Positions 1 through 47,782 of a DNA stretch of 47,782 bases are shown piece by piece (positions within the stretch are counted from its first letter, which is position 1; each line of letters begins with the position of its first letter). The notes beneath the pieces were generated by a model that was not told the origin of the DNA, did no database searches, and saw only the letters and a program-made list of their open reading frames with translations. The stretch lies in NCBI GenBank assembly GCA_964471535.1, contig CAYYHA010000003.1, positions 18,031-65,812 on the forward strand, written 5' to 3'. This DNA is from an uncultured Myxococcia bacterium (GTDB taxonomy: Bacteria; Myxococcota; Myxococcia; SLRQ01). Position numbers and translations under genes: made by a program.

Positions 1-111
1 GATGCGAGCGATGGGCCGCGGCGCCTCTTGGGCCCGACGCGGCAGAACCCCAGCGTGGCGTGGAGTGTATCTCCGAGCCCCAGACGGGCTCGAGCCCAGA
101 GGAAGGAACCC

Positions 112-1095
112 ATGAGAAAGATCGGACCGTCCTTGCTCTTCGTGGCCGCCGGCCTCCTCCTGATCACCGGCTGCCGTTCGCGGATCACCGGCAACGAGGG
201 CAACCTCGAGTTCTCCTACGTGGCCGATGACGACATTCGAAACTTCAACAAGCCGATTGCGGTCGGCGCCCGCCTCGACCTGGAGGTTCGCACCGTGGGG
301 CGGCGGCGCCCGGTCGAGGTCCAGAAGGTCACCTCGAGCGACCCGGGTGTCCTCGATGCCGTGGCCGTGGCGGGCAGCGGCTTCACGCTCGAGGGCAAGG
401 GCGAGGGCAGCGCCGAGATCTCGGTCGAAGCCCTCGACGGCGAAGAGACGCTGACCGACTCGGTGAACATGCTCGCCCGGGTGCCCGAGGTCCTGAAGAT
501 GTACCACACCTGCGATCCGGGCAGCACCGAGGCGCTGTACCTCACCAGCCAGGAGATCTGGGTGCCCTTCGAACTGGAGATGAAGAACGGACAGCCGGTG
601 ATTGGCTACGGGTACCATCCCATCACCATCACGCCGCCCGAGGCGCTCACCCTCGATACGCAGACCAAGAACCAGCAGTACTTCGAGCTGACGACCGCGG
701 ATACGCCCCAACAGGCGACCGTGGCCTCGACGCTCGACGACACCACCCTCACCTTCACCCTGGTCGCGCCCGCGGACATCGACGGGGCGACCCTCGGCCT
801 GGGCGCCGGGGTGAACCCCGAGGTGGGCGAGAAGCACCTCTACGACATCCTGCCCACGGTCGGAGGACGGCCGGTGTGCCAGGCGAACACCGACTTCACG
901 GTGAGCACCACCACGCCGGAGATCTGCACCGTCCGCGAGATCGGGGCGCCGGACAGCGGCGACGACCGCTACCAGTACAGTTGGGTGGAGATCGAGGGCC
1001 TTGCCACGGGCACCTGCACCTTCCAGGTGGTCTTCACCGAAGGCGCCGGCGGCGCCGGTGCCACGGCGGACTTCTCGCTGACCGTGGACCCGTAG
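112..1095 (+). CDS. Putative lipoprotein with tandem Ig-like (Big_2-like) beta-sandwich domains
   Basis: ATG at 112 after AGGAAGGA; signal peptide MRKIGPSLLFVAAGLLLITG-C with lipobox; Thr/Val-rich beta segments such as 'VTSSDPGVLDAV...LEGKGEGSAEISV' and 'VSTTTPEICTV...IEGLATGTCTFQV'. Confidence 0.7.
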   Translation: MRKIGPSLLFVAAGLLLITGCRSRITGNEGNLEFSYVADDDIRNFNKPIAVGARLDLEVRTVGRRRPVEVQKVTSSDPGVLDAVAVAGSGFTLEGKGEGSAEISVEALDGEETLTDSVNMLARVPEVLKMYHTCDPGSTEALYLTSQEIWVPFELEMKNGQPVIGYGYHPITITPPEALTLDTQTKNQQYFELTTADTPQQATVASTLDDTTLTFTLVAPADIDGATLGLGAGVNPEVGEKHLYDILPTVGGRPVCQANTDFTVSTTTPEICTVREIGAPDSGDDRYQYSWVEIEGLATGTCTFQVVFTEGAGGAGATADFSLTVDP

Positions 1096-1342
1096 GAGAC
1101 CCTTTTCCACCTTCGTCCGTACACGTTCCCATACGGTCCCGAGGGAGGACGAGCCGCACGCGGCCGAGCGCGGAAGACGCCGCGCCCCGCGCTCCCGGCA
1201 ATCGCTCCCCGGGCCGTAGACCTCGCGGCGTCGGCCTCCCGGCGCCGCTGTTCTCTTTGGAGCACCGGAGGCGGCCGGTGCGGCGCCGCGCCACGGCCGA
1301 CTCGACCCTGCAGGTGCACGGCGGGTATCTTCCGCCTGGTCC

Positions 1343-2659
1343 ATGCGCCTGCCGATCCTACAGCGCGTCGCCCTGCCCGGCACCAAGGAGGAACGCCTCC
1401 AACGGCTCGAGGCGCTCCTCGCCGACGCTGCGACGGAGACCGGCTACGTGCGAGCCGACTGCGGCGAGGCGCAGTGGTACCTGTTTTGTGCCCAGGGGCT
1501 CACTTGGTGCGCCGGGTCGGAGCATGGGGATCGCCTCGTCGCGCGGGACGTGGCCGAGTTCTTCACCGCCCTCGAGGCAGCCGAACACGTCGAGTACCGG
1601 CCCACCGATCTGCCGCTCTTCCTGTGCACGGCGGTGCTCTTCCGCAAGGCACCGTCGGCACAGATTCCCACCGAACTCCTCGACGGCGACACGCTGCTGC
1701 GCCACGTGAAGCAGACGGGCAAGGACGCGGTCATCGTGGTGCGCCGGCAGGACGCGCGCAGCCTGGTCTTCTGCCGCGGGGGCCTGCCCGCCGCCCTCTA
1801 CCCGGCGGAGGGAGAGCGCTTCCCCCCCGCTTCGGACCTCGCCGACCGCATCCTGGGCTACGTCTACGAAGGGGAGAACTATCGTGAGATCACCCTCGAT
1901 CTCTATGATCAGATCGGCCTGCCTCCGGCCCCCGACGGCAAACGGAAGCCCGGTGCCTACTCGGCGCCTGCAGCCCCCGCCTACCCGGAGATTACGCTCG
2001 CGGTGCGCCTGGGTGAGCGCACCGTCTTCCACTTCCCCATGCGCAGCGAATGCATCGGGGTGGGACGCGGACTCGACAACGAGCTTCAGCTCGACAACCT
2101 CTCCGTCTCACGACGGCACGCGGTGATCCGGCGCATGGAGGACGGGAGCCTGCTGGTGGTGGACCAGGGCAGCCACAACGGGCTCCTCTACCAGGGCCGG
2201 AGCCTGGGGGAGGTGCGGCTTCGCCCGGGTGAGGAGGTGGGCATCGGCAAGTACGTCCTCGCGTACCTGCCCGAGCCTCTCGAGGCATCGCAGCGGGTCG
2301 CGCCGCCGGAGCGCCGCACCCCTGCGCTCACCGCCCGCGAGCCGACCATGGCCCTGCCGTCGAGGTCGGGGCCGCCTCCGAGGCTCCTCGCCGAGGACGG
2401 GAGCGCCTACACGGTGCGTGGGCTCGTCTTCACCTTCGGCCGGCAGCCGACCTCGGACGTGCGCCTGAAGGGGCTCTTCGTCGCCCCGGTCCATGCGCGG
2501 ATCCGCCGCACACCCGACGGCCGCTACCAGATCGAGCACGTCGCGGGCCGGCGGGCGGTGCGCGTCAACGGCGCCCCGGTGCACGAGGCCCTTCTCAGCG
2601 ACGGCGACGAGATCGAGGTGACGGGCCGGCGCTTCCGCTTCCACCATCCAGCGGGCTAG
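1343..2659 (+). CDS. Double-FHA-domain protein with an uncharacterised N-terminal (DUF4388/PATAN-like) region
   Basis: FHA1 motifs GRGLDNELQLDNLSVSRRHA...DQGSHNG; second FHA-like GRQPTSDVRL...PVHARI...VRVNG...LLSDGDEIEV. Confidence 0.8.
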   Translation: MRLPILQRVALPGTKEERLQRLEALLADAATETGYVRADCGEAQWYLFCAQGLTWCAGSEHGDRLVARDVAEFFTALEAAEHVEYRPTDLPLFLCTAVLFRKAPSAQIPTELLDGDTLLRHVKQTGKDAVIVVRRQDARSLVFCRGGLPAALYPAEGERFPPASDLADRILGYVYEGENYREITLDLYDQIGLPPAPDGKRKPGAYSAPAAPAYPEITLAVRLGERTVFHFPMRSECIGVGRGLDNELQLDNLSVSRRHAVIRRMEDGSLLVVDQGSHNGLLYQGRSLGEVRLRPGEEVGIGKYVLAYLPEPLEASQRVAPPERRTPALTAREPTMALPSRSGPPPRLLAEDGSAYTVRGLVFTFGRQPTSDVRLKGLFVAPVHARIRRTPDGRYQIEHVAGRRAVRVNGAPVHEALLSDGDEIEVTGRRFRFHHPAG

Positions 2660-2710
2660 GAAGGGCTCGCAGCGGCGCGGGGCGCGAAGCGGGCGCCGCC
2701 ACCCCGACCG

Positions 2711-5572
<2,862 letters not shown>

Positions 5573-5807
5573 CGCCGCCATAGATGGCCTCTCCCGGGGC
5601 ACCTTGCAAGCCTCCCCCCGGCGGCGGCCGAGGAGGGGCCGGAAGCGCCCCCGCGCCGGGAGCACAGCCGGACTGGGAGGCGGGGCCGGAAGTGTTGCGA
5701 TCCGGTGCGACGTGCTGCACCGAATCTCGTGCCCGCAACCGAGGATGGGGCCGCGTCTCCCGAGCCGAGCCGCGGCTTTGCTCCCAGTTCCTGCGGTATT
5801 GGCGGCC

Positions 5808-5823
5808 TGGCCTGCCCCTTGCT
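5808..5823 (+). promoter_or_regulatory. Candidate sigma-54 (-24/-12) promoter for the RpoH-like sigma gene
   Basis: TGGCCTGCCCCTTGCT = GG-N10-GC with TTGCT at -12, ending 13 nt before the ATG at 5837. Confidence 0.4.
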
Positions 5824-5836
5824 TCCTCCAAGGGGC

Positions 5837-6712
5837 ATGCAGCGCCTTAGCCGAGATACCGAGTTCCAACGCTATGCCCGGGAGGTGGGCCGCCACCCCC
5901 TCCTTTCACCCGCGGAGGAACGTGCCCTCGCCGAACGGGCGCGCGCCGGCGATGCGGAGGCGCGGCAGCGCCTCGTGGAGGCGAACCTCCGCTTCGTCAT
6001 CCGAATCGCCCTACAGTACCGGGGCTACGGGCTCCGCCTCCTCGACCTCGTGCAGGAGGGGAACATCGGGCTCATCAAGGCGATCGAGCGCTTCGAACCG
6101 GAGCGCGGTCTGCGACTGGTCACCTACGCGGTCCACTGGATTCGCGCCCAGATTCGCGCCTACATCCTCCGCGAGTGGAGCCTGGTGCGGGTGGGGGTCA
6201 CCCATGCCGAGCGCCGCCTCTTCTTCTCCCTGCCCAGCGCCCGCCGGGCCTTGGGCGACCTGGTGGAACGGGACCCGGCGCGGGCCCGGCGGATCCTCGC
6301 CGAGCGGCTGGGCGTCACGGAGGAGGCGATCCGGCAGACCGAGCGCCGCCTCTATGCCCGGGACCGATCCACGAGCAGCCCCGTCCCCGGCACCGACGAG
6401 TCGCTGCACCTCGAGGACCTCCTCGTCTCGGAGGACGAGAGTGCCCTCGAGGAGGCGACCTTGGAGGCCTTCGAGGCCCATCGGACCCGCGACGCGATCA
6501 GCCGGGCCCTCGACGCCCTCGACGAACGGCAGCGGCTCATCATCCGGCGGCGCTACCTCTCCGACGAGAAGGTGACGCTGCGGGAGTTGGGTGACGAGCT
6601 GGGGATCTCGCGGGAGCGGGTGCGACAGATCGAAGGGGCGGCTCGCCGGCGCCTCGGCGAAGCCATCGGTCGCATCGCGCCCGATCTCGCCGAAGCCGGC
6701 TCCGCCGCCTAG
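5837..6712 (+). CDS. RNA polymerase sigma factor, sigma-32/RpoH-like (myxobacterial SigB/C/E type)
   Basis: Region 1.2 [12 protein letters not shown], region 2 LVEANLRFV...[19 protein letters not shown]...[11 protein letters not shown], RpoH-box-like ERRLFFSL, region 4 [20 protein letters not shown]. Confidence 0.9.
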
Positions 6713-6813
6713 ACGGCGCCGTCGTGGGCACGCCGCCGCCAGCGCTCGCCGGCATGTGCCGAGCGCTGGCCTGCCGATGGACGGTCCGCGCCCCACCCGG
6801 CACGCGCCTTCAC

Positions 6814-7665
6814 TCAGATGCGCAGCCGGGCGGCCAGGACGAAGGTGGCGTGGTTCTCCGTGTAGCCGCCCGGCGTCTTCCAGTGATCGTGCCGCACGTC
6901 GAGGCTGAACTGCACCGCGTTCTCGAGGATGCCGATGATGGCACTGAAGTCGACGACGAAGCGGAACTCCTCGTTCGACCACGCCTTCTGCAGCTCGATC
7001 GCGCCCACGAGCTGCGCCCAGGGCGTCAGTGTGACGCGGTCCTCCACCCGCAAGCCCCCCGAGGTGTAGGGGACGTGGGCGACCTGTCCGTCGTGGATCC
7101 CTGGCTGCACCGTCGTGTCGTAGAAGCCGAAGTTGATCTGCAGCGGTGCGACAAAATAGCTCAGCAGGTGTTGATCTCCCGGTAGGGGCACGTCGCCGGT
7201 GAAGGTGGGCAGCGTGCTTCCGACGATGCGGAAGATGGTGCCCGTCGAGTAGAACTGCCGGTCGTTCACCCAGCCGAAGGGCTCGCTGCGGACCCAGGCG
7301 TGGATCACCTCCATCCGAAAGACAGGCGGCCCCATCCCGAGACCCCCGTAGCCCTCGATGCGATAGGGCAGCATCGGATAGTCGGCGAGGTCCGCCAGCA
7401 GCATGGCCTTGGCCTGGAAGGTCAGGCCGTACCACCACCGCCACGATTTGCGCACGTCCCCGCCGAAGTAGAGGAGAAAAGGGTCGCGCTGTTGGGTGTC
7501 ACCGGGCATCGGGTCAGGCCCGGTCTCGAGGGCCACGCCGGTCCCGAGGTTGACGTGCCAGTTCACGTCCTGGATCCACTCGGGCGTGTTCATCTGCGCG
7601 GCGGCGCCGCGCGCACCGCCCGCGAGCCACAGCGCCACCGCCATCGCCATCGTCCATCTTCGCAC
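6814..7665 (-). CDS. Hypothetical secreted protein, probable outer-membrane beta-barrel
   Basis: Signal peptide ending AAA-Q; alternating hydrophobic/aromatic strands; C-terminal FVLAARLRI resembles a beta-signal. Confidence 0.55.
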   Translation of the reverse strand: MRRWTMAMAVALWLAGGARGAAAQMNTPEWIQDVNWHVNLGTGVALETGPDPMPGDTQQRDPFLLYFGGDVRKSWRWWYGLTFQAKAMLLADLADYPMLPYRIEGYGGLGMGPPVFRMEVIHAWVRSEPFGWVNDRQFYSTGTIFRIVGSTLPTFTGDVPLPGDQHLLSYFVAPLQINFGFYDTTVQPGIHDGQVAHVPYTSGGLRVEDRVTLTPWAQLVGAIELQKAWSNEEFRFVVDFSAIIGILENAVQFSLDVRHDHWKTPGGYTENHATFVLAARLRI

Positions 7666-7820
7666 GGTCCCCTCCTGCCTGTCGCCCTACTGTAGCGTGG
7701 GGCGCGATCGCGAGACCACCCATCGCCGGGAAAACCCGCGGCGCTTCCCTGCGGCCAGGTCGACCCGGGCGACGCCTCGCGCCTTGACACCCCGCTGGCA
7801 CCGCCATAGTGCCGCCCTCC

Positions 7821-10088
<2,268 letters not shown>

Positions 10089-10193
10089 TCCCGACGCGGC
10101 CCTCGCTCCGCCCTAGTGGGGCGTCGCCGGCGCGGGGGGCGCGGCGCGAGGGCCTGCGAAATCCGTGCGCTGCGATGCACCGGGCGGCGGGCC

Positions 10194-10622
10194 CTATGGC
10201 GCCGTGGTGAACTGGGAGGAGAGGGTCCTCCCCAGCGTCATGCCATCCTCGGCCGCGAGATCCGGCCCGAGGACGATGTGATAGGTGGTCCCCGGATCCA
10301 GGAGCGGCTCCTTGGAGAACTCGAGGCAGGCGGGATCCGCCTCGGTGAGCGTGGCCGTCTTGGCCACCGCATCGCCGCCGGGCGCACCATTGCCGTCGTC
10401 GACCCGAAGGGTGGCGTTGCCCAGAGTCTCCGCATCGAGGGGCCGGGTCAGGCACACCGAAACCACCCAATCCACCTCGATCCCCGTGGCGCCATCGTGG
10501 GGCGACCAGTTCACCACCCCCAGAGGCTCGGTGATGGTCACACTGGGGCTGCCGCAGGCGATGGACGTTCCAGCAGCAGCGGCCAAGGAGAGCGCGGTGA
10601 GAGCGAGGGTCGGAGCGCGCAT
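10194..10622 (-). CDS. Small lipoprotein with a bacterial Ig-like (Big_5/SbsA-type) domain
   Basis: Signal peptide with SIA-C; 'VVNWSPHDGATGIEVD...PLLDPGTTYHIVLGPDLAAEDG...SQFTT' fits the Big_5 pattern. Confidence 0.7.
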   Translation of the reverse strand: MRAPTLALTALSLAAAAGTSIACGSPSVTITEPLGVVNWSPHDGATGIEVDWVVSVCLTRPLDAETLGNATLRVDDGNGAPGGDAVAKTATLTEADPACLEFSKEPLLDPGTTYHIVLGPDLAAEDGMTLGRTLSSQFTTAP

Positions 10623-10716
10623 GGGCCGATGGTACTCAACCCGAGGCGGCGAGTGAAGCGCGTGTCCTAGTTCAGGACATATGGGACTGGGGGCCGGCCG
10701 CCAGGGCACGGGGCGC

Positions 10717-12561
10717 TCAAGGGGCGAGACCTGCGGTGGGCGGCGGGTCCAGACGTGGGAAGGTCGGATCGTAGATCTCGGCGGTGCAGGAGACGAGCGC
10801 CTCCTCCGCTGCCGCGGGATCTGCATCGATGCAGCCAGCCTCCGGGAGCGTCCGACCCACGGGAAGGTCGACGAGGCCGCCGGCGACGAGGACGCGCCCG
10901 TCGTCGAGAAGCGTCGCCGTAGGACCGATCCGGGGCGTCCGTAGGGAGAGCACCGTGCCCTCGCCATCCTCAACGATGCGCCCTTGGCTCCATTCCACGG
11001 CGACACGCTCGAGGCTGGACAAGGGTTCGAAGGGCGGGCCCGTACCACCGACCCCGCCTGTCAGCAGCACCTCCCCATCCTCCAGTGGCCCCGCTGCCGC
11101 GTGGAGCGCCCGCGGCTCGAGCAGTGCAGGTGGTTCGGTGGGAGCCAGGGAGCCTGCGCCGAGATCCAGCACCAGGGTCCACGGCCGGGGGGAGAACGCG
11201 GGCGCCGCGCGAGGGCCGTTCGTACGCTCCCGGGCGAGCCACCCGCCGCTGACGAGAATCCGCTGCCCATCGACGGGTGTGGCCGTGTGCCAGACGGGCA
11301 GATAACCCCAGGCGTCGAGACTCGGGTCCCCCGGATCGGGGAGTGGCATGACCTGCTGGGTCTCTGGCTCGTAGACCTCGGCGATCACACCGGCCTGCTG
11401 CGCATCGGGCGCCGCGGCTCCCCCGATGGTCACCAGCCGTGTCCCCATGGCCACCGTGCGCGGAGCGAAGCGCGGAAAGAGGAGCGGCGCGGAGCCTGCC
11501 TCGAGGGTTTCCCCGGCGAAGGAGGCATACGCGGGGGGATCACCGCGCCAGGTGGTACCACCGATGCCCACGGTGTTGCCGTCGCGAACGGTCGTGCCGC
11601 CCGCGATCCACACCACGCCCTCGGGGAGGGACGCGGCTCCATGCATGGCCCGGGGTCCTGCGGCCGCGACGGGAGTGGAGGTTCCGAGGAAGGGATCGAG
11701 GCGCTCGGCGAGGCGCTCCGCCATGGCGCCTCCAGAGAAGCTCTCGGGGACGAAGAGCGGGTCGCCGTCGCTGCGGAGCCGTGCCCGCTCCACCCCTCCA
11801 ACGAGCAGCACCGTTCCGTCGGGCAGGAGCGAGGCGCTGTGGAGCGCCCGCGGGACGAGGAGATCGAAGGTCTGCACCACACGCCCGACGCTGGGGTCGT
11901 AGAGATCGGCCGTGGCATCGGCGACGAGGAGGCGGCACTGAGGAACACAGGCGCTCCCCGCACCGTCCGTGAAGCCGCCACTGCTGGGATCCCACTGGCA
12001 GCTCGGGTCGCAGGAGCTTTGCGCTTCGACGAAGCGGAAGCCGCCGCTCAAAAGGACGCGACCGTCGGGCAGTTTCGTCGCCGTATGGAAGGCGCGCGGA
12101 ACCGAGAGCTGCCGGCAGGGAGGCTGCGCCGCGCCGTCGACACAGCGGATCGGCGTCAGGGCACCGCAGCGGGTGGCAAAGAGGCGCACGGGGGTGGTCT
12201 GGTCCCGTACCACCTCGACGCCCACGGCCCGGGCACACCAGCGGGGGCTTCCTGCCGCATCGTAGCCGTAGAAGTCCACCGTGCGGTCTTCACCGGCCGG
12301 CACCCTCAGGTCCGCCCCCTCGGGGTGCGTCTGCCGCGCGAAGTCGCGACACAGCTGCCCGGTGATGCCGGGCCCTGCGACGCAGACTCGGTATCCAGCG
12401 ATGTCCGGGGGCGCCTCGCCTTCGGGTGGCGGACCCACACCCAGTCCGAAGCGCAGGCGCAGCGCGAGCCCCGGCGCCTCGCTGCCACAGGCCGAGGCAC
12501 CGCCCAAGAGCACCGAGAGGAGCGCGAGGAGCGAAGCGCCCGTGCGCACACACCCTGCCAT
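10717..12561 (-). CDS. Kelch/galactose-oxidase-type beta-propeller lipoprotein
   Basis: Lipobox ASA-C; repeats PRAFHTATKLPDGRVLLSGG, PRALHSASLLPDGTVLLVGG, PRAMHGAASLPEGVVWIAGG, HTATPVDGQRILVSGG, PRIGPTATLLDDGRVLVAGG. Confidence 0.85.
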   Translation of the reverse strand: MAGCVRTGASLLALLSVLLGGASACGSEAPGLALRLRFGLGVGPPPEGEAPPDIAGYRVCVAGPGITGQLCRDFARQTHPEGADLRVPAGEDRTVDFYGYDAAGSPRWCARAVGVEVVRDQTTPVRLFATRCGALTPIRCVDGAAQPPCRQLSVPRAFHTATKLPDGRVLLSGGFRFVEAQSSCDPSCQWDPSSGGFTDGAGSACVPQCRLLVADATADLYDPSVGRVVQTFDLLVPRALHSASLLPDGTVLLVGGVERARLRSDGDPLFVPESFSGGAMAERLAERLDPFLGTSTPVAAAGPRAMHGAASLPEGVVWIAGGTTVRDGNTVGIGGTTWRGDPPAYASFAGETLEAGSAPLLFPRFAPRTVAMGTRLVTIGGAAAPDAQQAGVIAEVYEPETQQVMPLPDPGDPSLDAWGYLPVWHTATPVDGQRILVSGGWLARERTNGPRAAPAFSPRPWTLVLDLGAGSLAPTEPPALLEPRALHAAAGPLEDGEVLLTGGVGGTGPPFEPLSSLERVAVEWSQGRIVEDGEGTVLSLRTPRIGPTATLLDDGRVLVAGGLVDLPVGRTLPEAGCIDADPAAAEEALVSCTAEIYDPTFPRLDPPPTAGLAP

Positions 12562-13043
12562 CACGCCTCTTCTACCTCGAAGTAGAGGACCTCGATCTCG
12601 GCATCCTCGCGCCACCAGGTGGGGTGGAGGCCCGCGGCAACGCAGGCGCTCCCCAGATACGCCTCGCGGTCCTGTCCTGCTGCGAGACACGGCAGGTGCA
12701 CCCCCCGGTGCTCGTGGCGCCGGACGAAGAGGCCGTGGCGGCCCGGATCGAGGGAGGAGACCTCCTCGAGCGGCCGAGGCGGCCCGGTCAGCCAGAGGTC
12801 CAAGGCATCGGCCTCGCGCACTGCGACCCGCGGATCCGTACAGGCGAGATCCACCGCCCGCACGATGGCTTCGGCCGCAGGCATCGGGGTGAGGACGCCG
12901 TGGAAGCCGCGAAGCTCACGCCCCTTGCGCAGGCGCACGAAGGCGCCGCATTCGAGGGGAAGTCGCGCCGAGACCGGCGCACCCCGTAGGTGCATGAGGG
13001 CGATCTCCCGGGCGATGCGCCGCTCTTCCGGTCCCAGCTTCAT
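12561..13043 (-). CDS. Divergent AMMECR1-domain (AmmeMemoRadiSam protein A-like) protein
   Basis: [17 protein letters not shown] (cf. GAFVTL...LRGCIG), [11 protein letters not shown]...[17 protein letters not shown]...W; overlaps both neighbours. Confidence 0.75.
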
Positions 13044-13465
13044 CGCTCCAATGGGGGGCGTACACCGGTCTCTCGGAAGCGCCGGTAGTCGTCCACGATG
13101 AGCCGGTGATCGAAGCACAGGGGGTCGGGCAAGCGCTCGAGGGGAAAGACGCGAGCGGCGGCGGCGTCGTCGCCGCCCTCCGGCGTCCCTTCGGCGCGCG
13201 CCAGGAAGACCACACTCACCGTGTGCCGCCGAGGGTCACGCTTCGGATCGGAGTAGACGCCGAGGAGATCGGTCAGCTCCACCTCGAGGCCGGTCTCTTC
13301 GCGGGCCTCGCGGCGAGCCGCCTCGGCCACGCGCTCGCCGCAGTCGACGAAGCCGCCGGGCAGCGCCCACCCCCGGGGTGGAAAGCGGCGTTCGACCAGC
13401 ACGATGCCCCCATCGGTCTCGATGACGATGTCCACCGTCAGCGCTGGTGTGCGTGGCTGGATCAT
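13040..13465 (-). CDS. NUDIX hydrolase (ADP-ribose pyrophosphatase-like)
   Basis: Nudix box [24 protein letters not shown]; [13 protein letters not shown] and FDH motifs. Confidence 0.92.
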
Positions 13466-13587
13466 GGTGCTCCCGTCTGTCGTCGTCGCGCTCCGTGCCG
13501 CCTCGCCCGGCGGGCTGCCTCTGCTGCCCTGGAGAACCGGTTCCCGCCCACCGCACTTCCAATGCGCGGCGTTCCGGGGGGCGAGGA

Positions 13588-13603
13588 TGGCACGATGCTT
13601 GAT
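13588..13603 (+). promoter_or_regulatory. Candidate sigma-54-like promoter upstream of the Cys-cluster lipoprotein
   Basis: TGGCACG-ATGC-TTGAT: consensus -24 box, -12 box with GA in place of GC; followed by AGGAGG and ATG at 13631. Confidence 0.4.
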
Positions 13604-13630
13604 AGAACAGACCTGCCAGGAGGTGAAGCG

Positions 13631-14299
13631 ATGCGACTTGCGTCCTTGCAGCGTCCAGAGGCTCGATTTTTCATCGTCGCCCTGGTTTTTTCGATGGCCG
13701 GCGTCGGCTGCGGCAGCCGCACCTACCTCTACGAGGGCGACGGGGGACCGCAGGACGCGGGCGTCGCCGACGCGGGAGACGCAGGCTCGGATGCCGGCCG
13801 CGATGCGGGCCCGGGCGCGCCCCTGCTCTTTCGGCTGAGCTTCGCATCGGACATCCCCGAGCAGATCTACATCGACGTGACCTCCTCCGGAGGCTTTGGC
13901 CCAGCCTTCCTCACCCTCTACCAGGGCGCGGGCGCCGACGCGCCGAAGGTACGCTTCGAGTCCGACTGTGCGGTCTGCCCTTGCGACAGTGGATGCACCG
14001 GCTGCCCCCTCTGCGGAGCGCCCCTTCCCTTCGTCGTCGCAATCGCCGACGGCGACGCCTACGACTACACCTGGGATCTTCGCGTCCACCCCCTCGAGTC
14101 CTGTGCCGAGGACGCGGTGTGCCAGTCGGAGGAGGCGGCGGCAGCAGGGCCCTGGCAGGCGGAGTTCTGCTGGGCGGACGAGGCCACAGGGGAGGGCCCC
14201 GAGCAGCAGCTCATCGGGCCGCTGCGCTGTGAGCGCGTCCCCTTCGACCTCCCACCTCGCGAGGCGGTGGTCGAATACCGTGTGAACTACTCGGGGTGA
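13631..14299 (+). CDS. Hypothetical lipoprotein with DAG linker and Cys cluster
   Basis: AGGAGG RBS; signal peptide GVG-C; DAG repeats; [16 protein letters not shown]. Confidence 0.7.
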
Positions 14300-14389
14300 A
14301 CGGCTCCCGGAGGCGCGCGGATCTCCTGCCACCCGCTCGTGGAGCGGGCGCCATGGCCCCCGGAGCGGACGACGCCCAGGGCCTAGCGC

Positions 14390-16180
14390 CTACGCGGCCG
14401 CAGCGTACTGCAGCTCGTAGAGGCGCGCATAGTGACCCCCTCGCGCCAAGAGCTGCTGGTGCGTCCCCTCCTCGACCACCCGGCCGTGGTGGAGCACGAC
14501 CACGCGGTCGGCGTTCTCGATGGTGGAGAGCCGGTGTGCAATGACGATGGCGGTGCGTCCTTGCAGCACTTCCTCCACCGCATCCTGCACCAACGCCTCG
14601 GTCTCGCTGTCGACGCTGGCCGTTGCCTCGTCGAGGACGAGGACCTCGGGATCCCGACACAGGGCCCGGGCGAAGGCGACGAGCTGCCGCTCCCCCGCCG
14701 AGAGGTTGCTGCCCCGCTCCTCGACGGGCATCTCGAGCCCCTCCCCTCGCCGGGCGACCACCTGGTCGAGGTGCACCCGACGCGCCACGGCCTCCACGAC
14801 CTCCCGGGAGATGGAGGCGTCACCCAGCGTCACGTTCCACGCCAGCGTGCCGCGGAAGAGGTGGGCATCCTGCAGCACCACGGCGAAGAGGCGCCGCAGC
14901 GCCTTCGGGTCCATCTCGCGGATGTCCACTCCATCGATGGTGATGCGCCCCCGATGCGCGCCATCGTCGAGCTCGTAGAGGCGGGTGAGCAGCCGGATCA
15001 ACGTCGACTTGCCCGAGCCGGTCGCGCCCACGAGCGCCACCCGCTCCCCGCGGCGGATGGTGAGACTGACGTCCTCGAGCACCCACTCCTCGTCGCGGTA
15101 AGCAAAGGAAAGGTGCTCGAAGCGGATGGCCTCTCGCAACATGGGCGACACCGGGGCCTCTTCGCTCCGCGCGCCTGGTGCCGGCTCGGTGTCGAGGAGG
15201 GAGAAGACGCGCTCGGCGCTGGCCATCGCCGATTGCATCACCGTGTACTTCGCCGAGAGGTCGCGGATGGGGATGAAGAACTTCTGGATGTACTCGATGA
15301 AGGCTACGAGCACGCCAAAGGTCAGCGCGCCCTGTACGATCCGGCCGCCGCCGTACCAGACGATCGCCGCCACCGCGACGGACCCGATCATCTCGACGAG
15401 GCTGTAGAGCAGCGCATCGTAGCGAATCGCATCGAAGTAGGCGTCTCGGTACTCCGCGTTGATCTCCCGAAAGCGGGCCGCGTTGTGGTCCTCGCGGACG
15501 AAGGCCTGCACCACCGGCATCCCGGAGAGGTTCTCCTGCAGGTAGGCATTGATCCGCGCGATGATGAGCCGGGTACGCCGGAAGGCGTCGCGGGCCTTCG
15601 CCCGGAAGATGGCCACCAGGACGGCGAGCACCGGCACCGCGGCGAAGGTGACCAGGGCGAGCTTGAAGTCGATGAGCAACATGACGACGACGATGCCCGC
15701 CAGAAGGACGACGTCCGCCACCATGGTCACGACCCCGCTGGCAAACATCTCGGTCATGTTCTCGATGTCGCTGGTCATGCGGGTCATGATCCGACCCAAG
15801 GGCGTCCGGTCGAGATAACGCTGTGGGAGCCGCTGCGTGTGCTCGAAGACCTCGAGACGCAGGTCGTTCATCGACCTCACCCCCAGCCACTGCAGGAGGT
15901 AGACCTGCGCGAAGGTGGCCAGGAGCTGTACGAGGAGGGCACCCACGAAGAGGAGCGCGACGCTTCCGAGCCCTTCGAGGTGGCCGGTGGCGATGTGCAC
16001 ATCGATGGCCTGCTTGAGCAGGTACGGCTGGGCGAGCTGTGCCGCTGCGGCAATGGGGATGACGAGGAGCGCGAGCAGGAAGTGCCCCGTGTAGGGGCGC
16101 ACATAGCGCCACATCCGGGCGACGAGCCGCGCATCGTAGGCGCGGCCGAGCTTCTCCTCGGGGAAGAGTTCATCCGACAT
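14390..16180 (-). CDS. ABC exporter permease/ATP-binding subunit (MdlB-like)
   Basis: TM domain, Walker A GATGSGKS, LSAGERQ, VLDEAT, IAHRLST. Confidence 0.93.
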   Translation of the reverse strand: MSDELFPEEKLGRAYDARLVARMWRYVRPYTGHFLLALLVIPIAAAAQLAQPYLLKQAIDVHIATGHLEGLGSVALLFVGALLVQLLATFAQVYLLQWLGVRSMNDLRLEVFEHTQRLPQRYLDRTPLGRIMTRMTSDIENMTEMFASGVVTMVADVVLLAGIVVVMLLIDFKLALVTFAAVPVLAVLVAIFRAKARDAFRRTRLIIARINAYLQENLSGMPVVQAFVREDHNAARFREINAEYRDAYFDAIRYDALLYSLVEMIGSVAVAAIVWYGGGRIVQGALTFGVLVAFIEYIQKFFIPIRDLSAKYTVMQSAMASAERVFSLLDTEPAPGARSEEAPVSPMLREAIRFEHLSFAYRDEEWVLEDVSLTIRRGERVALVGATGSGKSTLIRLLTRLYELDDGAHRGRITIDGVDIREMDPKALRRLFAVVLQDAHLFRGTLAWNVTLGDASISREVVEAVARRVHLDQVVARRGEGLEMPVEERGSNLSAGERQLVAFARALCRDPEVLVLDEATASVDSETEALVQDAVEEVLQGRTAIVIAHRLSTIENADRVVVLHHGRVVEEGTHQQLLARGGHYARLYELQYAAAA

Positions 16181-17993
16181 CGGCGCGCTCCTGCGGGGGA
16201 AGATCGACCGGCGCAGGATCGTCCGAATCGAGCTCGGCCTCGAGGCGTTGCCGGCGCCACAGATCTGCGTACAGCCCCGGCTCTTGGCACAGCGTCTCGT
16301 GGGTACCCCGCTGCGTGATTCGCCCTCCCTCGAGCACGATGATCTCGTCGCATCCCTTCACCGCGGCAATCCGATGGCTCACCACCAGCGCCGTCCTCCC
16401 CTCCATCACCTCGGACAGGGAGGCGAGGATGCGTGCCTCGGTGTCCGCATCCACACTCGAGAGGGAGTCGTCGAGGATGAGGATGCGCGGCTCCGTCAAC
16501 AGCGCCCGGGCCAGGGCTATGCGCTGCCGCTGCCCGCCCGAAAGGGTGACGCCCCGCTCCCCCACCAGCGTGTCGTAGCCCCGTGGAAAACGCACGATGT
16601 CCTCGTGCACTGCGGCCAGCTTCGCCGCCGCGATCACTTCTTCTCGGCTCGCCTCCGGCCGGCCGAAGGCGATGTTCTCGTGGAGCGTGGCGGAGAAGAG
16701 AAAGGGATCCTGCGGCGCATAGCCGATGGCCTGCCGGAGCTGACGCAGAGGAATGTCGAGCACGTCGTGGCCATCGATGAAGATCGTCCCCCGCTCCACC
16801 GGCTTCAGGCGGGGCAGGAGGTCGACCAACGTCGATTTGCCCCCGCCGGTGCTGCCGACGATCCCCAGGGTCCTCCCGGCGGGCACGTCGAGCCGAATGT
16901 CTTCCAGCGCCACACTGCCATCGTCAGGCCAGCGCCAGGTGAGCCCGCGCACCTCTACGTGGCCCTTCAGTGGCGGCACCGGCCGAACTCCGGGTACATC
17001 GAAGATGGCCGGTTGGGCGAGGAAGAGCTCGTTGATGCGGCGCATCGCCGAGCGGCCCCGCTGCCAGATGGAGAGCATCCATCCCAGTGCCAGAGTGGGC
17101 CAGGCGAGATGTGCCAGATAGCCGTTGAAGGCAACCAGATCGCCCAGCGAGATCCGCCCCGAGATCACGGCCCGACCGCCGAGGTAGAGCACCACCAGGG
17201 TACCGACGCCTCCCAGGACCCCAAAGAGAGGGACCATCGCGCCGCGCGTGAGCGCCAGATCCAGGGAACGCCGCAGGAAGCGGTCGTTGTGGTCCGCGAA
17301 GCGTCGGACCGCCTCCTCCTCGCGCGCATAGGCCTTGATCACCTGCTGCCCCGAGAGGTTCTCCTGCAGGTACTCCGACATCTCGCCGAGGCTCTCCTGT
17401 ACCGCGCGTGAGCGCAGGTAGAGCCGCATGCCGAAATGCCGCATGGCCAGCAGGATGAACGGATACGGTACGAGCGCCGCCAGGGTGAGGCGGGGGTCGA
17501 TGTACAGCATCAAGGAGAGGCCGACCGCGTAGGCGACCGCCGTATTGATGAAGTTCAGGATTCCCGGGCCTAGAAGGAGACGAACCTGGGAGAGGTCGTT
17601 CACCGCTCGGCTCATGATCTCCCCCACGCTCCGCTCGCGGAAGAAGGTGGGGTGCATCGCGGCGAGGTGATCGAAGAGTTCGGTGCGCAGGTCGTACTCC
17701 ACCCGGCGGCCCGAGTTGAAGATGAGGATGCGGGACAGGGTGCGGATCACTGCCATCGCGACCGCAGCAACGGCCATCCACAGGGCGTAGGTGCTTGCTT
17801 CGGCCCATGCCCCGGCATCGGACGCCTCGAGCGCGTCGACGGCGCGCTTCAGGAGCCAGGGGATGGCCAGCGCCAGGAGATTGGTGAGCACCAGCGCCAG
17901 GAATCCCGCCAGGAAGGCACCGCGGTAGCGGGCAAAGTAGTCACGAATGCGCCGCTGCCCAGGACGCACCCGTAGCCTCTCCGCTGTCGCCAT
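16170..17993 (-). CDS. ABC exporter permease/ATP-binding subunit (MdlA-like)
   Basis: TM domain, GSTGGGKS, LSGGQRQ, degenerate Walker B ILDDS typical of heterodimeric exporters; overlaps partner gene. Confidence 0.93.
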   Translation of the reverse strand: MATAERLRVRPGQRRIRDYFARYRGAFLAGFLALVLTNLLALAIPWLLKRAVDALEASDAGAWAEASTYALWMAVAAVAMAVIRTLSRILIFNSGRRVEYDLRTELFDHLAAMHPTFFRERSVGEIMSRAVNDLSQVRLLLGPGILNFINTAVAYAVGLSLMLYIDPRLTLAALVPYPFILLAMRHFGMRLYLRSRAVQESLGEMSEYLQENLSGQQVIKAYAREEEAVRRFADHNDRFLRRSLDLALTRGAMVPLFGVLGGVGTLVVLYLGGRAVISGRISLGDLVAFNGYLAHLAWPTLALGWMLSIWQRGRSAMRRINELFLAQPAIFDVPGVRPVPPLKGHVEVRGLTWRWPDDGSVALEDIRLDVPAGRTLGIVGSTGGGKSTLVDLLPRLKPVERGTIFIDGHDVLDIPLRQLRQAIGYAPQDPFLFSATLHENIAFGRPEASREEVIAAAKLAAVHEDIVRFPRGYDTLVGERGVTLSGGQRQRIALARALLTEPRILILDDSLSSVDADTEARILASLSEVMEGRTALVVSHRIAAVKGCDEIIVLEGGRITQRGTHETLCQEPGLYADLWRRQRLEAELDSDDPAPVDLPPQERADVG

Positions 17994-18030
17994 GGCAGCC
18001 CAGGGTTCGGCCGGAGCCCCTGCCTGTCAA

Positions 18031-18049
18031 GCGGGGCCTCGAGCCCCGC
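18031..18049. other. GC-rich hairpin between the Cys-rich gene and the ABC operon
   Basis: GCGGGGC-CTCGA-GCCCCGC; no clear U-tract, so possibly a terminator or stability element. Confidence 0.3.
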
Positions 18050-18063
18050 GACCGAGCCCTCCC

Positions 18064-19740
18064 CTACTGGCAGGCGTTGCCCTGTGGGATGCACACCTTC
18101 GATGCGACGCACCGCATCTTCTGGTAGCCGACCTCTTGGCAGCGCGTGGGTCCCGGCGGCAGTCCACTGACGTCGGTGGGGCACTCGGCATCGCTGCTGC
18201 ATTCGCACTGGTAGACCGCGTTGTGGCACTTCTTCGTGTTCGTCGAAGGGTCGGTCACGCAGTCCCAGTTCTGCGGGCAGTCGCTCGCCGCCATGCAATC
18301 GGCACCCCAGGGCCCATCGTCCACGCAGGTCCCGTTGCCACAGCTGGTCGGGTTGCCGGGATCACAGGGCGCCTCGATGTACTGGCACTGCCAGAGGGTG
18401 GGGCAGTCCTTTGCCGTCTCGCAGGTAAGCGCGCAGAGCTGCGCCATGCCCACGGGGAGACAGAGGTTGGGATCACGAGGATCTTCCTTGGGGTTGGCGA
18501 AGTTGGCGCAGCCGTCGTGGTCGGAGCAGGAGCGACACCAGGGCGGGTTCGGTGCAAGGACACAGCCAGGCAGCGCCGGCTCGGGGGCCGGGGCCAAGCC
18601 GTTGCACACCACCGGGTCGCACGAGTCGCGGGAGGGATTCCCGGTCACGTTGCGACACTCGCCGCAGCAGAATTGGTTGGCCTGGCAGGCGAGCGCAGCG
18701 CCTCCTCGCTCTACGCAGTCCATGAGGTAGCACTCCCCCTGCTCGTTGCAACCGTAGGGCAGGCGGCAGTCGGGGCTGTCCGCACCCAATCCCCGCTCCG
18801 GGCGGCAGCGATCGGTGACACAGGTGTGGTTGTCGACGTCGCAGAAGCCCAGGTAGGGGCTGGTATCCGGCACCTCACACTCGACGTCGTCGATGCAGCC
18901 TTCGGGGCGGCAGCGCGTCACGTTGCCCACGTCCACCTTGCAGACGAAGGAGGGATCGATGTCCGCGCAGGTGTCGTTGGCCGGATCACAGGGGGCGCGG
19001 CACTTGCCGTCGTGGTCGCAGACCTTTCCCGTCGGGCAGGTGCTCTCGCCCGTCTCCAGATCGAAGACACACCCGCGCGTGCAGGTTCCCGTGTTCAGGT
19101 TGCAGACCGGACGGCTCGGCGGACAGTCGGCATCGGAGGTGCACACGAAGATCGACTCACAGCTCGCCCCGCCGGCGGGGACGCAGTAGACGCCGTTGGC
19201 ATCGGCCTCGTAGCCCTGAGGGCATCCGCGGTTGCCCGCCTTCTGCAGGCACACCTTCTCCCCCTGGTGCTCCACGCAGAACGCCTGCTCGGTGTAGGTC
19301 GGCAGGTCACCGCACTCCGCATCGGTATTGCACGGCGTGCACATCTCCCGGCGCTTCTTGCACACCTGTCCCTCGGGATCGCAGACGCAATCCTCCTCGT
19401 CTGTGCCCCCGCACCCCCAACCCGGGCTCTGCTGGTTCATGTCGTCGTAGTTGCAGTTCGCATAGCCGTACTGCGGATTGCAGGGATGGCCAGGGACGCA
19501 GGTCCCGGTGAGGAGATCGCACACCTCGTCTGCGGCGCAGTCGTCCCAGTCGCTCTCGCAGGGCGGCGGACCCGCGTCCGGCGGGGGCCCACCGTCGCCT
19601 CCGTCGCGAGGGCCGCCGCCGTCGGGCGCGCCCCCCCCGTCACCGCCGCCCCCACCGTCCGCCGTGCCAGAGGAAGGGGGGCACGCGATGAGCAGCAGGG
19701 AGAAGGGCAGGAGCAGGAATGCGCGTCGCAGAGATGCCAT
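18064..19740 (-). CDS. Large cysteine-rich lipoprotein with Dickkopf-N-like CxxDxxC repeats
   Basis: Lipobox LIA-C, DGG linker, repeats CNTDAEC, CTSDADC, CIDDVEC, CMAASDC, CSSDAEC. Confidence 0.85.
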   Translation of the reverse strand: MASLRRAFLLLPFSLLLIACPPSSGTADGGGGGDGGGAPDGGGPRDGGDGGPPPDAGPPPCESDWDDCAADEVCDLLTGTCVPGHPCNPQYGYANCNYDDMNQQSPGWGCGGTDEEDCVCDPEGQVCKKRREMCTPCNTDAECGDLPTYTEQAFCVEHQGEKVCLQKAGNRGCPQGYEADANGVYCVPAGGASCESIFVCTSDADCPPSRPVCNLNTGTCTRGCVFDLETGESTCPTGKVCDHDGKCRAPCDPANDTCADIDPSFVCKVDVGNVTRCRPEGCIDDVECEVPDTSPYLGFCDVDNHTCVTDRCRPERGLGADSPDCRLPYGCNEQGECYLMDCVERGGAALACQANQFCCGECRNVTGNPSRDSCDPVVCNGLAPAPEPALPGCVLAPNPPWCRSCSDHDGCANFANPKEDPRDPNLCLPVGMAQLCALTCETAKDCPTLWQCQYIEAPCDPGNPTSCGNGTCVDDGPWGADCMAASDCPQNWDCVTDPSTNTKKCHNAVYQCECSSDAECPTDVSGLPPGPTRCQEVGYQKMRCVASKVCIPQGNACQ

Positions 19741-19939
19741 GGGTCCGTTACCTCGTCTTCCCGAGCAGGGGAGAAATGGCGGCGCCATCTTGACAGGAAG
19801 GCGCCGAATCCCGCAACCACCGCGCCGCGCGGCGCGACGCGGCCGCGCCGGAGTGGAAGCACGTGGCCGCGGCACGGGCTGCGCCAGGCCCGATCGCCCA
19901 TGCTGGCACCGGTCGAAGAGTTCTGCTTCCATCCTCCCC

Positions 19940-20185
19940 ATGAAGGTGCGGGTGCTCTACTTCGCCATCGCCCGGGAGAAGGCGGGGCAGCGCGAGGAGG
20001 AAATTCAGCTCGAGGGTCCGCTGACGGTCGCCGCGATCCGTGAGGTGCTCGCTGAGCGACACCCAGGCCTCGCCCCGCTCCTCCCGCGGCTGCGCCTCGC
20101 GATCGACGAGGCCTTCGCCCCCGACGATGCCCCGGTGCCCGAGGGCGCGGTGGTGGCGGTGATTCCCCCCGTCTCGGGAGGCTGA
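19940..20185 (+). CDS. moaD: Molybdopterin synthase sulfur carrier subunit
   Basis: MKVRVLYFA...AVIPPVSGG with C-terminal Gly-Gly; adjacent to moaE. Confidence 0.95.
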   Translation: MKVRVLYFAIAREKAGQREEEIQLEGPLTVAAIREVLAERHPGLAPLLPRLRLAIDEAFAPDDAPVPEGAVVAVIPPVSGG

Positions 20186-20189
20186 ACGC

Positions 20190-20600
20190 ATGTACGAGGT
20201 TCGCGAGGTTCCCATCTCCACCGAAGAGGTCCTAGCCGCGGTCCACAGCGACGGCACCGGAGCCGTCGTGACCTTCACGGGGGTGGTGCGCGCGCAGAGC
20301 CGCGGGCGCGCAGTTCTGCGCCTCGAATACGAAGCGTACGTCCCGATGGCCGAGAAGGTGCTCCGGGCCATCGGTGACGAGATTGCCGAGCGGTGGCCCG
20401 GCGCCCGCACCGCCGTCCTCCACCGCATCGGCACGCTCCACCCCGGCGAGGTTGCGGTCGCTATCGCGGTGGCGGCACCCCATCGCGCGGAAGCCTTCGA
20501 GGGCTGCCGCCACGCCATCGAGCGCCTGAAGGAAGACGTCCCCATCTGGAAGCGGGAGGTCTTCCGCGACGGCTCAGAGTGGCGGGGTCTCGGACCGTAA
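20190..20600 (+). CDS. moaE: Molybdopterin synthase catalytic subunit
   Basis: GAVVTFTGVVR, LEYEAYVPMA, HRIGTL, PHRAEAF, LKEDVPIWKRE. Confidence 0.96.
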   Translation: MYEVREVPISTEEVLAAVHSDGTGAVVTFTGVVRAQSRGRAVLRLEYEAYVPMAEKVLRAIGDEIAERWPGARTAVLHRIGTLHPGEVAVAIAVAAPHRAEAFEGCRHAIERLKEDVPIWKREVFRDGSEWRGLGP

Positions 20601-20705
20601 AAGATTGCCCCGCAGCGCACGCCCATCCGGCGCCGCGCGGTTGACAGAGCGCGGGGAGCTTACGCCCATGGAGAGCCCCCAGGCTCCCCGCGCGATGTCC
20701 AAAGG

Positions 20706-21467
20706 TCAGGACGGCCGATGCCGCGTCGCGGCCAGCAGCAGGGTACGGCCGTCGCTCGGCCGATGGATCGCATGGTGCGCCACCGCATGGTGCGCCACCG
20801 CGTGGTTCGCCGGCGTGCCCTCCTGCACCCGGACGCACACCGTGTCGCCACCTCGCGCCTCGGCACGGAATGCGACGTCCAAGGCAGCAGGCACTGCGGG
20901 CTCGGCGCCGGCTGCGAGGGCATCGAGAATCCATCGCACATAGGCCACGTTGTTCACGTGGCCCACCGGATCCAGATCGCTGGGCCGCACGGTGCGAAGC
21001 TGCTCCCGCGAGGTCCAGGTGGGCTCCGCGAGGCGCGCGTAGGGCCCCCCGATGGCCCGCGGCCTCTCGGCGACGGGATGCCCCCGCACGAAGTCGGGTA
21101 GCCGAACGGCGCGCCGGCGTTCGAGGGAGATTACCAGCCAGCGGCTGCGGGCCCGCGCCAGGACCTGGCCGTCCCGAAGGAGCAGGAAGTCTCGGTGGGC
21201 GAAGAGGCGCTCCGCGCCCGCAGGCCAGGTCTCGACCACGACCTCTTCACCCGCCCGCGGGAGCCCGTCGATCTCGAGATGGAGTCGTTCGAGCACCCAT
21301 GCATAGCCCTCGCGCATCAGGCGCTCCATGGACAGGCCCATCGCCTGCGCATGGCGCCCTGCCGCCTCCTGCAGGTAGTCGCAGAGCCGATCGATCCGAA
21401 GCGACGCATCGGGTCGGGCATCGTAGCTTCGGACCCGAAAGCCTTCGCGCAGGAGAGGACCCTTCAC
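20706..21467 (-). CDS. Acyl-ACP thioesterase (double hot-dog, FatA/B-like)
   Basis: FRVRSYD...LQEAAGRHA, WVLERL, VETWP, DLDPVGHVNNVAY; GTG start overlaps the upstream TGA. Confidence 0.88.
   Translation of the reverse strand: MKGPLLREGFRVRSYDARPDASLRIDRLCDYLQEAAGRHAQAMGLSMERLMREGYAWVLERLHLEIDGLPRAGEEVVVETWPAGAERLFAHRDFLLLRDGQVLARARSRWLVISLERRRAVRLPDFVRGHPVAERPRAIGGPYARLAEPTWTSREQLRTVRPSDLDPVGHVNNVAYVRWILDALAAGAEPAVPAALDVAFRAEARGGDTVCVRVQEGTPANHAVAHHAVAHHAIHRPSDGRTLLLAATRHRPS
20770..20814. repeat. In-frame 15-bp tandem repeat within the thioesterase gene
   Basis: GCATGGTGCGCCACC twice plus a degenerate third copy GCGTGGTTCGCCGGC; encodes NHAVAHHAVAHHA. Confidence 0.8.
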
Positions 21468-21820
21468 TGGTACTTCGCCTCGAGCTCGGCCCAGGAGGCA
21501 TGGACCCGGATGGGGAGCTTGGAAAAGATGCCCACCACCCGCCCACCGGTGCGCACCACCAGGCGGGTGGCCACGAGATCGACGCAGGCGATCCTGCCTC
21601 GCCAAGCCTTCATCGCCGCTTGCCAGGCTTCGCGCGCGTCCACGTCGTAGCCGCTCATCCCCCGGGCATCCCAGACCATGATGACGGGCTCTGCCACCGG
21701 GGCCAGCAGAGCTTCGATCTCGTCGAGTGCCTTGCGTGCGCCGGCCCCGTCGAGGTGCCCCTCGAAGGTGACGCGCAGCGCCCGTACCTTGCCGATCTCG
21801 GCCCACGCGACCCGTGTCAT
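21464..21820 (-). CDS. Small STAS/SpoIIAA-like (STAS/SEC14) protein
   Basis: LRVTFEGHLD...VIMVWDARGMSGYDVDAREAW alpha/beta pattern; 118 aa. Confidence 0.6.
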   Translation of the reverse strand: MTRVAWAEIGKVRALRVTFEGHLDGAGARKALDEIEALLAPVAEPVIMVWDARGMSGYDVDAREAWQAAMKAWRGRIACVDLVATRLVVRTGGRVVGIFSKLPIRVHASWAELEAKYQ

Positions 21821-21830
21821 CGACGTCTCC

Positions 21831-23318
21831 TCAATGGAACCCGGAATGCTCGGCCGCCAGCGCCTCGGTCACGTGACCGGCGGCGATGATCTCCGTGTAG
21901 ACGTCGGCAGAGGGGCGGCGGATCCGGCGGCGAGCCGGATCGTCGTAGTCGACCTCCAGGAGCCCAAAGCGAGGGGCGTAGCCCTCGATCCATTCGAAGT
22001 TGTCGATCAGCGACCAATGGTAGTAGCCGCGTACGTCGATCCCCGCCGCCCGCACCGCATCGAGCACCTGCAGGTGAGCGACCAGGAAGGCGGCGCGCTT
22101 GGTATCCGCGGCGTCGGCGATCCCGTTCTCGGTGATGCGCAGCGGAAGCCCATAGCGGGTGGCGCGTTCGAGCACTTGGCGTAGCCCCTCGGGGTAGATC
22201 TCCCAGCCCAGATCGTTCTTGGGCACCTCGGGATCCGGGTTGTCGTAGAAGTCGATGGCCAGCCGCACCCCCTCGATCTCGGCGACCGGCCCTCGCACGA
22301 GATACCGGCTGTAGTAGTTGACCCCCAGCCAGTCGAGGTGCCCCGCCAGATCCGGATCGATGCGCTCGTCGGGACCCTCCACCTGCCCGTCGGCATCGAG
22401 GTCGACTGCGCCCTTCGTGAGGGCCGAAACGAAGAGATCGTTGAAGACGTAGTCGAGCTGCTCCGCGGCCTCCACATCCGAGGCATCCTCCGGATCGGCC
22501 GGCGTGAAGACCCGCCAGTGCTTGGCGATGCCAACCTCCGCCGCCCGCCCGTCGCCGTCGGCATCGTCGGTGTCGCGGGCGTGGATGGCGTCGTAGGCGC
22601 GGGCATGGGCGTAGGCCATGTTGTAGGCGGCGCGCACCGTGCGCCGTACCTGCAGCGTCTGCCCCGGCGGAAAGTATCCCGCCAGATAGGCGCCGACGAG
22701 CACGACGATTGGCTCGTTGATCGTCACCCACAGATCGACCTCGCCGCCGAACTCTTCGGCCATGTCGCCCGCGTACCGCGCGAAGGCCTCCACGATCGCC
22801 CCGCCCCCGATGGGGTCCTGGTCCTCCCCGGCCCAACCCTTCAGGCCCCCGTCGGGCGACTCGATGTCGTTCACCCAAGCGGGCAGCGTGAAGTGCTGCA
22901 GCGTCACCATGGGCGACAGCCCATGGGCCCGCGCTGCGGCCAGCATACGGTGGTAGTGCTCGATGGCCTGTGGGTCGTACTCGCCGGGGCGCGGTTCGAT
23001 CTTCGCCCACTCGATGCCCATGCGGTAGGCGTTGTGGCCCATGGCCTCGGCCTCGGCGTAGTCGGCCTCGTAGAGCTCCCAGGCGTTCGGCCCGTCCAGG
23101 TTCGACTCACAGTCGGTGATGGTCTCGCCACCGCTGCGCTCGCCATCGCGCTTGTCCAGAACGCAGCGCCGCTCCCAGGCGGCCCAGTCACTGCTCGTGT
23201 TTCCGCCCTCGATCTGGAAGGCCGCGGTCGCGGTGCCCCACTCGAACGGGGGGACCGGCGGATCGGCCGGGCACCCGAGCCCTAGGAGGAGCAACAGACA
23301 CGGCAGCACCCGCCGCAT
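21831..23318 (-). CDS. Glycoside hydrolase family 1, lipoprotein
   Basis: FEWGTATAAFQIEG, YRMGIEWAKIEP, HFTLP, TINEP (acid/base), GVNYY, ITENG (nucleophile), WSLIDNFEW; N-terminal LLLLLGLG-C lipobox. Confidence 0.93.
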   Translation of the reverse strand: MRRVLPCLLLLLGLGCPADPPVPPFEWGTATAAFQIEGGNTSSDWAAWERRCVLDKRDGERSGGETITDCESNLDGPNAWELYEADYAEAEAMGHNAYRMGIEWAKIEPRPGEYDPQAIEHYHRMLAAARAHGLSPMVTLQHFTLPAWVNDIESPDGGLKGWAGEDQDPIGGGAIVEAFARYAGDMAEEFGGEVDLWVTINEPIVVLVGAYLAGYFPPGQTLQVRRTVRAAYNMAYAHARAYDAIHARDTDDADGDGRAAEVGIAKHWRVFTPADPEDASDVEAAEQLDYVFNDLFVSALTKGAVDLDADGQVEGPDERIDPDLAGHLDWLGVNYYSRYLVRGPVAEIEGVRLAIDFYDNPDPEVPKNDLGWEIYPEGLRQVLERATRYGLPLRITENGIADAADTKRAAFLVAHLQVLDAVRAAGIDVRGYYHWSLIDNFEWIEGYAPRFGLLEVDYDDPARRRIRRPSADVYTEIIAAGHVTEALAAEHSGFH

Positions 23319-23326
23319 GCCCTTCC

Positions 23327-25144
23327 TCACTGGCAGACGCCCGCCTGGCAGGTCCCACCCGTTCCGCAGGGGCTGCCGTCGGGCGCATTCGTCCACGCGC
23401 TCGTGCTGCTCTGCGGCTCGCATACCTTGCATGGATTGTTGGGCTTCTGTGAGCCTGCGCGGCGAAATGCGCCGTTGATGTAGCAGCCGGCTTCACAGGA
23501 CCCCTTGCCGTCGCAGACCATCCCAGTGCCGCAGCTGTTTCCCTCCGCCGCTCCGGCGTTTCCGACGCAGCTCCCGGCGCCGTCGCAGTGGTCCTGCACC
23601 GTGCAGGGGTTGCGGTCGTCGCAGGTCGCGCCGTCCGGCTGGGGCGTCGGCGTGTCCACGGCGACATCTGGGTCACAGTACCGGCAGGGACCCAACGGTT
23701 GGCCGGGCTGGAAGTAGGCCCCCTCGAAGAAGCAGCCCGGCTCACAGACGCCATCTACGCACACCGAGGCGGAACCGCAGGGGGTGCCGTCCGTGCGCGG
23801 GACGAAGGCATCGAAAGCCCGGTCGGGGTCGCAGACGTAGCACTCCTCGCTGACATACCCTTCGCGATACCAGACTCCGGACACGTGACAGCCCCGGACG
23901 CACGCTCCGTCGATGCAGACCTCGTTGGCGCCGCAGGCGGTGCCATCGGGCTGCGCCCGGCGCTCACAGACCCCGCCGATGCATTGTGCGGCGAGGCAGG
24001 GGTTGCCCTCATTGTCGCAGGGAGAGCCACAGGCGCCGCAGTGCTCCGCCGAGGTCTCGAGATCCACGCAGGCACCTCCGCAGCAGGAGAGCGTCTCACA
24101 GTTGAGGGCCGCGCCCGGAACATCGAGACCGTCGTCGGCCTCCCCATCGCAGTCCTCGTCGACGCCGTCGCAGAGGACCTCGGGCAGCGCGGGATCCACG
24201 AGCGGCGCGTGCAGCGGCTGGCAAACGAGGCTGCCCTCGCGACATCGCCACCGCCCCTCGGCGCAGAGCCCCGCTCTGCCCGTCATGCACGCAGTGCCCA
24301 CCTGCGGATCGTCCTCGTCGGTCAGGCCATCACAGTCGTCGTCCCACCCATTGCATCGCTCCGGCTCCGGGGTGATGGCGCCGGCGCAGCGAGGGCGCTC
24401 GGGATCCTGGCAGTCGAGACTGCCCGCTCGGCAGCGGCCCACGCCGAGGGTCGGGTGATCGAGCCCGAGCCCATAGCACGCGGCGCCCGGCTCACAGCTC
24501 CCACACCCCTCGTCGATCTCGCCATCGCAGTCGTTGTCGAGACCGTCGGCCGCCGTCTGGCCTCCCTGACAGCTCGCAAGCTCGCCTGGGAGGTAGTCGG
24601 GGCCATAGTCGCACTCCGCCCCGCAGCTCGGCCGCGTCGCGCCGGCGCACACGCCCCGCTGCTCGCACTCGACCGCCTGGGGGAGATCTTCGGGCTCGTC
24701 GGTGAGCCCATCGCAGTCGTCGTCGGCGCCGTTGCAGATCTCGCGGGCGGGGCCCACCTCCCACAGGCAGGGACCGAAGCGCCCGTGGACACAACGGCGC
24801 ACGCCCGCGGTGCAGACGCCCACACCCACCTGCTCCGGCGAGGACAGCTCTGCGCAGGCGACTTCCGTCCCGTCCTCGCAGGGACACCCGAAGGCGGGCA
24901 CCGAGCAGGGCGCACCGCCGTCAGGCGCGCCCCCATCGTCGCCCCCTCCATCCGGCAGGCCCGCGTCCCCGACCCCCGCATCGGGTGCCCTGCGCACGCA
25001 GACCCCGGCGACGCAGACCAGGCCGAGGAGGCAGCCACCGTCCTCGTTGCAGGGGAAGCCCTCCTGCTGCCGATCCACGCGAACGGCGCAGGCGCAGAGC
25101 GTCGCCAGGAGCAGGGCAAATGCAGCCCGAGCCATGGGCCCCAT
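23327..25144 (-). CDS. Cys-rich lipoprotein with MopE-like putative metal-binding repeats
   Basis: LCA-C lipobox; EICNGADDDCDGLTDE, DGLDNDCDGEIDE, ERCNGWDDDCDGLTDE, LCDGVDEDCDGEADD; start 25144 or 25135. Confidence 0.85.
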   Translation of the reverse strand: MGPMARAAFALLLATLCACAVRVDRQQEGFPCNEDGGCLLGLVCVAGVCVRRAPDAGVGDAGLPDGGGDDGGAPDGGAPCSVPAFGCPCEDGTEVACAELSSPEQVGVGVCTAGVRRCVHGRFGPCLWEVGPAREICNGADDDCDGLTDEPEDLPQAVECEQRGVCAGATRPSCGAECDYGPDYLPGELASCQGGQTAADGLDNDCDGEIDEGCGSCEPGAACYGLGLDHPTLGVGRCRAGSLDCQDPERPRCAGAITPEPERCNGWDDDCDGLTDEDDPQVGTACMTGRAGLCAEGRWRCREGSLVCQPLHAPLVDPALPEVLCDGVDEDCDGEADDGLDVPGAALNCETLSCCGGACVDLETSAEHCGACGSPCDNEGNPCLAAQCIGGVCERRAQPDGTACGANEVCIDGACVRGCHVSGVWYREGYVSEECYVCDPDRAFDAFVPRTDGTPCGSASVCVDGVCEPGCFFEGAYFQPGQPLGPCRYCDPDVAVDTPTPQPDGATCDDRNPCTVQDHCDGAGSCVGNAGAAEGNSCGTGMVCDGKGSCEAGCYINGAFRRAGSQKPNNPCKVCEPQSSTSAWTNAPDGSPCGTGGTCQAGVCQ

Positions 25145-25158
25145 TGTAGCCCGAGCCG

Positions 25159-26217
25159 TCACCACCGTCCCCCGACCGCCGCGAGGCCCCCTCCGGGCAC
25201 CGGCAGCAAGCTGACCTGCAGCCTCGGGGCAGCGTCCTGTGCCTCGACCCACCAAAGTGTGAGCGCGCTCGCGGCGAGCACGCCGCCTGCGGCATAGAGG
25301 AGGTTCGCGGCCTGCGCGTCGCGCTCCACTTGGTCGGCGAAGGCCAACGCCTCGGCCTGATCGCGGAAGGAGCCGGGATCGCGCTCGTAGCGGAGCGCCC
25401 CGGACAGAGAACGCCAGCCGAAGTAGCCACCGGCCGCAAGCGCCGCGGCACCGGCTCCCCCGAGGACGTAGACCCAAGGCGACGGCCCGGCGGCAGGCGG
25501 CGGGTCCGGCATGGTGGGCTCGGGCGAGGGCCGAGGCAGAGCCGCCTTGGGAGGCGGCGGCGCCACCAGGCGCAGCGGCGCCCGTTCGTTGCCCAGCTGC
25601 GCCACCGGATAGCCGTAGGCGTTGTAGGCGGTCGCGAGCACCGAGGTGGAGCCCCCCGCAGGCAGGCGGAGGCGCCAGCGGCCTGGCCCCACCTGCTCGG
25701 CGGACCGAGGGGAAGCCTGCGCCGGGTCCACGGGATCGGCCCGCACCGCAACCGAAGCCACCTGTGCATCGGGATCGTCCACCAACACGTCGAGCGTGCC
25801 CTCCACCGCGTTCCACTGCGCGTCGAGATGCACGGCGAAGGCCTGGGCGAGCCGCCGGGCCTCGTCGAAGACGGCGCGCACCTTGGGTGACAGATGCTTC
25901 GGTGGAGTCCAGCCAGGCTGGATCCGGAGCAGTTGCAGGAAAGCATCGCTGGCCTGCGCCTCACGCCCCAGGGCGACCAAGCAGTAGGCCCGGCGGGACA
26001 GGGCCTCCACCTTCTGCTCGGGCGTGGCGCGGGGATCGGTCGCGACACGGGCATAGCGCCGCGCGGCCTTTCCGTACTCCACCTCCTCGTAGAGGCGATT
26101 CGCCTGGCGAAGCACGCGTGCGGGCCCCAGGGCGCCCCCCCGTGCCTTGGGCTTGGCGAGCGCCAGCCCACACGTCAGGCAGACGAGCCCCAGGATGCCC
26201 AGACGAACGACCCTCAC
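25159..26217 (-). CDS. Secreted TPR protein with Pro-rich linker and C-terminal hydrophobic segments
   Basis: Signal peptide; TPR-like ANRLYEEVEYGKAARRY...ALSRRAYCLVALGREAQASDAFLQLL; SPKVRAVF motif; C-terminal GGLAAVGGRW. Confidence 0.75.
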   Translation of the reverse strand: MRVVRLGILGLVCLTCGLALAKPKARGGALGPARVLRQANRLYEEVEYGKAARRYARVATDPRATPEQKVEALSRRAYCLVALGREAQASDAFLQLLRIQPGWTPPKHLSPKVRAVFDEARRLAQAFAVHLDAQWNAVEGTLDVLVDDPDAQVASVAVRADPVDPAQASPRSAEQVGPGRWRLRLPAGGSTSVLATAYNAYGYPVAQLGNERAPLRLVAPPPPKAALPRPSPEPTMPDPPPAAGPSPWVYVLGGAGAAALAAGGYFGWRSLSGALRYERDPGSFRDQAEALAFADQVERDAQAANLLYAAGGVLAASALTLWWVEAQDAAPRLQVSLLPVPGGGLAAVGGRW

Positions 26218-26292
26218 CGGGCCACCTTACCAAACACCTGCGAGGGGCCGTCCACGCCCCCTGCCGCCCCGGTCCTGCCGGGGCGAGCGCGG

Positions 26293-26754
26293 CTAGGGCC
26301 CCTCTTCGCCGAGTTCCGCCTCGTCCTCACCGGGCTCGACGTCCAAGGGGTCCGGCGGCGGCGGGGCTTCGAGGTTGACCAGCCATTCGTCAATCTCGTA
26401 GCGCACCACCTGAGCAACGACCGCCGGATCCTTGCGCGCCATCGCCTCCACGGCGCGCTTCGGTGTCTCGGCGGGCACGACGATCATGGCCCCCTTCTTC
26501 TCCCGGAGCTGTCCCGCGAGGAGGATCTTCCGCTCCTCGGCCAACTTCCGCCAGTACGCGAGGCTCTCCTTCATTCCGGGCTGACGCGAGTAGCTGCGAC
26601 CATAGTCGTACTGCATGCCCGGCTCGAGGAAGACCACCCACTGCCGCCGGGGACGGCGGAGGAGCGCCGAGCGCGCCCATGCGGTGAAGGCGCCCCCCAG
26701 AAAGAGTCCGAGGAGCAGCGAAACGAGGATGAGACGTGCGCGTCGCTTCCACAT
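26293..26754 (-). CDS. Exported or membrane-anchored YciI-like (YCII) domain protein
   Basis: N-terminal hydrophobic helix; SLAYWRKLAEERKILLAGQL...GAMIVV...AMARKDPAV...YEIDEW. Confidence 0.65.
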   Translation of the reverse strand: MWKRRARLILVSLLLGLFLGGAFTAWARSALLRRPRRQWVVFLEPGMQYDYGRSYSRQPGMKESLAYWRKLAEERKILLAGQLREKKGAMIVVPAETPKRAVEAMARKDPAVVAQVVRYEIDEWLVNLEAPPPPDPLDVEPGEDEAELGEEGP

Positions 26755-26906
26755 GCCGCCAGGGTGTAGCAAAAGCGCACGGCCAGGAGAACCGCGCCCC
26801 GCCCTGCCGGCAGCGATCCGCGGGTCGTGCCCCGCGCAGCGGCCCATCCGCCGCCCGACGCCCCTCACAGCGCTTTGGCCGGCGTGGCTGCCCCGGCGCC
26901 GTGCGC

Positions 26907-28244
26907 TCAGGCGAAGCGCTCCACGATGCGCGCGGCCGCCTCCTGTGCTTCGTCGAGTACCCGAGCCTCGTCGAGCGTGGTGAGGACGCCCTCGTCTAGG
27001 ACCACCTCGCCATCGATGAGCACCGTGCGTACGTCGCTGCCGTGCGCGGCGTAAACGAGCCGGCTGTACACATCCTCACCGGCGGGCAGCGCGTGTGGGC
27101 AGTGAAGATCGAGGATCGCCACGTCGGCGCGCTTCCCCGGCTCGAGAGAGCCGATGGATGCCTCGAGCCCCAGTGCACGGGCCCCCCCCAGGGTGGCCAT
27201 CTCGAAGACCTCTTGGGCGGAGAGCCCTGCCGGCCCCACGCGCGGAAGGTGAATGAGCGCCGCCAGACGCATCTCCACCCACGCATCGAGGTTGTTGTTG
27301 CACGGCGCCCCGTCCGCGCCCAGGGAGATGTGCGCGCCCATCCGCAAGAGCTCGGGAATCTTCGCGAATCCGCTCGCAAGCTTCAGATTGCTCGATGGGC
27401 AGTGCGCAATGTGTGTGCCCGTGTCCGCGAGGATCCGCTTCTCCCGGGCCGTCAGCCAGATGCAGTGCGCCAACACCGTGTCCTCACCGCTCATCCCGAG
27501 CCCGTGGAGATAGGCGACGTTGTCCTCGCCGCAGCGCTCGCGCACCGCCTCGATCTCGTTTTGGTTCTCCGAGGCGTGCGTGTGGATGCGCAGCCCATTG
27601 GCTCGGGCACGGGCGACGACCTCGCGGAGCAGCGGCTCGGTGCAAGAGAGCACGAAGCGGGGCGCATAGGCGTAGCGCAGCCGTCCTCCGGCCTGCTCGT
27701 GCCACCGCTCGGCCAGCGCGTCACTCTCGGCCAGGGACGCCTCGGTGCTCTCGCGTAGGCCCGCGGGAACACCGCGGGTGACGTCCATCATCGCCTTGCC
27801 GCAGGTGAGCCGGAATCCCGCCTCCGCCGCCGCCTCGAAAATCGCATCGGTGTGGTGCACGGTGCCCATGTCGAGGCAGGCGGTGGTGCCGCCGCGGATC
27901 AGCTCGGCGAGCCCGAGGCGGGCGCTCGCCTTCAGGCTCTCGAAGGTATGCGCACCCTCGAAGGGCCAGATGCGCTCCCGCAGCCAGTCGAGCAGCTCCA
28001 GCCCGTCGGCATGGCCGCGAAACAATGTCTGACAAAGATGGACATGGCTCTGCACCAAACCGGGGATGACGATCCGCCCCGTACAGTCGATCCGTCGTGC
28101 CGAGGCTGCCTCGCGGCGCTGCGCTTTCGTGAGTTCCCCGACCGCGACGATCACACCGTTGCGAACCCAGAGGTCACCCGCGAGAACGCGGCGCTGCGCA
28201 TCCATGGTGACCAGCGTTCCGCCGGTGAGGAGCAGCTCACTCAT
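26907..28244 (-). CDS. Amidohydrolase, 5'-deoxyadenosine/MTA/SAH deaminase family
   Basis: [52 protein letters not shown]. Confidence 0.9.
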
Positions 28245-28690
28245 CGCTTCCGCTTGTCCAAGAGGTGCGCCCGGTTGAAGCGAAAGGGCAGGAGATCCTT
28301 GAGGCGAACTCGGATCCGCTCCCCTTGCGTGTTCGCAAGGAGGATGGGCAGGTCGTCGGCAAACTCCACGAGCGCCTGCAGGCAGATCCCGCAGGGCGGC
28401 GATGGCGGGCTCGTCTCGGTCAGCACGGCGCAGTGGGTGAAGCGCGTGTAGCCGGCGCTGACAGCCGCCGCGAGCGCCGAGCGCTCGCCGCAGAGGCAGA
28501 GCCCATAGGAGGCGTTCTCGACGTTGCAGCCGCCGAAGATGGTCCCGTCCTCGCAACGCAGAGCCGCGCCCACTCGGAACTCGGAGTAGGGTGCGTAGGC
28601 GTTCTCCCGCGCGCGCATGGCCGCCTCGACGAGCGCCTCCTCGATCTCTTCGCGGGCCCGCCTCTGTTCACCGACGCTCTTGGTCGCCAT
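28241..28690 (-). CDS. cdd: Cytidine deaminase (homotetrameric type)
   Basis: [32 protein letters not shown]. Confidence 0.93.
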
Positions 28691-28756
28691 TCGGCGAATC
28701 GTACCCTCGCGTCTGCATGTGGGCAATTCTCCTTGGCCTGTCGTATAGAAGCGGCC

Positions 28757-29845
28757 ATGCCCTCCCTGGTGGATCGACTGACGGACGTCGAGGCGCGATT
28801 CGAAGCGCTGACGGAACGGATGAGCGACCCTTCCGTCGCCGCGAACCCATCTGAATACCGGAAGGTGGCCAAGGAGCGCGCGGCACTCGAGGAGGTGGTG
28901 GCGGCCTTTCGTGACTACAAGCGGGTGCAAAGCGAACTCGCGGAAAGTCGAGCGCTGGCCGAGGAGAGCGACGATCCGGAGATGCGCGCGCTCGCGAAGG
29001 AGGAGGTGCAGCGCCTCGAGGAGGAAGACGCACGCCTCGAGGAGCGGCTGAAGCTCCTGCTGCTGCCCAAGGATCCCAACGACGAGAAGAACGTGATCCT
29101 CGAGATCCGAGCGGGCACCGGTGGAGAGGAAGCGGCACTCTTCGCCGGTGACCTGATGCGCATGTATCTGCGCTACGCCGAGCGGAAGGGATGGAAGACG
29201 GAAATCCTCTCTCTCTCGGAGAGCGACCGAGGTGGGGTGAAGGAAGCCATCATTCGCATCGAGGGAGAGGGGGTCTACAGCGCGCTGAAGTTCGAGTCCG
29301 GCGTGCACCGGGTACAGCGCGTCCCCGAAACCGAATCTCAGGGGCGCATCCACACCTCGGCCGCGACCGTCGCAGTCATGCCCGAGGCCGAGGAAGTGGA
29401 CCTGCAGATCGACCCGAGCGATCTCCGCATCGACGTCTTCCGAGCCAGCGGGCCAGGGGGGCAGAGTGTGAACACCACCGATTCGGCGGTGCGCATCACC
29501 CACATCCCCACCGGCATCACCGTCTCGATGCAGGACGAGAAGAGCCAGCACAAGAACAAGGCCAAGGCGATGCAGGTACTGCGGACCCGACTCCTCGAGG
29601 CGGAGAAGGCCAAGCAAGAAGCGGAGCGCTCCGAGCTGCGCCGTACGATGGTCGGCAGCGGCGACCGCTCCGACAAGATCCGCACCTACAACTTCCCGCA
29701 GGACCGGCTCACCGACCACCGCATCGGGCTGACGCGGCACAACCTCGATGCCGTGCTCGACGGCGACCTCGACGAGATCGTGACGGCGTGCCGCACCTAC
29801 TTCCAAGCCAAGATGCTGGAGGAAGCGGAGCGAGAGGGGGCGTGA
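28757..29845 (+). CDS. prfA: Peptide chain release factor 1
   Basis: [20 protein letters not shown] (PxT), [16 protein letters not shown]. Confidence 0.98.
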
Positions 29846-30744
29846 GCTCGAGTTCCTCCGAGCGACGGCTCTGGCGTCTGAAGGATGCGCTCCTGTGGAC
29901 CGCCTCGCGGTTCGAGCGGGCCGGCTTCGATTCCCCGCGCCTCGATGCGGAGGTCCTGCTGGCTCACGTACTCGGCTGCGACCGCGTGCGCTTGTACATG
30001 GACTACGAGCGCCCTCTCGATGCCGATGAACGCGCCGCCTACCGGGCGCTGGTCCGCCGCCGCCTGGCGGGGGAGCCGGTCGCCTACCTGGTTGGATTCA
30101 AGGAGTTCTGGTCCCGCCGCTTCCAGGTGGACCGCCGGGTCCTCGTGCCCCGTCCAGAGACCGAGCACCTGGTCGAGGCCGCCTTGGAGCGCATCCCACC
30201 GGACGCACCCGCTCGGGTCCTCGATCTGTGCAGTGGCAGCGGCTGTGTGGGCATCACCGTGGCCCTCGAGCGTCCCCTGGCGACGGTGGTCGGCGTGGAT
30301 CTGAGCGCGGCTGCCTGTGAGGTGGCGCGGGAGAACGCGCAGGCTCTGGGGGCGAAGAACTACCAGCAGCTCGAGGGCGACCTCTATGCACCCTGCGAGG
30401 GCTCTTTCCACCTCGTGACCGCCAACCCACCGTATGTGGCACACGGCGACCCGCAGCTCGACCCGGCTGTGGCCCGGTACGAGCCCGAGGTGGCGCTCTT
30501 CGCCGGGTCGGATGGGCTTCGGGTCCTGCGGCGGATCGTGGCGGGTGCTCCGGCGCACATCGAACCGGGCGGGTGGCTTCTCTTGGAGCATGGACCGGCA
30601 CAGGACGAGGCGCTGCGCACGCTGCTTCGTGACTGGGAGGAGGTCACGACCCGCTCCGATCTCGCGGGCCGCCCGCGCATCACCGCCGCCCGGCGGCCGG
30701 CGGCGGGCGCTGCCCGGCAAGACCCTGGAGAGGAGGCGCACTGA
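29842..30744 (+). CDS. prmC: Release factor glutamine methyltransferase
   Basis: [27 protein letters not shown]; GTGA overlap with prfA. Confidence 0.96.
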
Positions 30745-30754
30745 GGTGGGCGGC

Positions 30755-30930
30755 CGGCCACAGCGGGTGGGTGCATTGACACGGCGGATCGCGGCCTGTA
30801 GGGGCTCTCTCGGCCCGTGGACCTGGCACGAACTTCGCCCTCTCCGAGCGTATGTCCTTCGAAGCACCCAGCGATACATCGCCCCGCGCCGCCCCCCGCA
30901 AACGCACGGCGTCGAAGCCCGCTGTGGCCG
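30755..30930. repeat. Perfect 13-bp inverted repeat enclosing about 150 nt in the prmC-murA spacer
   Basis: CGGCCACAGCGGG (30755-30767) and CCCGCTGTGGCCG (30918-30930). Confidence 0.75.
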
Positions 30931-31052
30931 TTGGCATCGCGGTGAATGGAAGATGGGACGGCCCGGCGGCCACGCCCTCGAGCGAAGCGGAGAGCGCGGC
31001 ACTTGGAGGGGCATTCGGGGTGCCACGCGAGGCGGCCCGGCGGACTAGAACC

Positions 31053-32318
31053 ATGGACAGGCTGCGCATTCACGGCCCGACCCGGCTCGAGGGGCGGATC
31101 CGCATCGACGGAGCGAAGAATGCCGCCCTGCCCATCCTCGCCGCCACGCTCCTCGCCGAAGGAGAGCACCAGATCCGAAACGTGCCCGACCTGGTGGACG
31201 TGCGGACCATGATGCGCCTCCTCTCGCGCATCGGTGCCTACGCTTCGCGTGGCTCCGGCCACGCCGCAGATCTGGTCACCGTGGAGGTCGCAGGGGACGT
31301 CCTTCCCGTGGCCGAGTACGATCTCGTGAAGACGATGCGGGCCAGCGTCGTCGTCCTGGGACCCCTTCTGGCGCGCTGGGGATCCGCCCGGGTCTCCCTC
31401 CCCGGCGGCTGCGCCATCGGCGCGCGGCCCATCGATCAGCACCTGAAGGGCCTCGCCGCCCTCGGCGCCCGCATCGACCTCGCCCATGGCTACGTCGAAG
31501 CGCGGGCGCGGCGGCTCGTCGGAACGCGCTTCACCTTCGACCTTCCGACGGTCGGGGGGACGGAGAACGTGCTCATGGCCGCCACGCTCGCCCGCGGCGA
31601 GACGGTGCTCGAGAACTGCGCGCGAGAGCCGGAGATCGAGGACCTCGCGCGCTTCCTCGTCGCCATGGGCGCGAAGATCGAGGGGGCGGGAAGCGATACG
31701 ATCTACGTCCAAGGGGTGGACGCACTCCATCCCGCCGTACACACGGTGATTCCGGACCGCATCGAGGCAGGCACCTTTGCCATTGCAGCAGCGATGACCG
31801 GTGGCGAGGTGACGCTCGCCGCGTGCCGGCCCCAGGATCTGGAGGCGCTGACCGAAAAGCTTCGAGACGCCGGTGCGCGGGTCGAGGTGGGCCGAGACTC
31901 GATGCACGTCTCCGGTCCACGGCGCCCGAAGGCGATCGACTTCAAGACCGGACCCCATCCCGGTTTCCCTACGGACATGCAGGCGCAGCTCATGGCGCTC
32001 TGCGCCGTGGCGGACGGCAGCTCGGTGGTGAGCGAGAACGTGTTCGAGAATCGCTTCATGCACGTCCCAGAACTGTGTCGGATGGGGGCGGATATTCGGG
32101 TGAATGGCCGCACGGCCCTGGTGAAGGGCGTGCGGCGGCTCTCGGGCGCCGACGTGATGGCTACCGACCTGCGAGCCAGCGCTTCGCTGGTACTCGCAGC
32201 ACTTCGTGCGGAGGGCTGCACGACGGTCCACCGCGTCTACCACCTCGACCGCGGCTACCACCGCATCGAGCGGAAGCTGCGAGCGCTGGGCGCGAAGGTA
32301 CGACGGCTCAAACGATGA
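31053..32318 (+). CDS. murA: UDP-N-acetylglucosamine 1-carboxyvinyltransferase
   Basis: GAKNAALP, MRAS, LPGGCAIGARPIDQH, PDRIEAGT, PGFPTDMQ, DLRA, LDRGY. Confidence 0.98.
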   Translation: MDRLRIHGPTRLEGRIRIDGAKNAALPILAATLLAEGEHQIRNVPDLVDVRTMMRLLSRIGAYASRGSGHAADLVTVEVAGDVLPVAEYDLVKTMRASVVVLGPLLARWGSARVSLPGGCAIGARPIDQHLKGLAALGARIDLAHGYVEARARRLVGTRFTFDLPTVGGTENVLMAATLARGETVLENCAREPEIEDLARFLVAMGAKIEGAGSDTIYVQGVDALHPAVHTVIPDRIEAGTFAIAAAMTGGEVTLAACRPQDLEALTEKLRDAGARVEVGRDSMHVSGPRRPKAIDFKTGPHPGFPTDMQAQLMALCAVADGSSVVSENVFENRFMHVPELCRMGADIRVNGRTALVKGVRRLSGADVMATDLRASASLVLAALRAEGCTTVHRVYHLDRGYHRIERKLRALGAKVRRLKR

Positions 32319-32989
32319 GCGCTTGGCTGACCGTCGCCCTTCCCAAGGGCCGCTTGCAAAGTGCGGCCGGCACCCTTCTAGAGCGTGCCCTGGGTGCCGA
32401 TCCCGCGGCGGCGCTCGCCAAGAGCAGGAAGCTGGCGTGGCCCTTCGAGGCCGAGCGCCTCCGCTTCCTCTCGGTGCGCCCCGCGGATCTTCCTGCCTAT
32501 GTCGAACGTGGTGCCGCGGACTTGGGGATCGTCGGCAGCGATCTCCTGCGTGAGGGGCGCCACGATCTCTACGAGCCGATCGACCTCGGCATCGGGCGAT
32601 GCCGGCTGGTCGTCGCTGCCCATCGCCGCCATGCAGCTACCCTCGAGTGGGGGGACCGGCGGCCGGCGCGCACCGCCGCGCAGCTCGCACCGCTGCGCAT
32701 CGCCACGAAGTACCCGCGCCTCGCCACGTCGTTCTTCACTCAGCGTGGCCAGCCGGTGGAACTCACCCCTCTTCACGGCGCTGTGGAAGCCGCACCCTTA
32801 CTCGGACTCTGCGACGCCATCGTGGACATCACCGAGACCGGAGAAACCCTCCGGCAGAACGAACTCGTCGTCGTGGCCGAGGTGATGGAGGTGAGCGCTC
32901 GACTGGTCGTGAATCGGGTGTCTTTGAAGCGGAATGCAACGCGGATGCGTACGCTCGTGGAGGCGATCCGCATGCAGGCCGGCTCTTGA
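32315..32989 (+). CDS. hisG: ATP phosphoribosyltransferase, short (HisZ-dependent) form
   Basis: ALPKGRL, DLGIVGSD, IATKYP, GAVEAAP, IVDITETGETLRQN; lacks the C-terminal regulatory domain. Confidence 0.95.
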   Translation: MSAWLTVALPKGRLQSAAGTLLERALGADPAAALAKSRKLAWPFEAERLRFLSVRPADLPAYVERGAADLGIVGSDLLREGRHDLYEPIDLGIGRCRLVVAAHRRHAATLEWGDRRPARTAAQLAPLRIATKYPRLATSFFTQRGQPVELTPLHGAVEAAPLLGLCDAIVDITETGETLRQNELVVVAEVMEVSARLVVNRVSLKRNATRMRTLVEAIRMQAGS

Positions 32990-33047
32990 ATCGGCTTCGC
33001 CCCGCTGGGTATGCTCGACGCGTTCATTCACCCTTCTTGGAGGACCC

Positions 33048-33464
33048 ATGGAGTGCCCGCGCTGTAGCGGCCTCGAGATGGAAGAATACGACGCCGATGG
33101 CGGTGTATTGCTTCGGCGCTGCCCCGAATGCGGGAGCATCTGGATGGACACCGCCGACCTCACCCGTGCCCTCTTGCACAACAACCTGCCGGGCCTGGAT
33201 ACCATCGGGGGACGCGAGAATCTGGCCGAAGCGGTGGGAACCTGTCCCGACGACCTGACCGACCTCGTGGTGATCGAATCGCCGAAGGCCAACGGCCTCA
33301 ACTTCGCAATGTGCGAGGTCTGTGCCGGCGTCTGGCTGCACCGAAAGGGTGAGGAGGAGGAGGCTGGCTTCGACGGGGAAGATGGTAATGCGCTGGTGGC
33401 CCAGGTGATCGACTTCTTCCGCGCGTTTGCGCCTGGGAAGACGGCTTCGAACCTACGGCGCTGA
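33048..33464 (+). CDS. Double zinc-ribbon (zf-TFIIB-like) protein
   Basis: GGAGG RBS; CPRC...CPECGSIWMD and CPDD...CEVCAGVWL. Confidence 0.8.
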   Translation: MECPRCSGLEMEEYDADGGVLLRRCPECGSIWMDTADLTRALLHNNLPGLDTIGGRENLAEAVGTCPDDLTDLVVIESPKANGLNFAMCEVCAGVWLHRKGEEEEAGFDGEDGNALVAQVIDFFRAFAPGKTASNLRR

Positions 33465-33568
33465 CGCCACCGAGGCGGGTGGTCGGTGCGGGCGGCCGCT
33501 GGTCGCTGGGCCGAAGCGGCCCCTTGGCAGCCACTGCGACGGCGTTTCCCTCCGAGGAAGTAGCGACG

Positions 33569-34432
33569 CTAGAGGGCGCCGATCCAGCGGTCCCGATACT
33601 CGGCGGCGAAGGGCGAGTCACCGGTGAGCACCAGGACTCGGTAGGGCTCTCCCGTCTCGTCCTCCCGCACCGCTCGGCGCAGGCGCAGATGGTGCATCTT
33701 CCGCCCATGGGTCAGGATCAAGGTGCGGCGCCGTGCTTCCCACTTCCCGGTGATCGTGCGCCCCCGTTCGTCGGGGTCGTTGGGTGCATAGACCCAACGA
33801 AAGGTTCCGTCATGGTAGAGCGTGAGGAAGCGCTCAGGTGCGCCCTCGGGCCCAGCCGCCCAGGCACCCACGTTGGGCTCTTTCGTCGGATTGTACTTCA
33901 ACCGGCCCGCGGCAGTGAGCGGGCGGCCCCGTTGCCGCAGTTGCACATCGCTCAAGCACACGAGCGGTCCGCTCCCTGAAGTCGCCACGACTTCGAACAC
34001 CACCCGCTCGCTGCGCAGCGGTGGATCGAGCTTCACCGCCACGGCTCGGCGTGCATCGGGCAGGTCCACGGTGCGCTCGTACCCAGGCTCGCGGATCCGC
34101 AGCCGCGCGACCCGCCGCGCGCGCTCGAAATGCGCCGTGCTCCGCTGATCGCCATTCACGATGCGCAGCTCCGTCACCTTCGGCCGCCGCTTGAAGCCGA
34201 TCTCCAGTCGCGGCGGGCGCCCTTCCTGCCACTCCCAGCAGGTGACGGTCTGACGCCGCCCATCGAAGAGGTTCCCAGGGAAGTAGAGCGTGGGCCGACG
34301 CCGGGCCTTTGCATAGTGCTCAGCCTTCACATAGCCGATGGCCGGCCCCCCTGCGCGGGCGCCGGCCGGTGTCACGATTGCGACGGCGCCGAGCAACAGG
34401 AGGCCCCAGCCCGAGTGCCCCCTTACAAACAT
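33569..34432 (-). CDS. Secreted basic protein with discoidin/NADase-type glycan-binding-like domain and C-terminal beta domain
   Basis: Signal peptide ARA-G; YFPGNLFDG...W...LEIGF...VTELRIVNG...RVARLRI...VCLSDVQL. Confidence 0.55.
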   Translation of the reverse strand: MFVRGHSGWGLLLLGAVAIVTPAGARAGGPAIGYVKAEHYAKARRRPTLYFPGNLFDGRRQTVTCWEWQEGRPPRLEIGFKRRPKVTELRIVNGDQRSTAHFERARRVARLRIREPGYERTVDLPDARRAVAVKLDPPLRSERVVFEVVATSGSGPLVCLSDVQLRQRGRPLTAAGRLKYNPTKEPNVGAWAAGPEGAPERFLTLYHDGTFRWVYAPNDPDERGRTITGKWEARRRTLILTHGRKMHHLRLRRAVREDETGEPYRVLVLTGDSPFAAEYRDRWIGAL

Positions 34433-34672
34433 GTCGGCGAGGGTAACAGAGTCGCGCGACGGTTTGAACTTTCCGGCGGCTCCGCACTAAGGTTCCGCGA
34501 CCGAACGGAGCCCGGAGTGGACGCGGTGGGCAAGCCGGTGCGTCGCGAGTCGATGTGACGCACGAACGCGGTGAGCCCGTCGCGTCGCCGGGGTGGGGAG
34601 ACCCGCCGGCGGAAGACAGCGCCGGAGGGTGGATTCCGGGCGGAACCACCAGGCAAGAGGAGAACCCCACCG

Positions 34673-36718
34673 ATGTCCCGACCGCATTGCTTCGTCTCGC
34701 TCGCGATCCTCCTTCTGGCCCTGCAGGCGGCCCCCTCGGTCGCCGCACCGAGACTGAGCGGCCCCGCCGTAGATGGGCCGGTGATCTCCGTCGAGGAGAT
34801 CGGGCCGGGATTCCGCCCCAAGGACCTCACCGACCAGGCCGCCTTCCGCCGGCAGCTCGACCGCCTCTCCGAGGGGGAGCGTCGCCTGCCCCAGCCGCCC
34901 CGGCACGAAGCCCTGCCCCGGCCGGTGGATCTCGCGGACATCGTCGTGCTCGAGGCGGACATGTGTGACCGCGGCTGTATCAACTACGAAGTGCAGTACC
35001 AGCAGGGGTACCCCTTCTTCGGTGTCGACCAGACGGAGGTCGTGCGGCGCGCCATTGCCGCGACGGGGGACGACTACGACGTGGTGGTGATCTGGACCAC
35101 CTACTTCACCTACACCTTCGGAGGCGCTTTCTATGCGCCCATCGCCAACGAAGTCCGCGGTATCAACGGCGATCAGTCGGGCAGCTTCCCCACGGAAACC
35201 TACAACCGCGGCCCCCAGTTCTACGGCGGCTCCCGGCTCCGGGGGCTCATCGACATGCACGTCTGGTATCAGTGTGACCTCTGGAACGACTTCGGCCTCC
35301 CCTGCGATCTCGAAGCCCCCTTCCGCGAGAATTTCTTTACGCCGTACGCGACGCTCGCCCAGGAGATCGGCCACCAGTGGGGTGCCTTCGTCGAGGTGGC
35401 GCGGGGGAGCCGGCGCGCACTCCTCGGTCGCGACGACGCCCACTGGAGCTACTACATGGATTCCGATGGGTCGCCCATGGAGGGGAACGATTGGATCGAC
35501 AACGGTGACGGCACCTTCACCGTCAATCCGGAGCAGCGGACGATGACCGCCGCATACAACGATCTCGATCTCTACCTGATGGGGCTGAAGCGACCCGAGG
35601 AGGTGCGAAGCTGGTTCGTCATCGTCAACCCGGATCCCCGTGTGGATGTGGCGACGCCGCCCTGGCCCACCGAGGGGCAAAATGGCGCCGGCCCGGGCAC
35701 GGTCAGCGGCCAGAAGATGAGCTACACGGTGCAAGACGTCATCGAGGCCGAGGGGCCTCGCGTCCCCACCGCCGATGAGTCGTCCAAGCTCCATCGCGAA
35801 CTCTGGGTCCTCGTCCACCTGCCCATCGACGATGCGAATCCCATGAACCAGGAGCGGGATACGAGCGCCAACGTCGAGTACCGGCTCGGTCAGCTCGAGA
35901 AGTTCCGACGCCACTGGAACGAGATGTTCTACCGGATCACCGACAACCGGATGCGCGCCATCACCACCAGCAGCGGCCGCGACGACTACCCCTACTGGAC
36001 CTTCAAGATCTCTTCCGAAGGCTGGCAGGCGAACGACCCCGACGGTGTCCTCCTCTCCAACGACGACGACCGTCTGTGGCTCGACGCCAGCATCGCCGAT
36101 CCCGGCATCGTCAACCACGCGGTGAAGATCGACGCCGATGCCTACCCCTCGCTGACCGTGGCCTTCGCCGCCCCCGAGGGTGCAGAGGGGCCCGCGTACT
36201 TCTCCTGGTCCACCGTGGCCGACGGCGGTTTCCCCCCGGAGAACAACGTGGCGCTTCCGGTGATCCCCGACGGCCGGACCCACACCTATGTGGTGAACCT
36301 GGCCCAGGTCCCCCAGTGGTCCGGGTTGGTCGATGGGCTGCGGCTGGTGGTGGGCTCGCAGATTCCAAAGGCCAACAGCAGCTTCACCATCTCGCTCGTC
36401 TCGCTCTCGACCGATCTCATTGCGGATGCCGACGGCGACCTCCATCCCGACTTCGACGACAACTGTGTCGACGTCGCCAACCCGGGCAACGCCGATGCCG
36501 ACGGGGATGGCATCGGTGACGCCTGTGAGCCCGACACCGATCTCGACGGCCTGATCGACGACCTCGACCCCTGCCCCAACGACCCCGCCGATGCCTGCGA
36601 GGCAGCCCAGGCGGCCGGCGGCGGCTGCGGGTGCACCACGGGCGGACGTTCGGCGGGGCTGGCAGGCCTCTTCCTGGCACTGCTCGGCCTCCGGCGTCGG
36701 CGCACACCAGGATCTTGA
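34673..36718 (+). CDS. MYXO-CTERM surface protein: zincin-like domain, CBM-like domain, TSP type-3 repeats
   Basis: Signal peptide; AQEIGHQWG...DDAHWS; DADGDLHPDFDDNC...DADGDGIGDAC...DTDLDGLIDDLDPCP; C-terminal GGCGC-hydrophobic-RRRR. Confidence 0.85.
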   Translation: MSRPHCFVSLAILLLALQAAPSVAAPRLSGPAVDGPVISVEEIGPGFRPKDLTDQAAFRRQLDRLSEGERRLPQPPRHEALPRPVDLADIVVLEADMCDRGCINYEVQYQQGYPFFGVDQTEVVRRAIAATGDDYDVVVIWTTYFTYTFGGAFYAPIANEVRGINGDQSGSFPTETYNRGPQFYGGSRLRGLIDMHVWYQCDLWNDFGLPCDLEAPFRENFFTPYATLAQEIGHQWGAFVEVARGSRRALLGRDDAHWSYYMDSDGSPMEGNDWIDNGDGTFTVNPEQRTMTAAYNDLDLYLMGLKRPEEVRSWFVIVNPDPRVDVATPPWPTEGQNGAGPGTVSGQKMSYTVQDVIEAEGPRVPTADESSKLHRELWVLVHLPIDDANPMNQERDTSANVEYRLGQLEKFRRHWNEMFYRITDNRMRAITTSSGRDDYPYWTFKISSEGWQANDPDGVLLSNDDDRLWLDASIADPGIVNHAVKIDADAYPSLTVAFAAPEGAEGPAYFSWSTVADGGFPPENNVALPVIPDGRTHTYVVNLAQVPQWSGLVDGLRLVVGSQIPKANSSFTISLVSLSTDLIADADGDLHPDFDDNCVDVANPGNADADGDGIGDACEPDTDLDGLIDDLDPCPNDPADACEAAQAAGGGCGCTTGGRSAGLAGLFLALLGLRRRRTPGS

Positions 36719-36743
36719 CGCGCCTGCCGGCCGCGCCTACCTT
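36715..36743 (+). promoter_or_regulatory. Sigma-70-type promoter for tRNA-Gly
   Basis: TTGACG-17 nt-TACCTT ending 13 nt upstream of the tRNA; the -35 box overlaps the upstream stop codon. Confidence 0.65.
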
Positions 36744-36756
36744 CCGCAACCCAGAA

Positions 36757-36832
36757 GCGGGCGTAGCTCAGTTGGTAGAGCATCAGCTTCCCAAGCTGAG
36801 GGTCGCCGGTTCGAGTCCGGTCGCCCGCTCCA
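36757..36832 (+). tRNA. tRNA-Gly (anticodon CCC)
   Basis: 76 nt; acceptor GCGGGCG/CGCCCGC, D-arm GCTC/GAGC, anticodon arm TCAGC-TTCCCAA-GCTGA, T-loop TTCGAGT, discriminator T, encoded CCA. Confidence 0.98.
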
Positions 36833-36869
36833 CGCTCCCTCTCCGGCACCTCTGGTGCCCGAGACGACG

Positions 36870-37565
36870 ATGAGCGCCTCGCCTTCCCTCGCTGGCCTAC
36901 CGCCGGTGATCTTGGTTCACGGGCTCCTCGATTCGAGCCGAAAGATGCGTCGCTTGGGAGAGGCGCTGCGCGCCCACGGGCACCCAGCGGTGAGCACGAT
37001 CGATCTCCGCCCCCGCTTCGGGCGCGCCCCCATCGCCCACTACGCGCAGCAGCTCGACCGGCATGCCGACGCTCTGCGCCGGGAGCGCGGTGCCGAGCGT
37101 CTCGACGTGGTGGGCTTCAGCATGGGCGCACTGGTCGCGCGCTATTGGATCCAGCGCGGAGGGGGACGGCCCAAGGTGCGTCGCTTCGTCTCACTCGCCG
37201 GTCCCCATGGGGGGAGCCTCTGGGCCTTTCTCGCCCCGCTGCCGGCCGTGCGCGAGATGCGGCCGGGCAGCGCGCTGCTCACGGATCTCGAGCGCGACCG
37301 GGACCCATGGGGTGAGGTACGGGTCTACTCGCTGTGGACGCCCTGGGATCTCATGGTCGTGCCGGGGCGCAGCGGACAGCTCTCGCAGGGGATCGCCATA
37401 CGGACCGCGGGTGTGCTCACCCATCCTGGCATGGTACGCAGCCCGGTCGTCGTGGACGCGGTGCTCCGCGCCTTGGCCGAGCGCGAGCCGGAACGCAGCG
37501 GGCGCGAGCACGGTGGGAACGCGCCCACCTCCGCTTGCGAGCCCCAGGGCGCCAGGAGACGTTGA
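36870..37565 (+). CDS. Small alpha/beta-hydrolase lipase/esterase
   Basis: PVILVHG, nucleophile elbow GFSMG, LAGPHGG, DLMVVP (Asp), THPGM (His); no signal peptide. Confidence 0.88.
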   Translation: MSASPSLAGLPPVILVHGLLDSSRKMRRLGEALRAHGHPAVSTIDLRPRFGRAPIAHYAQQLDRHADALRRERGAERLDVVGFSMGALVARYWIQRGGGRPKVRRFVSLAGPHGGSLWAFLAPLPAVREMRPGSALLTDLERDRDPWGEVRVYSLWTPWDLMVVPGRSGQLSQGIAIRTAGVLTHPGMVRSPVVVDAVLRALAEREPERSGREHGGNAPTSACEPQGARRR

Positions 37566-37599
37566 CGCAACCGCCCCTGCTGAGAACACTCTGCGCGCG

Positions 37600-38007
37600 A
37601 TGATCGATCGTCGAGCCGTGTGGTGTCTGCTACTGCTCCTCGCCGCCGGGTGCACGGCGGTCGACCACGCGCGGGTTCCTCAGGGCCCCCGGGACGTCCT
37701 GGTGACCACCTCCGACGTCGGCGTCCCCTACGAGAGCCTGGGTCCGGTGCAGGCCACCCGCCGCGGCGTCTACCTCTTTGGCTTCGTCGACCCGGCGGGT
37801 GTCAACCTCGATGCCACCCTCCACGAGGTCCTGCTCCCTGAGCTGCGAAAGATGGGGGCCGACGCCATCATCAACGTTCGCTTCGAGCAAACGCAGTACA
37901 CGCTCGCCAGCAAGATCTTCGGCGCCCTCTTCTTTTTCGCCCCGCTGCCGGGAGAGGTGAACATCCGGGGCGAGGCCATCCGCTTCACCGGAGAGAAACC
38001 GCGATGA
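37600..38007 (+). CDS. YbjQ-like/TRL-like lipoprotein, copy 1
   Basis: LAAG-C lipobox; VTTSDVGVPYESLGPV...LRKMGADAIINVRF...IRGEAIRF. Confidence 0.75.
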   Translation: MIDRRAVWCLLLLLAAGCTAVDHARVPQGPRDVLVTTSDVGVPYESLGPVQATRRGVYLFGFVDPAGVNLDATLHEVLLPELRKMGADAIINVRFEQTQYTLASKIFGALFFFAPLPGEVNIRGEAIRFTGEKPR

Positions 38008-38540
38008 ACGAGAGGCCTCTCCATCGCCGTCGGCCGCGTCACTCGGCCCCCTTTCCCGCCCGCTCCTGTCCTGCGGGGACGCATCGAGCCAGGCTCGGAG
38101 CCGGGATGTGCACCTTGCTCCTCGGCGCCCTCGCCCTCCTCGCCGGCGGCTGCTCGGTGGTGGTACGGGGCTCCCCTCTCTCGGGCCGCCCTGGCCGGCC
38201 CGATCGGATCTACCTGTCCACGGGAGGCTCGCCGCGACCCTACCGGACCCTCGGCTTCGTTCAGGTGCAAGGCTACGGCGTGGAGGTCGCCGGGCTGGCG
38301 CAGGTGGGCGACGCGGCCCTCGACGGCACCCTCCAGGGCGCCCTCGTCCAGGCCGCCTCGCAGATGGGGGGAGACGGGGTCATCCACATCGAGTTTCTCG
38401 ACACCAACCCCAGCACGCCGGTGGAGCGCGCTCAGGCCGCCGCCAAGACGGTGCAGAACTTAAGCTCGGGCTCTGGCGGCGTCGAGACGAAGAACCGCGT
38501 GGTGATCGCGACGGGCGAAGTCATCCAATTCCTCGAGTAG
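38004..38540 (+). CDS. YbjQ-like lipoprotein, copy 2 (alternative start 38106)
   Basis: LAGG-C lipobox; LSTGGSPRPYRTLGFV...ASQMGGDGVIHIEF...ATGEVIQF; ATGA overlap with copy 1. Confidence 0.75.
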   Translation: MNERPLHRRRPRHSAPFPARSCPAGTHRARLGAGMCTLLLGALALLAGGCSVVVRGSPLSGRPGRPDRIYLSTGGSPRPYRTLGFVQVQGYGVEVAGLAQVGDAALDGTLQGALVQAASQMGGDGVIHIEFLDTNPSTPVERAQAAAKTVQNLSSGSGGVETKNRVVIATGEVIQFLE

Positions 38541-38544
38541 ACCC

Positions 38545-39012
38545 ATGAAACGACGCGTCCTTGCCGCTCTCCTCCTCGCCTGCCTCTCGCCGCTTGGCTG
38601 CACCGTCATCAACACGGCGAGGGTTCCTTCCGACCGCTCGGGCGATCACATCTTCGTCAGCGCCGGCGACATCCCCGAGCCCTACGAATCGCTGGGCATG
38701 ATCCAGGTCACGCGCAGCGGGCTCTTGCTCTTCGGCTTCATCGACCTCGTCGGCACCGACCTTCAGGCCGGCTTCGAGAAAGTGCTGATCCCCGAGATCG
38801 AACGCCTCGGTGGTGACGGCGCGATCAACGCGCACTTCCATATGACGCAGTACACGCCCATCACCAAGGCACTCTTCGCCTTTCCCTTCTTCTTCATTCC
38901 CCTGCCGTCTGAGGTGACGATCAGTGCCGAGGTCGTGCGCCTCATCGACAAGCCGGACGCCGCCGCCGAACCGAGCCGCCCACCACTTCCAGGGAGCGTC
39001 GCTCCGCACTAG
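38545..39012 (+). CDS. YbjQ-like/TRL-like lipoprotein, copy 3
   Basis: PLG-C lipobox; VSAGDIPEPYESLGMIQVTR...IERLGGDGAINAHF...ISAEVVRL; clear paralog of copy 1. Confidence 0.75.
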   Translation: MKRRVLAALLLACLSPLGCTVINTARVPSDRSGDHIFVSAGDIPEPYESLGMIQVTRSGLLLFGFIDLVGTDLQAGFEKVLIPEIERLGGDGAINAHFHMTQYTPITKALFAFPFFFIPLPSEVTISAEVVRLIDKPDAAAEPSRPPLPGSVAPH

Positions 39013-39037
39013 CGCAGTGTGCGGCGGTGCGACGCCG

Positions 39038-39349
39038 TCAGCCCGATGCGCGAGGGGAGCGCACCACCGAGAGGGCCTGCAGCATCGCCTCGTCCTCCGG
39101 GGTCGCCTCGGGTCCGTAGGGGACGGCCCAGGTCCCCCGAACCGAGCCGTCGCGGCTACGCAGAGCCAGCAGGATGGCTTCGTCCTCTGGGTCGGTCTCC
39201 CCTTCGAAGCGAAGGATCTCGTCGACGACCAGTGTGGCTGGATCGAGTAGGCGCTTCGAGTGCGTGGCCCGCAGGCCGCCCGCCTCCGCCTTGAAGTCCT
39301 CCAGGTAGCCCGCTCGCGTCAGCCGGTCCACTTCTTGAGCCATCTCCAT
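39038..39349 (-). CDS. Small acidic conserved hypothetical protein
   Basis: L..AGY..DF...VDEILRFEGETDPEDEAILLAL...GTWAVPYG resembles a small-protein family often labelled 'phosphoribosylpyrophosphate synthetase' although it lacks PRS motifs. Confidence 0.7.
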   Translation of the reverse strand: MEMAQEVDRLTRAGYLEDFKAEAGGLRATHSKRLLDPATLVVDEILRFEGETDPEDEAILLALRSRDGSVRGTWAVPYGPEATPEDEAMLQALSVVRSPRASG

Positions 39350-39430
39350 CCTCGACCCTCCTGTCATCTCGGAAGGTACGTGCGCGTGCGGGCTACGCAA
39401 GCCCACGCATCGCGCCCCGGCCTCCGCCGA

Positions 39431-42400
39431 TCAGGCCCTGGCGCCTTCGCCCACCTCGCGGAGTCGCGGCTCGACGAGCCGGAGCGCAAGCCTCACCTCG
39501 TGGTGGGTCTCGGCCAAGCCCCGTCCCGCGTTCAGGATCGCCTGCGCCTCCACCAGATGGCCCCCTCGCGCCTCCCCGGGCGGCGACAGCTCCGCGTGGC
39601 TCACGTGGAGCAGGGCTCGCAGGACGTCTGCGGCGCCGCGCAGCCCAGGGTCCGAGACCTCGCCTGCGATCGCCCGGACCTCCTCGAAGAGCGACTCGGC
39701 GGCCCAGGGGTCCCCGCGCAGGCACTCCACGACGGCGAGATAGGCGCACGCGAGAAGCTGCGGGCCACGTTGGCCGACCTCGCGCGCGTCGTCGCCGGCT
39801 TGCTTCAGCCACGCCTCCGCCCGGTCCAGACGGCCCTGGTGGGCATGGATGATCCCGAGGTAGGTCTTGCACTCGATTTCGAAGTGGCGGTTGCCGAGCC
39901 TCTCGTGGGCCCTGCGCGCTGCCTCGTACGCCTCGAGCGCCGCATCCAGCCGGCCGGCATCGAGCCGGCACAGCCCAAGGTAAGAGAGCACCGCGGCCTC
40001 CGAGCGCTGATTTCCCACCTCGCGATGCGCCCGGAGCGCCTCTGTCAGGATCTGCTCCGCCCGGCGGTAGTCGCGCCGTGCGACGTGGGTGAGAGCCAGG
40101 TTTCCCAAGAACATGGCCTCGTGTCGGCGGTCCCCAAGCTCCCTGAGCCGGGTGATGGCCCGGTGGTACCACCGTGCCCCTGCTTCGTAGTCGCCAAGGC
40201 TGCTGCAGGTGCCACCGACGTTGCCCATCGCCAGCGCCTCGAGCCGCAGGTCGCCGGCGTCGCGGGCGAGCTGTGCCGCCTCCTCCTGAAGCTTCTTGGC
40301 GCGTTCGACCTCGCCACGGACCGCGGCAAAGGTGCCCATCAGGCGCTTTCCATGGCTGCGCAGGGCCGGATCTTCAGCCTCGAGGAGCCGCGCCGCCATC
40401 GCTTCGCCTTCCTCGTGCTCTCCGAGGCGGAAGAGGAGCCGTCCCCGGCGCCACACCAGCTCGAGGGACAGCCGTTCATCGGCAACAGATGCGGCGAGCT
40501 GGTAGGCGCGGTCGAGGAGCCGGCGATGCGCGTCACCTGGGCCACGCCCGTCGAGCACGGTGTCGGCCACAAGGGCTGCACGCACGGCATCCCGGGGTGA
40601 ATCTGCGGCGGCTCGCTCGAACACGGCGAGCAGGTTCTCAAGTTCGCGCCGGAGCATCCGAAGCATCAGCGGGCCAGCAGGACCGGCGGTAGCCCGTGCC
40701 CAGAGTTCGCCGTGCTCCAGGAAATAGCGCGCGTGTCGCTTCGTGGCCTCCCTCGTGGCGCCGCAGGCATCGAGCTTCTCTGCCGCAAGGGCGTGCACCG
40801 ACTCGAAGAGCGCATACCGCGGCGTTCCGGACGCCGGCGCCTCGACCTGCCGCAGCAGGGACTTCCCTTCCAGGCTCTGCACGACCGTGGAGATCTCAAA
40901 CCCTGCTTCTGCCCCGTCGAGGACCACCACGGCCTCCGCCGCGTCGAGATCGAAGCCGCCACGGAAGACCGAGAGCTGGGCGAGCGTCGTTCGTTCCGCC
41001 TGCGAGAGCATTTCCCACGACCACTCGATGGCCGCCCGGAGGCTCTCCCATTTGGCGCCGGCCGCTCCCCGCAAGAGGTCGAGGCGCCGATCGATGCGCG
41101 CGAGCAGCTGCGACGGGGCGAAGACATCGGACCGCGCAGCAGCCAGCTCGATGGCCAGGGGCATGCAATCGAGTCGTCGGACCAGCTCCATCAGGGGCGC
41201 CTGCTCCGCCTCTTCCAGACTGAAGTCTGGGCGCACCGCGCGTGCCCGCGAGAGGAAGAGGTCGATCGCCTCCTCCACCTCGAGACCGGCGAGGGGAATC
41301 TCCCGCTCCTCGGGGAGGCGCAGCGGGTGACGCGATGTGAGCAGGTAGCGGAGCCGCGGGAGGCTGCTGCACCACCGCTCGAGAAGCCGCCGAACCGTGC
41401 GGTCGACCTGTTCTACGTTGTCGACGATGAGCAGGGCCTCCCCCATCCCTGCGAGGGCCTGTGTGAGCGCCTCCTCTGCTGCCTCGGGCTCGCGAACTCC
41501 GTCGAGAGGCACTGCGAGGGCCTCGGCAAAGGCGTAGTACACCCCGGAGGCACTGCGTGCCTCGGAGAGATCGACGAAGCACACGCCACCAGGGAAAGCA
41601 GCCGCGGCTCGTGGGTCGTGCGCGAGCCTGAGGGCCAAGGTGGTTTTGCCAGCGCCTCCGGGGCCGCGTAGCGTCACGACCGGCGCCTCGTCGAGCGCCT
41701 GCACCAAGGCCCGCAGCTCCGCCTCCCGGCCGACGAACGCGGAAGGGGGTGGGGGAAGACGCAGCCCACGCAGCGAGCCTTCCAGCGTGATTGCGAAGGT
41801 GCTCGCAACGGTCGGCACAGGCATCCCCGTCTGCTCCACCTCGGCGATCTCCGCCCTCGCCTCGAGGCGTGCCCTCGCCTCCTGCACCACCGCTCCGATC
41901 CGGGCGGCGGAGGGGATGATACCCAGCGCGGGAAAGAGCGCTTCGAGGCCATCGGCGAACACCCCGCAGCCCGCTGGGCGATCCTCGCGCCGCCGAGAGA
42001 GCACTCGCAGCACCCACGCCTCCAGGGCCGCTGCATAGCTCGGTACCACGGTGCTCGGGGGTGGCGGTGCGCACGCAATCACCTGCCGCAGGATCTCGTG
42101 ATCACTCTCGCCGTCGAAAGGCCGCACGCCGGTGGTCAGCTCATAGAGGACGACACCGAGTGAGAACAGGTCACTGCGCGCATCGACGTGCTCTCCCAAT
42201 GCCTGCTCGGGTGAAGCATAGCGGGCCTTTCCCACAAAGGTATCTGACGGCAAATCCGTGCGCTGCGTACGTGCGCGTGCGATTCCAAAGTCGAGGATCT
42301 TCACCGCCCCATCGACGGTGACGAGCACATTTTCGGGAGAAACGTCACGGTGGACGATTCCCAAGGGCCGCCCCTCTGTGTCACACTTCGTATGCGCATA

Positions 42401-42826
42401 CTCGAGTCCTCGGGCCATCCCCACGACGATGGGAAGGGCGACATCCAACGGCAGCGGACCACCCATGGAGCGAAGGATCTGCCGCACGGTGAGACCCTCG
42501 AGGTACTCCATCGCGATGAACCACTGGCCGCTCTCGGCCTGTCCCACCTCGTAGATCTGCACGATGTTGGGATGGCGTAGGTCGGCGGCGGTTCGTGCCT
42601 CGTCCAGGAAGAGGCCAACGAAGCTCTCGTTCTCCGCAAGGTGCGGCAGGATCCGTTTGAGAACGACGAGTTTCTCGAAGCCCACGGCGCCGGCTTGGCG
42701 CGCGAGCAACACCTCCGCCATTCCGCCCCGGGCGAGTGGCCTCTGGATCTCGTAGCGGTCGCCGATGCGCCCTCGAGCCACGACCCTCGAGCCTAGCAGC
42801 TTCTGTGAAGGTGCCGCATGGCGCAT
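39431..42826 (-). CDS. Ser/Thr kinase fused to a STAND-like (NB-ARC/AfsR-type) NTPase and TPR repeats
   Basis: ARGGMAEV, VVLKRI, HRDVSPEN, DFGIA, YASPE; FVGREAEL, GPGGAGKT, LLIVDNVE, LDCMPLAIELAA; C-terminal TPRs. Confidence 0.92.
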   Translation of the reverse strand: MRHAAPSQKLLGSRVVARGRIGDRYEIQRPLARGGMAEVLLARQAGAVGFEKLVVLKRILPHLAENESFVGLFLDEARTAADLRHPNIVQIYEVGQAESGQWFIAMEYLEGLTVRQILRSMGGPLPLDVALPIVVGMARGLEYAHTKCDTEGRPLGIVHRDVSPENVLVTVDGAVKILDFGIARARTQRTDLPSDTFVGKARYASPEQALGEHVDARSDLFSLGVVLYELTTGVRPFDGESDHEILRQVIACAPPPPSTVVPSYAAALEAWVLRVLSRRREDRPAGCGVFADGLEALFPALGIIPSAARIGAVVQEARARLEARAEIAEVEQTGMPVPTVASTFAITLEGSLRGLRLPPPPSAFVGREAELRALVQALDEAPVVTLRGPGGAGKTTLALRLAHDPRAAAAFPGGVCFVDLSEARSASGVYYAFAEALAVPLDGVREPEAAEEALTQALAGMGEALLIVDNVEQVDRTVRRLLERWCSSLPRLRYLLTSRHPLRLPEEREIPLAGLEVEEAIDLFLSRARAVRPDFSLEEAEQAPLMELVRRLDCMPLAIELAAARSDVFAPSQLLARIDRRLDLLRGAAGAKWESLRAAIEWSWEMLSQAERTTLAQLSVFRGGFDLDAAEAVVVLDGAEAGFEISTVVQSLEGKSLLRQVEAPASGTPRYALFESVHALAAEKLDACGATREATKRHARYFLEHGELWARATAGPAGPLMLRMLRRELENLLAVFERAAADSPRDAVRAALVADTVLDGRGPGDAHRRLLDRAYQLAASVADERLSLELVWRRGRLLFRLGEHEEGEAMAARLLEAEDPALRSHGKRLMGTFAAVRGEVERAKKLQEEAAQLARDAGDLRLEALAMGNVGGTCSSLGDYEAGARWYHRAITRLRELGDRRHEAMFLGNLALTHVARRDYRRAEQILTEALRAHREVGNQRSEAAVLSYLGLCRLDAGRLDAALEAYEAARRAHERLGNRHFEIECKTYLGIIHAHQGRLDRAEAWLKQAGDDAREVGQRGPQLLACAYLAVVECLRGDPWAAESLFEEVRAIAGEVSDPGLRGAADVLRALLHVSHAELSPPGEARGGHLVEAQAILNAGRGLAETHHEVRLALRLVEPRLREVGEGARA

Positions 42827-42882
42827 TTGCTCCTCCCACGGACCGTTGACGGCCGCATCGGCGATAGAGGAACGTCCCGGCC

Positions 42883-43794
42883 ATGCTAGGCATCGATCTT
42901 TCTGGCAAGCATGCATTCGTCGCCGGCGTGGCGGACGACGGTGGCTTCGGTTTCGCCATCGCCAAGGCACTGGCCGAGGCGGGCGCTACGGTCTCGGTGG
43001 GAACCTGGCCGCCGGCGCTGGGCATCTTCACCAAGCTACTCGACCGGGGGAAGCTCGATGAATCGCTGACCCTCTCCGACGGGTCGAAGATGCGCTTCGA
43101 GCGCATCTATCCCCTCGATGCCGCCTACGACCGCCTCGAGGAGGTGCCCGAGGAGATCCGCACCCACCGGCGCTACAAGGACGCCGGAGACTTCACCATC
43201 GACGGCGTGGCCCAAAGGCTCCGCGAGGATTTCGGCGAAGGCGGGGTCCACATCGTCGTCCACAGCCTCGCCAACGGGCCCGAGGTCAAGAACCCTCTGC
43301 TGGAGACGAGCCGTGGGGGCTATCTCGCCGCACTGAGCGCCAGCGCCTACTCCTTCGTCTCGATGGTGCAGCGCCTTGGGCCCATCGCAGCGCGTGGCAC
43401 TGCATTCCTGGCTCTCACGTACATGGCCAGCCAGCGGGTCATCCCCGGCTATGGCGGCGGCATGGCGGCAGCGAAGGCGGCGCTCGAATGCGACGCGCGC
43501 TTCCTCGCCTACGAGGCGGGCCGCAAGTGGGGACACCGGGTGAACCTCATCAGTGCCGGGCCCTACGCCTCTCGCGCCGCGTCCGCCATTGGCTTCATCC
43601 AGCAGATGATCACGTACTGCAAGGCGAACTCGCCGCTGCCCGAAGCCCTTGCGGCCCACGAGGTGGGCCATACGGCCGCCTTCCTCTCCAGTCCCCTTGC
43701 CAGCGGGATCACAGGGACCATCGTCTATGTGGACAAGGGCTATCACGCGATGGGAATGGCCGTCGATTCGGTGGAAACCCCCGCGACCCCCTGA
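42883..43794 (+). CDS. fabI: Enoyl-ACP reductase, plant/chlamydial type
   Basis: IDLSGKHAFVAGVADDGGFG, GTWPPAL, YPLDA, VHSLANGPEV, YGGGMAAAKAALE, NLISAGP, VYVDKG. Confidence 0.93.
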   Translation: MLGIDLSGKHAFVAGVADDGGFGFAIAKALAEAGATVSVGTWPPALGIFTKLLDRGKLDESLTLSDGSKMRFERIYPLDAAYDRLEEVPEEIRTHRRYKDAGDFTIDGVAQRLREDFGEGGVHIVVHSLANGPEVKNPLLETSRGGYLAALSASAYSFVSMVQRLGPIAARGTAFLALTYMASQRVIPGYGGGMAAAKAALECDARFLAYEAGRKWGHRVNLISAGPYASRAASAIGFIQQMITYCKANSPLPEALAAHEVGHTAAFLSSPLASGITGTIVYVDKGYHAMGMAVDSVETPATP

Positions 43795-43922
43795 GGCGGC
43801 CGGACCCCGCGTGAGAAGGTGTAGGGGCGGTGCTTTGCAGCGCCCGCTCTCGTACCGGCACGCCCCCTGCATGCGCCCCCCGGGGGATGCACGACGCGAC
43901 GACGCCACGCCATCACAGCACC

Positions 43923-44393
43923 ATGACCGAGACCGCCGTGCCGGAGCCCGAAGAGGAGTTCGTCTCCGACCGACTCATCGATCCCCGCGATCGGGCGCGG
44001 AGCCGCCTACGCATCCTCCGCTACCTCGGCTGGTTGCTCGGACTCTACGGCCTTCTGTTGAAGCTGATCGTGCCGACGGCCGTGGCGCTCATCCGGGGCG
44101 AGACCCTGGAAACGTGGTGGCAGGAGGTGTCGTTGCTCTGGATCGGCGTCCTGGCGGTCGCCCTCCTTGCGAAGACGCCCACCCGCAGCCGGCTGCGGGC
44201 CGCGGTGGCGCTGAGCGCCGCGCTCGGCCTTGGTGTTGCGGGGCATCTCTTCTACGAGTTCCTCACTGGCACGACCGGCCATGGCTTCGCGGCGTTCTCA
44301 CACGTCTACTATGGCGCGTGGGTCCTCGGCTACACGCTCTTCGCGGTGCCTGTGCTCTCGAGCCGCCACCTGCGGGAGGCAGCCGGGACGTGA
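43923..44393 (+). CDS. Hypothetical membrane protein (about 4 TM)
   Basis: Four hydrophobic segments, two with His nearby (AGHLFY, FSHVYY); GTGA overlap with the next gene. Confidence 0.65.
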   Translation: MTETAVPEPEEEFVSDRLIDPRDRARSRLRILRYLGWLLGLYGLLLKLIVPTAVALIRGETLETWWQEVSLLWIGVLAVALLAKTPTRSRLRAAVALSAALGLGVAGHLFYEFLTGTTGHGFAAFSHVYYGAWVLGYTLFAVPVLSSRHLREAAGT

Positions 44394-44866
44394 TCGGGAT
44401 CGTCCTCGCCGTCCTCGCCGCGAGCCTGTCCACGCCCGAGGGGCAGGTCACCCTCCACCTTCCGGAGGACCCCATCCGGGAACTCATCCCGACCCGATTC
44501 GAGGTGCGTGGAAGCCCCGCCGCTCTCGATGCGCTGCGCCTGAGCTTGCTGCCCGCCGACGCACGCCGGCGAGCGGTGCCGCCCGAACGGCTCGCGCTGG
44601 TCCGAAGTGGCCCCGAGCGCGCCTACGTGGACTACACCTTTCGTAGCGGGGGCCACTATGCGCTGCGTCTCGCCGTGGGCGAGGCTCATACGCAGGCGTC
44701 GCTGGAGGTGCAGCCGCAGGAGTGGATGACCTTCCCGCTCCAGTTTGGCCTCTTCACAGCGGGAGTCGTCCTTCTGGTCGTTCTTCTCTTCGGTCTTGCC
44801 CACTGGCTCCGCCACCGCGCCCTTCGAGAGAGTCCCGACGCACCCGGCGGGCCACTAGCACGGTAA
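44390..44866 (+). CDS. Exported beta-sandwich (FixH/YtkA-like) protein with C-terminal TM anchor
   Basis: GTG start, short signal; YVDYTFRSGGHYALRLAV; C-terminal TM FGLFTAGVVLLVVLLFGLA. Confidence 0.55.
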   Translation: MIGIVLAVLAASLSTPEGQVTLHLPEDPIRELIPTRFEVRGSPAALDALRLSLLPADARRRAVPPERLALVRSGPERAYVDYTFRSGGHYALRLAVGEAHTQASLEVQPQEWMTFPLQFGLFTAGVVLLVVLLFGLAHWLRHRALRESPDAPGGPLAR

Positions 44867-44939
44867 AGGCGAAGATCCCCAGCGCGAGCATCAGCTCGGT
44901 CAGGTGGAGGATCATGTCGAAGAGCTGCAAATCCGTCAT
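44754..44939 (-). CDS. Possible small single-TM peptide at the end of the cco operon
   Basis: MTDLQLFDMILHLTELMLALGIFAFTVLVARRVRR, preceded by AAGGTGG; overlaps the convergent gene by 113 nt. Confidence 0.35.
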   Translation of the reverse strand: MTDLQLFDMILHLTELMLALGIFAFTVLVARRVRRDSLEGRGGGASGQDRREERPEGRLPL

Positions 44940-45008
44940 GGGCCAGACCACCTTGGAATCGGTCGCCGCCTTGCGGCAGGCCGTCGGTCCGCCATCAAAC
45001 TCGCCACA

Positions 45009-45182
45009 TCACTTGGGGAAGGCCGGAACCATGTACATCGCCACGTAGGCGATCATCCACGCGAAGAAGGCAACCCAGACGAAGAGGAGCGCGATGGGGA
45101 TCTTGTTCCCGACGTAGTCGACCCGGGTCTTCTCGGAGGGCGCGCCTTCCTCGACGACCTTCTCTTCTCTGCTTTCACTCAT
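45009..45182 (-). CDS. 57-aa peptide resembling the CcoP/FixP N-terminal membrane segment
   Basis: Translated by hand (below the ORF-track cutoff): MSESREEKVVEEGAPSEKTRVDYVGNKIPIALLFVWVAFFAWMIAYVAMYMVPAFPK; ATGA overlap with the upstream gene. Confidence 0.65.
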   Translation of the reverse strand: MSESREEKVVEEGAPSEKTRVDYVGNKIPIALLFVWVAFFAWMIAYVAMYMVPAFPK

Positions 45183-45391
45183 GGAATCTCCTCCAACGGA
45201 ACCGTATCCTCACCTTCCGCCTCGAGCGGGGCCGACGCGAGGCTGCGTTCACTAGACAGGTGGCCGGTCAGAACCCCCCAGACGATGAAGAGGATGAGGC
45301 TGCCAACGCCACAGCCGATGATGATCCCCAAGAAGAGGATCAGCTCGGAGGAATCGACGCCGCAATAGAAGCACCCAAGGGGCCCGCTCAT
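45179..45391 (-). CDS. 70-aa CcoS-like membrane peptide with N-terminal CxxC
   Basis: MSGPLGCFYCG...LILFIVWGVLTGHL; ATGA overlaps at both ends. Confidence 0.6.
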   Translation of the reverse strand: MSGPLGCFYCGVDSSELILFLGIIIGCGVGSLILFIVWGVLTGHLSSERSLASAPLEAEGEDTVPLEEIP

Positions 45392-45624
45392 CGCCGCGCC
45401 TCGATCTCGAAGAGGTCCTCTTTGATTTCCTCGTAATCGGTGAACTGCCCCCGGACGAAGGCCCACCCAACGACGCAGAGGAAGCCCATCGCCGCCAGCG
45501 CATAGGCTATCGCCGAGAGCGCCATCATCGTCCCGAGGCGACCGGTGACGAGCACGAAGGCGATGAGCCCCAAGAGCGCAGCGAAGGTCACGAGGAAGAG
45601 GACACCGACAACCCACGGTTTCAT
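45388..45624 (-). CDS. ccoS: cbb3 oxidase assembly protein, CcoS-like (2 TM)
   Basis: WAFVRGQFTDYEEIK fits the CcoS WAxxxGQFxD motif; ATGA overlap with ccoO. Confidence 0.7.
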   Translation of the reverse strand: MKPWVVGVLFLVTFAALLGLIAFVLVTGRLGTMMALSAIAYALAAMGFLCVVGWAFVRGQFTDYEEIKEDLFEIEARR

Positions 45625-46208
45625 GGCAAACCCTCCGCGCGGCGCTCGAGTTCCAGTTCGTCCGGGACCTCGGCCCAACTTCCCAGCCACATCACATACG
45701 CGGTGAGATCGACGAGATCCTTCGTCGGCTCGCCGTCGTCCGTGTAGTACCAGGGGAAGGAGGGCATCACACTCTCGGGTACGACGTTCCTGGGATTGTA
45801 GAAATGGGCGAAATGCCAGTCCTTGCTGTGCTTGTTCGACTCGCGAATGAGGTCGGGCCCGACGCGCCGCGTCCCGAAGAGCTGCGGCAGCTGCAGCTCG
45901 TTCTGGTATTCGCCCGCCGTGGACACCGGGCCGTAGTACAGCGCCTCGTTGCCGACCGGCCGCACATATTGGCTGTGGCAGTGCCAGCAGCCCTCTGAGA
46001 CGTAGATATCCCGGCCATGGCGCAGGCCATCCATATAGGCCTCGGGTGAGTCGTAGTCCTCTTCGAACTGCCAGGGGACCTCGTCGATCTGAAGCGGCTC
46101 CACCTCGGTCTTGTCGAGAACGAGCCACGGGCCGAGGCCAAGCGTCGTGAAGGCGAAGGCGAAGAGCAAGACGCCGCCAACGACAAAGATGAAGGAGAAG
46201 CGTTCCAT
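45621..46208 (-). CDS. ccoO: cbb3-type cytochrome c oxidase subunit II
   Basis: TM anchor; GRDIYVSEGCWHCHSQYVRP, GTRRVGPDL, HFYNPRNVVPESVMPSFPW. Confidence 0.95.
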   Translation of the reverse strand: MERFSFIFVVGGVLLFAFAFTTLGLGPWLVLDKTEVEPLQIDEVPWQFEEDYDSPEAYMDGLRHGRDIYVSEGCWHCHSQYVRPVGNEALYYGPVSTAGEYQNELQLPQLFGTRRVGPDLIRESNKHSKDWHFAHFYNPRNVVPESVMPSFPWYYTDDGEPTKDLVDLTAYVMWLGSWAEVPDELELERRAEGLP

Positions 46209-47626
46209 CAGGCTGCCTCCAACTCACCTCGAGCACCCTCGCTGCTCGGCGAGCGCAGCGAGAGGAGCAGGTTGAGCACGAACATCACCTGGCCGACGAA
46301 GATGAGCAGGCCGGAGAGGAGCCGCACGAACCAGTAGGGCTTGATGGCGACCATCGTATCGACGAAGGGCACCATGGCCTTCCACATGTAGCCCTGCTGC
46401 AGTCCGGCGATGCCGAGGACGACCCACATCAGCCACAACCCGATTGTCGAGAGCCAGAAGTGCCATTCGGCGAGCGCCCGGCTGAAGAGCGGGCGGCCGG
46501 TGAGCCGCGGCCACAGGTAGTAGATCCAGGCGAAGATCCAGAAGCTGAACACACCGAAGAGCACCAGGTGCGCATGCCCGGGCACCCAATCGGTGAAGTG
46601 AATGATCTCCTGTACCGAGAGGGTCACGTGGATTGCGCACTGAATGCAGGTCACCAGATAGGCGATGATGCCGGCGACGACGAACTTCAGAGAGGTGGAC
46701 TGCACGAGCTGGCGGAAGCCGTCACGGCCCATCGTGGCCAGCATGTTGTACACGACCGTGTACACGACGACATGAACCCCCACGCTCGCCACCACGCTCG
46801 CGTACTGCGCCCACATCGGGATGGGGCTATAGAGGTAGTGGTGGCTGCTGTTGAGCGGATAGAAGAAGGCCAGCCCCCAGAAGCCAATGAGCGAGAGCGC
46901 ATGGCTGTACAGCGGCTTCTTCACCAACAGCGGCAGCAGGTAATAGATGATGCCGATGCCGACCGGCGTGACGAAGAGGCCCACCAGGTCGTGGATGTAC
47001 ATCGACGTGATCGCCGCCCCACCCGTTCCCGGGACCAGATACTGGGGCAGGAAGTTGCCCATCAGGTAGGTCAGGGCGGTCCAGACCAGTGCGCCCACGA
47101 CGTACCAGATCGTCACATAGAAACGCTTGGCCCGCGCCTTGATGATCGGCGTGAAGATGTTCACGCAGAAGAGGACGTAGAAGACCACCACGATGGGATC
47201 GGCCCACGTGGGATTCTCACCCCACTCGAGCGCCTGGGCCTGCCCACCCAGGATGCCGATGGCACCTGCGATGTAGATACCGTTCCAGCCGAAGAGCGTG
47301 AGGTAGCCCAGCTTCTCCGACAGGATGCGTTGGCCGGTGAGCTTGGGGACGACGTAGTAGAGGATCCCCATGAACGCACTGGCGATCCACGCATACGCCA
47401 CCGTCTGCGTGTGCAGCATGCGCACCCGAGCCGGCGCGAGGAACTCGATCCCCTCGAAGGGGTACCAGCCTACGAACTGCAGCGCGAAGGAGAGGCCGGC
47501 GAGCACCACCAGCACGATGTAGCCCACGGAGAAGTAGAGATGGGCGCGGACCAGGTCGTAGCTGACCAGCGGCAACGCCTCATCCTTGTCCGGCGCGGCG
47601 ACGGCTCCTGCGGTCGCGGTCGTCAT
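46208..47626 (-). CDS. ccoN: Divergent cbb3-type (C-family) heme-copper oxidase subunit I
   Basis: About 12 TM; RMLHT, YIHDLVG, FYPLNSSHH, HFTDWVPGHAH: six His ligands plus the helix-VII Tyr. Confidence 0.9.
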   Translation of the reverse strand: MTTATAGAVAAPDKDEALPLVSYDLVRAHLYFSVGYIVLVVLAGLSFALQFVGWYPFEGIEFLAPARVRMLHTQTVAYAWIASAFMGILYYVVPKLTGQRILSEKLGYLTLFGWNGIYIAGAIGILGGQAQALEWGENPTWADPIVVVFYVLFCVNIFTPIIKARAKRFYVTIWYVVGALVWTALTYLMGNFLPQYLVPGTGGAAITSMYIHDLVGLFVTPVGIGIIYYLLPLLVKKPLYSHALSLIGFWGLAFFYPLNSSHHYLYSPIPMWAQYASVVASVGVHVVVYTVVYNMLATMGRDGFRQLVQSTSLKFVVAGIIAYLVTCIQCAIHVTLSVQEIIHFTDWVPGHAHLVLFGVFSFWIFAWIYYLWPRLTGRPLFSRALAEWHFWLSTIGLWLMWVVLGIAGLQQGYMWKAMVPFVDTMVAIKPYWFVRLLSGLLIFVGQVMFVLNLLLSLRSPSSEGARGELEAA

Positions 47627-47781
47627 CGTTCGTCTCCTTGGGGCTGGGCCTCGGCGTCACCGGTCGCGCCGGCATTCGCCTCCTCCGCAGGGGGACAGGT
47701 GTTCCAGAGCGTGCATGGGGGATCGAAGGCATCGGGGTCGGGGTCGCCCCGGTGCTTGATGATCTCGCGCACGTAGGCGAC
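47623..47781 (-). CDS. 3' end of an upstream gene, probably a c-type cytochrome (truncated by window)
   Basis: VAYVREIIKHRGDPDPDAFDPPCTLWNTCPP...QGDER*; VAYVR resembles the last helix of class I cytochrome c; ATGA overlap with ccoN. Confidence 0.5.
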   Translation of the reverse strand, partial: VAYVREIIKHRGDPDPDAFDPPCTLWNTCPPAEEANAGATGDAEAQPQGDER

Positions 47782-47782
47782 G

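Follow-up and report, generated by a model that had tools for sequence, protein, structure and literature searches.

In many bacteria, the lowest oxygen level at which aerobic respiration can proceed is determined by cbb3 oxidases; what is known about their mechanism derives from one proteobacterial branch. In the canonical enzymes the Glu of the STFEGP motif (E323 in P. stutzeri) pairs with the proximal His of heme b3. Together with the channel His, this Glu is held to act in the entry of protons and to help to set heme b3 at its very low potential. The CcoP membrane anchor contributes a channel-mouth Glu, and CcoS serves in cofactor insertion. In P. stutzeri numbering, we take the residues of the K-type proton path to be T215, Y223, S240, H243, Y251 and Y317. 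The closest well-described systems are the canonical, or 'proximal', CcoNOQP enzymes of P. stutzeri (3MK7/5DJQ), R. capsulatus (6XKW) and P. aeruginosa (8SMR), together with the rhizobial FixNOQP. A second CcoN subtree, called 'distal' (Ducluzeau, Ouchane and Nitschke 2008, as described by citing papers), has a subunit composition unlike that of the proximal enzymes. Sideroxydans ES-1 expresses this subtree, and Zetaproteobacteria carry it as well (PMC8788666 and PMC7029218); PMC8788666 also describes high expression of distal-type ccoNO genes in an aerobic Fe/S oxidiser.

Here, we analysed a 47,782-nt stretch of DNA from an uncultured Myxococcia bacterium (the window), which carries a gene for a CcoN-like protein (Table 1). 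The protein matches Pfam COX1 with an E-value of 3.8e-68 and, in HMMER comparisons, the solved CcoN chains 6xkw_n, 9g6b_A and 3mk7_A with E-values of 7e-45 to 6e-42. Its top relatives of solved structure are all cbb3 CcoN (E 7e-45 to 2e-39), whereas NorB is reached only at 1e-10. The AlphaFold2 model (pLDDT 89.3, pTM 0.91) was compared by Foldseek, which gave TM-scores of 0.86-0.88 to cbb3 CcoN chains and 0.75-0.76 to NorB. With the canonical enzymes the protein shares the 12-helix CcoN fold, six His, the helix-VII Tyr, the Ca-site Glu, the Thr/Tyr/Ser/Tyr/Tyr of the K-path and a ccoO gene adjoining ccoN, but sequence identity is about 26-27%. Of the features of a cbb3 enzyme in the broad sense, the CcoN fold is present, and so are its ligand His (two to heme b, one to heme b3 and three to CuB). 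With the NCBIfam ccoN model (TIGR00780), however, the protein scored 222.7 bits, below the curated cut-off of 583.15 for the canonical equivalog. The sequence-only reading had called the gene a non-canonical C-family enzyme and, judged by this score, that is what it is. A score so far under the equivalog cut-off also counts against the reading that we favour. We consider it probable that the product is subunit I of a C-family heme-copper oxidase which takes electrons from cytochrome c, reduces O2 and comes from a large non-canonical branch, most likely 'distal' cbb3.

Table 1. Features of the ccoN-like locus in window coordinates.
Feature	Position	Strand	Description
Diheme cytochrome c gene, 3' end	47623..47782	(-)	Upstream of ccoN; ATGA overlap
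ccoN-like gene	46208..47626	(-)	472 aa; catalytic subunit I, C-family heme-copper oxidase
Helix VI motif SMYIHDLVGLF	46973..47005	(-)	CuB ligand H212, neighbour D213, G216 at the NOR-Glu position
Helix VII start and body, YSHALSLIGFWGLAFFYPLNSSHH	46838..46909	(-)	H242, S245, G248, Y256, CuB ligands H262/H263
TCIQCA	46634..46651	(-)	Q329 at the heme-b3-Glu position, between invariant C327 and C330
ccoO	45621..46208	(-)	195 aa; monoheme cytochrome c subunit II, one CxxCH; PF02433 FixO, E 2.9e-34
sp1	45388..45624	(-)	78 aa; CcoS/FixS-like two-helix membrane peptide; ATGA overlap
sp2	45179..45391	(-)	70 aa; C-x-x-C-x-x-D-S ahead of a single membrane helix; FixS-like tail
sp3	45009..45182	(-)	57 aa; single-helix peptide resembling the CcoP N-terminal membrane anchor (FixP_N)

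Residues were paired by HMMER alignments to the CcoN chains, with which MAFFT agrees, and re-translation confirmed the motif coordinates. In these alignments H72, H212, H262, H263, H351 and H353 pair with H60, H207, H257, H258, H345 and H347 of 3mk7, and Y256, located in helix VII six residues ahead of the HH pair, corresponds to the cross-link Tyr Y251. Tyr256 is found in 120/120 aligned clade sequences, and it is invariant together with the six His in a clade alignment of 116 sequences. All metal-ligand His and the helix-VII Tyr are thus kept, as had been claimed from the sequence. In helix VI, SMYIHDLVGLF pairs with the canonical WWYGHNAVGFF, so that D213 stands in place of N208; Asp occupies this position in 114 of the 120 clade sequences and Asn in the remaining six, and the motif [IL]HD occurs in 78/80 genome loci. 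Four residues after H212 all 120 sequences carry Gly (Gly216), hence the NOR-type Glu is absent. In helix VII, H242, S245, G248 and Y256 are equivalent to the canonical Tyr237, Ser240, His243 and Tyr251. The pairing of LSLIGFW with LSIVHFW places Gly248 (119/120 clade sequences) at the position of His243, while His242, six residues ahead of it and invariant in the clade, takes a position where canonical enzymes carry Tyr; the motif SH..S..GFW was present at every one of the 80 loci. TCIQCA pairs with STFEGP, which makes Gln329 (120/120) the counterpart of Glu323 and Cys330 that of Gly324, and TC.QC[AS] was found in 79/80 loci. Cys at position 330 occurs in the query clade only, as Gly is present there in 37/37 other non-canonical rows and in 8/8 canonical ones. 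The Ca-site Glu134 is present in 25/26 clade rows.

The substitutions seen by eye in the sequence-only reading (Asp next to the CuB His, Gln for the heme-b3 Glu, Gly for the K-channel His), as well as the missing NOR-type Glu, are therefore real and no product of chance; proper alignment did not restore the canonical residues, and the substitutions stand in both HMMER and MAFFT. It is plausible that the exchange of Glu for Gln alters the redox tuning of heme b3. As observations that speak against the favoured reading, we note that two residues thought to be important in the model enzymes are altered, that Asp213 adjoins a CuB ligand, and that the invariant Cys330 is without explanation.

An NO substrate had also been suggested for the protein. 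The C family is the nearest relative of cNOR and qNOR, and in vitro a side activity as NO reductase is seen in cbb3 enzymes (PMC11214002, PMC8780969). Combined with an acidic Asp213 beside a metal ligand and with the missing canonical Glu and His, this could indicate an enzyme that evolved from a C-family oxidase, as cNOR did, and now acts as a nitric oxide reductase or has NO as its main physiological substrate. With NorB of the cNOR type (P. aeruginosa 3O0R, R. denitrificans 4XYD, and Azospirillum lipoferum norCBQD on AZO_p3) the protein indeed shares the superfamily branch, a cytochrome c partner and the Ca-site region. However, NorB has no Tyr and its Glu ligand lies at His+4, while the present protein has the Tyr, invariant in its clade, and Gly at that position. 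According to Murali et al. 2024 (PMC11214002), reduction of O2 depends on the cross-linked Tyr, which the new NOR families lack. MAFFT and BLASTP shift helix VI of NorB by four residues relative to the query, and the NorB states at columns 208-216 were therefore left out of the comparison. Moreover, the residues of the K-type path are retained, both fold and sequence are far nearer to CcoN than to NorB, and in the trees the query clade nests within C-family diversity, far from NorB. The locus has no norQ/norD-type neighbours, and searches of the genome (95.4% complete) detected neither NirK nor NirS, so that no endogenous source of NO is evident. We thus regard a role as nitric oxide reductase as very improbable, and NO reduction by this enzyme as unlikely.

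The second part of the earlier claim concerned the proton channel, described as remodelled. C-family enzymes possess one channel only, which terminates at the Tyr (PMC8079940). Five of the six presumed path residues, T220, Y228, S245, Y256 and Y323, are present in 26/26 clade rows, and Gly248 occupies the position of the sixth, H243. The path thus does not appear to be dismantled, and a His lies six residues upstream. This 'relocated His' (242 versus 248) is a pattern of covariation in the alignment rather than a structural result, since a spacing of six residues places H242 and G248 on different faces of the helix. It could still be argued that Gly248, Gln329 and Asp213 mark an O2 reducer that has lost proton pumping or whose affinity for O2 is clearly altered, and whose function is scavenging or protective rather than energy-conserving. 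The canonical His and Glu, to which proton entry and the low heme b3 potential are ascribed, are both changed, and a separate peptide replaces the CcoP anchor with its channel-mouth Glu. Nevertheless, the retained path residues argue against this explanation, as does the invariant His close to where helix VII ends on the cytoplasmic side, and most non-canonical lineages show the same state, even in genomes that have no other C-family enzyme. Given this breadth, a working respiratory enzyme fits better than a crippled one, and we hold a non-pumping or protective oxidase to be unlikely. The gene most likely codes for an ordinary oxidase that reduces O2 and is of the 'distal' cbb3 type.

In order to place these residue states among the relatives, we compared 71 C-family rows, all with the six His and picked as nearest to the query, a selection in which the canonical type is under-sampled. 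His242/Gly248/Gln329 occurs in 45/71 rows and the canonical Tyr/His/Glu in 8/71, the latter forming one clade in two trees (SH-aLRT 100). Gly248/Gln329 is the common state in many other non-canonical lineages, and within this sample the canonical His/Glu pair is limited to the single clade of the model enzymes. Asp213 is common to the query clade and one sister lineage. At least 584 species genomes carry a member of the query clade; they come from Bdellovibrionota, Verrucomicrobiota, Planctomycetota, Binatia and further groups, and the best 80 are all MAGs. By these alignments the "odd" residues are the normal state of a widespread branch and not a one-off remodelling, and the idea of a 'remodelled' active site had the polarity wrong; the interpretation made from the sequence alone holds in part.

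Among 40 same-class relatives no close ortholog was found (the best reaches 38% identity), which indicates a patchy distribution or transfer. This might suggest a decaying or non-functional copy gained by transfer, but the reading frame is intact, every ligand is present, the six overlapping genes are intact, metagenome homologs exist at 75-78% identity and invariance across the clade is strong; we find decay barely conceivable. The cbb3 oxidase of M. xanthus (NmpR regulon, PMC11841059) was considered as a characterised relative and rejected. A fused CcoNO (818 aa) in one relative genome is of the canonical Y/H/E type and lies outside the query clade, and its link to the M. xanthus enzyme is a guess. 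The row for L095, which came from a spurious frame, was disregarded.

Other relatives are encoded by plasmid-borne clusters of Paraburkholderia fungorum (pBIL), Ralstonia solanacearum (megaplasmid) and S. meliloti (pSymA), whose ccoN-like products share 33-38% identity with the query, compared to 27-29% for canonical FixN. Like the query, they carry Gly248 and Gln329 and have c-type cytochrome genes upstream; unlike it, they lack Cys330 (xSxQGS) and bring other accessory genes (a longer CcoO and a SCO protein). I-H-D and His242 are further features of the P. fungorum type, the sister clade of the query clade (SH-aLRT 98-99), whereas in the Ralstonia type position 242 is Tyr and neither 242 nor 248 is His. 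The query clade most likely belongs to the 'distal' cbb3 subtree, as that is characterised in citing papers; its tree position is outside the canonical clade, and its subunit set is not NOQP. Our literature search, in which most subscription journals were outside reach, returned no paper on the Gln/Gly states or on the biochemistry of the query clade. Since no enzyme of a Gly/Gln lineage was found characterised in the literature searched, the activity of the clade is assigned by homology alone.

The organisation of the operon differs from that of canonical CcoNOQP as well. Six genes, overlapping by 1-4 nt and in a conserved order, encode a diheme cytochrome c, CcoN, CcoO and the small peptides sp1, sp2 and sp3. 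The whole diheme cytochrome c gene encodes 302 aa and reaches position 48531, beyond the window (2817..3725 (-) in L002). Its product has two CxxCH motifs, two Cytochrome_CBB3 domains (PF13442, E 1.2e-23, two stretches) and an N-terminal signal-like segment, and a homolog lies upstream of ccoN in 74/80 related loci. The ccoO gene shares a TGATG overlap with ccoN, which it adjoins in 76/80 loci. The window copies of sp1, sp2 and sp3 gave nothing significant in Pfam or NCBIfam, therefore family-wide scans were needed. In the sp1 family 14/26 members match Pfam FixS, the best at E 4.2e-9 and the copy from the window at 0.11 only, and in the sp2 family, with invariant C7, C10, D13 and S14, 3/28 members do so (best E 3.6e-5). 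For sp3, the family profile matches residues 25-51 of R. tropici CcoP (E 1.2e-5), 8/27 members match PF14715 (best E 0.0013), and hhalign gave an E-value of 7.7e-5 with a probability of 62%. The three peptides occur in 36/80 (sp1, by single-sequence phmmer), 38/80 (sp2) and 40/80 (sp3) loci. A fourth small ORF (44754..44951 (-)) was left out of the operon as it has a match in 1/80 loci only, and no terminator was found 3' of sp3.

An intact membrane-anchored CcoP after ccoO is absent and no significant match to CcoQ was obtained, while the diheme domains are encoded by the upstream gene and the anchor by a separate 57-aa peptide. Together, the upstream cytochrome and the FixP_N-like peptide amount to a split CcoP. 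The operon further contains two CcoS-like peptides, and neither ccoG nor ccoH was found. In the 95.4%-complete genome only two heme-copper oxidases are present, one of the A family and the C-family enzyme described here, and no cytochrome bd was found. A search for sequencing runs listed none with RNA, only DNA runs labelled hot springs metagenome, of which one may be the source. Family searches of the same genome for CcoG (TIGR02745), FixH (PF03597) and a recognisable FixS (PF05751) found none, and these absences, together with the weak FixS match of sp1, count against the favoured reading.

If the enzyme is such an oxidase, electrons would pass from the periplasmic diheme cytochrome c to heme c of CcoO, then to heme b (H72/H353) and to the heme b3-CuB centre, where H351 would bind heme b3 and H212, H262 and H263 would bind CuB, and where O2 would be reduced with the help of Tyr256. 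Protons would be taken up from the cytoplasm by a K-type path lined by Y323, S245, Y228, T220 and Y256. At its cytoplasmic end His242 may take over from the canonical His, which lies six residues deeper, and the free-standing FixP_N-like peptide may take the place of the anchor of an intact CcoP. Gln329 could still form a hydrogen bond to the proximal His of heme b3, but it carries no charge, so that heme b3 is probably tuned unlike that of the model enzymes. The two operon-encoded CcoS-like peptides probably aid cofactor insertion. What the analysis shows directly is homology, fold, the residue states and how well they are conserved, the make-up of the operon and the gene content of the genome; from these we infer enzymatic activity, the routes of electrons and protons and the tuning of the redox centre.

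A bolder interpretation is that E323 and the channel H243 are late inventions of the canonical branch, most C-family lineages relying on Gln and on a His six residues closer to the cytoplasm. In the query clade, the Asp beside the CuB His and a Cys-x-x-Cys on either side of the Gln would come on top, and together these features might make the oxidase mechanistically distinct, for example through a higher heme b3 potential, a thiol-based redox switch next to this heme, or loading of protons at another site. We offer it as a speculation that is rather unlikely to hold in full; if true, the properties of the model cbb3 enzymes could not be generalised to the whole family. What we describe is a large and mostly uncultured branch devoid of two hallmark residues and with CcoP split into pieces. 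Caution is advisable with automated "cbb3" calls in metagenomes, which include enzymes that lack any measurement of O2 affinity, proton pumping or the potential of heme b3. The enzyme of this Myxococcia bacterium would be an ordinary member of that branch, and nothing exceptional is implied for the window.

The product of the ccoN-like gene is a non-canonical C-family enzyme, canonical denoting the model-enzyme type with Tyr/His/Glu at positions 242/248/329 of our query. It matched Pfam COX1 (E 3.8e-68) and its nearest solved structures were cbb3 CcoN (6xkw, 9g6b, 3mk7, 9g83 and 8smr; HMMER E from 7e-45 to 2e-39), while the NorB chains of nitric oxide reductase (NOR) matched much more weakly (4xyd, 1e-10; 3o0r, 5e-7). 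An AlphaFold2 model built from 116 homologs (pLDDT 89.3, pTM 0.91) was superposed on CcoN with TM scores of 0.86-0.88, on NorB with 0.75-0.76, and on A/B-family subunit I with about 0.7-0.78. The NCBIfam ccoN equivalog score was 222.7 bits, below the cut-off of 583; together with the CcoN-nearest matches, it therefore places the product in the C family but outside the canonical enzymes.

Features of the ccoN-like locus and other features of the window
Feature	Position	Strand	Remarks
ccoN-like gene	46208..47626	-	intact, 472 codons
Diheme cytochrome c, 302 aa	directly upstream of ccoN, ATGA overlap		signal-like N-terminus, two CxxCH, two Cytochrome_CBB3 domains
ccoO	first gene downstream of ccoN		FixO, E 2.9e-34
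70-aa peptide	45179..45391	-	family alignment A4
Residue motif	46973..47005	-	re-translated from window DNA
Residue motif	46838..46909	-	re-translated from window DNA
Residue motif	46634..46651	-	re-translated from window DNA
1179-aa protein	39431..42970	-	Ser/Thr kinase domain, STAND/NB-ARC-type NTPase, TPR repeats

The sequence-only reading had described retained metal ligands and a retained helix-VII Tyr, an Asp next to the CuB His, and Gln and Gly in place of a conserved Glu and the K-channel His. All of these residue states were borne out by three HMMER alignments to solved CcoN, which bear the chain numbering so that the pairing can be read directly. With the 3mk7 number in brackets, the query residues pair as H72 (H60), E134 (E122), H212 (H207), D213 (N208), T220 (T215), Y228 (Y223), H242 (Y237), S245 (S240), G248 (H243), Y256 (Y251), H262/H263 (H257/H258), Y323 (Y317), Q329 (E323) and H351/H353 (H345/H347). 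The NOR-type Glu is indeed absent four residues after H212, where the alignment has Gly216.

The query's substitutions are the signature of a clade. Of 8000 candidates scored in a word-indexed search, 1856 proteins reached E <= 1e-10, and the full-length matches among the best 120 of them were 55-78% identical to the query. In an alignment of the query with 119 matches, Q329, Y256, H212, H262, H351 and H353 each occurred in 120/120 rows, G248 in 119 and D213 in 114, the remaining six having Asn. When one genome per GTDB species was probed with two clade peptides, at least 597 stretches matched and at least 584 were confirmed. The best 80 of these loci were all from MAGs, labelled Bdellovibrionota/Bacteriovoracaceae, Verrucomicrobiota, Planctomycetota, Binatia, Gemmatimonadota, Latescibacterota, Krumholzibacteriota, Acidobacteriota, Ignavibacteriota, Chitinophagales and Myxococcaceae; they carried SH..S..GFW (80/80), [IL]HD (78/80, with HN in two), TC.QC[AS] (79/80) and F[FV]YP....HH (79/80).

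When 1.84 billion 50%-cluster representatives were searched exhaustively with HMMER, 2372 matched at E <= 1e-3 and 188 at E <= 1e-30, and the top match shared only 44% identity with the query. We aligned 121 rows, comprising the query, 11 clade members, 12 loci from other phyla, 90 representatives (those of at least 420 aa among 150 listed) and seven references (two plasmid canonical CcoN/FixN, two plasmid non-canonical ccoN-like products, two NorB and the genome's A-family subunit). All six His were present in 71 C-family rows: 26 of the clade, five of the P. fungorum type (named after a ccoN-like gene of plasmid pBIL), eight canonical and 32 other. The states at 242/248/329 were His/Gly/Gln in 45 rows, Tyr/His/Glu in eight, Tyr/Gly/Gln in seven and other combinations in 11; since the rows were picked in order of similarity to the query, canonical enzymes are too sparsely represented, and the counts show the breadth of Gly/Gln, not its natural frequency. 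The Gly/Gln state is lineage-typical. Ile211 and Asp213 are common to the clade and its sister lineage, and Cys327 also occurs in 13 of the 32 other non-canonical rows. The truly clade-specific change is Cys330, found in no other group (Gly in 37/37 other non-canonical and 8/8 canonical rows). The clade motif T-C-x-Q-C-A is invariant, and its Cys-x-x-Cys flanks the Gln that faces the proximal His of heme b3.

Two trees were computed, one of 68 rows (LG+G4, rooted on the A-family row) that left out ligand-missing rows except the two NorB, six redundant clade rows and the poorly aligned P0210 and P0254, and one of 48 rows (LG+C20 PMSF, rooted on NorB) that for speed omitted 27 further rows, and also the A-family row. 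In both, the query's clade was supported at 99-100, with the P. fungorum-type lineage, which also has I-H-D and His242, as its sister (98-99). The Tyr/His/Glu rows formed a single clade (SH-aLRT 100), which has a long stem and branches from within the Gly/Gln lineages. As the deep branches are weakly supported (80-90), a derived canonical state is consistent with the trees, short of proof.

Several other forms were met in these searches. At least one of the six ligand His was missing in the alignment from 47 of the 90 full-length representatives nearest the query (e.g., P0130, P0147, P0153, P0156, P0181, P0203, P0229 and P0230), which are CcoN-like membrane proteins apparently without a binuclear centre. 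Long forms, both non-canonical and canonical (P0129, 897 aa; P0134, 971 aa; P0174, 947 aa; L093, an 818-aa ORF with one CxxCH), are presumably CcoN-CcoO or cytochrome c fusions. On pSymA of S. meliloti AK57 (L003, 4974..6430), the ccoN-like gene was matched in three tblastn pieces and is annotated as separate pieces (4974-5369 and 6098-6430); it is probably disrupted.

The K-type proton path of the C family is said to comprise T215, Y223, S240, H243, Y251 and Y317, with a Glu of the CcoP anchor reportedly at its mouth. Five of these six CcoN residues were kept in 26/26 clade rows. The sixth covaries: canonical enzymes combine Tyr237 with His243, whereas the clade and most other lineages combine His242 with Gly248. 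In the AlphaFold2 model, residue 242 is the first of helix VII, which places His242 at the cytoplasmic end of that helix and suggests that proton entry is alternative rather than lost. As caveats, positions 242 and 248 are six residues apart and so do not share a helix face, and the Ralstonia type, another non-canonical lineage, has His at neither position. The earlier interpretation is borne out in part: this is a non-canonical C-family enzyme, but the residues taken as signs of altered redox tuning, pumping or substrate are the lineage-typical state, and the other channel residues are kept, with a His upstream of them.

The contig extends 826 bases beyond the window end. Downstream of ccoN lie four genes with successive overlaps of 1-4 nt, ccoO and those of 78-, 70- and 57-aa peptides. 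Single-sequence phmmer over the best 80 loci, some of them truncated where a contig stops, recovered ccoO in 76 loci, an upstream diheme cytochrome in 74, and the 78-, 70- and 57-aa peptides in 36, 38 and 40, respectively, at fixed offsets. Pfam FixS/CcoS was matched by 14/26 members of the 78-aa family (best E 4.2e-9; window's own copy 0.11) and FixS by 3/28 of the 70-aa family (best E 3.6e-5). The latter has an invariant C-x-x-C-x-x-D-S just ahead of its membrane helix, by which this CcoS-like peptide may handle metal or heme. FixP_N was matched by 8/27 members of the 57-aa family (best E 0.0013), whose profile aligns with the CcoP N-terminal anchor of R. tropici (hmmsearch 1.2e-5; hhalign E 7.7e-5, probability 62%). 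Taken with the diheme gene, these family-wide matches point to a CcoP in two pieces, the diheme part periplasmic and the anchor a free peptide, with CcoS-like factors inside the operon. Searches by family for FixS, CcoG and FixH were negative in the rest of the 95.4%-complete genome; for FixS, the CcoS-like factors of the operon explain this. Bdellovibrionota loci (L017, L019, L021, L023, L039 and others) have additional conserved ORFs in the same orientation downstream of a 55-aa peptide (about 300-340, 112-138 and 70-96 aa), absent after the 57-aa peptide in the window.

C-family genes were found at E <= 1e-20 in 17/40 same-class relatives, none more than 38% identical, and the three read differed in state: the first was His/Ala/Gln, the second a canonical fused CcoNO and the third His/Gly/Gln with TCFQGP. 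This patchy occurrence of the clade in the window's lineage suggests transfer. In a relative of the same family (G003), a 583-aa protein with seven CxxCH (L094, 216..1967, +) is encoded immediately upstream of a further ccoN of non-canonical type (His/Gly/Gln, TCFQGP). In the window's genome, a weak FixO-like stretch (L091, G000:C6:44416-47646; E 5.7e-6) lies within a 964-aa open frame ~6 kb from the A-family oxidase gene; the frame possibly encodes a cytochrome c fusion that belongs to a different respiratory complex. The sequencing runs that contain this DNA carry the label hot springs metagenome.

According to citing papers (PMC8788666, PMC7029218), "proximal" and "distal" cbb3 subtrees differ in subunit composition, and in Sideroxydans ES-1 distal ccoNO expression is about three-fold above proximal. 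Murali et al. 2024 (PMC11214002) describe the cross-linked Tyr as required for O2 reduction, and NOR families as lacking it. Our literature search, which covered few subscription journals, turned up no biochemical work on Gly/Gln-type enzymes. New beyond the sequence-only reading are the lineage-typical Gly/Gln, the otherwise kept channel residues with a His upstream, the clade-specific Cys330 and the split CcoP.

Two PF00115 genes, one for an A-family oxidase and the other for the query, are present in the genome (4.57 Mb, 420 contigs, 95.4% complete), where searches for NirK, NirS and cytochrome bd were negative. NO, which had been raised as a substrate, fits poorly, since a dedicated NO reductase is without evident role where there is no nitrite reductase. 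The gene belongs, as an ordinary member, to a large and uncharacterised branch of the cbb3-type oxidases that is non-canonical, and its product most likely reduces O2. With neither a bd oxidase nor a canonical cbb3, its enzyme is the genome's sole candidate for a high-affinity oxidase.
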